Of a stretch of 64,000 nucleotides of DNA, positions 1-64,000 are shown piece after piece. A program made the position numbers and the translations under genes. This stretch comes from Lytechinus pictus (lineage: Eukaryota). Below the pieces are notes generated by a model. The model was given only the letters and a program-made list of their open reading frames with translations. It searched no databases and had not been told where the DNA came from. Where the stretch lies: the NCBI RefSeq assembly GCF_037042905.1, contig NC_087251.1, positions 8,682,001-8,746,000 on the forward strand, written 5' to 3'. Within the stretch, counting starts at the first letter, position 1, and every line of letters starts with the position of its first letter.

Positions 1-455
1 GCTCAACCCCCAGGCTCATACACTGTAATGTGCATGGTGCTGAATAGATGAAGCATGTGAAGCCTTAAAGCACTAGGAGTTTATTTGTTAAGATGTCAAG
101 AATTAACCACTTCCCTGAATATTTCTTGACTGATTTCACTATTTTGTACAAACAAAAAGGGTACAGAAAAAAAGGAAGGAACTTGTGGCGCAGATCTCCA
201 AAATATCATTCAGATCGATACGAAAAATTGCCTCATTTTCGTTACAGCGCAACTAATTTGTATATTCAGATGTCGCTTGAATGTGTCAGCATGATTGCTT
301 AAACCCACTTTTTAAAAGACACTATACACATGCATGGGTATTATTTGAGACTAATTCTGTGTATGCTTCCCTGGCAGACACAAATACCCCTATTAGATCT
401 CCATGACCAATTAACTAAGGTTATGTAATGTTCAGTTGTTATATTTCTTCCTTAC

Positions 456-624
456 CTGACGACAGATCCAGGTCTTCTGTATTAGGCAAGTTTGCTTGCA
501 CTTTCTTGTTGCTTTCTTTTGGCGTTCTGGCAGGATCACGATATCTGACGTTCCTTAGCCGCATTTCAATGTAACCTGATGAATCTTTTGTTTTGTTTTG
601 GCTTGCTGGAGTGAACCAGGTCAA
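456..624 (-). CDS. Coding exon 6 of the transposon SAM-domain accessory gene (LTWFTPASQNKTKDSSGYIEMRLRNVRYRDP...); the gene continues off the window
   Basis: Acceptor ttttactttaaag|TTG at 624 and donor CAG|gtaagg at 456; 169 nt, phase 0 to 1. The W-F...GYIExRLRNVR motif resembles SAMD3-like ORF2 proteins of animal EnSpm elements (recognised from memory). Confidence 0.8.
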
Positions 625-1048
625 CTTTAAAGTAAAAGAGTAAAAAAAGTAAAACAAAACTATTGAATTTTAGAAGTAGAGATCACTGTTCATAAGAATT
701 TGTATTACCCTTTGGGGTAACTGTACGGTCAATCAGATTTACCTTAATAAAGGCTTGCCCAATCTGAGACAATAACCTTTCAATGATTTAAGCATTTAGA
801 CTTTCAGTTGTATCAAGTTTCATCCACTTTTGTCTGGTTGAGTAAATAATAACCTGCTGCAGATAACGTGTTCAGGGGGTCATTTAGCATTAGCTGATAT
901 TAAGTATAAACAATGGTTATCTTGGTCATCATGAGCCTAAAGTCAATGATGAACATGGCTTGTAAATGGGTGATCCTATCTTTAACAAGTAACAATGTTA
1001 CACACAATTTATCTAGCCATGAACTAACATAATGAACTCAAAACTTAC

Positions 1049-1133
1049 GTAAGCATCATGATCATCATTGTCCAACGCAGGAAACTGGGTAACAATGCAT
1101 TTTGCCATTGCCAATTTTTGCTCTGTTTTAGGC
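1049..1133 (-). CDS. Coding exon 5 of the SAM-domain accessory gene (WPKTEQKLAMAKCIVTQFPALDNDDHDAY)
   Basis: Acceptor ttttcatttttctaaag|G at 1133 and donor TAC|gtaagt at 1049; 85 nt, phase 2 to 0, matching both neighbouring exons. Not in the ORF track. Confidence 0.8.
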
Positions 1134-1998
1134 CTTTAGAAAAATGAAAATTGAATGTTTAAGAATATTGTTTTAAAAGGCTATATATATTAGAGATTAA
1201 ATGCAATTCTTTGCAGGGAATAAATTACCTAGTATCGCATCGCAATTTGCTTTGCTTTTTTGCAGGGCTGCTACACAAAATTTACTTTGTGTCACAATTT
1301 TTTTTCCATGGGATTGTACATAATTTGTTTTAAATATTTTCCCATCTCCAAAAATTTCTAATCAAATCTGGGAAGCAAAATTATTCCCTGCTTTGAATTG
1401 TAGTCTGATGAACTTCTGCTTCATCGGTGATCTGCTTTGAGAATATCCTTTATATAGCAAAATTTTGATCCACCCATTTTCTGATTTTAGTAATTCCAAA
1501 CTCCCATCCTTTAATAAAGCAGACAAACAGTGCAAGGTGTATGTATCACACCAAACTATTTCCAAGCACCTGCATAATACACATGTAATGTCAGCTCATT
1601 GCATGTATTTGTTATGTAAATGTGATAAACAATTCAAAAGCTGTGTTTAAATATCAACACACAAGTTTCAATTATGCCATGAAAATGTAAAAAAATATAA
1701 ATTTATGTGAAATTTGTTAGATAAGATTACATGTATACAATTTTTATACCAAGTGTCTGGTTATTTCTGGTATGCAATGCACCAGTTAAGTTGATAATTA
1801 ACTTTTGTGTCATCTACAAGAGAAAGGGATTGCTTTTGAAATGGTATGTATGTGTCTGTGGTCAAACTTTTAATCCTTGACATCTATTTGATCACTGGAG
1901 TCAATTGGTAAGGCAAATAAGCAAATAAACTACCACATAGTATAGCACATCTAAATACGCTAGCATTTCCTTTTTCTGCTCATAGGATTTTAGCTTAC

Positions 1999-2138
1999 CA
2001 CTTTGTATATGTCTCTATCAGGTGTGAGACCAATGTGTTCACTATCAATTTTCGTGAATTGTAGCTGATGCACCCTTCCTCCATCTCCTTTATAAGCTCC
2101 TCCCCCTCTCTCCGTTTGGACAAGATGGCTCGTATGTC
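1999..2138 (-). CDS. Coding exon 4 of the SAM-domain accessory gene (DIRAILSKRREGEELIKEMEEGCISYNSRKLIVNTLVSHLIETYTK)
   Basis: Acceptor cttctgatctgcag|GAC at 2138 and donor TG|gtaagc at 1999; 140 nt, phase 0 to 2, open frame. The RKLIVNTLVSHL helix resembles this ORF2 family. Confidence 0.8.
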
Positions 2139-2308
2139 CTGCAGATCAGAAGTGATTACAAAGAAAGGTCATAAGTGGATGCTTTAAGTGATCCATGTAT
2201 GTGCCGGGGCCTTCACATCTAGAATATGAGAGAGATACTATAGGAACAGGAACAAACAAGGAGCCTAGCTAGTACATTTTTTTTCTTCATTTTGCGCCAA
2301 CAATCGTT

Positions 2309-2559
2309 AAATGTGGTACCATCATCCAAATCGATAGTTTCTGGGATTGTTTTCATACCTTTTTTTTAAATTAATTTCATATTTTTCTAAAAAACAGCCA
2401 ATATGTGTCAAATAACTGCTTTACAAATCATGGGTTTTTTGGTTTAAAAAAATGATTTTTGCCTTTACTGACAAATATTTTGAAAAATAGGAATTTAACT
2501 TAAAAAGAAAAAACAAAACATACCCAAGAACTATCGATTTAGATGATGTTTACCCATTT
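2309..2559. mobile_element. Small MITE-like inverted-repeat element in an intron
   Basis: ggtaccatcatccaaatcgatagtttctggga (from 2315) is an imperfect inverted repeat of acccaagaactatcgatttagatgatgtttacc (2522-2554). No clear TSD. Confidence 0.55.
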
Positions 2560-2807
2560 TTTACCCAAAAGTATTTTTTCTAGGCTTGTTAAAAAAATTG
2601 GATAAATAACTTGCTGTTTTTGGTGAGTTTCTGAAAAGCAAGTTCTTAATCTAAAATCTGATGCTATAATTAGATTTCTTGTGAAATTTCCTTTTAAAAA
2701 GTGTCTACATTTATTCAGCATACATTATCAGTTTTCAAGTTACAATGAAAACAATTTTACAGAAGTCGCAAGGCTCTGACCTCCCTTAATGTTGATTAAA
2801 AACTTAC

Positions 2808-3092
2808 ATGAGCCATCTTGATCTTTTTAGCCTCGGGTGGTTTGATGATAGATGTTGATGAACTGCTTGGGATAGACACTGACGAGTTGCTGGTGTTTGG
2901 GATATCTTCTGGTGGTTTAGATGTTGATGATGAACTGCTTCGGATAGACGTTGAGGAGTTGCTGGTGCTTGGGATATCTTCTGGTGGTTTGATGATAGAT
3001 GTTGATGAACCACTTGGGATAGACAGTGAGGAGTTGCTAGTACTTGGGATATCTTCAGAGAACGTGCAATCTTCAGAGATCAATGATGGTCC
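2808..3092 (-). CDS. Coding exon 3 of the SAM-domain accessory gene; Ser/Thr/Pro-rich linker with three tandem 23-25 aa repeats (EDIPSTSNSSxSIPSSSSTSIIKPP)
   Basis: Lies within ORF 2796..3164(-). Strong donor CAT|gtaagt at 2808 (phase 0). The acceptor is tentative: a pyrimidine tract ending cttgag|GGA at 3092 gives the required phase 0, but GAG is an atypical acceptor. Confidence 0.6.
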
Positions 3093-3832
3093 CTCAAGTA
3101 GTGAAGTGCAGAACAGATGGTTATTAATACAGTAAATCATTAAATTTGTTTTCACAATTCCCAAAACAGAGTGCTCAATGGATTCCCAGAGATAATTTAT
3201 TCAAAATTCCAAAAGTTCCAATCAGCATTTAATCACTATACTACTTATAGTTTCATACAAGAGTTGTACTAAGATCAGGTAGAATCACTAAATCTTTACA
3301 AAACTCCCTAGCTGGTTTACAAGCTCTTTCAGGAGTTCCTGAGCTATTGAGCTACTCAAACATGAAGGTCTATGTACTCCTTTGTTTTTTTTTTGGTCTG
3401 TTTGTTTTTATGTCAAAGCATCGACTTTTTTTTTTAAACTAAGAGTTTCTATTACATGTAAAACTTGAAAACTTATATACAGTATTAACATCCAAGTTTT
3501 TAGACCAAAAATTTGGATCCTGCATGTCCGTCAAAGTGTCAAGTTACATTGCTATGAACAGCAAGCAGTCATAAAGGAAGTGAGTTGTGAGTTGAAATTG
3601 TAACGAATTAATCAGATTTCTTCACATGCACAATGTGTATGCAGGTCAGAAACTCTACATGCAAACAAAAAATGTTATCTACATTGTGCATGTGTGCTGT
3701 GCACCCTCTACATGTGCATTGTATATCGAGCTCTGGCTCAAAATTAATGGTTTGTGACCTGCAGTAGATTGAAAATCCTGTTTTAGTAACTTAGCAAAAT
3801 AAATCAATCTTTTTTGCGATTGAATTACTCAC

Positions 3833-6346
3833 CTACAACATACATCTTGTGCTTATGTAATACAAGTCATCATCGTCATCATAGGATTTAGTAGCATGCA
3901 GGGGATTAGAGTCAATCAAATTCTCAACTTGAACCACAGTTATTTCCTTTGGCTCTTTAGGTTGTACCGCATAAGCATGGAAGTGTCTTTTAAATCCATA
4001 TGTATGCCACAAATGGCACACAAGAAAAACTGTTGTACCAACTGCAAGCACTGTTCTCACATTTCCAAATTGGGCATCTCCATTGTCATTTTTGCTAACT
4101 GCCACCATCATATTTTCACGATACTCAGTACCATAAACCTTGCACCACTGTGCAACATATATATCATCATATAAAGGTATGCTACATGTCTGAGATATAA
4201 TTTCAGCACCTTCCAATGATGCTAACATCACAGATAAACCAGGACCTGTTTCAACAGATTTCTGTGTCATTGTCTGATTGCTTAATACGTTATAGCAAAG
4301 CTGCATTTGGTTTCTGTAGGCTAGAGTTTTGGCAATATTTCTGAAATTGCACACAATGTGTGCCAAACGTTTAGAAAAGTTGTGCTTTCCTTCGAAACGC
4401 ATCACCCAATAAATAATGAGAGGTCCAAGCAGCTGCATTGCTGAAGGGTAGTGGCTCATGAAGTGGTGTTTCGGCTTCAGATCACGATCAGGAAAGAGTT
4501 GCAAAAAGAGCATGTGGTGGTCTCTAATTAATTGTGCCAAGAACAAGGTATGTCCCTTGCTTATCTTAGATGAAAAAATGATATCCATACATTGTTTCAA
4601 AGCTACGATAAGTTCCCAGTGCTCATCATCTTCTTGAATAAGATCTGCAAGCATAACTCCAATATGACGGACAAGGCACCACATTTGTGCTGCATGCTGT
4701 CCTGCAGCACCATCAGGAAAACGAAGCTGATTGCTAGTGAAGGGGCAGGGTTTGTTACTTGCATCAGGTAGGCCGTAATTGAAACTCGTAATCCTGGCAT
4801 TTAATGTTTCTAATGTAAAAGCTTGTTTTCTGATAAGTTCATGCAGCACCAATTTCACCTCCAAGGGGCACACTCCCTCTAGCATGTCATGCATGATGTC
4901 TGGTGCTCTGTTGTCTAGAGTATGAAAGTGTGTCAATTCATTCAAGATACATGGTGATTTTATACCAGTCTCTTGTAAGCTATTCCTATTAAGGTCCAGT
5001 TGATAATTCTCAGGTGTCCGCATTACTTCTTTTCTTTCAAGTAAAGCATGCTTTATGTCAGCACGTGGCATTCGGCAAGTTCTGCATGGAAAGTTTGCTG
5101 TGAAGCCCTCGCTGAAACCAAACAATGAGTGAATCCCTAGATTGTCTCCTACTACTTGTGCTATCCCAACCTTTACAACTCCATCAAGAGTGTCGGTATG
5201 AATGGCTATACCATCTGACTCAAGCACCTTCAGATCTTTCAGCAATTGTGACAAAATCACAGGATATCCATAAAGTTTTGCGTCACTTGAATTGAACAGC
5301 ATCAACAAATATATGTTTGCTAAAGTTGACCGGTATTGAGGTGGTACACTAGCAATTTTGAAATACACTCCTGTCAGTTTGTGAGTCCCAGACTTAGGAC
5401 TAAGAGGGTTGGTAACCTCGAAGTCATCTACATACAGAATTAGTTTGATTGTACGAGTGCTAGATAAAAACCTACTTTGCCTGCAGAAAAAACCATCTTG
5501 AAAATCATGCATCATACCATCTGTGCTTGGTACATAGCTTACAGCTAGTTTCATAAGATCTGTTTTTTCAAGCAATAAGGTTATTAGCTTTTTAATTGGA
5601 ATGTACTGGCATGTGATAGTCTTCATAACCTGCTGCACATTGCCTGTTAAACGGTTATTACATGGATAATATGCAATACCTATTGTAGTTTGTTCAGGCT
5701 GAATAAAAGCTGCACTGTTCTTGAAGAATTTCTTCTGCTTGTATTGACTTTCCATGTTATCAAACGGGTGGGAAACCATATCTATATCCAATAGGAGACT
5801 TTGAAATTCATCATTTTCTTCAAGTCCAGTTTCTGCACCGAATTTTTGCACCTTATATTTTATATACATACACGTGTCTTTAACTAAAGAAGCTGACTTT
5901 TCTACAACTTCATTAACTGTGGTATGGACAATGCTACTGTTTGCCAGCAGACCCGCAACCAGCATGACAGCCCGTTCCTTAATTTCATCCTCACCAAAAT
6001 AATCCCACATCTCAGCATCCCCTTCTGTTGGGTCAATGTCAACATCAATGTTTTCAGCAAAATCATTGCCTGCGTCAACATCTGCAGCATTATCAAAATT
6101 ACCATGTGGACGTGGTGGGACATGGCCATGTGGTTCTCTAGTACAAGCATGACTCATCAAGTGGCGCTTGAACTGTTCCGTTCTGCCTGAGAATGTTCGT
6201 TGGCACCCTTCCTGCATACATACTATACTTTCTGTAAAAATACGGCCCTTAATAACACCATGTCGATTCTGTAAATGCCATAAAATTGCTTTACTGCCAC
6301 CGTCTATAAGTTCACCACACTTGGGACAAGTACAATTATATTCCAT
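3833..6346 (-). CDS. CACTA/EnSpm (CMC) DDE transposase, 837 aa, intronless and apparently intact
   Basis: Two N-terminal C2H2-like fingers (CPKC...HLQNRH; CMQEGC...HLMSH). CMC-type catalytic signature: YVDDFEVTNPL (D), GDNLG (D), CRTC (CxxC), PDIMHDMLEG, KPKHHFMSHYP (HxxxH), WVMRFEGKH (E). No stops or frameshifts. Confidence 0.92.
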   Translation of the reverse strand: MEYNCTCPKCGELIDGGSKAILWHLQNRHGVIKGRIFTESIVCMQEGCQRTFSGRTEQFKRHLMSHACTREPHGHVPPRPHGNFDNAADVDAGNDFAENIDVDIDPTEGDAEMWDYFGEDEIKERAVMLVAGLLANSSIVHTTVNEVVEKSASLVKDTCMYIKYKVQKFGAETGLEENDEFQSLLLDIDMVSHPFDNMESQYKQKKFFKNSAAFIQPEQTTIGIAYYPCNNRLTGNVQQVMKTITCQYIPIKKLITLLLEKTDLMKLAVSYVPSTDGMMHDFQDGFFCRQSRFLSSTRTIKLILYVDDFEVTNPLSPKSGTHKLTGVYFKIASVPPQYRSTLANIYLLMLFNSSDAKLYGYPVILSQLLKDLKVLESDGIAIHTDTLDGVVKVGIAQVVGDNLGIHSLFGFSEGFTANFPCRTCRMPRADIKHALLERKEVMRTPENYQLDLNRNSLQETGIKSPCILNELTHFHTLDNRAPDIMHDMLEGVCPLEVKLVLHELIRKQAFTLETLNARITSFNYGLPDASNKPCPFTSNQLRFPDGAAGQHAAQMWCLVRHIGVMLADLIQEDDEHWELIVALKQCMDIIFSSKISKGHTLFLAQLIRDHHMLFLQLFPDRDLKPKHHFMSHYPSAMQLLGPLIIYWVMRFEGKHNFSKRLAHIVCNFRNIAKTLAYRNQMQLCYNVLSNQTMTQKSVETGPGLSVMLASLEGAEIISQTCSIPLYDDIYVAQWCKVYGTEYRENMMVAVSKNDNGDAQFGNVRTVLAVGTTVFLVCHLWHTYGFKRHFHAYAVQPKEPKEITVVQVENLIDSNPLHATKSYDDDDDLYYISTRCML

Positions 6347-6401
6347 TAGAATAGTGTTTCCGATATACTCCTTTACAGAGTAAAAGTCAAAATAAAAGTA
6401 C

Positions 6402-6517
6402 CTTCAATTCCTTTATCCTTTGGAGCAGCTTTGATCTTGGACCAAGTGGCTTTATCAAATCCGCTTTCACAGCTTGATCATCAAGGAGAAGGAGGGTTTC
6501 TTGGTCAATCTCTTGTT
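6402..6517 (-). CDS. Coding exon 2 of the accessory gene; C-terminal part of a SAM domain (EQEIDQETLLLLDDQAVKADLIKPLGPRSKLLQRIKELK)
   Basis: Acceptor ttttatttgtaacag|AA at 6517 and donor AAG|gtactt at 6402; 116 nt, phase 1 to 0. EIDxExLLLL...LGPRxKL is a typical SAM pattern. Confidence 0.85.
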
Positions 6518-8211
6518 CTGTTACAAATAAAACCATATGACCATATTCCGTGTTATTCATGATCCAGATTACAGGCATTGTGGGCATGTGTGTTTTTACC
6601 AGGTTTTCATGAGGGGTGTAATTAGAAAGAAAAAAAATTAGTGGTTCTTGAGTCGAAGTTCTCGCTTCGATCTCATGGAGCAGTAGTTGGGGAATCTTCA
6701 TAATACATACAATGTAGCTGAATTTGGTAGAATTTAATTGGTATCAAATTCAAGAAACACTTTTGAAGTTTGAAACATAATATTTGCTGATGACCTACAC
6801 AAATCTTGGAAAATTAGGAAGATTCAAAGTTCTTCACATGGCTTTCTAGTGCGCATGTAAGCAAAATCTTTCTGCAATATTAGCGTAAGTGATAATGGCG
6901 CAAAAAACCTGAGGCACACTATGTTTATCTCACACATATTAATGCATTGCATCTTCCCTTTTGTGTTCTAAGCATGCAAGGACCCAAATTCCCCAAAATG
7001 CCCTTTAATATTTGACCAACTGAAAATCATATGACACCCCTCCCCCATAAGTTTCTCCTTGCCCCTTCCCCTGTAAATAATGCACGCTCTTTATCGACCA
7101 AAATTTTCCTCTGTGTAATTTGATGGGAAACATATCGATTCTAATCGGATACTCTAATAGTCGCTACAGATAAACCATTTGCAATAGAAAGCTCAAACTT
7201 CTTGAGGATGTCAAACTTAGTATTATCTTTATTCTGGTATCCTTTGATAAGCAAAAAATTCAAAAAAATTTTGAAAGAATGAAAAGCACCCTCATGCTAC
7301 ATTTTAACCTATGATGGCGCATTTCACAAAAACGAAATGTCTGATTTTTACAGAACTTTCAAAATCTTGTATTTTGACTTCATTTGCATCTAATTTGACA
7401 CCAAAGGTACAGAAATATTCACTGAAAATGAGTGAAATTAAGTAACTTTTTGCTCCTTCCCACAATTTCAATAGCTATGAGCTGACATAAGAGGGCATGG
7501 CGCACCTTTTTGGTAAACACATAGTCCAAAATTTTTCCATATTATATTGAGATAAGTCATTTCCCACAAAAAAAACACTGTTGTAAAAATTAAATTACCA
7601 AAAAAGTGTTTTTGACCCCTGTATAAAGCCCACTCCTACTTCAACAACAAACATAAGGCGGAACAAAATTGTTCTGGTTACATACTGCCCAGAAAGTTGG
7701 GTAAGTCTGTCGGCAAAACATTTTATTTTGAACAACAATTTAAAGTTGATCGCTCATTATAAATATTCCAAGTAAAAATGAGTGCAAAATTTGGAAGTTT
7801 GACATCACACACCTTCAAGCTTGCTAACCCCCTACAAGCCAAACAGCTCCGTAGGTCAAAGCATGGCCAAACAAATCCATAGCCAGACAGGCTCACATTA
7901 TAGATGGAATATTATTTTATTGTTGCTTGAGGAATTTCTCGAACGGATAAAAAAGTGTGTAAAGTGATTTGTTACTAACCATGAACGCCCAACGTTATTC
8001 TCGGACTTTGATTGAACGGCAGTAAATGTCTTGCGTGCTGCGTACATTCAAATACGGAAGGCTTAGGCATGCATTTACTGTGCATATTTAACACTGTTTT
8101 GCATACCAAATGCAGTGTTAAACTCAATTAAACTTGCTCAGTCTGAGAAATTCTTCAAGCAACAATATCAAATTTTGCGACAGTTGAACAGTTATGATTA
8201 CAAAAGCTTAC

Positions 8212-8278
8212 CTTCAAAATTTTCCAGAAATCTTTCCAGCCCCCACATCACTAGTTTCTCTTTAACAAAGTCATCCAT
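8212..8278 (-). CDS. Coding exon 1 (start codon) of the accessory gene; N-terminal part of the SAM domain (MDDFVKEKLVMWGLERFLENFE)
   Basis: ATG at 8278 and donor GAAG|gtaagc at 8212 (phase 1), which joins in frame to the 6517 exon and completes a SAM-like ...WGLERFLENFEEQEID... Candidate upstream acceptors at about 8298 and 8327. Confidence 0.8.
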
Positions 8279-8692
8279 GATGACAACACACTCCAATCTG
8301 GAAGGAGATCCGTGAAAAGGAAGGAGCTGTATAAAAAGGGAAGATAATCATTATCGGGGTTAAAAGTTTGGTTCAACTTTTTAATTTGACATCACATTTT
8401 CAATTTGACTTAACTCATATATAGAGGACCCTCTCCTAATGGCCTCAAATGTTGAAAATTAGTTTTGCATAAATCTGTTTCTATCTCTTTCCTACGAGGG
8501 CTAGCATTTTCTTGTGAGGGGGGGGGGTCCAAATTTACAAAAAGTCGACGGCGATAAAGTTACAACACCCCTATTTCAGCAACAAAAATTTAATAACCCC
8601 CATCAATGATACACTTTACCCCCTAAAGAGGCTAAAATTGTATTGAAATCAGTCCTTTTGAGCAAAATAAACACACTATCTGTGGTCATCAG

Positions 8693-8862
8693 GTGGGTGT
8701 TTCATAAAGCTGTTCGTAAAGTTACGAACGACTTTACGCACGACTGGAACATGTTCTTAGGTCATAATTCAATTACATAGGGATATCACAGAGCACAAGA
8801 AAGGATCACCAGTCGTTCGTAAAGTCATTCGTATCTTACGAACAGCTTTATGAAACACCCAC
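8693..8862. mobile_element. PIF/Harbinger-like MITE, 170 bp, with 3-bp CAG TSD
   Basis: Perfect 27-bp TIRs gtgggtgtttcataaagctgttcgtaa / ttacgaacagctttatgaaacacccac, with further imperfect symmetry inward. CAG flanks both ends (8690-8692, 8863-8865). Superfamily inferred from the 3-bp TSD. Confidence 0.8.
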
Positions 8863-10294
8863 CAGGTGACTTCAAACTTTTTGATCATCAAAATGTCATT
8901 TTAATACTCCTTGGGTATAAATTTTTCTAAAATTTAACTCTTGGGCGATTATGAGACACATTTCTTTTTTATTTAAATTTTTTCCCCTCAAATAGAGCTC
9001 AAACTAAATTTCTATCTGATTTAATTTGACATGATAGACTAGAGCTGAATTAAGAAGCACTCATACAGGAATGTTAATTATTTGTCTCTGGAGACATAAG
9101 AACATTTATAAGATGGAAACTATCCCCTCTAATTTCATAATTTTTTCGATTTTGAGAAAACCATTAGAGTGGTGGGTTTGTATGTTGCTGCTGTTTCTAC
9201 AACATAAAAAATCAATAGGTGTGGGTAAAAAATACAGTTGTCTATAAGGCAAGGGCAATAATGGAACTTGTAAACATAAAACTGGCAACGAGTTCTCAAG
9301 CTTTAAAATGGGCCAAAAATTAGTTTAAAAAAATCAGTTCTTTGAGCCCCTATTTTGGTGCCTTTCCATTCTTTAAGCCCCTATTTTCAGCCCTGCGAAT
9401 CTCACACCCATACCAAAACAAAAGTTTAGTACCCCTCCCCCCCCCCCCCCGATCGATATTTGCTCTTGGAACCAAATTATGTCTCACATATATGAAATTC
9501 TTGTAGGCCTACATGGCATTATAAGCTTAGTGTTCAAAAATAAAAATTCCAGGGGAATTCGTCCCCTCCCCCCCCCCCCTTAGTACTGCCACTGCTGAAA
9601 AATGTCTCTGGAGTGGCTTCTGACATGACTTGCCGCGATAAATTGCTCTGACTTAACCCATTTTAGATGTGCCACTGAGCGAAATCATGCACGCTCGCTT
9701 TAAAAGACAATATCTGATCTGATTTTGTAGGCACACAATATTTCATTTCCAGTAATTTTTCAACAAACCCCCCCCCCCAAAAAAAAAAAAACATTTTAAG
9801 GCCAAGTAAAACAAAAAAAAATGGTTCTCTTCTGGTTTTTGGAAAAATAGGAGGGGCTCTTTGTTTTTTATTGAATTAATTTCTGAATACCTACGGTTTA
9901 TAGCACTATATTTTCAATATGCGGTGCCCCCCAAAAAGATGGAGGCCTTTTTATTTTCTTGTTTCAAACATCTTTATAAAACAAGTTATATGGCCTTGGG
10001 AATTAAAGTTCCGGGGAGGGGAGGTAGTAGACTTGCATCTTTTTGAAATCACACAGGGCTTTATTTTTGTTCATTATCAGATCACTTATATAATATTCTG
10101 AGAAAATAAAAAAGTCCTGAATACAAAGTCTGTTGCAATTAGAATTTGTTGAAATACATGTAAATATATGCAAATGTCTCTAATTTCCCCCCTCGATCGG
10201 ATTTGTTCTTTTTTACTAGCCCTGACAATATACATATCGGTCATATCAGACCAGCAAACTAAGCTAATTGCCTGACAGTGACTTTTACTGGTAA

Positions 10295-10640
10295 GGCCAA
10301 GTAAAATCAATTCCTAGTTTCTCGTCCGGATTTTTCGAAAATGAGGAGGGGGTTCCATGTTATTTATTTGATATTTGATTTTTTTTTATACACAAAAATG
10401 CTATTGGGTCAACTTCAACACATTCTTCACAAATTTAGTAACACTTGTACTACACTACAGAGGATCGAAACAAGGTGTAATTGCATATTAATGTTTTTTG
10501 GTATATCATTGTCTAGAAGTCCTCATATTTTTATTCATATCATTTCAGAACAAAAATATCAAATAACAAAGCAATTAAGGCGGCCCCAAAAAAAGGAAGG
10601 AGGGGACGAGAAAAAAAATTGAAATTATTTTTATTTGGCC
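10295..10640. mobile_element. MITE with GGCCAA termini (Harbinger-like); a related degraded copy lies at about 9800-9995
   Basis: Left end ggccaagtaaaatcaattcctagtttctcgtcc resembles the reverse complement of right end ggacgag...ttttatttggcc. Flanks are TAA and TCA. The same ggccaagtaaaa start occurs at 9800. Confidence 0.6.
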
Positions 10641-11392
10641 TCATCTGACCACCTGACAGGTGTGTGTCAAGCCCTTTTTTTTGGGGGGGTGGTCTACATA
10701 TGTGACCTACTATCTCAAAAGCCCACAATAAGTCACCTAAAATGAGTTTTGAAATTTTCATTGTTGAAATTCCATTATTTTAATTATATTATTCTAGAAT
10801 TTACAAGACGGCTGTGCCCTTAGCCTTTAGGTGTTGACATGCGTAGTCAGTCACAACTATGTCAACAGAGGGTTTCCTTTATGATAAAAATATTGAGGCC
10901 TAATCTTAAAGATCCATAATGCTTAGAAAATGTTTCGAATCGGCTACTCTTAAAATGTGGGATAATTCATCAAAGCACATAGTAATAAAGTACTAAAATC
11001 TACAAGAAAGGCCAACTGAGAAACTCTGATTTCTGAAACGAATTGAAATAAAATCACAGGTTTCTGGTAGGCTTTGAGTTTCCCCCTCCTGCGCTAAGCG
11101 TGGAAGCTTTGAAATTTCCTGAAATCATTAGCAAAAGAAGACAATCTTTGTTGTGATTCTACATCTGCCCTTTCCCTAACTTCTCTTACTTTTTCATTTT
11201 TTTTTCTCTCTCCCCCTTTCTCCCTCTCTCCTTTTTTTGTTTTTTTTTGGGGGGGTGACTGCCCCAACCCCCCCAGCTACATGCCTGGTAGTTATGACAC
11301 TGATGGCTAGTTTTATCTCAATGTCAATCTTGACACTTTGCCAAAGACTCTCTTTGCATGCATATAATATAGGCCTAGGCCTACATAAAAAA

Positions 11393-12480
11393 ACTAGAAA
11401 TATCACTATCAGTGATTAATAATACTACCCCCGCCAGCAGCGCTCTACCTACATAAAAAATAATATCCCACTATAATAACCCCAAAAAGAAAAGAAAAAA
11501 TGAAATATTTTGAAGTCTATCAGTTAGGGCAAAAACTATGCATCATCAGATATATCAAAGAATGACATTTCACTGAGAATCCAATCAACAGTGCAACCTT
11601 CTTTTTTTTTAACTATTAGGCCTATATCTTGCACTTCTTCATATCACTATGGACCCATGCACCGAATTTCAAATCAATTGGTCAAAAAATGAGGGAGTAG
11701 TATGATCCACAAGATTTTTGCACCAATTTTATTTTAAAATGTTGTTGCCATGGCAACGCAATTCTCGACTTTGACGAAAATTATATCTTGCACTTATATT
11801 TTATACACATCAATATGGACTTAATGTTCCAAATTTCAAATTAATTGGTCCTTAACTGAGGGAGTAGTATGATCCACAAAAATTTTGCACAAATTTCATT
11901 CAAAAAATGCTGTTGCCATGGCAACACGATTCTCGACTCTGACGAAAAATATATCTTGAATTTTTATACATCATTATGGACCTATGTAAGCCTACTAGCC
12001 TAATTAAAAATTCAGGTCAATTGATCAAAAACTGAGGAAGGAGTTAGATCCACAAATTTTTTGCATGAATTTCATTCAAAAAATGCTGTTGCCACGGCAA
12101 CGCAATTCTCAACTTTGATGAACAATATATCTTGCACTTCTATACATCATTATGGACCTATGTAGGCCTACTAAATTTCAGGTCAATTGATCAAAAACTG
12201 AGGGAGGAGTTAGATCCACAAGATTTTTGCATGAATTTCACTCAAAAATGCTGTTGCCATGGCAACACATTTCCCGACTTTGACGAAAAATATATCTTGC
12301 ACTTCTACATATCATTATGGACCCATGTATTAAATTTCAAGTCAATTGATCAAAAACTGAGGGAGTTTGATCCACAAGATTCTGCAACGGACCGCCCGCC
12401 CGCCCGGCCACACGGTGATTCCTATATAGGGCCTAGGCCTACCCCCTTACAGTTACACACCTTGTGTGTGGCGGGGGTAT
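11393..12480 (-). mobile_element. Non-autonomous Helentron-type element (HINE/DINE-1/pearl-like) with a central array of about 165-176-bp tandem repeats
   Basis: Subterminal inverted repeats TACCCCCGCCA (11426-11436) / TGGCGGGGGTA (12469-12479). Minus-strand 3' hairpin ATCACT-gat-AGTGAT followed by a CTAGT end in a T run. (CCGC)n microsatellite near 12390-12408. About 4.5 tandem units over 11620-12380. Confidence 0.8.
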
Positions 12481-13200
12481 AAAAAATCAGTAGTAGGCCT
12501 AAGTTAGGCCTACTAGGCCTAGGCTATAGCTACCTTCAAGACAGTGAAGCCATAACTTAGGCATTCATTGAAAAAAAATTGAATATCAAATACTAAAGTT
12601 AGGCCTAGGCCTAAACTAAGTTAGGGCCTAGGCTAGGCTAGGGCTAGGCCTTGATCTAGTCTAGCCTTGGCCTGGGTCAGGGCCCAGGCCTGCCGCCTAG
12701 TATGAAATGAGGTTTGGAATAAAAATATGCTTCTTGACATTTTTGTGCATGAGATCGCTGAATACCTTAGCCTTCAGGGCCTATACAATCCACGCTTCAT
12801 GAATATACTCGTAATGTAGATAGATCTAGGCCCCGCCGGGATCTAACAGTTAGGCCTATAGCTAGGCCTACATGGGTCTGCCTTGTTTTGCCTTGCCTTG
12901 CTCAAGACGACTCGACATGCTATTGCTAACCATAACTTACTAGGCCTAGTAGGCCTAAAGTTAGGCCTAATACTAGTTAGATAGGCCTAACGTTAGACCT
13001 AAGGTAGGCCTAGCCTAGCCCAACTTCCAAGCCTAACTTACTCGAGTTCCATTTGCTGTCTTATGACTGAGACTGCTAGTGCTAGCCGCGAGACCAGGGC
13101 CAGGGCCAGGCCCAGGGGTGAACATCATAAAACAACATCAATTCCAGACTAATCATTGTGCAAACTGCATGCAGACTGTCGAATGCAGTAGGCTAAGGCT
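12430..13200. repeat. Dense cluster of TAGGCCTA palindromes and variants
   Basis: About a dozen exact TAGGCCTA between about 12434 and 13012, plus many TAGGCT/GGCCTAG variants, irregularly spaced. Confidence 0.85.
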
Positions 13201-13445
13201 AAGCTACCGTACATCAATCATATTCATAACGTATGTGCATCGAGTAGCATCGCAGTGATCGTACATGACATTTTGTGAGTTGCATTGACATTTTGTGAGT
13301 TGCATTTTGACCGAAAATCGTATGATGGCACTGTTGCAGATACAAGAAATTTGTTCAAGAGAATAGAGCATATTAATACATATAAAAATAAAACTACTTC
13401 ACCGACAAAATCATGTAATATCTTACAGATTAAACTGGATAACTT

Positions 13446-13560
13446 ACCGCGGTATACACTCATGATATGGCGACTGATTTCAAATGATCGTCTGCGTGGC
13501 TGCGCTAGCTGCGCGCGCGGCCGGCGCGGTGACGTCAGTCAACAAGTTTGACCAATGAAA
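13446..13560 (-). promoter_or_regulatory. Putative transposon promoter and short non-coding first exon
   Basis: CpG-rich patch gcgcgcgcggccggcgcgg, perfect CRE TGACGTCA (13530-13537), CCAAT (13552-13556). On the minus strand, TCAGTCGCCAT (Inr/YY1-like) is followed by donor GCG|gtaagt at 13448/13447. It lies just inside the subterminal repeats. Confidence 0.55.
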
Positions 13561-13632
13561 TGTTTCATCGAAGACAACGTCATTTTGAAGAGAATACGTA
13601 TCAAAAATTTTCAGCATCCACGTCATTTTGTC

Positions 13633-14178
13633 GGGGGGGGGGGGGCACTCAACTTTGGGTTTGGTAGGGATGTGCGGCCCCGGTTTCTGAAACGGGGGAC
13701 AGGTATAACCGAGTTGACTCTGAAAAGGAGATCTATAACCGAAGTGACCTTAAAAGCAGTGGCGGCACCAGGATTTTTAAGGGGGGGGGGGGGCAAATAG
13801 GGGGCAAAACAAAATGTGGGGGGGGGGGCAATGCCGGACAAAAAAACCCTCCCTTTTCTTTTCTTTCTCATTTTCAACCCTTTAATTTTTCACTCCGAAA
13901 ATTATTGGGGGCAACTTGGAGGGGGGGGTCAAATGCCGTTTGAAGTTGAGAGCTATTTTTTGTCAATTGCTCTGGAAGCAAAAAAATCTGAAATTTGCTT
14001 AAAATGGCCGGGGGTCTAGATATTAAATTTCCCCCAAAAGGGATTAAGAATTTTCAAAAAGGGCTTGTGAACTAAATATTGTGCTTGAATTTATATGGGG
14101 TCTACGGAGCGGCAGGCAATTAAGGCGTGAAGAGGGTGTTTGCGGTGGCACATTTTTTAGGTCAGTACGTGCCCCGGG
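13633..14178. mobile_element. Non-autonomous DNA transposon inserted into the CACTA subterminal region; contains a truncated CAGTGGCGGCACC-type element from about 13757
   Basis: Flanked by the direct repeat cattttgtc (13624-13632 and 14179-14187; 8-9-bp TSD). The termini (c)ggggg...gcac and gtgccccggg are inverted repeats. Confidence 0.75.
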
Positions 14179-14182
14179 CATT

Positions 14183-14485
14183 TTGTCATTCAAAAGGGAA
14201 CGATTCTCTATTTTCATTAAATAGTCTTCTATTCAAAATATTTGACAAGGAAATCTTTTTGTTATTGTCATTCAAAATGAAACGATTCTTTTCATTTTAA
14301 ATAGTTTTCTAATCATTTTGAACAGTTTTCTATTCAAAATATTTGACAAGGAAATCTTTTTATCTTTGTCATTCAAAATGAAACGATTCTTTTTCATTTT
14401 GAACAGTTTTCTAATCATTTTGAATAGAAAACTATTCATTTTGAATAGTTTTCTATTCGAAAATATTTGACAAGGAAATCTTTTC
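14183..14485. repeat. CACTA subterminal repeat array
   Basis: Three imperfect units of about 80-120 bp (ttgtcattcaaaa...atatttgacaaggaaatctttt) built from TTCAAAAT/ATTTTGAA motifs in both orientations, directly inside the CACTCTTAAAA terminus. Confidence 0.85.
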
Positions 14486-16720
14486 AGAATTTGAAGAGGT
14501 TATTTTAAGAGTGTATATATCTTTGTGGTATGATAGAAAGACCTAACAAAGTGAATAAGAAAAGAGAAATGTATACATGGAAATGAAGAAGGAATACGAA
14601 AATATAAAATCACAATCTTTTCAAAGACCATAAAAACGGATTTATCGTTTTTGGTGACATATAGGCTTTATAGATCTGTAGATGGAAAAGGACCCTTTTC
14701 CATTTTTTGTGATTTATATGATTGACATGTAAATTGATCGGAATATTCTATGATCTTGGGAAGAAAATGTAACAGATCGTGCGAATCTGAGTGTAAAGGA
14801 TGAAAGGAAAGCTCAAATAATCCTGAGCATTGAAAAATGAGTCCATTTGAAAACTGCAAAAGTAATTCAAGAGTATCTCTATATATTTTCTTTCCTGTCA
14901 TTTCATTCACATCCGATCTTCAGCTATACTTTCATCATCTGACCTATCCGACCATTTACGCATCTTTTTGTATTTGATGTCATCTATACGGTCAAATCAC
15001 TTTGCAGCATGTTACAGTCAGTAAAGTTCAGCTGAGAAGTTTTGTGTCCTTATTATTTTTTAAATATAATTTTTTTAAAGTTTTATCGCAGCATAGACCT
15101 TTTGCATGTAATACTTGATTTCTACTTTTTCTTATTTGTAAATGCATGAAAACGGGGGGGGGGGGGGTAACACAATTTTTTGAAAAATGAAATAAATAAA
15201 GACATGCAATGCATCTATGTATTCAAATACATTATCATTCAACAGCCTGGTTAATATTTATTTCGGATATATCTTATTTTTCCCCTCATTTATTCAAGCA
15301 GAGATAACGAATGCAAAAAAGAGCAAGAACAATCATATTCACAAAATAAAACTCAGAAAATTCATTTGTAGTCTCCTTATGTAGAATTACTCCAATATTA
15401 TCAAAAGGCCTTGTTAATGTATCATGTTTGAATATAGATTTCTAATTTTCTCCCTATCATGCCTATTCTCTCACATCTGAATCAGCCTCCATCCCCGAGA
15501 TAGCTGCAGATGTTTTTCAAAAACACATTTACTTGCCTTTCTGAGCGGTACATATTCTTAAACTTTTCACTTAGCCATTGGTTTTGAAATCGGAGCAGAC
15601 GTTATTTCACTCTGTGCTTCTTGAAAACACTTGACGTGGGTGTAACATTTAGCCCACGTTTCACTCTGCTGTTTGAGCGGAACAATTTCTATTCACCCTT
15701 TCCCGTCTAACCACGCACCCTTGGGTTGCCTAAGATAGCTTCTAAAGAGGACTGCTTGGTCAGGTATGTGGTCTGCATGATAAAATACTCATCTTGTCAA
15801 ATGTGTATATTATGTATAACTTGTAGAAAGGTACACTGTCTTCTGACAAAATCAAAATTCGATTGCAACACCTTTATGAATCCCATCGACAAAAAGTTAT
15901 ATAAAGTCGACCTGACGCGCATTTGTGTGTGGGTGTGCATGTGCGTCTGTGCGAGTTTGTAATGACCTACTTCTGGGGACAATTTTTTACAGTTTACCCT
16001 TTAAGTGGGGACGCCACCGGCAAAGAAAACCATTCCAATCAATCCCCAATCTCATTTTAAATCGTTTCATATAGTAAATGTAGGGTTACAAAAGGTTCCC
16101 TTTTGGCATATTTAACTCTAGCTGTGTGTGTACTATGTAGGGGGTAAAACGCGTCCCCGGTTAGCAAACTAACGTATGCTCATGTAAAATGTCAGAAAAT
16201 TAGCCGGTTGGTGGATTAAATCCAAACTTTCGAGTGTATGAGACCGCAAACCCATGTCCCCACTCTGGCGATAAGTGAGTCCCCGAAAACCAACTTACAA
16301 GACGGTGAGGGTGTGTGTGTGTGTGTGAGGGTGTATGTGTGAGTGTTTTGCTGCTTCTTATGTGTGCTTAAAGGTCACGTGGCCATGACTGTTATTTCAA
16401 TGTGGGCTAAAGTTCATCGCTCAATGGCCCCGAGGTCCAACAGAAATGTATTGATATGAAAATGATCTTCAAACTTTGAAATGTAATAGTAGTTTGTTAC
16501 CCCCAAACTAACGTTTTCTGTGTGAGGAATGTACGGTTTATATAGGTTTGGCCCAAAAATATTGAAGATTACATTAAGTAACTGACGTTTTTAATTTGAA
16601 GTTGCAAATGTCACAAATTGGCTTTCGATGGCTCAAATTACATACTTTATTGTCAATATCAATATTTCTTATTCTTATCAAATTATGTTTTAACAAAATA
16701 AAATAATCAAGGAAAGTGGT

Positions 16721-16922
16721 AATAATACTACTACTAATAATAATAACTTCATATCTTACTCAGGGTAGCCACTTCACCTCACCCATTCACCTCACCTGGG
16801 TCGAGTGCTTAACAGTGTGGGCAAATCTCTTGCTGAAGGAAAAACACGCCAAGGCTTTGAAACGAACACACGCCCGTCATATTGAAAGCCGAGTGTCATA
16901 AACACGAGACCATGACGTCTCC
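16721..16922 (-). mobile_element. Degenerate tRNA-derived SINE
   Basis: Minus-strand 5' end with A-box-like TGGTCTCGTGT and B-box-like GTTCGTTTC. It shares a core (cacctgggtcgagtg) with the 35-kb copy and has a (TTA/TAG)n tail at 16721-16746. Confidence 0.6.
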
Positions 16923-19549
16923 GGTGACTGTTTTCGAATAATTAAGCTTTCTTGCGTGCATACCTCAGCATAATGATTAGGAATAAAATCTGACAAATGT
17001 CCTAGCTTCTAGAAAAATGAAGAGACCGAGCAAATTAATCAAAATTTTTGATTAATGGTATATTTCTTATCCATAATTAATTACTTTTGGACAAATTTGG
17101 TGTATTTCAATTTTTAATCAGTCCATCGTTAGGTTTTTGATTGGAAACATGTTCGTTTTGTTGTGAAAATGACTTTACTTCACACATTGCCGATGAGAAT
17201 ATTAACTATTAATTAATTTAATTTCTAAACTAAATAAACCAAGAAAATGAATATGACATAAAAATTAATTTAACCTTTTTAAGTTAGTCAGCCAAGAGAA
17301 TGAACTGGTTAGTCAATGTAAACTATTTGTAAGTCTAATCTACTTTCCCCAGCAAAAGTGCAAGCCCCTTATTTACAAAAGTTGGTCGTTTATAATATAC
17401 TAGATTCTTTATAGTTACTTTTTAGTATGAACTCTGCTACTTTAATTTTGGGAGTGGATGAAGCGAGAAAGGAACAAAATAATCATGAGGTGTGAGTGGG
17501 TAATACGAAATTGAAAGCATTATTTTCTTTCATTAAATATGCCAAAATATGAGGGAGCGAAGAGAGTAATGCTGACATTAAATTTTCGATATGGTTTTTA
17601 TAAAGAACACCTTCGTGAATGCTGAGGTTGAGGATAGTCAAACATCTCGCTAATTTAATGATAGTCGGGCATCGTGCAGCTCGAACAAGGAGCTGTTATA
17701 GTTAATTATGCCTTATGATTATATGGTTTTTGGATCGAACCTTTACTCATTATGCAGAATATGATTTGCACATTTTTTTTTCACCTTTACATTACATTAT
17801 GGCAATCCAAATGGTTTAAGGAATTGCGTTATGTTGAATTAATCATACAAGTAATATAAATTTCGACATTATAAAAAGACCCAAGTGTGTTTTTTTGTTG
17901 CTTACCACTGCTTGAGGACCCCTCACTTGTCAGTCATAATTAAGATCTATTTCAATATCGATGTCTACGTGTAAAGATGATGAATATGACTGGTATACAA
18001 TGTCATTCACGTAGAGTCAAGCTCCCATTGGTATCAATCTTGTCATCTTGATAGCCAAGGATGCGGAATAGATGGAGGGCTGGTCGCTCGAGACTACTTC
18101 AACACACCGTTCCGAGAGTTGTACAAGATACGTGCCGGGAATAGGAAGTTCAGCAAAAGAGTCTTATTTGAAGAAAAACTCACACAAACAAGTATAGAGG
18201 AGAGAGGGGAAAAGAAGATAGTTTGTTACCTGTTTGCCTGCAAATGCTAAAAATTATGATGCTGTAAAAGCTGGTCAGAATATTGATTGATTCCAATTTC
18301 CGAAATTTTCACCAATACACTATATTTATACAAACACTCCCCTCACGGATGCGACATCTTTTTTCACTGTCATATGAAGAAAAAAAAATAATCCTATAAA
18401 GTTGCGATTTTCTCTTTTCTGCCATCGTTTATCCAATTTAAATTACAATTTATTTAGGGTATTTTTTTATTGATGATTTGAATCCATAACATATAGGACC
18501 TGCATATATTATATATATCATAAAACACAAAAACTTATCAGGGCATAATTCTCGATATTGATCTTTAGTTATAACCTTGAATACCAAATCAAGAAAACCA
18601 ACCTCATTCAGAATGATGAAAAAAGCTCTAAAAATACTTTTGTAAACACCATGGCAACGGTTTATAGATTAATGATGATGAACAGTTAAACGTTTGAACT
18701 TTTAAAGACAAAACAATTTTTTCTGAAATAAAAGTACCCGACATTAAAATCTCAGTCTGTCTGCAAGGTTGTCTCAGGTAAAAGAGATATTGTTTGTGTG
18801 TGGTCTGTATGTATGCTTAAATCAGTCCCTTGGTGTCCCTTAATTTGAACTTGCTCCATCTCTAGTAATATGAAACGCAATAAATTTGTAATCTCAAATT
18901 AAGACACAACCCGTGGGGCATTTTCGGTCGTACGCCCCCACTCTGTCTGACATCTCTATCGCCTTCTTTTACTTCCTGTACCCTTTCTGCGCAAACATGG
19001 CGAATACACACCTGCATGTACTATACCTGCTCGTTTGGATTACTAATAGTTATATTTACTGTTCATCCCTTTCCTTGTGAACATCAATCTTCAGAGTTTT
19101 CCCTTCTTTGATATTTTTTGTGCTCATCTATTCCTTTCCTTTCTCTTTATGACAAGAGGGGGGGGGGGGTACTCCACACCCCATCTCTCCGAACAACCTC
19201 TGACATCGACATAGGGTTGATTTCTTTTCGATTACCCGGATGACAAAGTACTTTACGAACTGAGAGTTGGTGGAAACAAGACGCCGATTGTCGAATAAAC
19301 ATGATTTCATTGGATGAGATCAGACAACCTGAGATCAGGTCGCCGTTGATATGGCTTAATTTGTGTATTGACTTCACACGATGTTTGTTATGAACTCATA
19401 CGCAATAAAGATATTAATCATTTTTTAGTTGAGATGTCACCGATGACATATTTATTCCGTTGTCTCCGCGACCCTCCTCTCGGAAGACCAGAAGAAATAG
19501 AAAACAGGTGGATGGTCTCTACCTTGACTTGTTCCAAAGAGGGATAAGA

Positions 19550-19575
19550 AGAGAGGGGGAGGGAGACGGAAGAGG

Positions 19576-19617
<42 letters not shown>

Positions 19618-19620
19618 AGA
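19550..19620. repeat. (GA)n microsatellite and purine tract
   Basis: Direct reading of the sequence. Confidence 0.9.
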
Positions 19621-22600
19621 GATGATGATGAAAAGGTGAAACCTGTATATTTAGTTTACAATTACTTGAACATTGCTCAGCATTATTGCGTCAGTAACAA
19701 ATAATCATAAATATCACAATTAATTGGCTTATAATCATTATAGGCCCATCTAATAAACGTGACAAAATTAGTAAAATCACTTTGTCTTTCATGATATGAT
19801 GCATGATGCAATCATGAAGGCCTAAAAATATCGAGGTGTGGAGACATGTAAAAAAAAACAATTGCAGTGAATTTGCAAGTATCTGTCTAAACCATTTGTG
19901 CACATTAGTTCAAAAGGAACCTTTTTATGACTTTTTCTACAATATTGTTTTCGATGAATTGATAAATAGATATCCAGACCTATTGAAATGTTAAAACAAT
20001 TTTAAACAATCCCAAATCAAAGTGTTTTTGGAGGGTTCATATACCAACCACGAGAGATATACTTTCTATATCTCTTCTTTAGGCGCCTTTTGGTCTTTCA
20101 CTTGTTGCTCTCAGATTATATCATTTGTTTCTCAGCTCACTTTTTTCGTCTCGTTAATGTCTCTTTTCAGATCCTTGCAGATCATTTTCGTTTATTTTGA
20201 ATCCTCGTCTTTCTCAAATCTCTACCACTTCATGGATCCATGCTAACATCATAAATCCCTCCAAAAAACATTTTCTGCGAACCCGAGTCGACAGTGCGAG
20301 CCTCATATCTTCATCTCTTTTCTCAAGATATCGTGCTCCTCAACAGAAAACTTTCTTGAAGGTCTGTCCTTGGGCTTCTTCAATATTTCTTTCTATCAGG
20401 AGATTTCCGCCAAGGATATTCGATTACAATCCCCCGATATCATCATCGATAATCACCGGTCGTCTGCTGATCGTCTGCGAGTGCGCAATTAGAAAAAAAG
20501 TGAAATAAATCTCCACAAAAGACATCATCTGGTATTCCGATGCCTCCTTCAAAAGTCATTCCTTTCTGTTAGGGATGCATTACTTCTGCCTTGTTTCTAA
20601 GCATTTGATCCGTGCCATTAGCGTCTCATTTCTTCTTCATTTTCTTGCACTTCCATCTCTTTAGAACATTCATTTATGTAGATCCCTGAACCAAACTCGA
20701 ACCCGACAATCCTTTGTGAAGGTCCGGCGATATTTAGCATTTGATTTGGTAATGTTTTCAAGCCCCCTTGGCCAGCACTTCGGAATTAATATCGATAGAA
20801 AGGGGGTAATAGTCGAAATTCCATTACAATGACAGTTAAGAAAATAATACCATTGATATATAGGTGAAAGTCTTTTTGCAGAATTTAGGTGAATTACACT
20901 AAAAAGTATTTTTAAAAATACTTTTTAAATCGAACTTGCTCCTATTTCAAAAACAGAAACAAGTTAGTCTAAAAAGGTCTTGAGATTTCATCAAATGTGT
21001 AGATTGAAATACCTCAATCATCACGATATTTCTATTTCCTATTGTGATTTACCAAGGAGCAAGTCATAATAAGTCCAATTTATCAAAATTTGTAAGTACA
21101 GCATTTGATTCTGAAAATGCCAAGTAACATGAATAGTGAGATTAGGATGGACAACTTCAATCAATGTTTCAAATAAAGTCTATGATCAAGGAAAGTTGAA
21201 CGAGCACAAATAGAATGATATAGAATTTATAATAGTGGGCTAAATCATAGTGAAACCTGAAGACAGATGGGAAAATCTCTGACTGCGGCCACCATGATAG
21301 TCTACCTTTTCTATATTATAGGTCCCGATTGGCACACCACACCCACCATTGGGCACTATTTCAAATTTTGTACACATTGAGAAGTGAAACATAATGACTT
21401 GACACGATCCTGTGGACCATCGAAGTCATTTTGATATGCCTATTCTGATAAAATGGCTGTCTCTACATAGTGTGACAAGAAAATAAAAGCCTTGTACAAA
21501 ATTAGATGTTCAGATATGGAATAAACAGAGATGAAAATAACACGTATTAGAAAAATGTATTGATATATGAAGGTTTGCTAAAGGTGTAAAGCAAAATGAA
21601 TTTCATGAATGTAAATCAATGATATTAATATAATATCATAATCTGACATTTGTAGGACAAAAAACAACAACTTTATTTCCTCATCAATAATCATGTAGCC
21701 TATAGTCAAAGCGTGTTGATTTTTTCCTCAACGAAAAATCAAATGATCTGTTTATACACCATGTTTACTTGGCTTTTAGCAATAATATTCAATGTTTTTA
21801 CACACATTGTGATGTTTTTTGTATGAAATAAACTCCAGTTCTTTACTGTCACATTATGATGACATGTAAGTAATGGTTCTTTCTGATACGAGACACTTTT
21901 GTTTACACAACAATTCCCAAGGTGATAATTACACATGACTTATTTAAACAATAATTCTAGAAGATGGCAGTCTTTATATCAGCCAGACAACTATTGCCCG
22001 ATGTCATGTACATTTGTGGAATGCTTGACGTTAAATGGTCCGCCAACACGAACGTTTCATTACAACACGCACAATAATCCGAAGTATCACGAATTTTTTA
22101 TCAAAATTAGTTTTGATAAGGTCACCAATCGAAATATTAGAATATGCTTAATAAATGAGCAGATTTATAGTCCTAAAAGTGATCATTATAAAACTAGCAA
22201 TTTTTGTATCTTCACTATTGCTACAAGTATAACAGTTGGAAAGCGTATACTAGAAACGACATCTAATGAAGATTTTAAACTAGCGACTGATAATTTTTCC
22301 CATAGCGCATTGATTACGTAACACATTTGAATCGAGCCAAATCGATTTGAAATACATTTGACTAAAATGAAGTTGATTTTCGAGGTGCTTGTGTTTCCAA
22401 TGGAAGATATAGTATGACTTGATTGATTTAATTGCCTAAATTTTGAGGACAGGACCACAATATCCCAAACATTTCCAGGGTCCTGGCTATACCACCATTC
22501 GCCAGCGGACGTCCAAGCAGCGATGACTGATCAGAGCATGGACCCTAGGGTCCATGCCATGATCAGAGCAAGGGCATGTTATGGGGACACCGAGGAGCCA

Positions 22601-25600
22601 ATGTACCACAAATGACCCTCTATTTCCAGCTAATCCACTAAAATATACCCCTTTAATGGGTCCACTACGTCCTCCATTAGGCTCTTTGATGGCCGTGAAA
22701 TGGAGCATATTTCACGAATGATGTGTCAGTTTGATGGGTTTAGTCGAAGCTGTCATGTCAGTTAGGTAGAAGAACTCCCGACATAATGCTGCTTGGCAAT
22801 GATGAAACGAAGTTTTCTTGCAAAGTCTTTTAACTCTCTCATATTTTTTTGCTGTCGCTTGAAAATTCGATTTGCAAAACGATATGGTGCTGATGAAAAC
22901 TTCTCAGGTAGGCGGTCATGACGCTTGATGAAGAATGTGTTTATCAATTTTAAATATCAAAGTATTTACGGCATCTCTTGTCATAATTGTTTTTTAAATG
23001 CAGTCGCAGTCCTGATTGCAAAGGAGATAGAGAGTCAGAATTCATGAATAGATTGAAAAATAATCATCAAGATTACTGAACTTTAATCAAGAAAGCTATA
23101 ATCATCATTGTCATTTTTCGGATACCATTAAAGCCTTTGTCTTTTTTTTATCATCATGCCCAGTCTTCTTCCACAATGCCGATGATCCCACTCTCTCTTG
23201 TTTAATAGGTTTCATTCTTTCTTGTCTGCATCCCTCTTTTGTTCTAATGCGATATCGCACACCCACACACGCACACTCAAAAGGGAACATTCTTTAGCAG
23301 TGAAAGGCGAAATCATTTGAACCTTCAACAGTTGAAGGTGACTAAGCAAAACTGCAGTTGTGAAAGTAAAATTGGTCATTATTGAGGTCATTGATAGAAA
23401 CCTGTAAATCATCTCAGAAACATCTAGTCAAACTGTCAGGGTCAAACTCACAATTTGATCGTTGTCCTCTAGTCGTGTTGGTCAACATACACTTAAGCCA
23501 TCAGCTTTCAAGATCACTTTGCTTGGAGTAATGTATGTCAAAATAGTCAATGAACTTTTCTTGCCAAATGTTCCTTATCGCTACACGAAATACGTTTCTC
23601 TCTTTAACCTAAATATAATATTCTTGGGTGATTAACTTGCATGTAGGCATAAATATCTAGAAAGTGAAATTTATATATCAAAATTAGATTTAGATTTAAT
23701 TGTGTACTCTTGAACTGGGGGAAAAGATGTTTGAATATTTACTTGTATCAGGAACCATAATGTAATACCTAATAGTGTGCTTGAATTATTTTTGTCGACT
23801 TTTCGGAAACAAGTGCAGTGCTTGCATATCACTCCACGTTCACAAGATTATCATTCCGATGAATGTACATGAACAAAATGATAAACATGAAATGAGATAA
23901 GGAAATCATACACTATATTCCTCTCTGGAATAATGATCATCAAACATTACCAAAATGACAAGCACAAAACCAGGAATTATGCCATTATTTTGGTTCATTA
24001 CACTTTTTCCTTAAACCAGAACACAATCTGATTAAGACTTGGTGTAAATCATAATAACCAGGGGTATCAATAAAGAAATGGAACATGATAAAATCCATCT
24101 CATAAAAGAATACTGGATATAGCCATCGGCATTTCTAATTTTGCAAGGTCAATTTGCTGGTGTTGATGTAACAACGCGTTGAACCTGGTGCGATACAATG
24201 GGAAAGATGAGGTTACCATGACAACATGGATCCTCCTGATGCCGTTCACCTGCATCTTGGAGTCTCCAATCAGACCGCTTATGGTATCAGAAAAACAAAC
24301 GAGTCAAACTCAGCCGGGGATTGTCCGTCTCGCGTGGTGTTGACTTAGGGTTTTACCAGTTTTAATGTAACACCCTTACAAAATGCGAACGCTCTATTCC
24401 CATTGGAATAACCCTAGAAATATACACCGGCTTTGCCATGCTAGCTTTCGCTTCAATTTTGGCAAAATACTAAGAAAATATCTAGGGATTATATCGGCGT
24501 TTATTTGTTTCCAATACCCCCGCTTTGTAATAATATCAGCGCCGTTTAGAAATTGGAGCGGAATCCCGATCGCATGCGCCTGGCTCGGAAAGGCGACCGA
24601 ATTTTTCATTTTCGTGCGCCTTAGTTTGTTTTTCTTGTAAATTAGAAAACACATCTTATAATGGCTACATCAAGAGTATACAGTTAACTTTGCCTTAAGC
24701 TTCTCTTAGATGAGAGAAAGTTCGAATCTCAATTTCAATCCTTTGACTTTGTTCTTTCAAAATGCTAAATCTTGTGCTGCACTTCAACATAGTCATGTTG
24801 TGTAAGAAAGATACGGGATATGAAGAGTGGGGTTAGAAGGAAAGGCCAAGGTATGTAAACAGTTCTGTCTTTGGTTAACCGCCACAGACTTTCATCACCT
24901 TCTTCAAGTTGAAACTGACGTTACATAAAGGACCTTTTGTCAGATGTGTCTGCCTCTTGACTTATTTCGTTCATAAGAAAGCTCTGAAGATCGAACCTCA
25001 GCCACCTTCAACTTCATTTTGGTTTTAAAGGCCGGGAGAGGGACGACCATAAACCAAGGTCAGAGACAAGGGGTACATATCACCGACGAAGTTTGGGGGC
25101 AAATTAGCCTCTGACACTCAACGTGTGACAAGGAGCCATTAAGGTATCTACTTACATGCCGCGGCGAGTCCTGTTTGGTAGCTGCTGTGGCGATACAAGA
25201 ATGAGTAAGGAGGGGCGGGCCAGGGTGGGTCAAGAGTCAGATACTTGAGTACATGGAGGAGAAGCGACAACACACGTTAGACCACGAGCCAGCTTTACGA
25301 TACCCAACACGCCGGCTACGCGCATGACTTACGTTCAACCGCCCGACTCTGCGCGCATACCTACTTGAAGTTGCTGCCAAGCACGTCTATCTAGCATTCC
25401 CCATGACCGTATCGCTACGCCTCACATGCAGCCCTCTCCGATCGCTTACCAGCCGACCGAAAACACTCTCAACAAGGCCTCACTTTCCCGCCTTTTTACC
25501 TCCTTCTGTACATCTCCCCTGACGCACCAGTGTAATTCCATGCTGGGGATATGTATTTTGACATTAATGCTCGATGTGTGTCGCACATCTCCAAAGTAAA

Positions 25601-28600
25601 GATGCACCTCAGAGCGGATCTTTAGAGTAATTTGAGCACCGGTGTGTAGCACCAAAAGCAGCGGAATGAAACCTGTCTTCCACTGTATCACTGACATCCA
25701 AGACATCTTCACAATAAAGCACAATTTAAGGAGTCAAATGCTCTCTAAAAAGTACAAGACCCGTCTCTTTTTTGCATTTGCCGAAAAGAGAAGAATTTAA
25801 TGACGTTCACATTACGCAATCAGGTCACGATTTCTTTGAATTCTGTTATAAATTGCTCTCTTGAAAAGAGAAAGGACGGAGATAGGGGATTGATTATCTA
25901 TAGACATGGTAAAAATTAGATTTTTTTGAAGTGTTTTGAAATGGTGGGATAGTTTGAATGTTCTATCGGATACTTCATGGTGCCATCAGCGATGGAAATT
26001 TGTACAATCTTTTTCTGTATGTCTTTTTTTTAGCATTGATTCTGCGATGGCGATTAAAGTAATAAAGAGTCTATGACCAAGGTCATTATTTTGATGTTTA
26101 TTGATACAGGTAATAAAAGCCTAAATTAACTTCAAACAAAGTAATTTAAAAGTTTTTAGTTCCAATTAATGTATAATCCAATAGCATCTTCTAATGAACA
26201 TCATATAGTCATATAGTCATATTATTACTCTCATCATTATCATCACCACTACAATCAGCATCGTCGCCATTTTCATCACCACGTCGTAACTATCCATCAG
26301 TTCATGATCCCTCAAATCACCCCCTCCCCCTCAATGCTCCATTATCGTCTAACGTTACCCCTATGAAAATCACAATTCATAAGGGACGACAAAATGATCC
26401 TGTACCCGCCCCACATTATTCATTAATTCCCCATCTGATTAGATGGACACTTACATGACTGTGCATTATGGGTATTTTGTGACAGTTGCTTCGTGTATGA
26501 TTTTGTTGTTTTTGTTAAGTATATTCTACAGTAGTTCATTGATTGTAACGAGGGCCTGCACAAAATTCCAAAATAGATTTATGATTCAAATCTTAGAAAC
26601 TAATCCTACATCAACACTAATTTGATTTATATAAATGAAAAAAAAAACAGATATGTATAATATTGGCAAGTGCAGTGAAATCAGTGAAACTTTGCTTTAT
26701 TAAAGAATGCTGTGTATCAGTCGATCATGGCAGATATTCAATATTATTTTGTATTCTTTAATAAGAAATATCGTATCATATATCTTTGTATATTTGATGA
26801 GGAAATAGCTCCTGAATAATCATAATGCAGACGGACAAAAAAAAAGAAAAATTGCGAGTATATAACGGACCTCATTGATTCCCTCATTCGCATACGCGAC
26901 TGACTCAGCAGACTCTCTTTTGTAATTCAATAATTGCTTAACTTTGCAATCTCAAACGGGCACACTGAAATAATGTAACTGTAAATCATGATGTTTCGTT
27001 TATCTAATTTTCTAATTCATTTCAGTGTTATTTCCCTTCCAACACACACACCGCTCCCCCTCTCTCTGTACACACACTACATTCCGCGCACCTCCACTCA
27101 TTATCCCTCCATACCCGATCGCGCACACACTCAACATGCACGATGCATACACACTCGTGCATTCGCATGAACGATCCCCTTTTTTACATTCGTTTACCAT
27201 CTTTATTATCATATTGATGTAAAATGTTATTACACAGTAAAATGCAAAAAAATGAAATAGATGTAAACCCATTTAATTGATTAATAAAAATTATAAAAAT
27301 GCGATAATTCTAAACATGAACAGAGCAGGCTGACTTTGACATAAAATCATAAGATTATATAATGTCATCGGGTGTAGTATGTAAGCTTTCTGGTATATAC
27401 TGCATACACAACTTGGTTTGAGTTTGTATGATCAGCTTTTACTCATTCATTGGCAAACACCTCCCATAATCTATGAATGAAAACACTGTTGAAATATCAT
27501 AATGATATTTCAATGTTATTTCAATGTAATATCAAGTAGTTTCAACGTTTGACAAACCTTTTATGTTTAGGCTTATTGCTTATCACTGAAATCAAATTTT
27601 GGAATCCAACAGAATAATAGGTAATTTAGGAAGAAATTTATATTTACGTGTGACAAAAATTATGTTATTTTGGAACTAAGTGGATCTGCGCTTTTGATAT
27701 GGAGAATGATTAAGTGCATTGTGTGTGCATGCCAAACAAATATGATCCAATTTCTTATAGTCTTGCAGTGAAATGCAGTATTATTTATAACTTTTAATTT
27801 TCATACAAATATTAAAAAAAAAATAATAATTTCAATCACACATTTCTCATTCATGTCTGAAAAGAGGAGTAATTAACATCCAATTGAACGAAATCAGATT
27901 TTTTTTTCTGTTGAAAATAATTTCATTTCGTTTCCAATGTGTATATTAGTGTTATATTCTTAGGCAAACTGAATGTGGATTGAGAGGGTTAATGTATAAG
28001 ATCCACCTGGGATGATGTAGGCATGTTTGATGGTCTTCTAACCCACAACCCTACAGCATGAAAACAGCATCACCAGGTCTCGAGTTCTTAGCCCCTGGTT
28101 GACTGTCTAGATCGGTTTCATCACACAACACTTTGCTCTCTTTATCGCTCATGTTTGATGTTTGAAATCAAGTCTTTTGACATCTTACAGGGAAACAGAC
28201 TCATTAGATCTAAAAGAAAAGATGGTTCTAGTGTTTTTGGTCCAGATCATCAAGTGACATAACTGTCTTCCTCTCTGGCTCTTTTCGGGTTCAGTTTACT
28301 GTCTTGGAGGTATGGTACTCAGGGGACATGGGTGAAAATATTTATAAGGGTTCATCGACCAGACTATATTATATGATGGGGGCTCTTTGGAGGTAGGTTT
28401 TGGTGGTGTAAGTGAGGTATGAAAAAGGTGCCTGCGTTAGGTGTAAGTTGCTACCCTAGGGGAGCTAGTAGGACTCCTCCTGTAAATGTTGTTGGTGTGA
28501 CACTTGAGCTAGCACAGTTGGAGCGCGTATATGAAAAGCTTGCCGGGAGCAGGTCGATGGATAGCGAGATATATGGAGGTCGGTGCGACTGGAGTCCCGG

Positions 28601-29445
28601 GAGATACCCGGTGGATTCCCGCTCGCTGTTCATCGTGCGAGATGCGGCACGTTTTGGGGTCTACCACCAACCGGCACACACATCTCCTGTTGATGGGTTT
28701 TGTTGGCAAATTGTGGGCAGACTTTGGAGATAGGGTTTCAAGAAAGACTGCGAGCTAGAAAGCTGAAAATGGCAGGAGAGCATCGGGAGTGGCAGGCATC
28801 CAGGCAAGCAGCCTACTTCATCAAAAAGGATAACAGGTATAGAGGAAAGGAGGAAAGGAGAAGAGTAAAAGATGATGATGGGAGATGACACAATTGGGTG
28901 GGATACCACGTCGGCTTGTCTTCTTGCCATCTCGTATTTCAACTTGGTCCTAACCGACCAGATGGGATGCACGTAGATCTAGCTGTTAGCACCCCATATC
29001 TGTATCTTTACCGCTCTAAGCTGCCCCATTTCTTCTCCCTTGTCCCTTCTTTCCGCCCGGCCTCGAAAATGTCATCAAAAGTTGACGATATATCTCTAAA
29101 TCCAGCGAAGACTATTAAACTGATGACAAGTTTTGATAGGAAAGAAAAACAGATTTCAACTCATAACGTTGGATCCTTGTTCAAGCAGGGTAAAGTGATA
29201 TTCTTATTATTAGGAGACTGATCAATTGCATTATGGGTGATCTAAAGAAAAATTGCACAGAGTTATGATAGTATTCGATATTAAACTTACTTAAGGAAAT
29301 ATATCCAACTCAAATAACACAAAGAATTTCAGCATTGATATGGCAGGCTATATAGGCTGTATGCATTGATATGCTCTCAAATTAATACGATATTTGGGTA
29401 TACAGTATTCTCTTTTCAGAGCACGACTTATCTATGCTTCCCCTG

Positions 29446-29701
29446 CACTCTAACAAATATTGGGTAAAAATGTTCCATGAGCGTAATTATGTGTCCAACC
29501 AATATTGGGCATTTCTTCTGGCATTTTATTTATCCAGTGTGATGAAAATTTTGCCCATTCTAAAGTAATTGATGCTTATTTTTCAACCTTACTGGACAAT
29601 ATGCTTCCCGCATTATGCATGGGTAAAATACTGGCCCAAAGTGGTTGGACACATAATTACCCTCGTGGTGGTAAAAATTTTACCCAATATTTTTTACAGT
29701 G
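29446..29701. mobile_element. CACTA-type MITE, 256 bp, TG TSD
   Basis: Left CACTCTAACAAATATTGGGTAAAA...GTAATTATGTGTCCAACCA; right end reverse-complemented CACTGTAAAAAATATTGGGTAAAA...GTAATTATGTGTCCAACCA. TG on both flanks (29444-29445, 29702-29703). Confidence 0.85.
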
Positions 29702-32700
29702 TGACATTGATCGCAGATTAGATAAAAGGGAGCTAGTATTATGACCTTTAACACATATATTAATTTTCGTACAAAAAGTTTAAAATCCATCATAAAAATC
29801 GTGTCACACAATAATATTTTGGTGAATACCTAGTTTAATTCCCATAAGAGTTAGACTGTAGATTTACACCATGGTTTTATGGCAAACAACGAACGTTACT
29901 TTATCATGAATTGAGCTCTAAGCCTCTAGGAAAGGCTAATCATTCTAAACTCAAGAACATCTCTATTCTATACCTTAGGGTATATTTAAAAGAAAACATA
30001 CTAAAATATTCGTTATTGTTAATGTTATTACGAGCAGTAATTGCTAAACGCCGGAACATCGAATCTAGCCTCAAAGCATAATTAGTACAGGCAGACATAA
30101 AACATGAAAGCACTTTAATGGAAGAGGATTAACATTTACATACAATATTACTGCCAGTAATCATGGTAATCGTGTCTTCTGGGCTTGACTCTTTTCCCCT
30201 ACTAGATTAATTCTCTTTCCATGATCTTTCTGTCTTTCTCCCTTTCTTGTCGTTATGTTATTGGATAAACAAATAAAAGTTAGTGAAACAACAGTTTTAA
30301 TTTATGGGGACACAATCAAATGGATAATTGTAGAAGTTTAAATGTGAATTATATTCAGGACGAGGATGGATGAGTGAGAAATGTGTAACCGAAAAAATGC
30401 TTTATGTTGAAAGGAGACTGCATGACTACAAACCATAAATAGAAACATTGTTCAAGAAACTGCAGGCGCAGATGTGAAAAGGATAGAAAGATTCTTTCTC
30501 TCGAAATCCGACTATCGAATAGCAAAATATTAAGGATGCTGTACAGATTAGGACCAAGGCTTGTATTTTAGAGAAGTGATGGACCAAAAAGAACTGGTCT
30601 GTCTTTTCATTTATTGGGATTCATGAGAGAAAGAAAGTACCAACACAAAACAATCACTGATCGACACAAACTCCCGCACTCCACCCAACCCAAACTATAC
30701 CCTTCTAGCAAAATGACGGTGGATAAAAAATGAAGAATAAAGATGGGGAAGGGGGCTTTAAGGGGGCATAGTCCGTAGGGCGTGCTTATTGGAATACACA
30801 AGAAGTGTATGCAGAGCCCGAGGCCAATTCGAGGGTCTTAGCCCGATTAGCTCCGTCCTACAAAATCCTCTTGCTTTAGATTAGCTTGGGCAAAGCATTA
30901 GTTGAGAGATTTAAAGAACACTTTATGGGCTTCCACCAGTAAAGAAAAAAGAGAATACAAACTAAAGATTTGAGAGCAGCTCACTGGTAAAATTAAACGA
31001 GATTTTTTTTTATTCGGTCGTGCCTTATCAGAATCTACACTATATGAGACACATTCATATCTAACATTGCATGAAGTTCTATCAATTTAAGAATAATGAT
31101 AATAACAATAAATCTTTTTTATATTGAGAAATTGAATTACATCTACAGTACCTTTACTGTCTCCATCCAGTTTTTAGTCTGCCGATAAATTTAAGCAGTT
31201 TTTAATTATAAAAAATTGATACTTAATATTATATATACAAAATATACTACACTTTTAAACAAACTCTTCTTCAGACCACATGTAAACACAGTCATGGTCA
31301 TTATGACTATCAATGTAATTATAATGTAGTTTTAAAATTTCAAATGTTTCATTCGTATTTATTTCCAACAGCAAAATAGTAGTTCACATTCGATAGTATG
31401 CCTGACAATTAAGAGATAGGCCGTAACAAAAGGTAAAAACATACATTAATATTTTGATTTAGACAATACATTTTTGAAAGATCGATCTGTAGATATTATG
31501 CGGAAATTGGTTTAACAGTTGCAGATCCGTAGTACCATTATTTTTGCTTAAAAAAGCACACAAATTTGCAGAAGCTACTTACGTACGTAGTATCTTTGAT
31601 TTCACTACACATTTTCTGGGTAATCATGATAATGGATGTACGCTAATTCGAAATGTTGAGATGGCTCGAGTCAATTTAATTGTACTTTAAGTGATAATGA
31701 TTTAAGATAAGTCGTTATTATAGCTGAAATCTCACATTTAGAATATAATTGTATAGCGGCATTTATTTATACCGCCAATCGTTGAATATACTCCGTGAAA
31801 GTTCCTTCCTTGTCCAGGATGCCCCTATTCAGTTGCAAAGCTACCTGCCACAGTAGTAAGGCTACAGTTACATCAACTAAAATTACTCCAAACTGACCAA
31901 TGGTATGTTATTGGTAATAAAGTAAAATCTTTTATCGATCTTGAGTCTGTCTCACTTGTGTGTCTGTATAGTGTAATCAATGTACACTCTTTTTGTTAAA
32001 ATTGTCCAATAATTACCTGTGCTGGTGGGATATCCTACAAAAGGAAGAATTCTTTCTGATGCAATAATTCTATGGATAACCTTTGGGATTTAGAAGCTCA
32101 TGAGTGGGTTGTAGAGATTGAACAGACTTTATAAAAGGAATGGAGATTAGTGAATCAAGTTGTTGGGAAATACTAGGTGCACCGCGAACAAATTACGCTC
32201 TGTTATGACGCAGTTTCCTGCAAACGAAAGATCTGTTGGGGTAATGTAACGATCATGAATACATGATGAATACGTTTCTCATATTGTAATCTACAAATTG
32301 AAATACTACTTTTGTCATTGCTAAATATCCATGGACAAATTATTGGGTAAACGTAGTTTAGAATGTATTTCAAATATAGTACACAATATTGCCAACCATG
32401 TAGGAATTATGTTTATATTAATTCAATTATGTTACATGTTAACTTAACACCTAGGGTTTTGGGACTATTGTTGAAAATCTCTTTCGACATTTAAAACCAA
32501 TAAATAAAAAAAGTAAATAAATAAATGAAAAATAAGAATCAATGCCACACTTTATGCGTTTTAACTGAAGTACAAATTAATTTTTATATCTTAAAGAGTC
32601 TCTATGATCAGGTTCTATATTCCAGCAGTTTCAAATATACTCATTTCATTATCTGTTTATAGCTATCATTATTATCAGTTTTCTTCGTCACCCTTTTTAA

Positions 32701-33076
32701 GACTTTTACAAGGGTCAATAAACTAGTGGATATCATTCTTACGTTAAGCATGAATATGTCACGGTTGATAGTAATTATATTGATATTAATTACCATTCTT
32801 CATTAACAGAGCGTATTGTCTCCTTGATAATGAGCTGATTGTTTCCACACTACAGGTTATTTCCTTTTAAATTGTTCATCAATGTTTCATAAAGGTCTAT
32901 CGATCAAGTGCTAAGATGTTGATGATGTTATTTAGGACTCTAACGTAAAAACAATCTTGGGTTAATAACATTGTATATACACATGACGACAGAGTTCAAC
33001 TTGAGTTATTGGATAAGGACCAAAATAGTGGAAGGACCGGGCGCAAATTCACTATATACAACATGCAAAAAACCTA

Positions 33077-33488
33077 CACTGCAAAATTTTAAAAGAATAA
33101 AAGAATAATAATATTTTTAACGAGAAAACCGTACATTTTCTAGCCCAATATTACAGTGAAAATAGCGTTAAATTTACAAAAGACCGAAGTAAATGGTTAA
33201 AATTGTAAAAGCCCTGAAAGTTTTACAATAAACCAAAAAAGTTAAAGTAGAGTGTCACGCAGCAGTTGCCGGTAATTTACTATTCAATAAATAGGGTAAA
33301 TTTCTGGCAACTTGCTTGCACAACTGCCCACCGTATTTTCTACGGTTTACTGACAAACAATTTGGTTTTTACATTATTTTACATTTTATTTTCACCGTAA
33401 ATTTTACGTTATTTTTACTTTAAACTTGGGCCGTAAAATTACGGTTTCATCTTAATTTTCCCGTAGCGAATGCGGATTTTTTTCAGTG
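33077..33488. mobile_element. CACTA-type MITE, 412 bp, TA TSD
   Basis: Starts CACTGCAAAA and ends TTTTCAGTG, with TA on both flanks. Internal repeated ccgtaaa(a/t)ttacg motifs and a central hairpin (gcagttgccggtaatttac...gtaaatttctggcaacttgc). Confidence 0.7.
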
Positions 33489-34965
33489 TATATTTGTATC
33501 ACGAAGCTATTTTTTTTTAACAAGAAAATAATTTTCTAAATAAAAAAAAAAATAAAAATAATTTTTTAAATGTGCGCATGCGTGTGTTTGTGTGCGGTAA
33601 GGGTGTCTTTGTACGGGTGCGTGTTCGTGTTTTTTTTTTTTTACAATGTATCATATTTTAAACAAAAAAAAAGAGAAAAGAAATCAATCAGATATAATGA
33701 CATTTTCGTCTAGCGACAGATTTTAATGTCATCGTCGAATTAAAGACATGACCCCGGACGTGGTTCGAACCATGCATGGATCTTTATAACTTCCACATGT
33801 AGAAATATTCTGCGGTGGCGTTTAGCTAATGTTTACGCATTGTTTATAGAATGTATTATATTTCATCATTGATATTTTCCGAGAGCAATTCGTAATCATT
33901 ATTACGTACCCTTTTCTTCTGATAAATGCTAAATATCCAAACTCATTCTGAAATTATGATTTCATATATCTTAATTTTTTTTATTCATCATGGTATATGT
34001 AATAGTACTAGTTTTATGTGTCATGTTTCTTGTCGATATATTTGTTTTGTTTTTTACGTCACTCCCCTTTGTTTTAACCTGCAGTATAACCGCGATACTT
34101 TCCGATGTTTACTGCTTCTATATATGAGCTACAAACAACAACAATATTGACGGGAATATACAAGAATCTTATGCAACTGCCTGTAATCTACCTTTCAAAG
34201 AACAGCCGTGGAATTAAATAAATATTTTATCAAATAAAACACGATTTTCACCATGAGATATCACAATTCTTTCAAAATGAAAATAGCATATAGACATCTT
34301 ATATTTTTTCCTTGCATGTTAATGGTTATATTTAGCAAAGTATAGACGGTAGATAGTTATTTAGAAGTCAGTGGTTTCATTATCCTTAGACAGTATGCTG
34401 AACATTGTATGTTCATTTGAAAACATCATGCTTAAATAGTATGTTGATCATTAGATGTTCATTTGAAAATTCAATGAACACTATTTCATATTTCTGTAGA
34501 TTTATCCATATCTCTTTTTAAATTCTGCCCATTATAGGTAAAACTTACGCATTGATTGTGTGGGCAGGTACTTCGTAGGAAAGAGTTCATTGCTCTTGTA
34601 GGAGAAAAGCGGGAAAGAGATACACTTATGATGTTGTTCTTAGCCCTAGTCATTGGCTAAGGGGCAAGTCGGAATTAGGTGATTTGTCAAGCACCACGTT
34701 GATCCTATACCTAGGCATTTCCTTCCTAAGATACTCAACATTTGTTTTCTCAAAGGTTCAATATAAATACATTGGTTAGGAGCTAAACATAAGAAAGTCA
34801 CTACCCGAGTGTGATATATAGGTGCTCTCCACTACCCATGGTCATAATAGTGCATTCAAAATTTGTTTGGTATATGGAGCTACTATGGCCTTGTTCACTT
34901 TTTTTTTTATAATTTTCAAATGGAGATAGATTAATATGATTTATTCAATTTAATTCATTTCAATT

Positions 34966-35248
34966 ATAATGATGATAATATAATATAATAATAATAATGA
35001 TAATAATACGCTACATTTATAGGGCTTAATATAATTAACATGGTTCTAAGGGCTGCATACTATTACCCCGGCTTTAGCACGGCTTCTTTTATCGAGCACT
35101 CGAGCATTCAAAGAATTTCTCCCTACCGGATGCCCGTTTAGTACACCTGGATGGAGAGTGGTAAATGTAGATAAACGCCTTGCTATGGAGTGCTGCGGTG
35201 GGATTCCAACCCCGGACCTTGTGGTTATCTACTGACCCACAACACCTC
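34966..35248 (-). mobile_element. tRNA-derived SINE about 1.4 kb upstream of the foxG start codon
   Basis: B-box-like GGTTGGAATCC on the minus strand (35201-35211), a core similar to the 16.8-kb SINE, and a (TTA)n tail at 34966-35008. Confidence 0.65.
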
Positions 35249-36169
35249 TACACATTCCCCCGGTATACTCAAGGATGTGGACATGACCCCTGGATAATCC
35301 GCGTTTGAAAAAAGAAAGGATAGTGAACCCCCGCTCCTTGGATGCCTGATGTTTTTTCTTGCTTATTATTTTTTTTAATTGAGCAATATCCATAAAATAC
35401 CTTAAGTTTATCATTTATGGAGCACAATATTTAATGCATATGATATATATAATAACAGAACCTCCAAAACAAAACAAAACCTCTTGAAATATACAAGATA
35501 GATACTGTATATCAAAATCAGAGAAAGTTATAGAAATAACGAAACGACAAACGATGGAAAAGGCGTACAAGCAGAAGGATATTTGTTGTCAACAGATGGC
35601 ATCTCTCCCTACTTGAATGTCAGTCATAGGCATATTTATTTTATTTCACTTTTTTGTTGTTGAATAACGAAATATATTGAATATATAACAACATAATCAA
35701 CCGAGAGTTACCTACCATCCATAGTAATTAATATATTTATATTTATTGTTTTCTTTAATATTCATCATGATCAGGGTTTTGAATAACTCCATAATAATAC
35801 AAGTATTTGTTCAATAATGCACATGAATTAGGTTATTCTTGAAATTAAATGAAATTATTTAATTTAAATCGTCAAGATGATATAATTAATGACAGTAGAC
35901 ATAAATTAATTTAAAACCTTGTTTATACAACACATAAACTCGTAATAAATGGAGCGTTTGAATTATCATTGCAATTTATTATTTTCCCACGCCCTTGCAT
36001 GATGAACTAAAATAAAAGAAGTAAATATGAGAGGCGACAGATATTGTTTAAATAGGTATAAAACTGATAATTGTGGTTATTTGGGTATGTGGCCTGGTTA
36101 GCATCAGACCGAAGCGTTTTTATAAATCAAAAGCACCTTGCATGTATAAGCTAATGGAAGCCGCCACTA

Positions 36170-36600
36170 TCACGAGCAAACAGGTGTGCAAAGTCTAAAA
36201 GCTCTTTTGATTGGTCAAATGTAAAGGATAGATTAACTAAGTACTCTTACCGACGGTTCGTCGCTTCACTTTCGCGCTTTTTGATTGGTCGCCACAGGCT
36301 AGCACATCGGCGACGTAATTGACAAGTGACTTCTCTCTTCTACTTTTCTTCGCTTGGACGGGCAGTACGAGGCTGCGCACACACATTGCAATGAAAGATA
36401 TACACAAACCCATGCCCTTATTCCGTCACACAAATCCAGAAGACAGCGTTCGATGTAGGAAGTCGGTCAACTCGTCATTCCGTGCTATTGCTACATCTTC
36501 TATCAGATATTGTTCTTACTTTTGAACATTATTGCGCTCTGAACTCTGTCTTATACTGCCAGCGACATTGTCGATCTTTCATTGGCTATAAATTGCCAGG
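36170..36600 (+). promoter_or_regulatory. Putative foxG proximal promoter
   Basis: CpG-enriched region directly upstream of the CDS. Two inverted CCAAT boxes in near-identical context ttttgATTGGtc (36210-36214, 36284-36288), E-box CAGGTG (36181), and a third ATTGG next to TATAAA (36581-36592). The TSS cannot be determined from sequence. Confidence 0.5.
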
Positions 36601-36663
36601 GAGCTCTCCGCCTTGGTATTTAGCAAGAAGTACTTCAAGTTTTTCATGCACATTCATCGGAAA

Positions 36664-38178
36664 ATGGTGAAGCTGGAATACATGGAGAAGGAGATGAATG
36701 CTAGCCTGCCCCCTCCTCACTCCACTCCGGCTCCACCTCCACTTCACAGGAGCAAGGGGTTATTTTCAGTGGAGAGCATGTTGTCCCCTAAGGAAGGGGG
36801 CATTGTTAGACGTGAACATCCCCACCATCCCCACCATCATCTTCTTCAACATCGGCATACTCCTCCCCATCTGCATCATCCAGTCATGACGAAGATACAT
36901 GAGCCTATTACCAGAATGGAGTCACCACCTTCAAATCAGACTGTCATTAATGACTCTGAAAGCTTTATAAGACATCATCGCGAGCTCACCCCCAAGGATG
37001 AAATGGAAGAGGAAATGGTGAATGATCAGGACATTGATGTTGAGCATGACCACAAGAATGATGAAGAACAGAAAATGAGCGATACTGAGCCGGAGAGCGA
37101 AAAGAAAGACGAGAATGATGGTGATAAGAAGGAGAAGGAAGATGAGAATGACGAGGAAAAGAAAGAAAAGGACAGTAATTCTACAACGAACAGTGTGCCG
37201 AGAAACAAATACGGTGAGAAACCTCCCTTCAGTTACAATGCTCTTATCATGATGGCCATTCGTTCAAGTCCAGAGAAAAGACTGACTCTCAATGGTATCT
37301 ATGAATACATCATGACAAACTTTCCATATTACCGTGAAAATAAGCAGGGATGGCAAAACTCAATCCGACATAATCTGAGTTTGAACAAATGTTTTGTGAA
37401 AGTTCCTCGACATTACGATGATCCAGGCAAGGGAAATTATTGGATGCTGGACCCTTCAAGCGATGATGTCTTTATTGGGGGTACCACGGGAAAGTTGAGG
37501 AGGAGAACAACAGCAGCTTCTCGTAATCATCGCTTAGCTCAGCTAAAACGAGGAGTTCCTTACATGCATGGTGGTTTCCCATTTCAACTAAGGACTGATA
37601 AACCATATCATATGTATTGGCCATCGGGACCCCTCCTACCATACCCACACCCAGCACACCACAACCATCCCGCACTCAGGTATGATATGACCAGCTCAGC
37701 CGCTGCCGCAGCGGCAGCTATAACGGCTGAGCGACTCTCCGCCGAGCGACTCACTGCTACAGGTGGATCGGGACCATGCGACACCGTCTCTCTGTTCCCG
37801 GGCAACCACCCGCTACCCAAACCAATACCCGGGCATGGTTTCTCAGTGGAGCGGCTTCTCAGTCAACAAGATTCACCTTATAGTGTATCTCCGACTGCAC
37901 GGTTGGGTTCGCCCAACTCCGCTATGGCTGTAGCAGCAGCTGCCGCAGCTGCAGGGTTCGTTTGCTCCGGGCTCCCCCAACTTCAGGTCAGCACATCGAG
38001 TGAGAGCCCTACATCAGGTTGTTGTTATCCTCATCTATCTTACACACAACCTCTACAACCTGGTTCATCTTATGCTGACCTTTACTCGGCTGGCTTGGCT
38101 CATCGACTACCTATATTCCCTCCCGGGATGCTACCCGTGTCGGCTATGCCTCAAGCTCCGCCTATTCACGGCAAGTAA
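36664..38178 (+). CDS. foxG: Forkhead box protein G (BF-1/FOXG1 orthologue), single coding exon
   Basis: Forkhead domain [96 protein letters not shown] (about 37219-37506) is diagnostic of FoxG. It also has eh1-like motifs FSVESML and FSVERLL and a His-rich N-terminus. The track ORF starts at a TTG (36613); in-frame ATGs are at 36646, 36664 (aaaATGG, best context) and 36682. Stop TAA at 38176-38178. Confidence 0.97.
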
Positions 38179-38363
38179 ACTATCACTAGAACTTTATATA
38201 TTCAGGACTTGCAATATTGACTTTGTGACTCTAAAAAAAATATTCATGCAATGTGGGAAATTGTTTTCCTGTAAATGTATTCATGCATGAAATAATTATG
38301 AAGTGAAAGAAATTGTTTTCAAATACTGATAATTTTGCTGCCATGTTTATGATTCCTCCAGAA

Positions 38364-39091
38364 AATAAAGGTACTTAAAATTAACATGCATGGGCCATTG
38401 TATTTTTTGCATAAAACCCCTTTTCTTAACATAATTTTCGACTTAACAACATGCGATCATTACTAATCAATGGAGCTGGTATTTTGTTTAAGCAATGCTT
38501 AAATGATAACACCAAATCAAATTGTTTATCATTGGAAAAATTGTAAAGTCGACGACACGATGGGAATGACAATGTACTCAGCGAATTTATATGAAATTTA
38601 TTATACTTTTGAATTCTTATAACACTTATATGCATGATCAGTATGACAGGTTTTTTTTTACATCCACTACCACCACTTACTTTGATATTGCCTCACTCAT
38701 TTTTATTTTTCTTTAGTAAACAATCCGTGCATATTATTCAGTTATTACAAACTCAATGGAACATGGAGACAAATTTTACTCAACCGACTAGGCCGAAAGG
38801 CTACTGCTGACATTTATTTGTGAATAAAAATAAATTGTCGGGGCATATAATGTCGGGTTTTCATAGTTTTACCCATAAATGATAGTTTATGTATTTCTTT
38901 TCCAGTATTGATGGTTTGTACTATTTTGTCTATAAAATGCTTGCACGCTCCACGTGATGTAGTGGATGTGTAAAGAGTCGGGTCTTGTTATTATTTCACA
39001 CAAAATGTAAGGCAGTTTAAAATTCAATCTAGTTTAGATTGAATTATTTTAATCATAAATGTTCTAAAATGTAGAAGTGAATAAATAAATG
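38364..39091 (+). terminator. Candidate foxG polyadenylation signals
   Basis: AATAAA at 38364, about 38823 and about 39080 in an AT-rich 3' region. Which one is used is unknown. Confidence 0.35.
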
Positions 39092-40795
39092 ACAATGTTT
39101 TATCAGAACATAAACAGTCCGTTTTTTTTTCAAATTGTTACTCAATACATTATGCTTTACTTTTTTTTTATAACCACAGCGAATTATAACAGACACAAAG
39201 GATATTATTTATTTCAAATGAGTTTGTGATTATGTTAAACAAAAGCAAACGACAATCCGACAATCATTTTCCTTTAAATGCTTGTGCCAATTTCGCCAAC
39301 ATTTAGCTTTAAAAAAATTGTCCTTTTCGAAAAACCCTTTGCTCTTTGATATTTATTTCTGTTGTCAACTTGAAAGTTGAATGTTGAACTGTATATATTT
39401 CACGGACGCACAAGTTTTATTTTAAATACTCGATAAACAGAGTTTTCAAATGCTATTAAAGGTCAACATGTGTATTGTTGTGACGTGAAAACCTTTTTTC
39501 TTCAAAATTTGATATTATTACCAGCATTTTAGACAATCAAGGGAGTAACATTTTGTGTCGGTCGTGTACATATCGCTTGCTGAGGTAATACTGTTGAAGA
39601 TTCGCTCCTTTTCTGGATGTTCAGATAATATCAATTAAATCGAAACCAGTTCTAATGAAACTCACATTATCATATTGTGACAATGACAAAAATCATATTT
39701 ATGTAAGAGACAATCAGCATTATTGTTTACTATTGTGACAATCAGTTGAAAATGCAACTCAATAATATTTTAAACTTTTATTGCTTATATTGCATGCAAA
39801 ATAAATTATGACAATCAGAAAGAATAGGTGTTATTTTGATTGCTGCTTCGATTTGATTTTTCCTTAATTTTTGTTTATTATTAATTATTATTATTTTGGG
39901 GTATGTGATTTTAAATAAATATTTAGACTCGATGTTCGTGCATAATCGTTTTAAGATCTTAAACAATTTTTTTTAGTTGACTTATATATATCAAATTTAG
40001 CAGTCCAAATGCAGGTGCAATATATTTTTTGATGTAAATTATGCTTTGTAATTTGTATAGAATTTCTTATAAATTATGAGATTTCACATACAACTTTTTG
40101 GAATGATGTCAGATGCTCGACAAAATATATCAGATTTTAGACATGTTGAAGAGTTGTGTGATTTTATATATTCGTTTTGATTCAGTTTGGATTATGAATC
40201 ATTTTCAACCAATTATGTAGTTCATTATTTGGATTGAATTATGAAACGTCATCAAAATGTAATACTATTTTTGTTGTTGAAAACATTATCATTATTGTTT
40301 TAAATTTTGAAGCTGGCTTTAAGCTTTGGTAAATATTAATAACTAATATGTTTTGGTAAAGTACTAGAAACGATGTTTGTTTTAAAAAATAGGGTGCGTG
40401 GGCTCCCTTATTTCTTTTCTTTCTTTGTTTCTTGGAAAAGCGTTGTCTTTATCTTGATTTGCTGTTAAATACTTGATTCTTCCACCAATATGTTCTGGAA
40501 AAAAGAGGTTAAATAACAATTCACTTTATGTAGCAATGTGACCCCCCCCCCCCGAAAAAAAGGTTAATATTTTCTGCAATGGTGATGCGTATTGTAATAA
40601 TTATTGTAAATTGTATGTGTTATTGAGCGACAATCGGAAAAGAAAACGTTGTATAAACCTTTTATGAAATATTAAAACATCCAGAAGCATTCAATGGTAA
40701 TTGCTGTTAAAAACTTGCTCGTTTATCTATTTCGTGAGTGCTTTCGTCTGAAGTGAAGAATGCAGAGATGTGCTTTTTGTTTGTAAATGATAAAT

Positions 40796-41060
40796 ATGGT
40801 GATGCCTATGAAACTGTCGATGGTGGTGATGATGGTGACGATGATGAGGAGGAGGATGATGATGATGATCATACATGGTGATATGGTGATGAAAATGATT
40901 ATGTTAATGTTGATGATTACAGTATAATACTGATGATCGCAATAATGGTGATAGCTATGATGATGATTATATTATTAATCTGATGATGATGGCGATGTGG
41001 TTATGATAATGACTATGGTGATATCGGTGTTAGTGATTATGATAGTGATGACGATGATTA
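40796..41060. repeat. Degenerate (GAT/GGT)n trinucleotide low-complexity tract
   Basis: Direct reading: gatggtggtgatgatggtgacgatgatgag... Confidence 0.85.
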
Positions 41061-41298
41061 CAATTAGCGATTCCCCTGGTCATGAATAACTGACTTTCTA
41101 AGATTACAAACTAATTTAGTAGGAACAAGTCGGGTTATGAATACGATTTCAAATTTTATTCATTTAAAAAAAAAAAAAATTATTTAAGATCTTATCTGAT
41201 ATATTTTTTTATCTCTTTCAAACTTTATTCATTTGGATAGATGTTAATACTCAATATATTGCTTTGTATGAAGAATAACTCCAGAGGGAAATCTAGTT

Positions 41299-41627
41299 TT
41301 CTGTTAGAAAAAAGAAGAATATTTTACAGAAGAACAATTATAAACAGAATTTACAGAAAGAAATAACCAGTTTATTCCGTAAATTGTTATAACAGAAAAG
41401 TGTTATAACAGAAAAGATTTTCTACAATTTTCCTACAACTTTACAGAACTGGTCTTTTAAAAAGGGGGAAAATGTTTATTACAATAAATAAATTCACATA
41501 CACCAAATACCAATTTTCTGTATTTTTTACACAAATGCATGTAATATTACACAGTGCAGTAAGATTACAGGTGTTCTTGAGACTCTGCTGCAGGAATTTT
41601 TTTGTAAGTAGCAATTTTCTAACAGTG
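41299..41627. mobile_element. Degenerate CACTA-type MITE
   Basis: Right end TTTTCTAACAGTG (reverse complement CACTGTTAGAAAA); left end ctgttagaaaa at 41301 lacks the terminal CA. Internal acagaa repeats. Confidence 0.55.
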
Positions 41628-44600
41628 TGGTCGATGACATATCATATAGAATGGATAGAAATATATACAAGCTATGATTTGCTAACTTTAAAACTTTGCT
41701 GCAATCGCAACGTTGAAAAAAAATCATCCAAAATGAATCATTTAATTTAAACAACATCATCAACAACAACAAGAAATAACGATGAGAATTACTATAAAAT
41801 GCCAATAGACTCCCGCTAACAAAAGTGCATATTACAGTACACTATATGAATAAATGAGTAAGTCAATTATATGAACACCATTTAAGTGTTGAAAAGATCG
41901 AAAATAAAATATTTTTGGTTTTCTTCACTCCGTTTGTGAATCGGAGAATTATGTGGGTCAAGCAATTTACTATTTGCAACTCGATTTCTCAATGAGATTT
42001 TACGGGAGTAAAATGGACTTCAAACCGCTATTGAAATGTAAACCCCAAATTGACTAATTTTCTTCTCCACAATCCTACCCTTCGGATATTTAACTCACTT
42101 GTGAAATTATTGAAAGAAGGGCTGAGTGAGACATTTTGTTCTGGGGTATTTCGAAACAAACACGCCCAAAGAGAAGTGGCGATGCGCGTTTAATCCACGT
42201 TTACAAGTTTGAACAACACAAGCCTTAGCAAGGAGGCACTTACGGGCTTCGCTCGGCGCTAACATGGTGTTTGCAGGTATGACGACGACACTTTACCTTT
42301 TCTTTTTCCCCCTTTCAAACCATGCCCTAATAATTAGATTCCAACTCAGAAGTAAAATGCGTCATGATTTCAAAGCTCCGTTTCACATCAATTGCTTAAT
42401 TGCAGCAGCAAATATGAATGATGTACTAAGTTATCAGATGTGATAGTTACAATTTGATAGGGCGTGTTGCATTTTTGAAATGTATTTAGAGACTTAGCTT
42501 AACACCAACATAACACGGGTCATGACTCTATTGGCTTATATGCATATTATAACATTCATATGATGCCTATGTTGTAACTCGAGTGAAACACATATTAACC
42601 CGTAAACTCTCGTTCGGTCATGGCTTCTTATCTTCATCTATATCTATAGCTGATTGTAATGGAAGATATTTCAGAATTGAAAGAGGAACAAATGAAAGGT
42701 GATGAGGGGAATGAATGAGATCCTTCAAGACTCATTATTTAAACATTTTGATCCATTTGAGAATGGCTTGGTTAAATCATGACTGGTGAAGTGAAAGACA
42801 GATGAGTAGCGAACATGAGCAATCGTCATTTAAAAGAGCAACATTATACAACTCTTCAACAAGTTGAATATACTGTTACTGTGCATATTATTCACGACAT
42901 GATTGATATCTGAAATTCTTCTTCTTCTCTTTCTTCTTCATCATCGTCTTCTTCTTCTTCTTTTTCTTTTTCTCCTAATTCTTATCGGATGTGAACTGAA
43001 TGTAAACAATTAACGAGTGGAAAGAGGGTTGATAATACATCTAAAATAAATATCACAATGGGTATGATACTTCAAATTTAACATTGATTGAAATTAATAC
43101 TGTTAGAACTTACAATAAATGATATTAAAAAAAAAGCATGAAAGACCAAAATGTGAATGCTTCCCCATAATTAAATAAAGCTGTTATCCACCCAGGGATT
43201 TCTTAAAAATAAATATGGAAAAAATACACTTCAAACTGATTATATTATCTAGTTAGCTATACGAAAAATCATTATGAAGGGGTCTTCTTGTTGATACATC
43301 TAATAATTTATTTATTTGTTTATGTATTTACTTATTAATTAATTAATTTATTTGTTTGTTTATCTGTGACAAAATTCAAATCCTGCTTCACAATAGTAAA
43401 AAAAACAATTTCACCAAATGTAAATTCTGTGAACTTGATTTGAACTTAGTTAGTTGGTCAATTGTATTTTTCTAATCGGAAATTTATCCATTCTGCTTCT
43501 TTGTTAGTAAGATTAACATATTCATTTAATGCATTGGTGTGATATAGACCCTCATCCACCCACTTTCTAGCCCCCCCCCTTTCTCCCTCTGTCTGCATGT
43601 ATTTCTCTGGTGCTCTCTCTCTTGATTGACTCAATTTGAAAATGTCATATTGTAAATAACCCCCAAATTACATGAATAATAAAACCAATGTATTTTCTCG
43701 CTAAAACACATCTTTATATACGTTACGATATCAGTTCCATTTCTTTCCTTTTTTTAAACATAAATTGATTTTTCTTTCATTAATTACAATTACTCCAATC
43801 AAAACGTTCACAGATAATATACCAGATAAAAAATACATGAATAGAGAACCCACTGGAAAGTTCAGATTGCTGTGTAGGTTTCATTCAGAATAAACAAGAT
43901 ATCAGTATATTGGTATTCTCGATGTTTTATCTTGAAGAAAATGCATAATGAGTTTACTTTTTCATCGTCAAGTTTGAATGTTTATTATAGGCCCCTAAAA
44001 TATACTTTTCCTGACGAGAATTGCTCAGATGAAAAACTGTGTGTGTATATTTGTGTAAGTGAACATTTGAGCGTTTTGTGATAGGGATATAGACAAAAAG
44101 AGGGTGTGTGTGAGAGAGAGAGATACAGAGACAGAGACAGGCAGAGAGAAAGAAAGTGAGTTGTTGTGAGATGGCGCTATGCATTTTCATTATCTCCTGA
44201 ACATGTTGATAGTGAACAAAAGGAACGGACACTCTTTGAAAGGCGTTTGGCTTTTTTCAATGTTAAGTACCCCCCCCCCCCCCAACAACCCTCCCTATTA
44301 ATTACTGCAATGGAATTCTTGTTTGTGAATGGATGGATATATAGTATGTTTTTACTATCATCTTCAACCCAAAGTTTCATATTCTTATTCATCTCTTCCT
44401 GTTTTCTTTCTATCCCACCGTTCTCTCTCTTGCTTTGTAAGTCTAGGTCTATTGTACACATTAGTATGTTTGTTTTGATTTCGAAGGTTGTGGCAGGATT
44501 TACATTTGACTGTTCCTGAAAGCCAAAGTCGTCTTTACAAACAGAATGTTTCCATAACTTGATGCAAAAAAGGAATATTTTGTTTGCCGTTTAGGCTAAT

Positions 44601-45394
44601 TCTTTTTCGTTTCAGAGGTTCCATACCAATTAATTTCTATGCACCTTTCGTTAATAACCCTCCCTCGCTTCAGTAACATCCTATCATCCGGATCACGATC
44701 TTCATTGAAATACCTGGCGAAGAATCCGTATTTACGTTCATGGCATTTAATATATTATTATCAGGAAGTTTCCTCCATGAAACAATACTACTCGAAACAA
44801 AGAAGAGAGGTGAAGAAAACGCTTTGAATAGATTGCGCACTTTGGAGACTGGTTTTAATGAGAAATAAAGAAAAGTTTGCAAGCAAATCCGTCTGTACGT
44901 CTCGCTTGATTGTATACTATTGATATGAATGGAATTATTACCAAACCACTAGGGTTCCAATAAGCTGACTACAGTCAATAGAAGATGTGCTGTGTAACTG
45001 ATAACCGTAACTAGAACTCAAAACCATGAAGTAACAATTATTCAAACGATTTGATTAATATGAGATTCTTCTCTCATGATTCTGGTATGGAAATGGGGTT
45101 TGCTTATTATTTTTTTAATTGACCTTAAACAGCAGAGGTAACATTGGTTTTTAAAGGGAGGTAATTAGACGAATAAGTGGAATAATTTGGAGGACAATTA
45201 GACATGCTTTGGTTAGCGTACATCCAATTTTACGAAGAGCGGATAACTTTATAATATACTTGGCATATTTCAAAACTGTTTTCCCTGTCATAACAGGAAG
45301 CAGGAAATAAACAACAAATGGTACACTTATTTTGCTCATAAGTCAAAGAACACACCCTTGCTTTCCAATGATTGTTCGTTCTTCTGAAATTATA

Positions 45395-45578
45395 CACTCT
45401 TAAAAATGTTTGGCAACATACTGTCCACACAACAATTGGTTAAAACCTTATCCAATTCTGGGTAGTTTTAAACCAATGTGTGCTTTTGGTGAAAACTACA
45501 CAGTATTGGTTGAAAACTACCCAGAGTTGGATAATTTTTTGACTGTGTGGACAGTATGTTTCCAACATTTTAAGAGTG
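45395..45578. mobile_element. CACTA-type MITE, 184 bp, TA TSD
   Basis: TIRs CACTCTTAAAAATGTTTGGCAACATACTGTCCACACA and (reverse complement) CACTCTTAAAATGTTGGAAACATACTGTCCACACA. TA at 45393-45394 and 45579-45580. Confidence 0.9.
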
Positions 45579-48107
45579 TACACAAACATCTAATTCTATG
45601 GGTGCAAATTATTCAAATCATTAATAGCAAATAATACTTTTTAAAATACACCCTTTGATGCGATTCTTCCCCCTTAATCATGTTACTGTAATTTTTAGGG
45701 ATACATTGCCTATCAAATCGTTTAAAACCCATAAAAGTAAGCTCTATGTTTGATGATTAAAAATAATTTCTAAATTTATCTGAATGGCCCCCGTTTTCCT
45801 CTCATTCTCACTCATCATTCCTATTTTATATGGGCGTCCTCTGATTCATCTATTTTATTAAAATCTGATATCTGAAGAGAAATTTATATTCCTTTGAAGG
45901 TAAAAAGATTTCATTTGCTTTTGATACGTTTCATTGGTCCTAGCATTTAAGATTCTCGAGTAATCATAAAAGAGGAAACTTACTTAATCTATCACTAATT
46001 TTCCCTGTTTATATCCTATTTCGATTTCCTTCTATGACGGACATAAAGCATAGTATTCATGCCATTTACATTTAATTCAAATAAAATCTATGCCTGTACG
46101 AAATAAATAAATCTTTTAAAATCTTTATTGTAGGAAATTTACTATATGAGCGAATATTCTCGCATATGTTTCTATTCCTATAAATCAGTATACACTTTTG
46201 ACCCCTCACGCTGTTTCATTTACTACCGAGTTGGTCTGACTCTGGCGTGGTGAGGCACTGCTAAAATTTATAGTCTTTGATGTGCTGGAGACAAATTGCA
46301 ACTACGATTCAAAGAAAGTGATTTGTGACACGTCTTTGAATTACATATTAGTATGCTACTCTCGCACGGGACTTATATACAAAAATAATTCAAAATAGAA
46401 TTTCATTTATATGTAACGGAAAAATAACAGAGAATGGTTCTCAGCGCCGCAGTGAACCATAGTATACACTGAACAAGTTTTTAAGAGAGTGAGAGATGAA
46501 AAAATGGCAAATATCAGATTAGAAAAATTAATTACATATTTTTTTTATTAATTCTTATTCTTCTTCGTAGTTATTCGCTCTAAAATGAATTTGTATGAAC
46601 ATTTACATGTTTAGGGCCATTTCGAGTTAATGAAAACAATTACCAGTCAAATGATTTGTAAAAAAATAACAATGTTGAATAATTGCTTCTATGACTCACA
46701 ATAATCAATGTGATAATGTGAGCATTAAACCATGTTAATCGAAGGATAATCCATAGCATGGTGTATTTAACAATATTTCAAAATTAAGGGAGAGTAAATA
46801 TGAAATGTACGGCTCAATTCATATTAGTCAATATTGTTATTAATGTGATGTGCGCAATGAGAACAGGGCAAACATTGTTCGCATAAAGGGTGAAATACTA
46901 AGTTTAACCACTTTGTTTGATTTTCTCACGGCCTTTATCGAAAATATCAAGAACTTGTATCGTATTTCAATCAATACAATTTGATCAATATTTTATTGAT
47001 TGAAAATTATCTATTTCAAATAAACGATAGATACCAAGATGTACAACAAGGTCTTATTTGAAAAACAGAAATCGACATATGTTTCGAGGCATTGACCTTG
47101 AGAAGGGGGGGGGGGTATGCTTACTTGGGAGAGAAAAGGGTGTTTAAGATCTTCTATAAGCAGGTTACATTATTTTTAAAGAACTTAGTATTTAAAGAAT
47201 ACAGAGAACGTGTTGTATATTATGACAACTCTAGTAGCGGTAGCTTGGCTAGGGGACATAGATACAAAACTTCTGTCAACGAGAGAGGCTTGATATCACA
47301 TTAAGAACCAAGTGGATTCCATATTCTAGATTCTTTATCCTTTCTATTCAGTTGGTCCACTTTCGGATGCTCTTTGCTCTTGCATTGTTTGGGTTCAGTA
47401 TTGACAGAATGGGAATATCTCATTTTTTCAGTTTCGTAGAATGATTACGAGATACTTTTTACACCATTATTGGATCTATCTCCCTTAATAAAATAGCAAT
47501 CATTTGAATTGAGAAGAAAATAATGTATATCATTTATCTCTTCTTCTCTACCATAGCTCCTATCATGACTATGGAATATAATCTCGGCTGTTGATTGAAT
47601 TCTTTACTGAACAAAGTAAAATCAAATGTTTAAACGCCCCCCCCCTCCCAACCCAAAATTTCCTGTTAAATTTGAACAGTTACTTTATGCGAGGGTACTT
47701 AATAGATTCTATTTATGACTTCTTTTCAGAATTACAAAGGTGCTGGTAATCTAGTCATTTTTTATAGAATCTTCATAAACTGCCCCTTTTGTATTGTATC
47801 TTGCTTGTGATTAAATTTTTTTCAGGGAAACGTTGAGTATCGGGACCTCAGTCATGTCATTGACTCTATGATTCTAAATAGAGTAATTTTAGACCAACGA
47901 ACACTTTTCCATTCAACAGGTTCGAACTGACGTGATAATGACGAGAATTCTCGTGAAAATCAAACCAGACCGTTTGATCACATAAGTTAAATGTCGAGAA
48001 TCGTAACAAATTTTGGCCATATTCACCATGCATAATTTTTTTTTTAAAACTCGAATTGTGGCAGTTTTTACCAGAGTCACGCTAATGGCATAGAGTTAAT
48101 CTTGTAA

Positions 48108-48266
48108 GGGCTCTGTAAAACGAAGTAATAGTAATCAATCTTAAATTTTCAGTCCAATTAAGGTCATTGCTGTATGCATATCTCATTTAAAATACCGACC
48201 ACTGACCAATCACAATGCTTGTTTCAGCTTTGTGGTTGATCGCAAAATTTTGTGTTAAAAGGTCCC
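48108..48266. mobile_element. Possible old MITE remnant
   Basis: Weak inverted similarity between gggctctgtaaaacgaag...atcaatc and ggttgatcgc...tttgtgttaaaaggtccc. Confidence 0.3.
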
Positions 48267-51200
48267 CAGACCAGTGGAAGATCAGACAACATACAACATG
48301 AATCAAAGCGTTGCCGACGGATACATCGTACAATCGTTTCAATCAACTACCCGTGGCCTGATTTTTAAGATATCCTTTTTCACCTTACATCGGGACTTGT
48401 TCCGCCACTGTCGAAATAAACAGCTGCTAGAAATCATAATATTGAAATACATATTGTAAAGATTCTAGAAAATAGCGTTCGTTATGATAATAATGAAAAT
48501 ATAATGTTAAGTACATCCAGGTGGTTTAAGTAATTTATTATTTTTTTTAAATTTTGCTCAATAAATGCCTATATATATACGGAAAACTAAAAAAAAAACA
48601 AAAAAAAAAAACACTCAACTATTGGTATCTTCCTATTCATAGCCAAATGCAATTTTGCTATTCATGATGAATCATTAAATTTTCAGGAAGTTACGATTCT
48701 ATACAAATTGAGGAAACTTAAAAAGAATAATTTCAATACATTTTATATATTTTGTTGCATATTTTCTTCACGCAGTGTGTTTTTACGACTGTCTATTAAG
48801 ACTTATCCCTCATGCTTGGCCGGACAAACTTTGAACGACACATGACCCTGTCACAAAATATTTCTTCCCAATTATTAAACAAACAAAAATATTTTGTTGC
48901 ACTTATTTGAAAATCTTATTGTCTTTCTGCTCTCTAATTTTCATACGACCTCAATCATATCAATGAATTGTTTCTTCGAGTTTTATTTGTATATTTGTGA
49001 CTGTTCATCAGTTATTGTATTTCAATCTTTAAACTGACACTTGTCAAAATGTTCCCAGGTGTATCCACCTCGCTATACTATCATAGATGACCTTTGTCAG
49101 CTAACGCATTGGTATTTCATGCACTTTGTCTGAACTTGCATTTATTGAGACTATTCCACAACACAATTTTATTTCCTACAATAGATGACCATGCCTGCAT
49201 ACAGCCAATGTTATGGAAAATAATTTTTGTTTGTTTGTTCTGCACTAAACAAATCAATATCAACATTTATTTTTTATGCTATCATATAGTTTGAACAAAG
49301 TAATTGAATATGAAATAAGTCTAAATAAACACATATTCTAATCATGGACTGAACTGTCGCTCGATTTAAATTAGGAAGTTGTCATTTTGTTTATGATATT
49401 GATAGACGAACTAAAATTGAATTTGAAGACTAGAAAATTAGAAAGTGTGTTTTGTATATGTCATTCTTTTATTTTGATGCGTTCTGCATATTCGTGTTCA
49501 ACGTGATTTAAAAAGTTATATATTTTCAGCGATAAAGAGCTGTGTGATAAGCGAGTGCAATTTGAACGAGAAAATACATCCCTATATTTGAATAAAAACA
49601 TTATTTTACGGCCTCCTACGGTCATGGCGGTAACAGTTTGATTTTAATCAAAGTCACAAACAAACCTTTAACATGGTATTTCTTATTATTAAGTTATTTA
49701 CTATCATCACTATCACTCGAACTATATTGGAAATTAAGGTTGTTGTATATAGCATGCATTATGGGTATCATTACAAATTTAGTTGGTACTGCACTCGCTT
49801 AATTATTTCGAAATGATTTGAAATGACATCACAAAATTATATTAGTCAATAAAGAGAATCAAAGTCACGGGTTAACAGTTTTGTAACATGAGCAGATTTT
49901 TCTTTGACATTGGAATTATCCCTTGTCATGATTTTAAATCGATCACTTGTGACATACTGCACCTAACAAAATTAAGTAATTAAAAATCTTATTAAAAAAA
50001 ATCTGTCTAAATGATTATTCTGAAGAGCTCTGAAACCAACCGTGACGTGATTTTATTATTGAACATCACATGCACGATTGAATGATTTTCAGTTAATATT
50101 TGGGTGGAATGAATACATGATGTCACTTACGTAAATGCGAACTGAAAAAATAGAAATATTTAGTTAATGTAGACAGCGGTTTAATGCCACAGAGAACATA
50201 TGTGTGTTTTATAACATTTCTGATAAAAAAACTACAGTAATGAATTAAATCGTGAAATCCATTTCGCAACAGAAGGAAAATGCGATGTGCAACAAGTGAA
50301 TGACTAGCGGGGCATGAAGGTCGTGGCTAGCCAGAAGTTCTGGGTGAGTATTTGGCACCAAACGGCCTCAACTACTCGTGCATTTCGGTGATCAAACCAC
50401 CAGCAATACAATTAGAGTCGTTTTATCTAGTTTCTTTCTTTTATTTCCCCCAACGCGATCGTTGTTTGCATTCCCATCTTTGTGTATGGAATCTTTGTGG
50501 ATATCAATTTTGGTTTTGTCTTTGTTCCACTTATATTTGTCATTAAATATGGATTTGGTTTCATGGATACGCTTTATGACAGGTGTGTTGAAAAGCGGTC
50601 TGTTCATGATGTTGAGGCAAGTTAGAAGTTCTAGGGAAAAAAAGGCAAGAAGCATCTCTTTTTTGTGTGTGTGATAAGGTGGAATAAATGAAATAGCAAA
50701 TTGATATGTTTGTGGAAAGATGTATTATTTCATCTGAAACTCTGTCACTGACTGTATTTATATTCAAATCTGCATTTGGCGGCCAGGTCATAATCGATCA
50801 AAGTTGTACACAGAAAATTATTTAATGCAGAATTGCAGGTTTTTTTTTTTTTGAACACTTTCCGTCTTTTTAAGACGAAAGCGGTTCGGTCCATTCTATT
50901 TTGTGCAATAGTTTTCAATACTAATGGTTTTATTTACACTCACACTGGGTCAGCCATCAGGTGTAATTCCATTGTTGTATGATCTTCAGCCCGTTTTCAG
51001 GCCCTTTAAATGAGATTTACCCACTTTTATGTAATGACCTTGTTTTCTTTTTTTTTTAATTGCCAATTTTTGGTGTCGTAAATTGGTTCCACTTGGCAAT
51101 GTGAACGATTTTTCCTCAGAAAATTCGAAGTATCCACAAAGAGCTACGATTGACTCAAATTAAAGTCAATTTAAAATTGATCATAATTATTTCCAAGGTG

Positions 51201-52045
51201 ACTCTTAGTCAGTGGAATATTCAAAATCATTTTTTTTAAATTAAATTTGATGGAAAGTGGTGTGGACACCACTTTCTATTCCTTTCCCTCTGTTTCTCTA
51301 ATCTTCATTCTTGGTTGGACACCCATGCCCTCTCATTGTTCATCCGTGTTCTTTCAGGCCTTATGAGAGTGAAAATTAGAGAGAGAGAGAGAGAAAGGGG
51401 TGGGTACGTGTGTGGTTGTGGGTATGGGTGGGTACGTGTACTGTGTGTTGATGTGTATGAGAGTTTGAATGTGTGTGGGAGCGTGTGTGGGTGTGCGAGT
51501 ATAATCATTGATCTGTATACCGACCAGTATCAAGTTAATGATTATATTCATCTTGGGCGTGACTGAGGCTCGGACCTCAAACCTCAGAGCTCTGATTCAA
51601 TAGCTTATACATGTAAGCCGCAACGCCGACACTTATTGTTTCCTTCATTCTAGGGGGCAACCTTTAAAACCATTTTGAACTCTCTCTCTTTGTAGGGGGG
51701 GGGGGGTTGTCATAATTTTCGAGGAAGCTATCTCCATGGTCGACCGTGTATGTCGACGAGGACCACATTTTCGACAGAGCGCCCCTCCCCTTCTAAAGAG
51801 CTTGACCATGAATCAATATATATTTTTATAAAATATAGTTACTGGTCAAAACGGACTAAAATCAATTAAGCCAACAAAATAGTTTTCATGTAGGATTTTT
51901 GCTGCGTTTCTTTCCTCACCATAGCGGGCGTAGTTTAACAAAATTAAAGCCATCGTTGCATTTCAATGGAAGAGCAGACAGATTGAAATAATCAAGAAAC
52001 ATCGCACATTGAAGGGAAAAAGGCGATATGAAAATTGCGTACCTG

Positions 52046-52467
52046 GGTAATCAACCCCCGGACAACTACCCCGGACAATTACCCCCCCGGACAATTACCC
52101 CCCGGACAGTTACCCCCGGACAATTACCCCCTGAAGACAATAACCGGCCGAGGACAATTACCCCCGGACAATTACCCCCTGGACAATCACCCCCGGACAA
52201 CTACCCCCGGACAATCATTCAAAGCCTGTATTTTCGTAAGGGTTTGGATATGGTTTTATTCACGATTGATATACAAAACATATAAACATAATACACATTG
52301 TATAATCAAATGATTGTGTAGTAAATATCTAAGTTCATAGAAATTAATGTAATACAAAATATATCGTATAGGGATAAGTTATCCCTATACGATATATCTT
52401 GTATTATATTAATTTCCTCGGGCGGTTATTGTCTTCAGGGGGTAATTGTCCGGGGGTAGTAATAACC
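52046..52467. mobile_element. Foldback-like element with about 15-bp tandem sub-TIR repeats (CCCCGGACAATTACC) and an internal long palindrome
   Basis: About 10 repeat units at 52055-52215, an inverted copy ggttattgtcttcagggggtaattgtccggggg at about 52424-52456, and a palindrome with 38-bp arms at 52340-52416. No TSD identified. Confidence 0.7.
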
Positions 52468-54717
52468 GAGCTGTTCTTCCCCAGGGTGTGTAATTTTAAT
52501 TTATAATGATGCCCAAGTATCATCTTACATTGTAATTTTTCAAAGATGTAGTAACTGTGATTTTTTTCAGCCAATTATTCTTTGTTGAATTTTGAAATGT
52601 TATTATGTTTATTTGATTTGATTTGATTTGATTTGACTTTATTTTACATATTTCACAAGTACAAACAACAATATGAAAACAATATCAGAAAACTCATGAG
52701 AATACAAATCAGACAAGGCATAATAATTAATTCAAATTAAAGAAAATAGCGATTTGGAATTAAAGACAATTTAAAAGAGTGAAATATGAGGGAACCTGCA
52801 CAAAAAAGCAAAGCTTGTTAAGTCTGCAGGATCCAGAAAAAATATCTCGCCACCCCCCCCCCCTCATTACTATTTTAATTTTTTATTTATTATTATTATT
52901 TTTTATTTTTTTATTTAATATTATTTATTTATTTGTTTTTTTTACAAAAAGGGCTCTTTATGCGCACAAATTTAGTAAGTTGATATCAGAAAGCTATACA
53001 GACAAAGATTCTGCAAGTTTTAGCAGATTCCATGCTTGAGAACAAGATGCACATAATTTATTTTGACCGATCAAAATAAACTTTCATGTGAAATAACAAA
53101 ACTAATCTAGTAAAACACATTTGTATTTCATATCTTCCATATCATAACTGTTAACACACATTTAAATAATCTAGAAGTGACCCGGAACTGTCACAGGGGA
53201 CTCACCAATACTGAAAATAGGCTTTAAGTTCATCAGGTCTTGTTATGAATTGATATCAATTCTATTTTCGATGCTATCCAAGGTGGATAACACTCCAATC
53301 TAGATGTTGTGACGGCGGCGAATGGAAACACATTTCTTGGTCCGGAAATTCTTGGGACACGTTACGTAATGGATGGAAGACTATAGAGGACGATGCTCCC
53401 CCCGAGGAAGAAGAAGAAGAAGTAGAGATGAGAATTGTTAATAGTTATTGACATCTTAGAATTAAAAAGTATCACATACAAAAATATTATTATATGGATT
53501 GGCGGGACTATTAAATTCGAAACAGTTAATATGTGATTTCATCAACCAATGCCGATTTGTATATAACCCCCCCAAAAAAGTTTATACCTCCAATTATTAT
53601 ACTTATTGACATTAAACTGTTATTCCAATTTTATTCTATCTTCCATCGTATCCTAATAACCCAAAGAAACCCTTTCTAATTTTGTAAAATAAAACAATTG
53701 ATGGGGTGTCTTCCTTCATTTGTGAACAACATTTTTTTCAGACACGTAACGATTTGTTTTTCTTCAAACTGTTTGTATTGTCAAGAGTACTTGATACTTA
53801 GAACGACACCACCTAAGATATCCATTATATTTCAATTCAAGAAAAGTGATATTGCTCTACTAAAAACATTAGATCAACAATCAAATTGCTCTCATATTGT
53901 CACATGAAGATAGTACTTATGTGTATGATGAGGTAACTGACGTAAACACTACGTGAATTGAACACACACTCGTCGCCTGTTTACGAACAATGCGTCCTCG
54001 CCATCTTCAAATCATTTCTATATTTGAATTTTGTTTGTTCATAACAGGCTTTTAGGTGGGTGGCAGGCGGAGACTTATCTTACTGTCCCCGTCCAGAGCC
54101 AGATAATGTTCTTTTTACATCTGCTATTGATCGCTGATTCCATCCCCAGTCTTAACTCCAATCAAGTGTTAATTAATAATTACAGAGTTGAGATAATACC
54201 ATACCAATTGGCGGCAAACATGCACGACCGGAAAAAGAAAGGTAAAAGATTCCACTGAGGGACAATAAAGGAAGGGGCACTTAGCTGTTGAGTTGTCATT
54301 TTATTCTTGTAATTATTATAAATCATGTTTGCGTGTCAATCTTGTCGAAGACAGAGGCCGGATGAGGAAACATTTTAGGCAAACCGTCTCTTTATTTTCG
54401 TTATTGTTTATTCATTACCGGAACCAAGGAGCACTATTGATTGAAAATAGAAAGTAATATTAGTATTTCATTCAAAAACAGAATGGAGGAAATTGAGATT
54501 GAGAGAAGATTTACAGCAGATAGATAGATGGGTAGATGTTATGATGAACGGATAATGTTCACAGAAGAGATTAAACGTTCGAAGGAAGATTCTCATCTTC
54601 AGGAAAAGGAAAATGCCCGAGGAATGCTAATGGCGCACGCATACACCCCACACAACACACACCCACACAAACATGGGCGGCGATTGGGGGGGGGGGAGGG
54701 GGGCATATCCCCTTAAA

Positions 54718-55171
54718 ATTGTGGATTTTGCACAGTAACCAATGGAAGAGGGTAGCCCCCAACCGTCCGTGACAGCTGACAAAAATTTACAAAAAATCTG
54801 TCAGGACCTCGTTAATACAGGTTTGTATTCGTATCGTCACTAACATTACAATAACACCTAAATCGAAGAAGCTTACCATGACTCGAGGGAAAAAAATTAA
54901 GACCAAGTCTTTTAACTAACCTGGCCCTTATATTGAATCAAAAAATAAAAACAGATACATGAGATAGAAGATGAGTGTGATGACTGTAATACTTAAAAGA
55001 CTACAATTTTATTTTGATATAAATTGATTTATTTTGCGTTTGGTCATATACACTTGATATTTAAATTTCGTTAAAAGATCATACAATTTTTTTTAAGAAT
55101 GCATCATTATTAAAAATCACAGACGGGTGGGGGCTACCCTCTTCCATTGGTTACTGTGCAAAATCCACAAT
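54718..55171. mobile_element. MITE with about 55-bp near-perfect TIRs
   Basis: attgtggattttgcacagtaaccaatggaagagggtagcccccaaccgtccgtga (54718-54772) is inverted at 55117-55171 with 2 mismatches. The terminal AT could be a 2-bp TSD. Confidence 0.85.
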
Positions 55172-55550
55172 CCTGGCTGCTATTATTTCAAGCTTTCAGC
55201 TTACGATAGCTGGCCTCTGCATTTAAATTTATTTGTTATTGTTTACATGAATTATGTCTATATCTACTCAGCTACTATACAACTGTCACCTTTGTAACTT
55301 GATCATTATGTATTTTTGATTTTATATCATTGTTATAAATTTGTAATTTTGATTTATTAATAAATGCAGAAATACCTGCTTAATTTTTTTTATGTAATTA
55401 GATAAATCTGCTAAAAATGACTTCATTCTATTCGATTGGTGGAATGGGGAAAGCATATTACATTGTTTCTTTTAAAAAGATAGAGGGCGTGTGTCTAATT
55501 ACAGCCTCGGCTTGTGATTCAACCTCGTCATTTACTTTGATTTCATCATG

Positions 55551-55553
<3 letters not shown>

Positions 55554-55585
<32 letters not shown>

Positions 55586-55599
55586 TATATATATATATA
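55554..55599. repeat. (TA)n microsatellite
   Basis: Direct reading of the sequence. Confidence 0.9.
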
Positions 55600-58500
55600 G
55601 GCCTACTCCTGTTGAGCTTTTTCGGAAGCGTCATGCTATTTTTATCACTGAGTGCATGTGTGATGTCAATATTTCCTCATTTCATTGACGCACTTGACAG
55701 TGAAAACAATTGTTACTGGAATTTGTTTTTATTGTTGATCGGACTCCTAGAACGTGCTTCAGTGTGTCAATAAATAGTTTTAGAAGTAGTTCACTTAATT
55801 TCTCATCTAATTTACGATTGTTCCTTTTCGTTAAATTATAATAAACAATATTCCCAGAATTCGTAAGTTATATTTTGTGTTTAACTTCATCAGGTTTGCC
55901 CACGCAATCTCAGCCCTGACCGGGGACGAGGTTACGAAAATTACAACCTTGAAACCAGCGATTTGTATCGCCAAAGACAAAGGCCAAATAATGATGGTCA
56001 CTTTTATCTTGTGAGAATCTCTTTGGATATGACAGGTTATAATGATTTTTTTTAATGGAAATAAATAAGATGGGTTGCATTTCAGCCCAATTCATGAGTT
56101 CCCCAGACTCTGGAACTCTTTACCTTCTGACCTGAGGAACTCTATCCTTACTGTTTCTCTTTCAACATGGTACAATTACCTATATTCCTACTTGTCGATT
56201 CTGATTACGTGTCCAAATTTGATATGACACCATATTTATGTATTTTTAGAATTATCTATATTTTATTCATATGTATTTAACTGTTTCTATTATATCTCCA
56301 CTATCAATTACTTACTTATTTATATCCAATGGAGTTTCAATATTTAAATTTTTAAATTTTAATTTCAATTTTTCATTCATTGCATATCCATTGCAGTTTA
56401 AATATCAGGGGGTTGTATTTTACAAGTTACATTAAACGCAATACAATTGATAAAATTCAATAAATATATGCTGTATTGCTTGCCAAGATACCACAGTACT
56501 CTCAGTTTTTAATTATTCATTGCAATTTATACAATCTCTTACCGACTCACACGTCAAAGCCAACCAAACTTGATTTAGATAATTGGTCAGCATATTCCCT
56601 TTCTTTGATTTAATTTCTCACCTTGTAATACAGCATATTTATTGACATTTGTTTGCATGATTTCATGCTATAAGATTCTGAGTAATTGTTGTCTTCATTA
56701 TATGTAACTTTAAATGCAAATGTATGATATGTTTATTTCACATGAAAATATTACAATGGATTCACCTGGATGGGGTATGGGTATATAGTTATTTGGTTAA
56801 CTTTGCCCAATGCCTGGCAGCTCATCTAGATTAATCCATCCCTCAAACATACACACACGCACCCTCACCCACACACCTCCAGGCACATGCATAGAGGGAT
56901 ATATGCCTACTGTTATGAAATATACATGTAAACGTGTTAAACATTAATAGCAGCAGCTTCAGTTTTCCGTCAAACTATTCAAGTAAGTTCTGTAGGTGTA
57001 AACAAAATAAAATGCCCATAATTTCATCATGACAATATCGATATATTCTTTCTCTTTCCATCCATCTCCTTGTTTTTTTCTTCTTGAGCTTTGCTCAAAA
57101 TAATCTTTTACCAAAATAATGGAAATTTTCTTCACCCGCACACACTCATGCATGCACTTTCAAAGTTTCAATTGTCTTTTAAGAAATTAAACTCGAAACT
57201 TTCTTCTCCCGACGGTCGACGTGTTTAGAGACTCATTTTTTTTCTTCCAAATAAAGCTTCTCTTACTTGGTTGCTATCAACTCAAAGTGTTTTTTTTTAT
57301 TTTATAGTTTTGATAGCTGATCCCTATATCAATATAATTCATTTCTATTTGTTCTTTTATACACTAATTGGTTGAATATGTCCAGAATTGTTGATTTCAT
57401 CACAAACTCTTGCCGTAATATTGTCACATTTTATGCATTTCAATAAACATTAAGGATGGGAATAATTTTTATTAATCAATAACTGCATAAACTTCAGTGA
57501 AAAAACGGAAACCGTTTTACCTTGAATACAAAATCTTCTCGTCAATCTCAGAGTATTCCATACTACAATTAACTTGTTTACTTACAACTCTAAATAGATC
57601 AATAAAGATACCATTATGAATATCCCATTATATTTATCGCTATTGTGTATTTTCAGTTTGACCGTAATTGACTCTTATTTGAGCGTGAAATGAACTTTTT
57701 AGCCTCAACGCCTCATTCAACTTTATTATCCGAATATGAGTAATTGTTGTACTTTGTCATGTAATATTTTTGTTATGGATTTTTCTTCTTGCCTAATACA
57801 ACTCAAAATAAAAGTTGTTGTGTCTTTGGCGAATTTACTGCATTCTATTTAACATTTTCATTATTGTTTTTCTTCTGGTGGGGCAAGAATAAAGGTTGTT
57901 ACAAGAGGAATAGATACAGCAATGTACATCGATTATTTCATTTGATAGAATAATCCTTGAATGACTCAATATTGTCTTTGACCATGTTGACAAATGTTGC
58001 TTTATTCTTGATTCTCAAGAGTGTAGGTGGTATTCCCAAGTATGGGCTAAATCCCAGACAAAACATTATTTTAATCCACGCATCCACGAATGCTACATTT
58101 TATCTTCCTTATTCGATATTCATAAAAAAAGAAATTTATCAAATACTTCATTTAAATTCTCTCAATACTCTTCATATTTCATTGTTGTAATTCATTCGTT
58201 CATTGCTGTAATTCATTCGCTATCTTTTATTTCATTATTTATCATTTTTTGTAATTGTTTATTTATTTATTCATTTGTTTGTTTGTTTATTCATCTATTT
58301 TCATTCATATTTTTTTTTACTTATTCATATACTTATTTATTCATGGACATTTTAAATAAGTGATCAACAAACACACTCCATGAAAAGAAAAGAAAAGTTA
58401 AATCCTGGATCTACTAGGTCCATGGTTAAATCAACGAGTGCTAGACAGTGTATCCCAGATATAATTGAAAAAAGTCACAAATGACACCTCACTGTAAAGC

Positions 58501-61500
58501 TATGAGTCTCCTTTTCTATCTAAACATTTTATATGATTCTTTTCTTATTCACGCAAGAAACAATTTGAAGACAGGACTAAAAGAAGATCATTGGCGGACG
58601 ATCTGAGTTTCAATAGGGAAATTACGTTCCGTATCTGCTCTTCAATTTGATATACCTAAAGCAAATAATAGCAATTTTTTACTTTTAAATATATTGCTTG
58701 CATTTTTGACCCATAATCTCATCAAACTAATGCTTTCTCACAGATTTCTTACCTTACCAATTTATAGGGTTATATACACCGTCAAGAACCCCGTATAAAA
58801 CAAACCCTAAAGAGTTCTTTGTAGAATAAAAACATGAAAAATGGTTCTAAGCGACTGTGTAGAGCAATTTTGTGCTTCTATGAGATACATTGAAATGTTC
58901 TAAATACGGGACAAAGAACCGTACTAACATTTTGTGTCAAAGATTCGATCTAAAGACTAAATGTAATAGGAGGGCAAGGATTAACAAAATGAAAATGTCT
59001 AAAGGTATACCTAATTATAGGTCCCCGATAAGTTGTGTAGTTATCAGTATAAAACCACTTTTGAAACATGGATACAGTCCTCACTTTCTTATCAGCAATT
59101 TATAGGACAATAGTCTGATTTTATCATGTTTATTATTAAAAAATTATGTTAACGTTCGATTCTTTTTGGTCGGTTGATAGTCAACTAAAGTGATTAATAT
59201 AATATCTTACCATGACATTATATTCTTATTAACTTTGTTTACTTCAATCCCTCAATAATGTTATATGTAGCGCTTTCTGAAATTTTTCTTTTCATCTTAT
59301 AATATCTCGATTATGCGATTATACTATCAATTTCATGATTCACCTTGATACTTTATCGTGTAAAAATTGAATACAGTTTTCGTTGAAATTATGGTGATGA
59401 CTAAATCTAGTACTGATAAGTTCTGTCAAGCAGTACAAAATGTGCTGGTCTGTCCTTCATTTTCATTTTCTTTTTAATTATTATCCACTTTGAGTGACGG
59501 CGTTGGTTGTCTTTTGCCAAGCCATCTGAACTGACCCGTCCCATCCGGCGCTTTGTGAACTCTCCAGCCGTATTTGAACTTCCCTTGACTTCTCCCAACT
59601 CATCCATTCAACAAGACAAAGTACAAAGCTCCAGTCCAGCCCCCAAACCACCATCCTGTAAACCGGGCAAAAAAGTAACAAATTAAAATATTTACTAATT
59701 TGGGCTCATTCATGCGCATTATGATAATCGTCTCGTGAATGAATGAAAAGTCTATTATGACTTTAGAAATGAATGGTTAATTCATCTCTATTTAGATAAG
59801 TAAAACGTGTATGGTTTATTGTATAATAGTTGGAGGGATTTTGAATGAGCGACGTTAGATGCGAAAGTTCAAGGAAAAATAAAAGAACAAGAACGCCGTT
59901 GTGAAAGAAAGCGCAAGAAATGAAAGGGATCATGTGCTGATGAATTTCCTGTATATCTGCAAAATATGTTAGTTTTTATCATTTTTATCAACATGTACTT
60001 TAACAAACCCCTTGTATTACTGCTACATTAAGACTGATACAGCATCCGCCATTCTTTTTGTCCACGTCCTATATCATTGTAATTGTAAACTTTGAAATGA
60101 TATAGTGTGGCAATATTACCTGTTTCTATCAAAAGGTTTAATACCAACATCAAAACATGATCTGATTTTTAGAACCAGTGAATTAGTACGAGCGTGTGAA
60201 ATACCGCCATTGTGCCCCTCCCCAATTTTCGTAATAAAAAATAAATATAAGTCAACTTTTGCCAAATCTAAGATCTGATACCGTGCACATGCATGTAAAC
60301 CTTATATTATGAGCCCACAGAAAAATAAGGTGTCCCTTCACGCATGTGCCAAATAGCGGTATGTTCGTGTCATATTCGAAACTGCAAGATCAAGAGTGCA
60401 TTGATTTGTTAGCTCTCATGAAACACATGTCATTCTATGAGGGTCTGCGGCTAATCAATGCTAATACTGGTAACAGTGCTCAACGCATTATCCATATCAA
60501 TGACCACTGATGATACCATCAGTAGAATGAATCTTGTTCATATACAGAAGCTTAAGGTCCGATAATCTGGTGAACCTAGAAAGCGTGCACAGTTCCTGGA
60601 AGTGATTTAATATCTCGTGTAGATAGTAAATTAGAATAATGACATGTTAGGAACAAAAAAGTTTTCATTGGTATGTTTGTAAGGTTTTCTCTGTTTATTT
60701 AAATCAGGGTGCACATGATCGGCCACAGATTTAATTATCATTCATATCTTAGAAAATCATCTTATGAAAAGCGCAAGCTCCTATATCTAAGAAAGTATGT
60801 AACCAATGTGAAAAAATAATTAGAAGTATCAAGTAAAAAAATCGTAATCATTGTCAATATCGTGATTTGCCTACTGCTATACTCTGTTTCTGATTCAAGT
60901 AGCATGAAGAGGAATAACATGACAAAAGCTACGTTGGAACGAACCTATGAACAAACAATGAAATATAATTTACAAAACTCAAAAACTTTTCAAATATAGT
61001 TCACTAACTATAGTATTACTTTAGACTTACCTTTGGGGAAGTACGATAGGCAGAAGTACTTTTTTGGATGAAATAAACACCATGACAATCAACATTATTC
61101 CCATTCCATTTAAGAAATGAATCTACGTCTAAACACTACATAAAATATTCTGGACAAAAATTCGTTCTCCTTTTCTGCAACCTCGTCATGTCTCACCATC
61201 ACATTGGTTCAAGTTGATGTTCTAATATTGTTTGTAGAATGGAATGACGACTACATGAAGGGCTAGACATGAATTGGGTCAAATAAAATAGTTTGATTTA
61301 GTGTGAAAATCGATTGTTTTAATACAGGTAACAGATGGCTCAATGTTTTGCCATTGTGATCTATATACGTGGTGGAATGTATGGTATCGAGGGGTAAAAT
61401 GGTTCAAGACTGAAAGAGGGTTTCGCTGCGAAAATTGTGGTTTCTCCTTTCATGTTTACCAATTCGGTGAACAAATTGTGTACGTTTCAAGTGAGAGAAA

Positions 61501-64000
61501 ATGGGTCGAGCTTTCATCGCCTGGGCCAAACCTCGACTTCCTAGCATCCCCATGAGATGGCACCCGGTCAGGAGTCCGGACACCCCTCCCTCTTCCGTCT
61601 ATCTGTCACCCATGATACACCCTCGCATTTTGTCTTCCTAACTCCAAAGAGAGAAGAGAAAACTAAGAGAGGGGACAAATCCCACCGCTGCCGACACTAA
61701 GTGTTGAAAACTGAACCACAATTGTGACTCGCCACAGTCTCAATCGTAGAAAAGAGAGGGAGAGGGAAATACATGAAGAAAGGGTAGAGACCGGGGGTAG
61801 AGAGATGTTTTTATTTTCATGGCAATGAACACGTAGCAAACGTCTCGCCCAATCAATTTCTGCATCCACTTTGCTTTGTAGGATGACAAAATTTCTGTGT
61901 CACGATTATCATCTGGGATCCGACATGGCCGCCTTTTCGCGCCCCGAGCAAAGTTAAGTTTGGAAAGATAGCGCTGGGCCAACTGCATCATCAATCATAA
62001 TTTGGTGGTGTGCCGATCGGACGGCTGGGGGCGGCTTGGGAGAACTCTGCCTTGGATTACACACTGCCTCCGATATGACAGACAACCTGACCAACTTGGC
62101 GTGACTGAGAGAATGTCACAGTGTGCAAAACAGAATCGATATCACCAATCCGTGAAGTCATAATTTGTCGACATCAAAACTTTTTTTTTCGATGAAAACA
62201 GGAGATTCCATTGTGCGTGCAGCTGGTAAAATGGACAGGAGGTGGTTCAACAGACCGTAGCAGGTTCTCTAGAAGCCATCTAGCAGTAGGACGCGGGTCA
62301 GTAGATGCTTCATAGCAGTTGCTGAAAGACAACACCTTGTCACACATAACCAATCTGCGCAATGCACACGACTTTCTAACAAACATCATGTCATATCAGA
62401 TCAAGACCAAAAAACGACCACTTCCAGAGTTTCCCCTTGATACTCTCACTTTGCCCTCCTACCAATCTTACATACACCTCTCAATCCTCCATGGGAACAA
62501 ATATTTTTATCCAACTACCAAAAGTTTTACACCGGAAATTCTATGTTTTCATAAGCAAATAAATAAGCTCTTATTGAAAGATGTATTATTTTGGATTATT
62601 ATTTTGTCACTCCACTCTCAGGTTTCTGATAGACTTTCAAAATGACGTCTTATCGAATTCCCTGTGCAATACGACTTCGAGAGAAACACTACCAGCAAAT
62701 GCTGTTCATTTTCCGACTTCTAATACCACTTTTAAGATAGGTCCTCCAGCACTGGGATAACAGGTACATTCACTTTAAGTTACATCATGACAAATCATAA
62801 CTATTTTGCAACTCGATCAATTGATATTTTTAAAGTAAGTTTTATGTAAATACCTCTAAAATGCAGGCCATACTCTCCAAACATACCGGGCTTGTGTGAA
62901 AAGACCACGTTTGCCTTGTCTCAAATGATTTTATCGCAATAATTTTCTTTCTTCTCTTTGAATACCTGATGAAAGTTTTGAATTAATTTAGAATGTTGTT
63001 GCAGTTAGTTATTGACACATCAGATCAAACCAATGTTAAGTTGTATATTACGAAGCTCATTACAGGAGATGACAACGTGTGATAAGTAACTCGTTTCAGT
63101 CAACGGTTTAACCCAAGAAAGAAAGATAAGCTAGAGGAGGTGGGATTGGTGAGGGTCAAAAACATATTTTGGCTCCGACGGCTGCGTGCGATAAGAAAGA
63201 CAAACTGGGCGAAGCTTTGGGACGGTTTGAGCCACTCGATATCTATCAAGATCCTCTGCAGGAAGTCACTCATGTTTGTTCAGAGATGGAGTCCCTCTGG
63301 CTACGACAAGCTAGGTAAATTTGTTATGCGTTCCTTCCTTTTACCCCTCCCTGCCCCCTTCCTCTTCTAATGAAGATGAGAATTTGTGCTATTAAAGGTT
63401 CGATGATCTGAAAGCTTGGAAATCTGGTCGGGACATGGTTCAATGACCACATTAACGCAACAACTTTGAGTTCACGTCTACACTTAAAATGATACAACGG
63501 ATATTATTACTCTTAAGATATGGGCGTGAGTCTTGGAAGATAAAAGATGTAGTTAAAGTGGGTATCAGAGAGAATGTGTGTGTGTTCGTATATGTGTGTG
63601 CGTGTATGCGAATATAAGGAGGACAGAGAAGAGAGACACGATTTGAAAATGTACAAATTTCTCTAATATAATCATGATATGGGGTAAGGGGAGTGATCAC
63701 TATCGTTGAAAGTTTCGTAAATTCGATATTAATAATGTACGATGATTCAGCTTTCTTATGATTTGTTTTAAAAGTGTGAAATATTGGCCATGTGTGAATA
63801 ATGAAATTAATGAATATGACCGTCAATGTACTACTTATATAAAACAAATAAGCATAGATCATTATAAATCCAGCAACATCATATTAAAAAAAAATTGATA
63901 TTATGAATATCCTCCATTCGTGTGCCTTATATACCATAACCATTTGGAAAATTGTATATATAGTGTTGTCAATAAAATATATATATATATTTAATTTAGG

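Follow-up and report, generated by a model that had tools for sequence, protein, structure and literature searches.

A CACTA-like transposon in Lytechinus pictus probably carries two nested genes, for a transposase and a SAM-domain helper

To our knowledge, few cut-and-paste transposons encode two proteins, namely En/Spm, Harbinger, MuDR and Transib/ProtoRAG, and each of them has given some insight into the part that accessory proteins play in assembling or regulating a transposase. Maize En/Spm has the coding region of its transposase within an early intron of the multi-exon second gene; the two Harbinger genes are separate and not nested. The second proteins, TnpA of En/Spm and the Myb-like protein of Harbinger, are required for transposition, and TnpA acts as a repressor too.

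We analyzed a 64,000-nucleotide stretch of the Lytechinus pictus genome (assembly GCF_037042905.1, contig NC_087251.1, positions 8,682,001 to 8,746,000; hereafter the window), where a 23,007-bp transposon, on the minus strand relative to the window, is home to two genes. One encodes a transposase and the other a SAM-domain protein, hereafter called the helper. The genes are arranged as follows.

8212..8278, minus strand: helper exon 1, with the ATG and SAM residues 1-22; joint 6517>8212 seen in a spliced contig
6402..6517, minus strand: helper exon 2, SAM residues 23-61; SAM_1 E 1.2e-4 for this exon alone
3833..6346, minus strand: intronless transposase gene, 837 aa plus stop (ORF 6346-3836, stop 3835-3833), wholly inside helper intron 2
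2808..3092, minus strand: helper exon 3, coding for a Ser/Thr-rich linker with repeats, which the structure model shows as disordered
1999..2138, minus strand: helper exon 4, where the conserved core begins
1049..1133, minus strand: helper exon 5, matched by the spliced contig and the annotated protein P0037
456..624, minus strand: helper exon 6, matched by the spliced contig and P0037
L031 9571-9387, 8910-8763, 7080-6947 and 5431-5105 (stop included), minus strand: helper exons 7-10, beyond the window start

Like En/Spm, the element encodes two proteins on one strand with the transposase nested in an early intron, and it has CAC...GTG ends, short subterminal repeat arrays in both orientations at both ends, and deletion derivatives. 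It differs in that the transposase sits in intron 2, after the SAM exons, rather than in intron 1, and in that the transposase ORF is intronless and has its own ATG, with shared-exon splicing of the En/Spm kind a hypothesis here. The initial annotation had regarded the SAM protein as the animal counterpart of TnpA. The layout is indeed that of En/Spm, but in sequence the helper is not related to TnpA, and of the 72 Pfam families matched by 69 helper-family members, the 25 with the most matches include no TnpA-type model. A TnpA-like role of the helper may be considered by analogy. PIF/Harbinger resembles the element in being of the cut-and-paste type and in keeping a second (Myb-like) protein through divergence, but its transposase belongs to another superfamily and its ends are different.

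The initial annotation had also joined six minus-strand GT-AG exons into one frame of about 287 aa that runs off the window, beginning with a SAM domain (residues 1-61) and a Ser/Thr repeat linker. Coordinates, splice sites and frame all proved correct: helper exons 2-6 are preceded by AG, all six in-window exons are followed by GT, and the joined 862 nt form a single open frame of 287 aa starting with ATG. The frame does continue beyond the window, and the complete gene has 10 exons and encodes 551 aa. P0037, an L. pictus protein annotated with 551 aa, matches the 287 aa bar one difference and continues through four further exons, and the CDS of the window's own copy likewise encodes 551 aa, 548/551 identical to P0037. 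At the N-terminus the SAM profile match exceeds the curated cut-off and the fold is the five-helix SAM fold, and exon 3 is Ser/Thr-rich, repeated and disordered in the model, both as proposed.

The five predicted junctions were all found in a single assembled Logan contig from run X1 (3,526 nt, depth 16.5), which contains the joints 624>1049, 1133>1999, 2138>2808, 3092>6402 and 6517>8212; each stretch that it skips reads CT..AC on the plus strand and so GT..AG on the minus. Two of the five are also present in a contig from run X5. That run X1 is RNA is a guess by the tool, but a spliced contig is hard to explain any other way, and these joints show that a spliced helper mRNA exists. In raw RNA-seq, 6% samples of two runs left the element nearly uncovered and the helper exons without reads; coverage was limited to run X10, at a depth of 0.37-0.96 over 3897-4870. 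No intronless helper copy was present among the 79 genome matches scored.

The transposase had been placed between helper exons 2 and 3 on the same strand, and its 837-aa ORF lies wholly within intron 2. The protein bears two C2H2 fingers at its N-terminus, a D307/D401/E652 catalytic core and the pairs C421xxC424 and H628xxxH632. In an alignment of 27 homologues, D307, D401 and C424 are conserved in 27/27 and C421 in 26/27, and the later residues are nearly as constant (H628 and H632 24/25 each, E652 23/24). E652 is likely to be the catalytic E, and the transposase would cut and paste the element. Seven full copies of the transposase, 98-100% identical, are present in the genome.

The remaining features of the element within the window are these.

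1..14513, minus strand: in-window part of the transposon; its 5' end is 14513, and it runs beyond the window start to L031:1507 (window -8493)
14492..14513, minus strand: 5' terminal inverted repeat CACTCTTAAAATAACCTCTTCA, read from the sequence, with the same junction in 11/11 copies whose 5' end was read
14185..14485, no strand assigned: 5' subterminal repeat region of 101-bp and 21-bp repeats, with the motif TGAATAG / CTATTCA in both orientations
11665..12365, no strand assigned: internal tandem array of 4.2 copies of a 176-bp unit, within the element's non-coding 5' third
8690..8866, no strand assigned: nested MITE of ~177 bp with inverted ends of its own, 412 bp upstream of the helper ATG

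The ends lie ~6 kb upstream of helper exon 1 and 3.6 kb downstream of helper exon 10, where the 3' mate of the terminal inverted repeat, read from the sequence, ends in ...TGAAGAGGTTTTTTTTAGAGTG at L031:1507. The 8-mer TGAATAGA/TCTATTCA is concentrated at the ends, with 12 occurrences in the terminal 450 bp of the two and one in the 22-kb interior. An Rfam scan of window positions 1-14600 gave no match at E<=0.1, and a Pfam scan of the 11 other ORFs of the element gave no family. The nested MITE showed very high contig depth and opposite-strand joints, and stands outside the two-gene system.

The genome contains at least 11 copies with >98% identity, deletion derivatives among them, and 11 5' ends and 12 3' ends were counted. 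The window's own copy and two other full copies, C12 and C18, are 96.99-99.83% identical by blastn, with at least 98.8% identity outside one 964-bp block, and the identity breaks off at the CACTC and GAGTG ends; these termini were found at 11/11 5' ends and 12/12 3' ends read. Neither the transposase frame nor any of the 10 helper exons is interrupted in the three full copies read. Among the 11 copies with both ends, three are deletion derivatives, in which helper exons 4-10 remain and the transposase gave no match. A target duplication of 2 bp was seen in 10/11 copies with both flanks read (nine TA/TA, one CA/CA), the exception being the window's own copy with its mismatched flanks TA/AT. A 3-bp flank match was found in this own copy alone (ATA/ATA) and in 0/10 of the others.

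If a transposase element had by chance inserted into a host SAM gene, within an intron, and segmental duplication had then multiplied the locus, a single copy with its nested transposase would look just as the window's copy does. The copies on nine different contigs, however, all lose identity at the same CACTC/GAGTG ends, and the common ends and the 2-bp duplications in 10/11 copies contradict this scenario. In addition, the collinear alignment of the whole 23 kb, at >98.7% identity, suggests that no separate inverted ends surround the transposase in intron 2. We therefore give a chance insertion next to no credence.

To which class the element belongs can be judged from its ends, its target duplication and its transposase. 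In the available parts of the literature, CMC/CMCT elements have 5'-CA(C)...(G)TG-3' termini (PMC12730594, PMC4079192) and target duplications of 2-5 bp (PMC12730594), and such ends and duplications are common to the clade and our element, which has CACTC...GAGTG termini and a 2-bp duplication. Its D/D/E, CxxC and HxxxH residues also agree with the CMCT signature in the same part of PMC12730594. Of the features that define EnSpm/CACTA strictly, the element has two ORFs between inverted ends plus subterminal repeats, but neither the 3-bp duplication nor the CACTA...TAGTG termini; according to the relevant part of PMC4158355, classical CACTA elements have 3 bp and CACTA where ours has 2-bp TA and CACTC. 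The TA duplication and CACTC/GAGTG ends thus point to the wider CMC/CMCT clade and not to classical CACTA, and on sequence features we assign the element at clade level only. The initial annotation, which spoke of a two-gene CACTA system, was right about a two-gene transposon, since the inverted ends of all full copies enclose the SAM gene, but not about the class, given the 2-bp TA duplication and the CACTC/GAGTG ends.

Nearer relatives within the clade can be compared as far as PMC12730594 describes them in its available part. ESTA elements have TA duplications as here, but are described from fungi; Plavaka ends are TGT..ACA or CATCA..TGATG, in contrast to CACTC...GAGTG; and the accessory genes described there for CMC/CMCT are TET/JBP dioxygenases, whereas ours is a SAM protein. 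The own transposase, unlike that of En/Spm, has no Transposase_21 match, nor any other Pfam match at E<=10, Plavaka included. Among the 27 homologues, sub-threshold matches were obtained to Transposase_21 in five (best 1.2e-3), to Plavaka in three (best 1.8e-4) and to DUF4218 in two. In a separate search P0047 matched Transposase_21 at 7.3e-4, and the nearest Atlas clusters bearing a Pfam name are Plavaka.

Three diverged lineages of the element are present in the same genome, with transposases 63.7, 41.0 and 34.6% identical to the own one. In all three, helper exons lie collinear downstream of the transposase on the same strand, the last exon being 60.7, 43.3 and 34.8% identical, and an ORF resembling SAM exon 2 lies just upstream of the transposase (E 5e-8, 4e-8 and 1e-8). 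The order SAM exon, transposase, helper exons is thus common to the own family and the three lineages. At the DNA level, similarity between the own family and the 64% lineage was confined to the transposase ORF, to helper exons 7, 8 and 10 and to the final 145 bp, and the introns could not be aligned; the TGAATAG motif is also clustered at the 3' end of that lineage. Across seven linked pairs, the pairwise identities of helper and transposase are correlated (Mantel r 0.72; 11/5000 permutations as high). The linkage is not confined to one genome: the two genes are adjacent by locus number in HOLleu_29486/29487 and in L. pictus LOC129283670/129283671, and gene models joining both genes occur in sea cucumbers, an urchin, fishes and wasps. 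Transposase segments were found in 8/197 helper-family proteins and helper segments in 4/35 transposase homologues (core in P0022 and P0036; SAM in P0022, P0024 and P0018). Linkage of SAM gene and transposase recurs beyond this locus, and the sequence comparison indicates that the nested layout persisted while the element family diverged deeply.

These data also bear on whether the SAM gene was captured from the host by transduplication and is a passive passenger of one transposon family with no role in its life cycle. Large CACTA-type elements do capture host gene fragments, and the fish relatives si:dkey-286j15.1 and zgc:113210 could be host genes. Such a capture is nevertheless very improbable, since the SAM-transposase-core order recurs in four lineages down to 35% transposase identity with conserved exons and unalignable introns, the two genes co-diverge, and the linkage recurs in sea cucumbers, fishes and wasps. 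Identical helper proteins at several loci in other species, as expected for repeats, also speak against it. We put at roughly 70% the probability that the element is an autonomous, recently active, young cut-and-paste DNA transposon of the CMC/CMCT (CACTA-like) clade with two co-evolving nested genes. Because the animal element is apparently active, with an intact, expressed pair of genes and defined ends, the role of a SAM-domain helper is directly testable.

How the two genes might share a transcript is suggested by the exon-2 donor, which lies 56 nt upstream of the transposase ATG. Reading through past exon 2 meets a stop after four codons, and the transposase is in frame +1, so that no SAM-transposase fusion can arise here through simple intron retention; the stop and the differing frames exclude such a read-through product in the own, 41% and 35% lineages alike. 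A 31-nt in-frame micro-intron connecting exon 2 to the transposase frame was judged too short. The short distance between donor and transposase start, a few tens of bases, is conserved and suggests a splice-controlled switch: depending on whether the donor is used or not, the primary transcript would give helper mRNA or transposase-coding RNA, and an AATAAA at position 3201 would be a candidate end for the latter. If true, animals would provide an independent second example of the En/Spm logic.

The helper may be needed for transposition or tune it, as do TnpA in En/Spm, the Myb-like protein in Harbinger and the RAG2-like protein in Transib/RAG. It would most likely assemble on the element ends, where its SAM domain could form head-to-tail oligomers bridging the arrays of subterminal sites. 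The two C2H2 fingers of the transposase could themselves read the subterminal repeats without the helper. The helper might instead be a brake, a regulator or repressor of transposition that the element encodes and that holds its copy number down, with splice choice favoring helper over transposase. Consistent with this, X1 contigs over the transposase ORF are of low depth (3.4-5.8 vs 16.5 for the spliced helper contig), although contig depth is a poor measure of expression; the three deletion derivatives keep helper exons and not the transposase, and conservation alongside the transposase suits a regulator as well as a co-factor. The data do not tell a brake from a co-factor, but TnpA and the Harbinger protein are needed for transposition, even if TnpA also represses, and we think a brake rather unlikely.

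The helper consists of the SAM domain, the disordered Ser/Thr linker and a conserved core of ~400 aa. Its structure model has a pLDDT of 85, falling below 50 at residues 66-134, and in a structure search the SAM domain showed fold likeness to those of BICC1, tankyrase and DGK-delta. With P0037, Pfam at E<=10 returned SAM_1, SAM_2 and one chance C_Hendra match. Foldseek with the helper model gave SAM matches only in the PDB (E>=0.064, probability 1.00), with probabilities <=0.15 over the core, and a best E of 0.017 at probability 0.33 in BFVD; in a wider structure search the matches were filled by SAM domains, effectively leaving out the core. A PDB profile search with the helper alignment gave one chance match (E 0.27). 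The core belongs to no Pfam family and lacks any obvious motif for catalysis or DNA binding, while a profile search with the helper reached 2,579 cluster representatives. Judged by these searches, the core represents a large, unnamed animal protein family without a detected fold match.

The relatives are labeled only 'uncharacterized' or 'hypothetical', as anticipated, and two fish relatives bear the gene-like names mentioned above. Vertebrate SAMD3 is similar in length to the helper, with an N-terminal SAM followed by an unannotated region. The sole pointer to a possible kinship with SAMD3 is a SAMD3-like ESM-Atlas cluster (rank 24, score 0.85, 201 shared features), and the name is absent among those looked up for 30 helper-family clusters. 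Our literature search turned up no work on CMC/CACTA elements with a SAM-domain partner, or on SAMD3 as the descendant of a transposon. In a wider picture, which we regard as possible but doubtful, the core would be a new fold and an unnamed, widespread class of animal transposon accessory proteins, the SAM exons a shared leader and the exon-2 donor the helper/transposase switch; some relatives would make SAM-transposase fusions, and SAMD3, zgc:113210 and si:dkey-286j15.1 would be domesticated descendants. Recognizing the core as transposon-borne would clean gene annotation in many genomes, and it would raise the question of whether some vertebrate SAM-domain genes are domesticated helper copies. 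One family member, P0067, carries a Myb/SANT-like domain where the others have SAM.

The six minus-strand stretches that the initial annotation had joined into a SAM-domain gene (hereafter the helper) are real exons, as shown by three independent lines of evidence: an annotated protein, transcript contigs and the lack of an intronless copy. All six have AG/GT boundaries, exon 1 opens with an ATG, and the 862 nt joined together give the single 287-aa frame that had been claimed. When a downstream ORF was used as a query, we retrieved P0037 (LOC135155655, 551 aa), the annotated Lytechinus pictus helper, whose residues 1-287 equal the predicted peptide except for one residue and whose pieces align exon by exon to the window. 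Reads and contigs from four public sequencing runs with the same species label were aligned to window 1-14600, and all five predicted junctions were carried by one contig of 3,526 nt (depth 16.5) from run X1, whose assignment as 'RNA' is a guess by the tool only. The joints in this contig are 624>1049, 1133>1999, 2138>2808, 3092>6402 and 6517>8212, and each of the skipped stretches reads CT..AC on the plus strand. A contig from run X5 contains two of the five joints, with introns 5 and 2 still present. Intronless helper copies were absent from 79 scored genome matches, so a retrocopy does not explain the spliced contig. The complete helper of this copy has ten exons, all GT-AG, and encodes 551 aa, 548 of them identical to P0037; its last four exons lie in the stretch L031, which covers the sequence before the window start:

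L031 9571-9387, minus strand, helper exon 7 (outside the window)
L031 8910-8763, minus strand, helper exon 8 (outside the window)
L031 7080-6947, minus strand, helper exon 9 (outside the window)
L031 5431-5105, minus strand, helper exon 10 (outside the window)

Two partial, diverged duplicates of the last exon (L031 about 4869-4740 and 4140-4003; 41-68% identity to P0037 residues 496-551) are found downstream of the helper gene, still within the element.

The 837-aa transposase (P0002, window 6346-3836) is encoded on the strand of the helper and falls wholly inside its intron 2, as had been described. Transcripts cover its ORF and spliced helper mRNA exists: X1 contigs lie over the transposase at a depth of 3.4-5.8, and an unspliced X5 contig spans 3437-6894 at a depth of 43. 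Raw RNA-seq runs X9 and X10 (~6% samples) left both element genes almost without coverage. AATAAA and ATTAAA occur on the minus strand at window 3201 and 3233, about 600 nt beyond the end of the transposase ORF and some 110 nt ahead of exon 3; a transposase mRNA may use them as intronic poly(A) sites.

The window corresponds to G000:C7:8682001-8746000 of an 812-Mb animal genome. Comparison of this copy with those on contigs C12 and C18 of the same genome gives an element of 23,007 bp, in which identity among copies starts at CACTCTTAAAATAACCTCTTC (window 14513) and stops at ...GAAGAGGTTTTTTTTAGAGTG (L031:1507). The copies are 96.99-99.83% identical and, one 964-bp block aside, at least 98.8%. 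The 5' end occurs 11 times in the genome and the 3' end 12 times; among 11 copies read on both sides the flanks are TA/TA in nine, CA/CA in one and TA/AT in the window's own copy, indicating a 2-bp duplication with TA preferred, the dinucleotide lying outside the element. TGAATAG/CTATTCA arrays in both orientations are present at both ends; of the subterminal 8-mer, 12 instances fall in the terminal 450 bp as against one in the 22-kb interior. An origin in which the transposase inserted into a host gene that was later spread by segmental duplication is excluded by the ends and duplications common to the copies. The full transposase ORF is kept in seven copies (98-100% identity) and broken in two (C3 and C1:43.25 Mb). 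Three copies that retain the two ends together with helper exons 4-10 give no transposase match and so look like derivatives with internal deletions, probably non-autonomous:

G000:C21:10068876-10085564, two-ended copy without transposase match, 16.7 kb, helper exons 4-10 kept
C29:70776-83544, two-ended copy without transposase match, 12.8 kb, helper exons 4-10 kept
C11:21035135-21052517, two-ended copy without transposase match, 17.4 kb, helper exons 4-10 kept

The rest of the element, ~9 kb, holds no recognisable coding domain.

P0002 has no Pfam family, and its N-terminus consists of two C2H2 fingers, which in a profile search of PDB match TFIIIA at E 3.9e-9. Among 27 aligned homologues D307 and D401 never vary; they are followed by C421xxC424 and H628xxxH632 and, after these, E652. 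This arrangement agrees with the CMCT signature given in PMC12730594. Sub-threshold Pfam matches among the homologues (Transposase_21 in 5/27, Plavaka in 3/27, DUF4218 in 2/27), together with Plavaka as the nearest ESM-Atlas clusters bearing a Pfam name, point to the same clade as these motifs. CMCT elements are also described as having CA..TG ends and duplications of 2-5 bp (PMC12730594), and for classical CACTA the ends are given as CACTA/TAGTG and the duplication as 3 bp (PMC4158355). The earlier CACTA assignment stands for the wider CMC/CMCT clade but not for classical CACTA, both of whose features are absent here, and we therefore classify the element no more narrowly than that clade.

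The element is mobile and recently amplified, with two intact, co-diverging genes. In three diverged lineages of the same genome, whose transposases are 63.7, 41.0 and 34.6% identical to this one, helper exons lie downstream of the transposase with order and strand kept, and the helper last exon is 60.7, 43.3 and 34.8% identical, respectively. A SAM exon-2-like ORF lies just upstream of each transposase (E 5e-8, 4e-8 and 1e-8), and the 64% lineage also has an exon-1-like ORF. The only parts of this family that align as DNA with the 64% lineage are the transposase ORF, three helper exons (7, 8 and 10) and the terminal 145 bp. In the 64% lineage TGAATAG clusters recur at this end, which closes with GAGAGTG directly before TA. 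Across seven linked pairs, one pair without the helper C-terminus being left out, identity in one gene is correlated with identity in the other; the Mantel r is 0.72, a value reached in 11 of 5000 permutations. The conserved layout and this co-divergence argue against the helper being a passively captured host gene.

The two genes carry adjacent locus numbers elsewhere too (HOLleu_29486, transposase, with HOLleu_29487, helper; LOC129283670 with LOC129283671 in L. pictus). Transposase segments occur inside 8 of 197 helper-family proteins and helper segments inside 4 of 35 transposase homologues (the core in P0022 and P0036; SAM in P0022, P0024 and P0018), the mixed proteins coming from sea cucumbers, Diadema, fishes and wasps. 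P0018, P0022 and P0024 are predicted gene models from Diadema, Holothuria and an ENA record; P0022 and P0024 read in frame from SAM into the finger-transposase, and the Diadema model P0018 has SAM exon 1 joined to the transposase near residue 105. These models hint that SAM-transposase fusion products may exist in some lineages.

Most probably the finger-DDE transposase would cut and paste at TA, and the helper would support or tune it at the element ends, where SAM-mediated oligomers could plausibly bridge the subterminal arrays. A less likely reading, which the same data would fit as well, is that the helper brakes transposition rather than acting as a co-factor. The exon-2 donor, shortly before the transposase ATG, may act as a switch between the two products; the inferred distance is 9-56 nt in three of four lineages and 1.8 kb in the 64% lineage. 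Read-through of exon 2 ends after four codons in this lineage, so its transposase must start from its own ATG.

The expected N-terminal SAM domain was recovered in the helper (SAM_1 at 28.5 bits, cut-off 23). Behind it come a linker of Ser/Thr repeats (exon 3), which is disordered, and a ~400-aa core, helical to about residue 415 and mixed alpha/beta beyond. No Pfam family and no PDB sequence matched the core, and Foldseek, run on a larger helper model that contains it, gave no match for it in either PDB or BFVD. With a threshold of E<=1e-3, a profile from four echinoderm helpers found 2,579 cluster representatives, 781 of them at <=1e-10. Of 61 long members scanned, seven begin with SAM, two have C2H2 fingers, and one each has a Myb/SANT-like and a nucleoplasmin-like domain; the core is thus joined to varying N-terminal modules. 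Several identical family proteins were found at more than one locus. Relatives had been expected to be named SAMD3-like or uncharacterised; in 30 clusters all are 'uncharacterized' or 'hypothetical' and none SAMD3, while one Atlas lead (score 0.85) makes SAMD3 kinship a candidate. Our literature searches turned up no account of a SAM-domain protein partnering the transposase of CMC/CACTA-type elements. Fish members with zebrafish gene names recurring across species (P0044, P0193 and P0194, si:dkey-286j15.1; P0249 and P0250, zgc:113210) are candidates for domesticated helper genes.

Nested at window 8690-8866 is a MITE of ~177 bp, which has inverted ends of its own (GGTGGGTGTTTCATAAAGCTGTTCGTAA...). 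No other part of the region has good coverage in the raw RNA runs; contig word depth at the MITE is in the thousands, and its opposite-strand joints fit a hairpin. A 176-bp tandem array (window 11665-12365; 4.2 copies, 81% matches) lies in the 5' third of the element, which is non-coding, and its antisense ORF (12069-12482) matches no Pfam family. Many diverged lineages of this transposase family, all on the plus strand, crowd together in two nests, at G000:C1:43.01-43.27 Mb (13 match rows) and C31:0.21-0.39 Mb (6), which may represent either a graveyard of transposons or a small-RNA cluster.

Follow-up and report, generated by a model that had tools for sequence, protein, structure and literature searches.

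A 23-kb, apparently CMC-type transposon of Lytechinus pictus whose SAM-domain accessory mRNA removes the transposase reading frame as one intron

Here, we describe a transposon of 23.0 kb in the sea urchin Lytechinus pictus whose accessory mRNA, encoding a protein that begins with a SAM domain, cuts out the entire transposase open reading frame (ORF) as a single intron of 3309 nt. On balance, we favour the explanation that one transcription unit gives two products through two alternative 5' splice sites and without a cassette exon: use of the SAM exon donor gives the accessory mRNA, and passing over this weak donor in favour of a donor directly behind the transposase stop codon would give the transposase mRNA. 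The stretch of DNA analyzed, hereafter the window, comprises 64,000 nucleotides, and all positions refer to it. One end of the transposon is at position 14513 and the other about 8.5 kb beyond the left edge of the window.

At least six full 23-kb copies with an identity of at least 99% were found, with flanks that are unrelated from copy to copy. Intact transposase ORFs number seven (98-100% identity). Two further derivatives carry internal deletions, with one breakpoint at 8747, inside a nested repeat. The ends common to six copies place the element start at CACTCTTAAAATAACCTCTTCA and its end at TGAAGAGGTTTTTTTTAGAGTG, with terminal inverted repeats of the CACTC...GAGTG type. The features of the element outside its genes are:

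14492..14513, minus strand: 5' terminal inverted repeat, beginning CACTCTTAAAA; the ends of six copies align here and their flanks differ
about 8.5 kb outside the window, to its left: 3' terminal inverted repeat, at about 1507-1528 in L011
14185..14484, minus strand: 5' subterminal array of short repeats of the CTATTCA...TGAATAG type, direct and inverted (sequence)
8690..8870, no strand assigned: nested hairpin-like repeat, very abundant, outside the mechanism (sequence)

An array similar to the 5' one lies at the opposite end (1521-1834 in L011), and the units are found within about 320 bp of either end. Target-site duplications of CMC elements measure 2-3 bp in Repbase usage. Here, a 2-bp target duplication matches in four of the five copies with both flanks (TA/TA in three, CA/CA in one); the copy in the window has TA/AT at 2 bp, or ATA/ATA if 3 bp are taken. 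With its CAC termini, short target duplication, subterminal arrays and near-identical copies at unrelated sites, the element is apparently an intact, autonomous and recently active DNA transposon of the CACTA/Mirage/Chapaev (CMC) type. We rejected the insertion of a transposon into the intron of a host gene, because the whole accessory gene sits within the terminal inverted repeats and is copied together with the ORF. For the nested repeat (8696-8859), an Rfam scan returned nothing beyond a MIR821-like hairpin far below threshold (30 bits vs 249), and a tRNA scan returned no tRNA.

Within these ends, the transposase ORF and the accessory gene are arranged as follows, starting at the element's 5' end:

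13448..13560, minus strand: putative non-coding exon 1, ending GCG/GTAAGT (donor 13447), with TGACGTCA upstream (from sequence only; start provisional)
8212..8326, minus strand: exon 2, carrying the accessory start codon (ATG at 8278) and SAM-domain codons 1-22; acceptor AG at 8328-8327 (RNA-contig joint 8212/6517)
6402..6517, minus strand: SAM exon, encoding the second half of the SAM domain, donor AAG/GTACTT (RNA-contig joints 8212/6517 and 6401/3091)
3093..6401, minus strand: accessory intron, 3309 nt, GT..AG, containing the entire transposase ORF (RNA-contig joint, depth 16.5)
6371..6401, minus strand: interval of 31 nt from the SAM donor to an acceptor-like AG at 6372-6371 (sequence)
3833..6346, minus strand: transposase ORF without introns, 837 aa; C2H2-like zinc finger at the N-terminus, core of the DDE type (sequence)
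3827..3832, minus strand: consensus donor GTGAGT immediately after the stop codon (locus-wise p 0.005; donor-like sites in six of 12 families)
2808..3092, minus strand: accessory exon 4, with Ser/Thr-rich repeats; acceptor GAG at 3095-3093 (RNA contig and protein mapping)
1999..2138, minus strand: accessory exon 5 (RNA contig and protein mapping)
1049..1133, minus strand: accessory exon 6 (RNA contig and protein mapping)
445..624, minus strand: accessory exon 7, 3' end approximate (joint 1049/624 and mapping of the 551-aa protein)

The structure of the accessory mRNA was taken from a contig set marked 'RNA?' (X1), which was analyzed together with three raw RNA runs (about 6% read) over window positions 1-15000. 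Record 1 of this set, 3526 nt long and at a depth of 16.5, is spliced on the minus strand with GT..AG joints at 8212/6517, 6401/3091, 2807/2137, 1998/1132 and 1049/624, and extends 28 nt past exon 2. A RefSeq protein of 551 aa maps to the same exons and to four more left of the window, reaching window position -4892. RefSeq assigns this protein (isoform X2) and an 837-aa protein (isoform X1) to one gene, LOC135155178, which supports the origin of the transposase and the SAM protein from one transcription unit. A preliminary description of this DNA had listed a form that skips the ORF among several outcomes. The contig contains this form, joining 6402 to 3092, and together with the joint 8212-6517 it confirms the donor and acceptor coordinates 6401, 8212/8211 and 3093 that had been proposed there. 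A processed retrocopy was also considered as the source of the spliced contig and rejected, because all 79 scored genome matches are arranged exon by exon; none of the 79 was a contiguous retrocopy.

Both products have few recognizable domains. In the 551-aa accessory protein, the SAM domain lies at the N-terminus (Pfam SAM_1 matches the SAM exon at E 1.2e-4); SAM_1 was the only domain recognised by Pfam, which found no DNA-binding domain. Eleven reading frames from the downstream half of the element, which includes several accessory exons, gave only chance-level Pfam matches at E <= 1. The transposase, which runs from the ATG at 6346-6344 to the TAG at 3835-3833, has no Pfam match at E <= 1 in the window copy. 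Among 57 relatives, PF02992 (Transposase_21) matches nine at E <= 0.01 (best 1.2e-5), Plavaka two and DUF4218 one, all of them below the curated cut-offs; in a second set of 19, PF02992 was found in three and Plavaka in two. Atlas points to Plavaka as well. Residues D307, D401 and H486-D487 are invariant and E490 is nearly so, and these residues may be read as the DDE triad.

RNA coverage of the transposase ORF itself is thin. In the three raw runs, whose reads fall on both strands, depth does not exceed about 1.2. Contigs of the 'RNA?' set cover the ORF only from about 4001 to 6073 (depth 3.4-5.8), leave 6074-6400 uncovered beyond the exon, and have depth 0 in bins 3501-4000 and 7001-7500; the depth in bin 3001-3500 is explained by its exon part alone. 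The depth pattern over 3001-4000 equals the expectation for splicing from 3832 but is ambiguous, because the last 170 nt or more of the ORF itself are likewise without coverage. Among the joints listed, no read or contig spans 6401-6346 or 3833/3092, with contig coverage nil at both gaps, and among the matches listed for window positions 3700-6550 no record was RNA.

The two donors differ in strength. On a heuristic matrix, the SAM donor, whose exon ends at base 6402 and whose GT occupies 6401-6400, is the weakest of the gene (4.9 vs 6.0-11.0 for the others), and the donor behind the transposase stop scores 10.9, a value equalled in only 0.5% of the 14-nt windows of its own locus. Called at a locus-wise p <= 0.064, a donor-like site 0-10 nt past the stop is present in six of 12 independent, diverged families of the genome (binomial p 5e-4; 0.003 for five of 11 when the window family is left out). 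Judged by this comparison, the post-stop donor is conserved beyond chance. Re-reading of the letters bore out what the preliminary description had said of this region, namely the AG 31 nt after the donor, the eight in-frame codons from there to the ATG and the TAG/GTGAGT at 3833/3832. The SAM frame also ends in VLLF* as described, at a TGA (6389-6387, within TTT TGA C) that precedes the transposase ATG by 40 nt.

In the explanation that we favour, the abundant mRNA takes the weak SAM donor (6402/6401) and encodes the 551-aa accessory protein, as seen in the RNA contig. Where this donor is skipped, the SAM exon would be extended across the spacer of 55 nt and the ORF of 2.5 kb, and the strong donor at 3832 would join this long exon to the acceptor at 3093, thereby supplying the accessory 3' exons and poly(A) site. 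The SAM frame would then end after four more codons, and the transposase would begin at its own ATG. Since the SAM stop precedes this ATG, either ribosomes would have to reinitiate or the mRNA would have to lack the accessory ATG at its 5' end, and both would hold the transposase scarce. An upstream ORF of 65 codons is unfavourable to reinitiation, which counts against an extended exon.

The related families point to extension of the SAM exon. It lies 8-45 nt ahead of the transposase start in the window family and in families L031, L034, L036, L037 and L038. In L035, the SAM exon and the transposase form a single frame of 966 aa that lacks a Met at the zinc finger. A SAM motif in frame with the transposase is further found in nine of 179 database relatives, including RefSeq models of Asterias rubens and Folsomia candida. 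To judge from these frames, the SAM donor must be read through in these lineages. We favour exon extension over a cassette because in other lineages the SAM exon and the transposase share one continuous frame. L009, the sister family nearest to that of the window (65% identity), has a different layout, with its SAM exon 1.8 kb upstream and no donor past the stop; this layout counts against exon extension.

The preliminary description had proposed that the ORF is a true cassette exon with its own acceptor, such that the AG at 6372-6371 would be used from the 8212 or 13448 donor, GTGAGT at 3832 would serve as donor, and the SAM exon would be excluded. The conserved post-stop donor would suit such an exon too. 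The AG, preceded by a tract rich in pyrimidines and a branch-like TTTTGAC, resembles the confirmed AAG acceptors of the gene (...TCTAAAG/ and ...CTTTAAAG/). In addition, L009 has a strong acceptor 58 nt ahead of the ATG and the distant family L041 has tttcag/ATG, so acceptors of this kind do exist in the superfamily. By the sequence comparisons, however, the AG of the window family is at chance level and without conservation. A site of equal quality, defined as at least 12 of 17 pyrimidines and no AG in the preceding 12 nt, is expected with P about 0.18 per 55-nt intronic stretch of the element; L031, L034, L035, L036, L037 and L038 have no acceptor-like site in the interval from SAM donor to ATG; and in one copy of the element (C31) a 21-nt deletion removes the pyrimidine tract while the ORF stays open. 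For these three reasons, the cassette claim is not supported. Copy C31 may be dead, and its pN/pS of 0.6 (7 synonymous and 16 non-synonymous among 23 differences) is uninformative on selection. Furthermore, no joint at 6371 occurs among the joints listed (coverage there is nil), and an upstream ORF from exon 1 or exon 2 would overlap the transposase ATG. We therefore consider a cassette exon unlikely; of the two sites whose recurrence in related elements the preliminary description had left to be checked, the donor recurs (six of 12 families) and the acceptor is absent from the other SAM-adjacent families.

The transposase could also have a promoter of its own, in the intron or the SAM exon region, together with its own 3' end, and the splice-like sites would then be incidental. 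The position of the ATG, 2-5 codons ahead of the first Cys in most relatives, would agree with this, as would the contig coverage of the ORF between the two neighbouring bins of zero depth. An independent unit is nevertheless quite improbable in our judgement, given that no AATAAA occurs in the 130 nt past the transposase stop, that the post-stop donor and the tight adjacency of the SAM exon are both conserved, that families lacking an ATG of their own could not be expressed in this way, and that RefSeq has both proteins as isoforms of one gene. Finally, a SAM-transposase fusion might still be made in the window family, through removal of the 31 nt or ribosomal shifting by +1 at TTT TGA C (6392-6386). 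The transposase frame is +1 relative to the SAM frame and open from 6403, the same open +1 relation holds in L031 and L036, only a single in-frame stop separates the two frames in L037 and L038, and other lineages have in-frame fusions. Yet the window family retains its own ATG, an open frame is expected about half the time at such short spacers, and the frame relations vary by family (+1, -1, 0) and therefore look like the decay of an old fusion. An intron of 31 nt is below the usual spacing needed from donor to branch site. Splicing of this micro-intron, another outcome put forward in the preliminary description, is unlikely on these grounds and was not seen. Altogether, we regard a fusion product of the window family as very improbable.

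A broader scenario is offered tentatively, as one that we think possible but rather doubtful. Across a large animal branch of CMC elements, the splice choice at the end of the SAM exon might be an old switch that places one SAM oligomerisation domain either on the transposase (donor passed over) or on the accessory body (donor used), so that both proteins could assemble by way of this common domain. The window family would then be derived, with its stop, +1 offset and low-yield own ATG, and vertebrate SAMD3 (sterile alpha motif domain-containing protein 3) would be a domesticated accessory gene. For the 551-aa protein, Atlas ranked a chordate SAMD3 cluster (535 aa, N-terminal SAM) second, with a score of 0.95 and 215 of 256 features shared, a lead from feature ranking. 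A word-indexed sequence search with residues 150-551 of the accessory protein returned six proteins, all from echinoderms. Among the matches listed in a literature search, no paper dealt with a connection between SAMD3 and a transposase, and the SAM term was absent from those on EnSpm/CMC transposases; the preprint 10.1101/2021.09.26.461848 contains neither 'SAM domain' nor 'alternative splicing'. If the idea of a shared SAM domain and the SAMD3 lead are both true, a gene of vertebrates whose origin is unknown would be linked to the helper protein of a transposon.

This laboratory sea urchin offers an intact, autonomous CMC element in several near-identical 23-kb copies. As the element is intact and apparently recently active, self-regulation in the style of En/Spm becomes testable in an animal, and one can study the amount of transposase produced, the splice form it comes from and the tissue concerned. 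Annotators of echinoderm genomes have reason to doubt the host-gene status of the many models named 'uncharacterized SAM protein' or 'C2H2 protein'.

Control of transposase production by a splice choice within one transposon transcript is also found in the Drosophila P element, where retention of the third intron decides whether active transposase is made, as PMC4158355 also mentions. P and the element described here belong to different superfamilies. The unspliced P transcript gives a truncated repressor and the spliced one the transposase, whereas in the present element splicing yields a separate accessory protein and the transposase would come from the unspliced form.

The original papers on tnpA and tnpD of maize En/Spm are reportedly those of Masson from 1989 and of Frey from 1990. 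A transposase ORF inside the intron of a helper gene, attractive as the arrangement is, has its precedent in this element. As outlined in PMC1636069, an abundant short En/Spm mRNA for the accessory protein removes the transposase ORFs as an intron, a rare long mRNA contains the transposase ORF and, behind it, the accessory exons, and tnpD of Spm comprises two ORFs in tandem. The preliminary description included neither this precedent nor the enclosing 23-kb transposon. The two elements share CAC... termini, subterminal repeat arrays, a short target duplication and, to judge from the RefSeq isoforms, one unit for two products. They differ in that the host here is an animal and the accessory protein begins with a SAM domain. 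The exon ahead of the transposase ORF is coding here and is the non-coding exon 1 in En/Spm; in many relatives of the present element the frame of the SAM exon continues into the transposase; the switch is probably a choice of 5' splice site; and the transposase matches Pfam Transposase_21 only below threshold.

Among animal elements, a close parallel described in the same paper (PMC1636069) is SmTRC1 of Schistosoma mansoni (DeMarco et al. 2006), a CACTA-related element with one long ORF that is spliced out in most ESTs and that is joined, in the rare clone B4, to 3' exons encoding a second protein. Related sequences are reported there from a sea urchin. The abstract proposes a CCC core at the terminal inverted repeats of SmTRC1 and insect elements, whereas the terminal repeat here starts with CAC; the passages of PMC1636069 used here mention no SAM domain. 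By analogy, the regulatory logic of the sea urchin element appears to match that of maize En/Spm (tnpA/tnpD) and of SmTRC1.

Six further intact copies of the transposase ORF occur in the same genome at 98-100% protein identity, with dozens of diverged relatives besides. Alignment of 30 kb around seven copies delineated a repeated unit of ~23.0 kb, from window position 14513 to a point ~8.5 kb beyond the left end of the window, with at least 99% identity in six of the aligned copies and 97% in one. The unit terminates in the inverted repeats CACTCTTAAAATAACCTCTTCA and TGAAGAGGTTTTTTTTAGAGTG, and each of its ends has a ~300-bp array of short repeats of the CTATTCA..TGAATAG type, some direct and some inverted. 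The flanking sequence differs without relation from copy to copy, and four of the five copies with both flanks have two identical bases on either side (TA in three, CA in one); the window copy is flanked by TA/AT. One young DNA transposon thus carries both the SAM-domain accessory gene and the transposase gene, and we reject a host gene with an insertion, as both genes lie within this element. Two derivatives have an internal deletion of window 8747..2407. The copy on contig C8 (L018-L020) has a private insertion of ~6.6 kb at the position corresponding to window 1905, and that on C1 (L024-L026) one of ~3.0 kb immediately ahead of the stop codon of the transposase (around window 3846-3849). 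Many different transposase families and fragments lie close together in G000:C31:200000-400000 (on a 757-kb contig; at least seven matches) and G000:C1:43010000-43275000 (at least 13 matches), which may be transposon-rich clusters.

At E <= 0.001, an exhaustive search with the transposase returned 11,884 representatives of clusters, mostly 800-850 aa long; the named relatives are from insects, echinoderms, a nemertean, a brachiopod, and a fish. The window transposase itself reached no Pfam family and gave only a weak zf-BED match. Among 57 aligned relatives, nine matched Transposase_21 (the CACTA tnp2 family) at E <= 0.01, two Plavaka, and one DUF4218, all under curated cut-offs; a second set of 19 relatives gave three and two matches to Transposase_21 and Plavaka, respectively, and the Atlas likewise indicates Plavaka. 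Because of its CAC termini, short duplication, subterminal repeats, and these protein matches, which are weak, we place the element within the CMC superfamily or adjacent to it.

The minus-strand text around the transposase ORF reads as given in the preliminary description, whose coordinates are accurate:

6402, minus strand, end of the SAM exon, reading ...GAATTGAAG, then GTACTT
6389-6387, minus strand, TGA stop of the SAM frame, peptide ending VLLF
6372-6371, minus strand, AG, 31 nt past the SAM exon end
6346, minus strand, transposase ATG, 24 further bases beyond the AG
6346 to 3835-3833, minus strand, transposase ORF of 837 codons, ending in TAG
3832-3827, minus strand, GTGAGT adjoining the TAG

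The exon upstream of the ORF encodes the latter half of a SAM domain (Pfam SAM_1, E 1.2e-4). Its donor, GTACTT, is the weakest of six in the window gene (score 4.9; others 6.0-11.0); for the donor past the stop the score is 10.9.

We mapped to window 1-15000 three raw RNA runs that carry this species label, together with a set of contigs marked 'RNA?' (X1). One X1 contig (3526 nt, depth 16.5) contains five joints:

8212 to 6517, minus strand, GT..AG
6401 to 3091, minus strand, GT..AG
2807 to 2137, minus strand, GT..AG
1998 to 1132, minus strand, GT..AG
1049 to 624, minus strand, GT..AG

The second joint excises 3309 nt, i.e., the entire transposase ORF with both flanks. Translation of the joined exons from the ATG at 8278 yields a protein with its SAM domain divided between two exons, which matches a 551-aa Lytechinus pictus RefSeq protein at 88-100% per exon; the latter spans ten exons of the element, out to window -4892. 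Genome matches to this protein run exon by exon in all 79 scored cases, so the spliced contig does not derive from a retrogene copy. Joints and matching protein thus establish that the ORF is skipped to give the SAM accessory mRNA, as the preliminary description had proposed among several outcomes, and its splice coordinates 8212/8211, 6401, and 3093 agree with the contig. Inside the ORF, X1 coverage consists of low-depth pieces (3.4-5.8) from ~4001 to 6073; depth is 0 in bin 3501-4000, and 6074-6400 is uncovered beyond the SAM exon. The raw runs reach at most ~1.2x, on both strands. None of the joints listed falls at 6371 or 3832, where coverage was too low for a joint to show. In cluster tables, 'LOC135155178 isoform X1' is the 837-aa transposase and 'LOC135155178 isoform X2' the protein of 551 aa, and thus the NCBI pipeline models them as alternative products of one gene.

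The accessory gene and its introns have further features. GCG/GTAAGT at 13448/13447 is a plausible donor of a putative exon 1 (13448-13560, minus strand), which is closely preceded by a CRE-like TGACGTCA site and contains an ATG at 13463-13461. Were it spliced to exon 2, whose bases 8279-8326 precede the accessory ATG at 8278, its ATG would open a short uORF with a TGA overlapping that accessory ATG. In the product of exon 4 (2808-3092, minus strand), three Ser/Thr-rich units (EDIPSTSNSS..SIPSSSSTSIIKPPE) stand in tandem, and the gene model of the Holothuria relative lacks this exon. A nested hairpin-like (MITE-like) repeat inside an intron of the element (8690-8870) contains the derivative deletion breakpoint 8747 and has enormous depth in all four data sets (mean word depth ~9,000 in X1), with many opposite-strand joints and loose ends; in Rfam it gave at most a far sub-threshold MIR821-like match, and no tRNA was found. 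For the 551-aa accessory protein (P0198; its exons span window 8278-445 and continue in L011, the region left of the window start), the second rank in the Atlas is a chordate cluster of sterile alpha motif domain-containing protein 3 (SAMD3; 0.95, 215/256 features). Sequence search with the accessory protein did not reach SAMD3, which may derive from such a transposon accessory gene.

We compared splice sites across twelve independent transposase families of the same genome (27-65% protein identity to that of the window), scoring the region just past each stop by a heuristic donor matrix, with all same-width windows of the same locus as background. In six families, a donor-like site lies within 0-10 nt past the stop (locus-wise p <= 0.064):

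Window family, TAG/GTGAGT
L034, TAG/GTATGC
L031, GTG/GTAAGA
L036, AAG/GTACGT
L032, CAG/GTAGAA
L035, GAA/GTATGT

By the same scoring, none was present in L009, L030, L037, L038, L041, and L042. The binomial p of 5e-4 (5/11 and p 0.003 with the window family left out) argues that, at the sequence level, a donor past the transposase stop is a recurrent feature.

In several families the SAM exon lies close to the ORF: the gap from its end to the transposase ATG is 8-45 nt in L031, L034, L036, L037, L038, and the window family, and ~130 nt in L030. L035 has a single 966-aa frame from the SAM exon into the transposase, without stop and without Met. SAM is in frame with the transposase in 9/179 database relatives, among them isoform X1 of the springtail Folsomia candida and a RefSeq model of the starfish Asterias rubens, in which a linker connects a complete SAM domain to the transposase. 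A Holothuria gene model keeps this order, with SAM first, the transposase next, and the accessory exons last. Unfused families have a Met at the zinc finger, which fused ones lack. Fused lineages can make transposase only if the SAM-exon donor is bypassed.

Most likely, the element chooses between two donors, the weak SAM donor and the strong post-stop donor, with the acceptor at 3093 common to both. Use of the former gives the accessory mRNA, the branch seen in the RNA contig, whereas use of the latter would keep SAM exon, spacer, and ORF together as one long exon. This scheme would need no acceptor in the 31-nt interval and would account for the SAM adjacency, the fused relatives, and the conserved post-stop donor. 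A frame of 65 codons would then start at the accessory ATG of the window family and end 40 nt ahead of the transposase ATG, and transposase yield would hinge on reinitiation or on a 5' end without exon 2.

The preliminary description had instead proposed a true cassette exon with its own acceptor at 6372-6371, which we regard as unlikely. Its AG resembles AAG acceptors in real use by the same gene. Moreover, in L009, the nearest sister family (65% identity), a strong acceptor precedes the ATG by 58 nt, the SAM exons lie 3.3 and 1.8 kb upstream, and there is no post-stop donor; the L041 family reads tttcag/ATG. Own acceptors have therefore arisen in the superfamily. However, chance alone would place an equally good AG in 55 intronic bases with P ~0.18, and among the families compared an acceptor-like AG between SAM donor and ATG was found in that of the window only; unlike the post-stop donor, it is not a recurrent feature. 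The C31 copy (97-98%) has lost 21 nt of the pyrimidine tract with its ORF still open, although this copy may simply be dead. The earlier mechanism was right in outline but probably wrong in its acceptor. Removal of the 31-nt intron to give a SAM-transposase fusion is a minor reading, as usual spliceosomal spacing exceeds such a length. Also minor is a frameshift fusion at TTT TGA C (6386-6392, minus strand), across which the transposase frame, in +1 to the SAM frame, is open. The context resembles known +1 shift sites (prfB CUU UGA C), probably by coincidence in T-rich sequence. However, the frame relation varies: it is +1 in three families and -1 in one, two further families share one frame interrupted by a single stop, and one family is fused, a pattern that looks like decay of an old fusion.

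The overall design is that of maize En/Spm and the animal CACTA-like SmTRC1 (PMC1636069; see also PMC4158355) and as such already known. According to PMC1636069, the accessory exons of Spm tnpD and SmTRC1 clone B4 come after the transposase ORF, an arrangement with which the two-donor scheme agrees. The element differs from both systems in three points, for which no description was found in the set of papers searched: the SAM domain heads the accessory protein, it is common to accessory protein and transposase in several animal lineages, and two alternative donors are probably used.
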